Shown one piece after another: positions 1 through 5,885 of a stretch of 5,885 nucleotides of DNA. The stretch lies in NCBI GenBank assembly GCA_003345555.1, contig PRDJ01000046.1, positions 1 to 5,885 on the forward strand, written 5' to 3'. Origin of the DNA: Candidatus Thorarchaeota archaeon. GTDB taxonomy: Archaea > Asgardarchaeota > Thorarchaeia > Thorarchaeales > Thorarchaeaceae. Position 1 is the first letter of the stretch. Every line of letters begins with the position of its first letter. The notes under the pieces are model-generated. The model did not search any database. It was given only the letters and a program-made list of their open reading frames with translations, and was not told where the DNA came from. Position numbers and translations under genes: made by a program.

Positions 1-1
1 C

Positions 2-655
2 TTAGACTCTTGGCTACTACAGAACGGTCATGACGGTTTCATAACTACCCATGCGTTTGGCTCGATGATGCCACAGTACTCGTACGTGATCTCGAGCACG
101 GCCGCAGCCATGAATACAACCTTCACGCCCGTTTCTAGCACAGGCCTTTCGTTGAAGTACCCTTATGGTCCAAGCCGGACAAGGATTGGCCGAGGCCGCC
201 CCTTCTTGGTCGATGCCTGCGGCAACTGCCGTGGTTACATTTCTGATACGACAAGGACTTTCGTATGTGGTAGCTTCGACAAGGCAGCTCGCGACCAGCT
301 CGATGCTCTGAATCAGTTGAGGACACTCATCAGTCGCGGCCTCGGACCCGGCGTGAATCTGGGCGAGCTATATGGGCACGTGCTTGAGCTTGCGCGGGAG
401 CTTGGGATTGAGGAGTACTTCATGGGTGTTGGACCTGACAAGGTCGCTTTCTTGGGCCATGGCGTGGGCTTGGAGCTTGACGATCTACCAGTATTTCATG
501 CTCGTGGTCCAGAGTTGCTGGTCGGTAATACATTAGCATGCGAACCGAAGTTGATCATTCCGGGAAGAAGGGTGCTCGGTATTGAAGACACATACGCAGT
601 AACACGGTCAGGTTCTAGGCGTCTCTCTAAGGCTCCAGATAGCTACGAAATATAG
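2..655 (+). CDS. Xaa-Pro aminopeptidase/prolidase-like M24 family metallopeptidase, C-terminal catalytic domain (5'-truncated by the window edge)
   Basis: The frame is open from position 2 (LDSWLLQNGHDGFITTHAFGS precedes the track's ATG at 65). Pita-bread fold metal ligands occur in canonical order: D...GYISDTTRT, GHGVGLE, EPK, GIEDT. Stop TAG at 653-655. Confidence 0.9.
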   Translation, partial: LDSWLLQNGHDGFITTHAFGSMMPQYSYVISSTAAAMNTTFTPVSSTGLSLKYPYGPSRTRIGRGRPFLVDACGNCRGYISDTTRTFVCGSFDKAARDQLDALNQLRTLISRGLGPGVNLGELYGHVLELARELGIEEYFMGVGPDKVAFLGHGVGLELDDLPVFHARGPELLVGNTLACEPKLIIPGRRVLGIEDTYAVTRSGSRRLSKAPDSYEI

Positions 656-676
656 GTGCCAGATGAAGTCCAATCG

Positions 677-1138
677 CTAACCAAGGATGATTCGGCCCAC
701 GCTGAGACCGAATTGTTGAGCTCTTGCAGTCTCGCCCTCGACTAGGGGCCCCGTTCTGCTCTTGACCTCTCCAGAAAACCCTTCGGTGACAAGCTTCAGT
801 CCGTGTAGCTTCTCACGTATCTTTCTCTGTAGCTTGGCGACAGCAACACCCTTGTTTGCACCCATGTAGGTGTCAAAAGCTGCAGAGACCTTGCCTCTCA
901 GGTCTACTGAGGCAGCGCGATCAATGAACCCGATTACTCCACGTGATGGTTCTTGCATGTGATTCGGACAGCCGAAGAGGATTGCATCGTAGTGAACGAG
1001 TTCGTCTGGCTGCGCATCGGCTGGCACAATCAACCTGCAATCAATCTCGCCGGCCTGCTTCATCCCTTCCACGATTGCCTCAGCAATCCGCTTCGTATTT
1101 CCATATTTGCTCTCGTAGACTACTATCGCGCGCTTCAT
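677..1138 (-). CDS. Flavodoxin-fold FMN-binding protein, 153 aa
   Basis: N-terminal FMN phosphate loop IVVYESKYGNTKRIAEAI, then YDAILFGCPNH (GSPT-equivalent) and GKVSAAFDTY, which is the flavodoxin beta-strand pattern. Confidence 0.88.
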   Translation of the reverse strand: MKRAIVVYESKYGNTKRIAEAIVEGMKQAGEIDCRLIVPADAQPDELVHYDAILFGCPNHMQEPSRGVIGFIDRAASVDLRGKVSAAFDTYMGANKGVAVAKLQRKIREKLHGLKLVTEGFSGEVKSRTGPLVEGETARAQQFGLSVGRIILG

Positions 1139-1321
1139 TTCTCAGTCTACTGTTAGGAGTTTCACTACCTTATGTCAATTTCCCGAAGCGACATCGAAGT
1201 CTTCCGCGCGTATGAATCCGGGTCTTTGAATGAGGCGCACGCGGACACGATGCCGCCTCCAAGTAAGCCCTTCGTGTTAGCACCTGTGTTTGCAGGGATT
1301 TCGAGAGGAACAGAAATATCT

Positions 1322-1327
1322 GGAGGT
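1322..1327 (+). promoter_or_regulatory. Shine-Dalgarno site of the PNPOx-like gene
   Basis: GGAGGT lies 6 nt upstream of ATG 1334, within GGAGGTAGGTGA-ATG. Confidence 0.6.
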
Positions 1328-1333
1328 AGGTGA

Positions 1334-1897
1334 ATGCTGCAAGGGAATGACCCGAAGGGCGACATGGCGATGCGAGAGCTCGGCTTTGACTTTGTGGAAC
1401 GAGAGATTCGAAAGAAGACGTTCGGAGTGTTGACGACGATAGATCATCGAGAGCGTCCTCACTCGACTGGAGTTCTCTATGGAGTATCCCGTCCGGAGTC
1501 CGGTTTCTCAATCTATGTGATGGCAGGCGCTGGTTCCGCAAAAGTGCGGAATGTGAGGAGCAATCCAAACGTTTCCTTGTTAGTCACATTTCCTCACTAT
1601 TACCTGCGTTTTGTCCCCGCCAGCTACGTCATGTTCCGGGGAAAGGCGAAGATAGTCATGCCAGACGACTCGGACGGTCGGTGGGCTTTCAGTCAAAAGA
1701 GGATTCTGCGTATGAACCAGTCCGCCGAGGCAACGACTGAGTCGGTGTTCATCGGGATTGACCCTGAACCGACTGTCTTTTGTTATGGGGTCGGGATTGG
1801 AATAAACCAGCTTAGGAAGCACATCGAATCAGGCGCATACAAGGTGACAATTCCAGAGGAACGTCTGAGATGCAACAAGGGCCGTCAGAGTCTCTGA
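1334..1897 (+). CDS. Pyridoxamine 5'-phosphate oxidase-like split beta-barrel flavin/deazaflavin-binding protein, 187 aa
   Basis: Motifs FGVLTTID..RPHS, GSAKVRNVRSNPNVSLLV and VMFRGKAKIV are typical of the PNPOx-like family (S.K.RN...NP.VSL). An SD supports ATG 1334; ATGs about 30 nt further downstream are alternative starts. Confidence 0.85.
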   Translation: MLQGNDPKGDMAMRELGFDFVEREIRKKTFGVLTTIDHRERPHSTGVLYGVSRPESGFSIYVMAGAGSAKVRNVRSNPNVSLLVTFPHYYLRFVPASYVMFRGKAKIVMPDDSDGRWAFSQKRILRMNQSAEATTESVFIGIDPEPTVFCYGVGIGINQLRKHIESGAYKVTIPEERLRCNKGRQSL

Positions 1898-1910
1898 AAG
1901 GCCAATGAGC

Positions 1911-2321
1911 CTACTTCAAGGGCACGTATGATGACGACTTGGTTGCACCGATGCCTGGGTTTCCATGGCTCACCTTTCTTGTTGAGGGTGCGAATTCGCC
2001 CAAGACATGTCCGATCATCTGTGGGATGATCTTGACCTTGGTGAAATCCTTCCCGTTGTGAACGGCGACTGTCAGGTCAATCATCTCTGGAAGGACGACC
2101 ATATCTCTGCAGTGAGTCTTGGTAATGATGTCTTTGCCCTTCTTCTGCGCCTTTCTGGCGTTCCTGAGCTTAGTCAGGAGTTTCTTCTGCCTCGGGGGTA
2201 GGCCTCGCTTCAGAGTTCTTCTTCTGCGACTTGGAAGAATCTCGATGAGATCATCTATGTTCATCTTAGCGAGTTCTTCGATTTCGTGCCCGCGGTAGGT
2301 TGGAACACCTTTCTGAGACAT
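1911..2321 (-). CDS. rps19: 30S ribosomal protein uS19 (archaeal S19P, homolog of eukaryotic RPS15), 136 aa
   Basis: TYRG..IEEL, LPSRRRRTLKRG, KTHCRDMVVLPEM, VHNGK, MIGHVLGEF and the C-terminal HGNPGIGATKSSSYVPLK. The start is moved from the track's TTG (2324) to ATG 2321, which follows GGTGAT-ttg. Confidence 0.97.
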   Translation of the reverse strand: MSQKGVPTYRGHEIEELAKMNIDDLIEILPSRRRRTLKRGLPPRQKKLLTKLRNARKAQKKGKDIITKTHCRDMVVLPEMIDLTVAVHNGKDFTKVKIIPQMIGHVLGEFAPSTRKVSHGNPGIGATKSSSYVPLK

Positions 2322-2324
2322 CAA

Positions 2325-2330
2325 ATCACC
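2325..2330 (-). promoter_or_regulatory. Shine-Dalgarno site of rps19
   Basis: GGTGAT on the minus strand, 3 nt before ATG 2321; complementary to the archaeal 16S 3' end (AUCACC). Confidence 0.65.
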
Positions 2331-2352
2331 AAGTTGGCATCAGAAGCGGCAA

Positions 2353-2383
2353 GAGCCACTCAAATTGAACCGAGCCACCCAAA
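2353..2383. repeat. 12-bp direct repeat GAGCCAC(T/C)CAAA, 19-bp period
   Basis: GAGCCACTCAAA at 2353-2364 and GAGCCACCCAAA at 2372-2383 differ by one mismatch. Confidence 0.8.
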
Positions 2384-2389
2384 ATGCAA

Positions 2390-2403
2390 CTTAAACGTTT
2401 CGT
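2390..2403 (-). promoter_or_regulatory. Putative BRE/TATA promoter of rps19
   Basis: The minus strand reads ACGAAACG-TTTAAG, a purine-rich BRE-like stretch followed by a TATA-like box, about 70 nt upstream of the ATG. This predicts a start site near 2365. Confidence 0.55.
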
Positions 2404-2455
2404 CAGGGCCGTTCTCGCGTGACGACAGGAGGAAGACACGCATCTGGGTGTGTAT

Positions 2456-2977
2456 CTATCTAGACTTGCTCTCTTGCTCTGACGCCTTGCTGACCGCATC
2501 GGGAACCCAGCCTAGCGATTCCTTGAGTCCCGGATCCCTGATAACGGCCAATCTTGCGAGTTCAACTGCCTTGTTCCAGTGTCCGAGTTCATAGTTGATT
2601 TCGGCCATATGGAGCACTGCCAGAGGCAGTCTCTTTTCGCGCTTCAAAGCGGCGTCAAACGCTACCAATGCCTCTTCTAGCATGCCGAGACCACGAAGGC
2701 AGACACCTTTGTTGAATAGTGGAACCGGGTCCTTCGGGGCGATGGAAGCTGCTCTGTCTAACAGGTCCAGTGCTTCTTTGGTAGCGGGGCTGTCTCTCTT
2801 CGCTACGCCATCTGTCTCTATGAGTGCCACAGCCAAGGAGACCATTGCATTGGTATGAGCAGGGTTCCTGGAGACTATTCCTCTGAGTAAGGCAATTGCT
2901 TCTTTCGTCTTTCCATTCGTAAGGAGCATAGCTGCCTGCTCATACTCTGAGTCTTTCCTTCGCCCTGACGCTGGCAT
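2456..2977 (-). CDS. Tetratricopeptide repeat (TPR) protein, about 173 aa
   Basis: About four TPR-like units, e.g. EAIALLRGIVSRNPAHTNAMVSLA, ALDLLDRAASIAPKDPVPLFNKGVCLRGLG.LEEAL.AFD.AL and AEINYELGHWNKAVELAR.A...DP. The start is probably ATG 2977 (alternatively 2995). The track's 3064 start would overlap the mutase gene and its promoter. Confidence 0.85.
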   Translation of the reverse strand: MPASGRRKDSEYEQAAMLLTNGKTKEAIALLRGIVSRNPAHTNAMVSLAVALIETDGVAKRDSPATKEALDLLDRAASIAPKDPVPLFNKGVCLRGLGMLEEALVAFDAALKREKRLPLAVLHMAEINYELGHWNKAVELARLAVIRDPGLKESLGWVPDAVSKASEQESKSR

Positions 2978-3011
2978 AATGGTTTCAGATTGCATTGAAA
3001 CCGACGATACT

Positions 3012-3017
3012 CTTAAG
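3012..3017. promoter_or_regulatory. Palindromic TATA-like box CTTAAG in the short divergent gap between the TPR and mutase genes
   Basis: It is the only TTAA core in the gap, 25 nt before GTG 3043 and 34 nt before ATG 2977 on the opposite strand. Confidence 0.4.
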
Positions 3018-3042
3018 TCATCGCCTAGCAGAACCGCCGCAC

Positions 3043-4401
3043 GTGGTACGCATTTTCGGCACAAACGGTGTGCGCGGAATCATAAACCAAAGCATGACCG
3101 TAGACATGGCGCTAGACATCAGTAGATCTGCCGCGACAATCTTGGGAGCAGGTCATGTTGCGGTTGCCCGAGATTCTCGCATGGGTGGAGAGATGTTCTC
3201 ACGGGCCATAGTGTCCGGTCTTCTATCCACGGGCTGTTCAGTCATTGACATCGGTCTTGCTCCAACTCCAACACTCCAATTCGTCGTTCCCCGGCTCGGT
3301 TGTGTCGGGGGAATCATGATTACTGCATCACACAATCCCGGGGAATTCAGTGGCATAAAGGTCATGGGCTCTGATGGTATAGAGGTCTCTCGGGACGTGG
3401 AAGATAGCATCGAAAATTCGTATTTCGGCAGAGAATTCAGGGTCGCTCCGTGGGATAGGATCGGCACAGTCGAGAGTTATGACTCCGCACTCAGACAATT
3501 CATGGATGCCATAAAGAGTCACATTGACGTTCAGGGGGCTCAGAAGCGCAGACTGACTGTAGTTGTCGATTGTGCCAACAGTGTTGGATCGTTGGTGACT
3601 CCTCAGCTCATGAGGGAGCTGGGCTGCAAGGTATTCTCAATGAATGGACAGCTAGACGGAACTTTCCCTGGTAGGGATCCTGAACCGCTCCCGGAGAATC
3701 TCACGGAACTGAGCCGAGCTGTGGTGTCTATTGGAGCTGACATAGGAATCGCACACGATGGTGATGCCGACCGTGCCACTTTTGTCGATGAACGGGGTCA
3801 GGTCCTCTGGGGGGACCAATCCTTCGCACTAATTGCCTCGCGAGTACTTGCGAGAAAACCCGGTTCAACTCTTGTGACGCCGGTGAGCAGCGGCAGATTG
3901 ATTGAAGACGTCGCCAAACAAACAGGCGCTCAGATAGTTTGGACGGAAGTCGGTAGTGTCGTCGTTTCTCACAAGGTAAAGGAACTCGGAGCTGACCTTG
4001 GTGGAGAAGAGAATGGAGGCGTCTTCTATCCCCCACATCAGCCAGTCAGAGATGGACCAATGACTGCCGCCCAAGTTGTCGACATACTAGCTGCCGAAGG
4101 AGTAAGCTTGTCAGGCCTGATTCAGAAACTGCCAAAGTACGCAAGTGCCAAGACCAAGGTCCCAGTGCCTGCCGAAAAGAGGGATCGTATACTCGGTGTG
4201 CTGCTTCAAATGACCGAAGGCCAGAACAGGATTACACTTGACGGTATCAAGCTCATCTATGACGAAGGTTGGATTCTGATGAGACCTTCAGGAACTGAGC
4301 CTCTCTGGCGATGCTTTGCAGAGGGAAAGACTCAGAAGACGGCCGACAAGCTATCTCAGCAGGGAGTGAATTTGATTCGAGAGGCAGCAGCAAGCTCTTA
4401 G
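3043..4401 (+). CDS. Alpha-D-phosphohexomutase (archaeal PMM/PGM/GlmM type), 452 aa
   Basis: N-terminal RIFGTNGVRG places the start at GTG 3043. Catalytic phosphoserine loop TASHNP, metal loop DGDADR, sugar-binding GEENGG and phosphate-binding RPSGTEP are all present. Substrate preference (mannose, glucose or glucosamine phosphate) cannot be resolved from motifs. Confidence 0.95.
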   Translation: MVRIFGTNGVRGIINQSMTVDMALDISRSAATILGAGHVAVARDSRMGGEMFSRAIVSGLLSTGCSVIDIGLAPTPTLQFVVPRLGCVGGIMITASHNPGEFSGIKVMGSDGIEVSRDVEDSIENSYFGREFRVAPWDRIGTVESYDSALRQFMDAIKSHIDVQGAQKRRLTVVVDCANSVGSLVTPQLMRELGCKVFSMNGQLDGTFPGRDPEPLPENLTELSRAVVSIGADIGIAHDGDADRATFVDERGQVLWGDQSFALIASRVLARKPGSTLVTPVSSGRLIEDVAKQTGAQIVWTEVGSVVVSHKVKELGADLGGEENGGVFYPPHQPVRDGPMTAAQVVDILAAEGVSLSGLIQKLPKYASAKTKVPVPAEKRDRILGVLLQMTEGQNRITLDGIKLIYDEGWILMRPSGTEPLWRCFAEGKTQKTADKLSQQGVNLIREAAASS

Positions 4402-4402
4402 A

Positions 4403-4525
4403 ACCTCCTGTACGCACGGCGTCGACGATGGCTACGCCGTCATGCCACGACCTGTCTACACAATGTGTGGTATTGAGACAGACAAAATGAGAAGAGAGGG
4501 AATTGGCTGGTCCCTCTCAGGAGGT
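4403..4525. other. Structured intergenic element: 8-bp closing inverted repeat enclosing three hairpins (candidate ncRNA or 3'-UTR structure)
   Basis: ACCTCCTG 4403-4410 pairs with CAGGAGGT 4518-4525; ACGGCGT 4416-4422 with ACGCCGT 4434-4440; CTGTCT 4452-4457 with AGACAG 4476-4481; GAGAGGGA 4494-4501 with TCCCTCTC 4511-4518. All are perfect Watson-Crick stems (C4518 is shared by two of them). Confidence 0.5.
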
Positions 4526-4547
4526 AGTGATTCTCGGGTGTCAGCGC

Positions 4548-4922
4548 CTAACTCTTGCCTTTCTGAGGAGCCTTGCTCTCAGGCTTCTTCTCTTCTGGCT
4601 TTGCTTCGGGCTTCTTCTCTTCTTCGAAGTCGAAGTCCTCCAGCGGCTCAGGAGCTGGAGTGGTTACCATTGTCCAGCCAATCCACATTCCAATGACAGC
4701 AATCAAGACTACTGCAAGCCAGATCGGCAGCATGACTAGAAATCTCCAGTCTGGAACGAAGATATCTCGCAGAATGCCAGGTGGAAACAGTCCGTAGGCC
4801 CAACTCGTAGCGGCGGGTCCGAACCATGGGTTCTGGAGTATGACCAGACCCCAAGTGTAGTAAATCAGCACAAGAAATGCAAGAATGAGTATGAGAGCAC
4901 CAAATCCTTTCTCTTTGCCCAT
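4548..4922 (-). CDS. Small two-TM membrane protein, DPM2-like (dolichol-phosphate-mannose synthase regulatory subunit / PIG-P-like hairpin) with a charged C-terminal tail, 124 aa
   Basis: Two hydrophobic segments (GFGALILILAFLVLIYYTWGLVIL and FLVMLPIWLAVVLIAVIGMWIGWTM). The YYT motif and the P-x11-G-x-aromatic-I-x-aromatic-x-M spacing match human DPM2 as I recall it. An SD-like AGGTAGTGA lies 7 nt upstream of the ATG. The CDS is solid; the family call is a by-eye alignment. Confidence 0.75.
   Translation of the reverse strand: MGKEKGFGALILILAFLVLIYYTWGLVILQNPWFGPAATSWAYGLFPPGILRDIFVPDWRFLVMLPIWLAVVLIAVIGMWIGWTMVTTPAPEPLEDFDFEEEKKPEAKPEEKKPESKAPQKGKS
4582..4623. repeat. Exact 15-bp intragenic direct repeat encoding EEKKP twice
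   Basis: GGCTTCTTCTCTTCT at 4582-4596 and 4609-4623 (27-bp period) in the low-complexity tail of the DPM2-like gene. Confidence 0.85.
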
Positions 4923-5138
4923 TAATGTTCACTACCTACTCCGGTTTGAAAGCACAGGCAGGTTATCCGCTTTAGCCATCATAAAAGGATTGTGCAAAGT
5001 CAGCGTGTGGGTCAAGGCAAAGCCATTTGAAACATGTGAGACTTATTGTGCATACCGAGCTGTTTTTCTCATCTTGCCCGCGGAAGATTCTTGGCGAGCA
5101 GTGGCTTCACAGAGGGCCGCAATTCCTCGTACGCATTG

Positions 5139-5146
5139 CTTATAAT
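5139..5146 (+). promoter_or_regulatory. Putative TATA box of etfB
   Basis: CTTATAAT about 50 nt upstream of ATG 5198, leaving room for a leader that contains the SD. Confidence 0.55.
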
Positions 5147-5183
5147 GAGACAGCCTTGCAGCCGAAGTGACACAAGCCACCTT

Positions 5184-5189
5184 GGAGTG
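5184..5189 (+). promoter_or_regulatory. Shine-Dalgarno site of etfB
   Basis: GGAGTG lies 8 nt before ATG 5198. Confidence 0.6.
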
Positions 5190-5197
5190 TCCTACTC

Positions 5198-5885
5198 ATG
5201 AAGATAATAGTGCCTGTCAAACAAGTGCCTGAGGTCGCTGAAGTCCGCATCAATCCCGAGACTGGCACACTCATTAGAGAAGGAGTGCCAAGCATTCTCA
5301 ATCCATTCGATGAGTATGCAGTCGAGGCTGCAATCCAGCTGAAGGAGAAGTTCGGCGGTGAAGTGACTGTTGTCACGATGGGTCCACCTCAGGCCAAAGA
5401 CGCGCTCTACAAGGCTCTGGCTATGGGCGCGGATAAGGCGATTATCCTCACTGACAGGGCGTTTGCTGGTGCAGACACTTGGGCAACAGCACATACTCTT
5501 GCTGAGCAAATCAAGAAGATGGAGTATGATCTAGTTATCTGTGGGAAGCAGGCAATAGACGGAGACACAGCCCAGGTGGGTCCAGAGCTTGCAGAGCTCC
5601 TGGGCGTTCCCCAAGTATGTTATGTGCGCCACCTTGAGGTCGACCAAGATGGGAAGCGGCTCACACTGCACAAGAGCACAGATGATGGTTACGAGGAAGT
5701 TACCGTCAAGATGCCGGCTTTGCTCACCGCGACAAAGGGTCTGAACGAACCCAGGCTTCCTAACATCATGGGCATAATGAAAGCAAAGAAGAAGCCACTT
5801 GAGGAAGTGGGTGCTGCCGCGTTGGGAGTTCCTGTCGAGCAATTGGGATTGAAGGGGTCGCCCACTACGGTCAGGCGAGTGTTTG
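5198..5885 (+). CDS. etfB: Electron transfer flavoprotein beta subunit (EtfB/FixA family), 3'-truncated by the window edge
   Basis: Translated by hand: MKIIVPVKQVPEVAEVRINPETGTLIREGVPSILNPFDEYAVEAAIQLKE...TMGPPQA...ALAMGAD...DRAFAGADTWATA...CGKQAIDGDTAQVGP...NEPRLP...GSPTTV. The frame is open to the end of the window. Confidence 0.96.
   Translation, partial: MKIIVPVKQVPEVAEVRINPETGTLIREGVPSILNPFDEYAVEAAIQLKEKFGGEVTVVTMGPPQAKDALYKALAMGADKAIILTDRAFAGADTWATAHTLAEQIKKMEYDLVICGKQAIDGDTAQVGPELAELLGVPQVCYVRHLEVDQDGKRLTLHKSTDDGYEEVTVKMPALLTATKGLNEPRLPNIMGIMKAKKKPLEEVGAAALGVPVEQLGLKGSPTTVRRVF

Follow-up and report, generated by a model that had tools for sequence, protein, structure and literature searches.

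A Thorarchaeotal two-helix membrane protein related to DPM2 and PIG-P as a candidate subunit for holding a peripheral lipid-sugar transferase

Two essential enzymes of the endoplasmic reticulum (ER) contain small helper subunits, DPM2 and PIG-P, whose workings are poorly understood and whose defects lead to human glycosylation disorders. DPM2 is the regulatory subunit of the eukaryotic type-II dolichol-phosphate-mannose (Dol-P-Man) synthase and is also a component of the GPI-GlcNAc transferase; PIG-P is a subunit of the latter complex. The stretch of DNA analysed here in full (the window, 5,885 nucleotides of a Candidatus Thorarchaeota archaeon) carries a short open reading frame on its reverse strand whose product, P0001, was proposed in a preliminary description to be a DPM2-like membrane protein. 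The locus thus raises two questions, namely whether P0001 is truly related to DPM2 and PIG-P, and what a protein of this kind would do in an archaeon. The features of the window to which the analysis refers are as follows.

4548..4922, reverse strand: whole reading frame of P0001 with its stop codon; a two-helix membrane protein of 124 amino acids, DPM2/PIG-P-like
4899..4922, reverse strand: N-terminal motif MGKEKGFG; the family consensus is MxKDxxxG, with G8 invariant (alignments A1, A2 and A4)
4836..4898, reverse strand: transmembrane (TM) helix 1, residues 9-29, with YYTW within; modelled by AlphaFold2 as helix 3-30 at pLDDT >90
4749..4835, reverse strand: inter-helix loop, variable, residues 30-58; the least conserved segment of P0001
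4665..4748, reverse strand: TM helix 2, residues 59-86, LPIW...MWIGWTM; aligns with positions 39-71 of Pfam DPM2
4632..4664, reverse strand: post-TM2 motif TTPAPEPLEDF; the family consensus is TTPPPxPxEE; a putative cytoplasmic docking motif
4551..4631, reverse strand: C-terminal tail, disordered, acidic and Lys-rich, residues 98-124
2995..4401, forward strand: GlmM, archaeal phosphoglucosamine mutase (Pfam PGM_PMM_I-IV); a convergent neighbour, taken as context rather than as a demonstrated partner

All of the stretches that had been singled out in P0001 were located in the translated protein. The segment LVLIYYTWGLVIL corresponds to residues 17-29, FVPDWRFLVMLPIWLAVVLIAVIGMWIGWTM to residues 55-85, and TTPAPEP to residues 87-93, after which the acidic/Lys tail follows. 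When counted from the TM2 proline (P66), the residues G78 (+12), W80 (+14), I81 (+15), W83 (+17) and M85 (+19) fall at the offsets that had been given for them. An AlphaFold2 model built from a 75-sequence alignment contains two long helices, residues 3-30 and 59-87, both with pLDDT >90, joined by a loop of about 28 residues at lower confidence and followed by a disordered tail; the small protein is accordingly modelled as a two-TM hairpin, and the unusually long loop is real. P0001 is 83% identical to a same-genus ortholog. When codons were compared with those of the same-genus ortholog from genome G083, the region of TM2 and the following motif showed 12 synonymous against 3 non-synonymous changes, a sign of purifying selection, and the loop showed 8 synonymous and 10 non-synonymous changes. 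The reading frame at 4548-4922 is a real, conserved gene and more than a chance occurrence.

The relatives of P0001 were then collected. A word-indexed search returned 528 homologs, the closest of which carry source names of Thorarchaeota-type Asgard archaea, and an exhaustive search yielded 136 representatives at 50% identity. The members share one layout, in which the N-terminal MxKDxxxG is followed by TM1, a variable loop, TM2, a nearly invariant WIGWTMxTTPPPxPxEE and an acidic tail; P0001 carries every one of these features, from the N-terminal motif and the two TM helices to WIGWTM-TTPxP and the acidic tail. Throughout the family alignments no change is seen at G8 or G82, and conservation is at least 90% for W80, I81, T88 and P89; T87, T88, P89 and P91 are invariant in A2, while P93 and the T88/P89 pair are nearly invariant across A1 and A4. 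The preliminary description had likened the TTP.P.P tail to that of uncharacterised small membrane proteins of archaea, and these proved to be this same family. The family is missing from a survey of conserved membrane proteins of archaea published in 2015 (PMC5898192). Searching an even sample of 81 Asgard genomes with the family profile, we found the gene in 69 of the 81 and in 34 of the 36 high-quality ones, mostly in single copy. The family motif occurs in at least 492 species genomes, comprising Thor-, Hermod-, Baldr- and Atabeyarchaeia, Bathyarchaeia, Methanocella and genomes labelled Nitrososphaerota. The hairpin family therefore extends beyond Asgard archaea to Bathyarchaeia, Methanocella and others. 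In a search for longer, fused members, only fusions with helix-hairpin-helix (HhH) or DUF4332 domains were recovered, and no fusion with a glycosyltransferase was found. P0192, P0210, P0217, P0227 and P0254 carry these domains at the C-terminus, beyond the acidic tail, which is an odd addition for a glycosylation subunit.

Kinship with DPM2 and PIG-P was assessed against the corresponding Pfam profiles, for which the gathering scores are 27.3 bits (DPM2, PF07297) and 39.3 bits (PIG-P, PF08510). P0001 itself stays below both. Against DPM2 it scored 21.1 bits (E=3.9e-4; residues 55-87 against profile positions 39-71 of 75), or 17.3 bits in a six-frame search, and against PIG-P it gave E=0.53; the proteins from all nine other sampled genomes of the same taxonomic family were likewise under both cut-offs. 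P0001 aligns with DPM2 through TM2 only, the segment to which the preliminary description had pointed, because its inter-helix loop is long (about 28 residues). When 75 family representatives were scanned singly, 42 matched PIG-P (best E=2.3e-10) and 31 matched DPM2 (best E=1.7e-8). These single-protein scans are ambiguous, because 34 of the 75 also matched a generic two-TM holin family; Phage_holin_3_6 was similar in score on many of them.

A clearer picture emerged across the 81 Asgard genomes. A small reading frame exceeded the DPM2 cut-off in 20 of them, with a best score of 54.3 bits over profile positions 2-71 of 75. PIG-P was matched at E<=0.01 in 46 of the 81, the best score being 38.6 bits, so that none reached 39.3. 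Among 14 control genomes (4 of them archaeal), none matched DPM2 or PIG-P at E<=0.01. Scored as proteins, the threshold-passing products gave 54.2, 44.8, 34.2, 32.8 and 32.2 bits against DPM2. They bear the motifs of P0001, and their DPM2 match spans the N-terminal DxxxG and both helices. The top-scoring one (L101) is related to P0001 by BLASTP at E=1e-11, and the family profile A4, in which four threshold-passing sequences are included, finds P0001 at 141.8 bits. These orthologs differ from P0001 chiefly in having a short loop, and it is for this reason that the long-loop Thorarchaeota proteins break the alignment to the DPM2 profile. The PIG-P match runs past TM2 into TTPPP (for example, P0148 residues 12-100 against profile positions 9-97 of 121), and precomputed PF07297 or PF08510 matches are present on several Thorarchaeota proteins in public collections.

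Foldseek and a profile search of the PDB gave nothing specific. Foldseek, with which the preliminary description had proposed to check its claim, returned for the P0001 fold only generic helical hairpins from the PDB, all at E>=2.5. Sequence and profile searches of the PDB retrieved no DPM2 or PIG-P chain. An embedding search of the ESM Atlas returned archaeal clusters only, with scores of 0.85-0.86; one of these carried DPM2 on 11% of its members, which serves as a lead only. The best PDB match of the family profile A1 was 6bml_A, TM1-TM2 of the human palmitoyltransferase DHHC20, at E=0.009; this match includes a W..W...T.P..P pattern after TM2 and is probably due to chance.

Judged from these profile matches, there is good support for homology between the archaeal hairpin family and DPM2/PIG-P. 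Such an evolutionary link is not new. In a published tree of PF07297, an Asgard group stands as sister, and a duplication before the last eukaryotic common ancestor gave rise to DPM2 and PIGP (2025 Nature, PMC12872463). The earlier suggestion that P0001 could represent the prokaryotic root of DPM2/PIG-P thus stands with respect to homology, by way of Asgard orthologs above the cut-off and clean controls, but the family is not specific to Asgard archaea.

The likeness to DPM2 extends to several details. Both are small two-TM hairpins with an N-terminal D/E-x3-G, an aromatic-rich TM1 and a Pro-containing TM2 that ends in G-x-[WF]-I-x-[WY]-x-M, and the short-loop Asgard orthologs match the full profile above threshold. 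P0001 differs from DPM2 in its loop of about 28 residues, its sub-threshold score, its TTPxPxP-EE motif and its long acidic tail. With PIG-P the family shares the two-TM hairpin and a conserved, presumably cytoplasmic stretch after TM2, and the PIG-P profile covers both in many members; unlike PIG-P, the family does not reach the curated cut-off.

Given this kinship, we consider it probable that P0001 is a Thorarchaeotal homolog of DPM2/PIG-P that stems from before their duplication, and that it acts as a non-catalytic hairpin holding a peripheral lipid-sugar transferase. The family would represent the state before DPM2 and PIG-P duplicated, and P0001, by analogy with both, would be a small non-catalytic membrane subunit. 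It would span the cytoplasmic membrane as a V-shaped hairpin whose two ends face the cytoplasm, where WIGWTM-TTPxPxP-EE and the acidic tail may hold or orient a peripheral glycosyltransferase. The docked enzyme would in turn load sugar onto a lipid carrier, e.g. dolichyl phosphate. Arrangements of this kind have been described for the eukaryotic proteins. Human GPI-GnT has been modelled with AlphaFold3, and there PIGP, PIGY and DPM2 each form a V of two TM helices beneath the peripheral GT4 enzyme PIGA, which PIG-P helps to orient (PMC12182360); DPM2/DPM3 with DPM1 offer a parallel for a hairpin combined with a peripheral enzyme (PMC13478489).

A stronger claim, which we put forward tentatively and regard as somewhat doubtful, is that the undivided DPM2/PIG-P ancestor was a core Asgard protein that already served a peripheral lipid-sugar transferase as a detachable membrane adaptor. 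Were this so, split multi-subunit glycolipid enzymes of the ER style would predate eukaryotes, and the original partner, be it a TM-less DPM1/AglJ-like GT2 or a UDP-GlcNAc-dependent enzyme, might be traced in living archaea. In any event the P0001 family bears on the date when split glycolipid synthases arose, and a pre-duplication archaeal relative that is core in the closest prokaryotic relatives of eukaryotes provides a simpler system in which to study hairpin subunits.

The genome from which the window derives (G000; 2.28 Mb, 93% complete, about 2400 genes) was surveyed for enzymes of the pathways concerned. Lipid-linked glycosylation exists in this organism, because STT3/AglB and a GPT/AglH-type enzyme are encoded. 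Eight GT4 enzymes and three genes of the PIG-L/LmbE family are present as well. DPM3 was not found in G000; of the GPI-GnT partners, the PIGA domain (PF08288) and PIG-C (PF06432) were searched for, likewise without a match; and no GT2 (PF00535) was detectable (best E=0.2). The multi-subunit, ER-like complex for Dol-P-Man or GPI precursors that had been envisaged for this archaeon is not borne out by such a gene set. The question of partner and function is narrowed by two sets of observations, those on the TM-less DPM1-like GT2, which does not co-occur with the hairpin gene beyond chance, and those on neighbouring genes, which are often involved in sugar activation, including UDP-GlcNAc supply.

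The first of two more specific alternatives, which we hold to be unlikely, is that P0001 anchors a TM-less DPM1-like GT2 as the membrane component of a type-II, multi-subunit synthase for Dol-P-Man or Dol-P-hexose. In Pyrococcus furiosus the type III Dol-P-Man synthase is a single chain, with a C-terminal membrane domain fused to the catalytic domain, and this membrane domain gives the anchoring that DPM2 and DPM3 give as separate subunits in eukaryotes. In Thorarchaeota, by contrast, the hairpin has a gene of its own, and TM helices are lacking in the DPM1-like enzymes of this lineage. GT2 genes were present in 20 of 20 relatives searched, at 1-10 each. The same-genus genomes G081 and G083 and other Thorarchaeota encode a GT2 of 232-243 amino acids without any TM helix; at its C-terminus it carries just a short hydrophobic helix of about 13 residues. 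The best NCBIfam matches of this enzyme are AglJ, Dol-P-hexose transferase, ArnC and PpgS, and both the NCBI and the JGI annotation call it a polyprenol monophosphomannose or dolichol-phosphate mannose synthase, which agrees with an anchoring role for the hairpin. So does its place in an operon (L108:2136-6040, forward strand; also in L110, L111 and L112), where it lies after a nucleotidyltransferase of the sugar-1-phosphate type and before a GT87-like GT-C of about 700 amino acids with 12 TM helices. This operon amounts to a complete polyprenyl-phosphate-sugar module whose synthase is without a membrane anchor.

Two further observations favour a GT2 partner. Short DPM1-like reading frames are widespread among Asgard genomes, and in genome G029 the hairpin gene is preceded at 27 bp, on the same strand, by an AglJ-like TM-less GT2 and is followed by a GT2/GT4 cluster. 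In that cluster (L141:130-11257, reverse strand; G029:C8) the order is AglJ-like GT2, DPM2-like gene, P-loop protein, GT2, GT4, nucleotidyltransferase, GT2, phosphodiesterase-family protein, polytopic membrane protein and GT4. However, the G029 adjacency is absent from two other genomes of the same family. Moreover, when the two genes were scored over the 81 Asgard genomes, 51 had both, 18 the hairpin only, 8 the GT2 only and 4 neither; the 51 genomes with both compare with about 50 expected by chance, and the hairpin-only group includes the closed genome G023 and several that are at least 95% complete. The hairpin gene and the TM-less DPM1-like GT2 hence do not co-occur beyond chance across Asgard genomes, which speaks against this alternative. 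G000 lacks not only a GT2 but, by tblastn, the entire block of radical-SAM, nucleotidyltransferase, GT2 and GT87-like genes, an absence that may reflect an assembly gap or an accessory island. The lack of a detectable DPM3 and the presence of GlmM as neighbour, which supplies GlcN-1-P and not mannose-1-P, likewise set P0001 apart from the DPM2 system. A complex prediction for the GT2 and the hairpin ortholog of G083, made with alignments and without controls, gave 0.00 against a mark of 0.32 and speaks neither for nor against binding. A soluble DPM1-like enzyme, whose absence had been named as grounds for rejecting the original proposal, accordingly exists within the genus as a TM-less candidate partner, but none was detected in G000, and across Asgard genomes it does not co-occur with the hairpin gene.

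In the second alternative, which we likewise judge to be improbable, P0001 positions a transferase dependent on UDP-GlcNAc whose acceptor is a lipid, so that its role would be nearer to that of PIG-P than to that of DPM2; the candidate enzymes are a PIG-A-like GT4, an Agl24/ALG13-14-type enzyme and an AglH-type enzyme. The PIG-P profile matches more family members than the DPM2 profile does and reaches into the TTPPP motif, although the best of them stops short of the cut-off, at 38.6 against 39.3 bits. The eight GT4 enzymes and the GPT/AglH-type enzyme of G000 provide possible partners, yet the PIGA-specific domain and PIG-C were not found there, and this distinguishes the setting in G000 from the PIG-P system. 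A gene pair of GT4 and PIG-L type in G000 was considered as a PIG-A/PIG-L analogue and ruled out. At G000:C1:45708-49599 (loci L083 and L088) this GT4 scored 372 bits as a BshA equivalog (cut-off 273.7), an enzyme of a soluble thiol pathway; its gene is divergent from that of a BshB-like deacetylase of the LmbE/PIG-L family, and a PGM-family paralog adjoins.

The second alternative draws also on the gene neighbourhood. The GlmM of the window scored 547 bits against TIGR03990 (Arch_GlmM; cut-off 439) and is an equivalog rather than a generic phosphomannomutase; only three PGM-family genes occur among the roughly 2400 genes of G000. This neighbour points to UDP-GlcNAc supply and not to GDP-mannose supply, but archaeal GlmM-type mutases may act on further sugar phosphates. 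Besides GlmM, P0001 and the uS19 protein described below, the window encodes an M24 peptidase, a flavodoxin, a PNPOx-like protein, a TPR protein and ETF-beta. Two samples of loci were examined, one of 80 loci from named genomes and a second made up of single loci from about 20 other Asgard families. In the first, 38 of 47 Thorarchaeota loci had a PGM-family gene facing the hairpin gene in convergent orientation, which may be plain inherited synteny. In 26 of 33 loci outside Thorarchaeota that have the family gene (L052-L082, Bathyarchaeia), S-adenosylhomocysteine hydrolase lay directly upstream on the same strand, at about 1.3 kb from the match. No direct link to a glycosyltransferase was found in the synteny of these 80 Thorarchaeota and Bathyarchaeia loci.

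In the second sample, sugar-activation genes recurred next to the hairpin gene in varied arrangements. A GlmM or PGM-family gene lay within 1.3 kb of it in five families (f1, f2, f3, f4 and f20), with differing orientations, and in f2 and f20 a GlmS-like SIS protein was encoded between the two. A sugar-1-phosphate nucleotidyltransferase was adjacent in f7, in f11 and in one Bathyarchaeon, the one in f11 being GlmU/GMPP-like. An NDP-sugar epimerase/dehydratase adjoined the hairpin gene in f4 and f5, and a GFO/IDH/MocA oxidoreductase, a polysaccharide deacetylase and a membrane acyltransferase did so in one family each. The recurrence of such neighbours, judged by eye and without matched random loci, supports a glycosylation-related role for the hairpin that leans to UDP-GlcNAc supply, for which GlmM in the window, the GlmS-like proteins of f2 and f20 and the GlmU/GMPP-like enzyme of f11 are the relevant cases.

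The last alternative, that the resemblance to DPM2/PIG-P is convergent and amounts to generic two-helix hydrophobicity in a protein unrelated to glycosylation, such as a membrane tether presenting an acidic cytoplasmic tail or, in the fused forms, an HhH domain, could appeal to the sub-threshold scores of P0001, the similar scores of generic two-TM Pfam families, the want of structural discrimination by Foldseek, the HhH/DUF4332 fusions and the conserved Bathyarchaeia neighbour, which is not a sugar gene, but it is less probable still, in view of the full-length DPM2 matches of up to 54 bits in other Asgard families with no control genome matching, the agreement of an independent published phylogeny (PMC12872463) and the recurrence of sugar-activation neighbours across many families. 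The reading that we prefer remains that of a pre-duplication hairpin holding a peripheral lipid-sugar transferase. As a check on the DPM2 and PIG-P profiles had been named as one by which the original proposal should be judged, it bears repeating that P0001 falls under both cut-offs by itself and that its orthologs carry the case for DPM2.

Two minor observations were made in the course of this analysis. The BshA/BshB-like pair described above represents genes of bacillithiol-type thiol biosynthesis in a Thorarchaeote. The window also contains a stand-alone uS19 gene of 137 amino acids (1911-2324, reverse strand) outside any ribosomal operon, and at six loci from five Asgard families a uS19 homolog lies about 2-3.5 kb from the DPM2-like gene.
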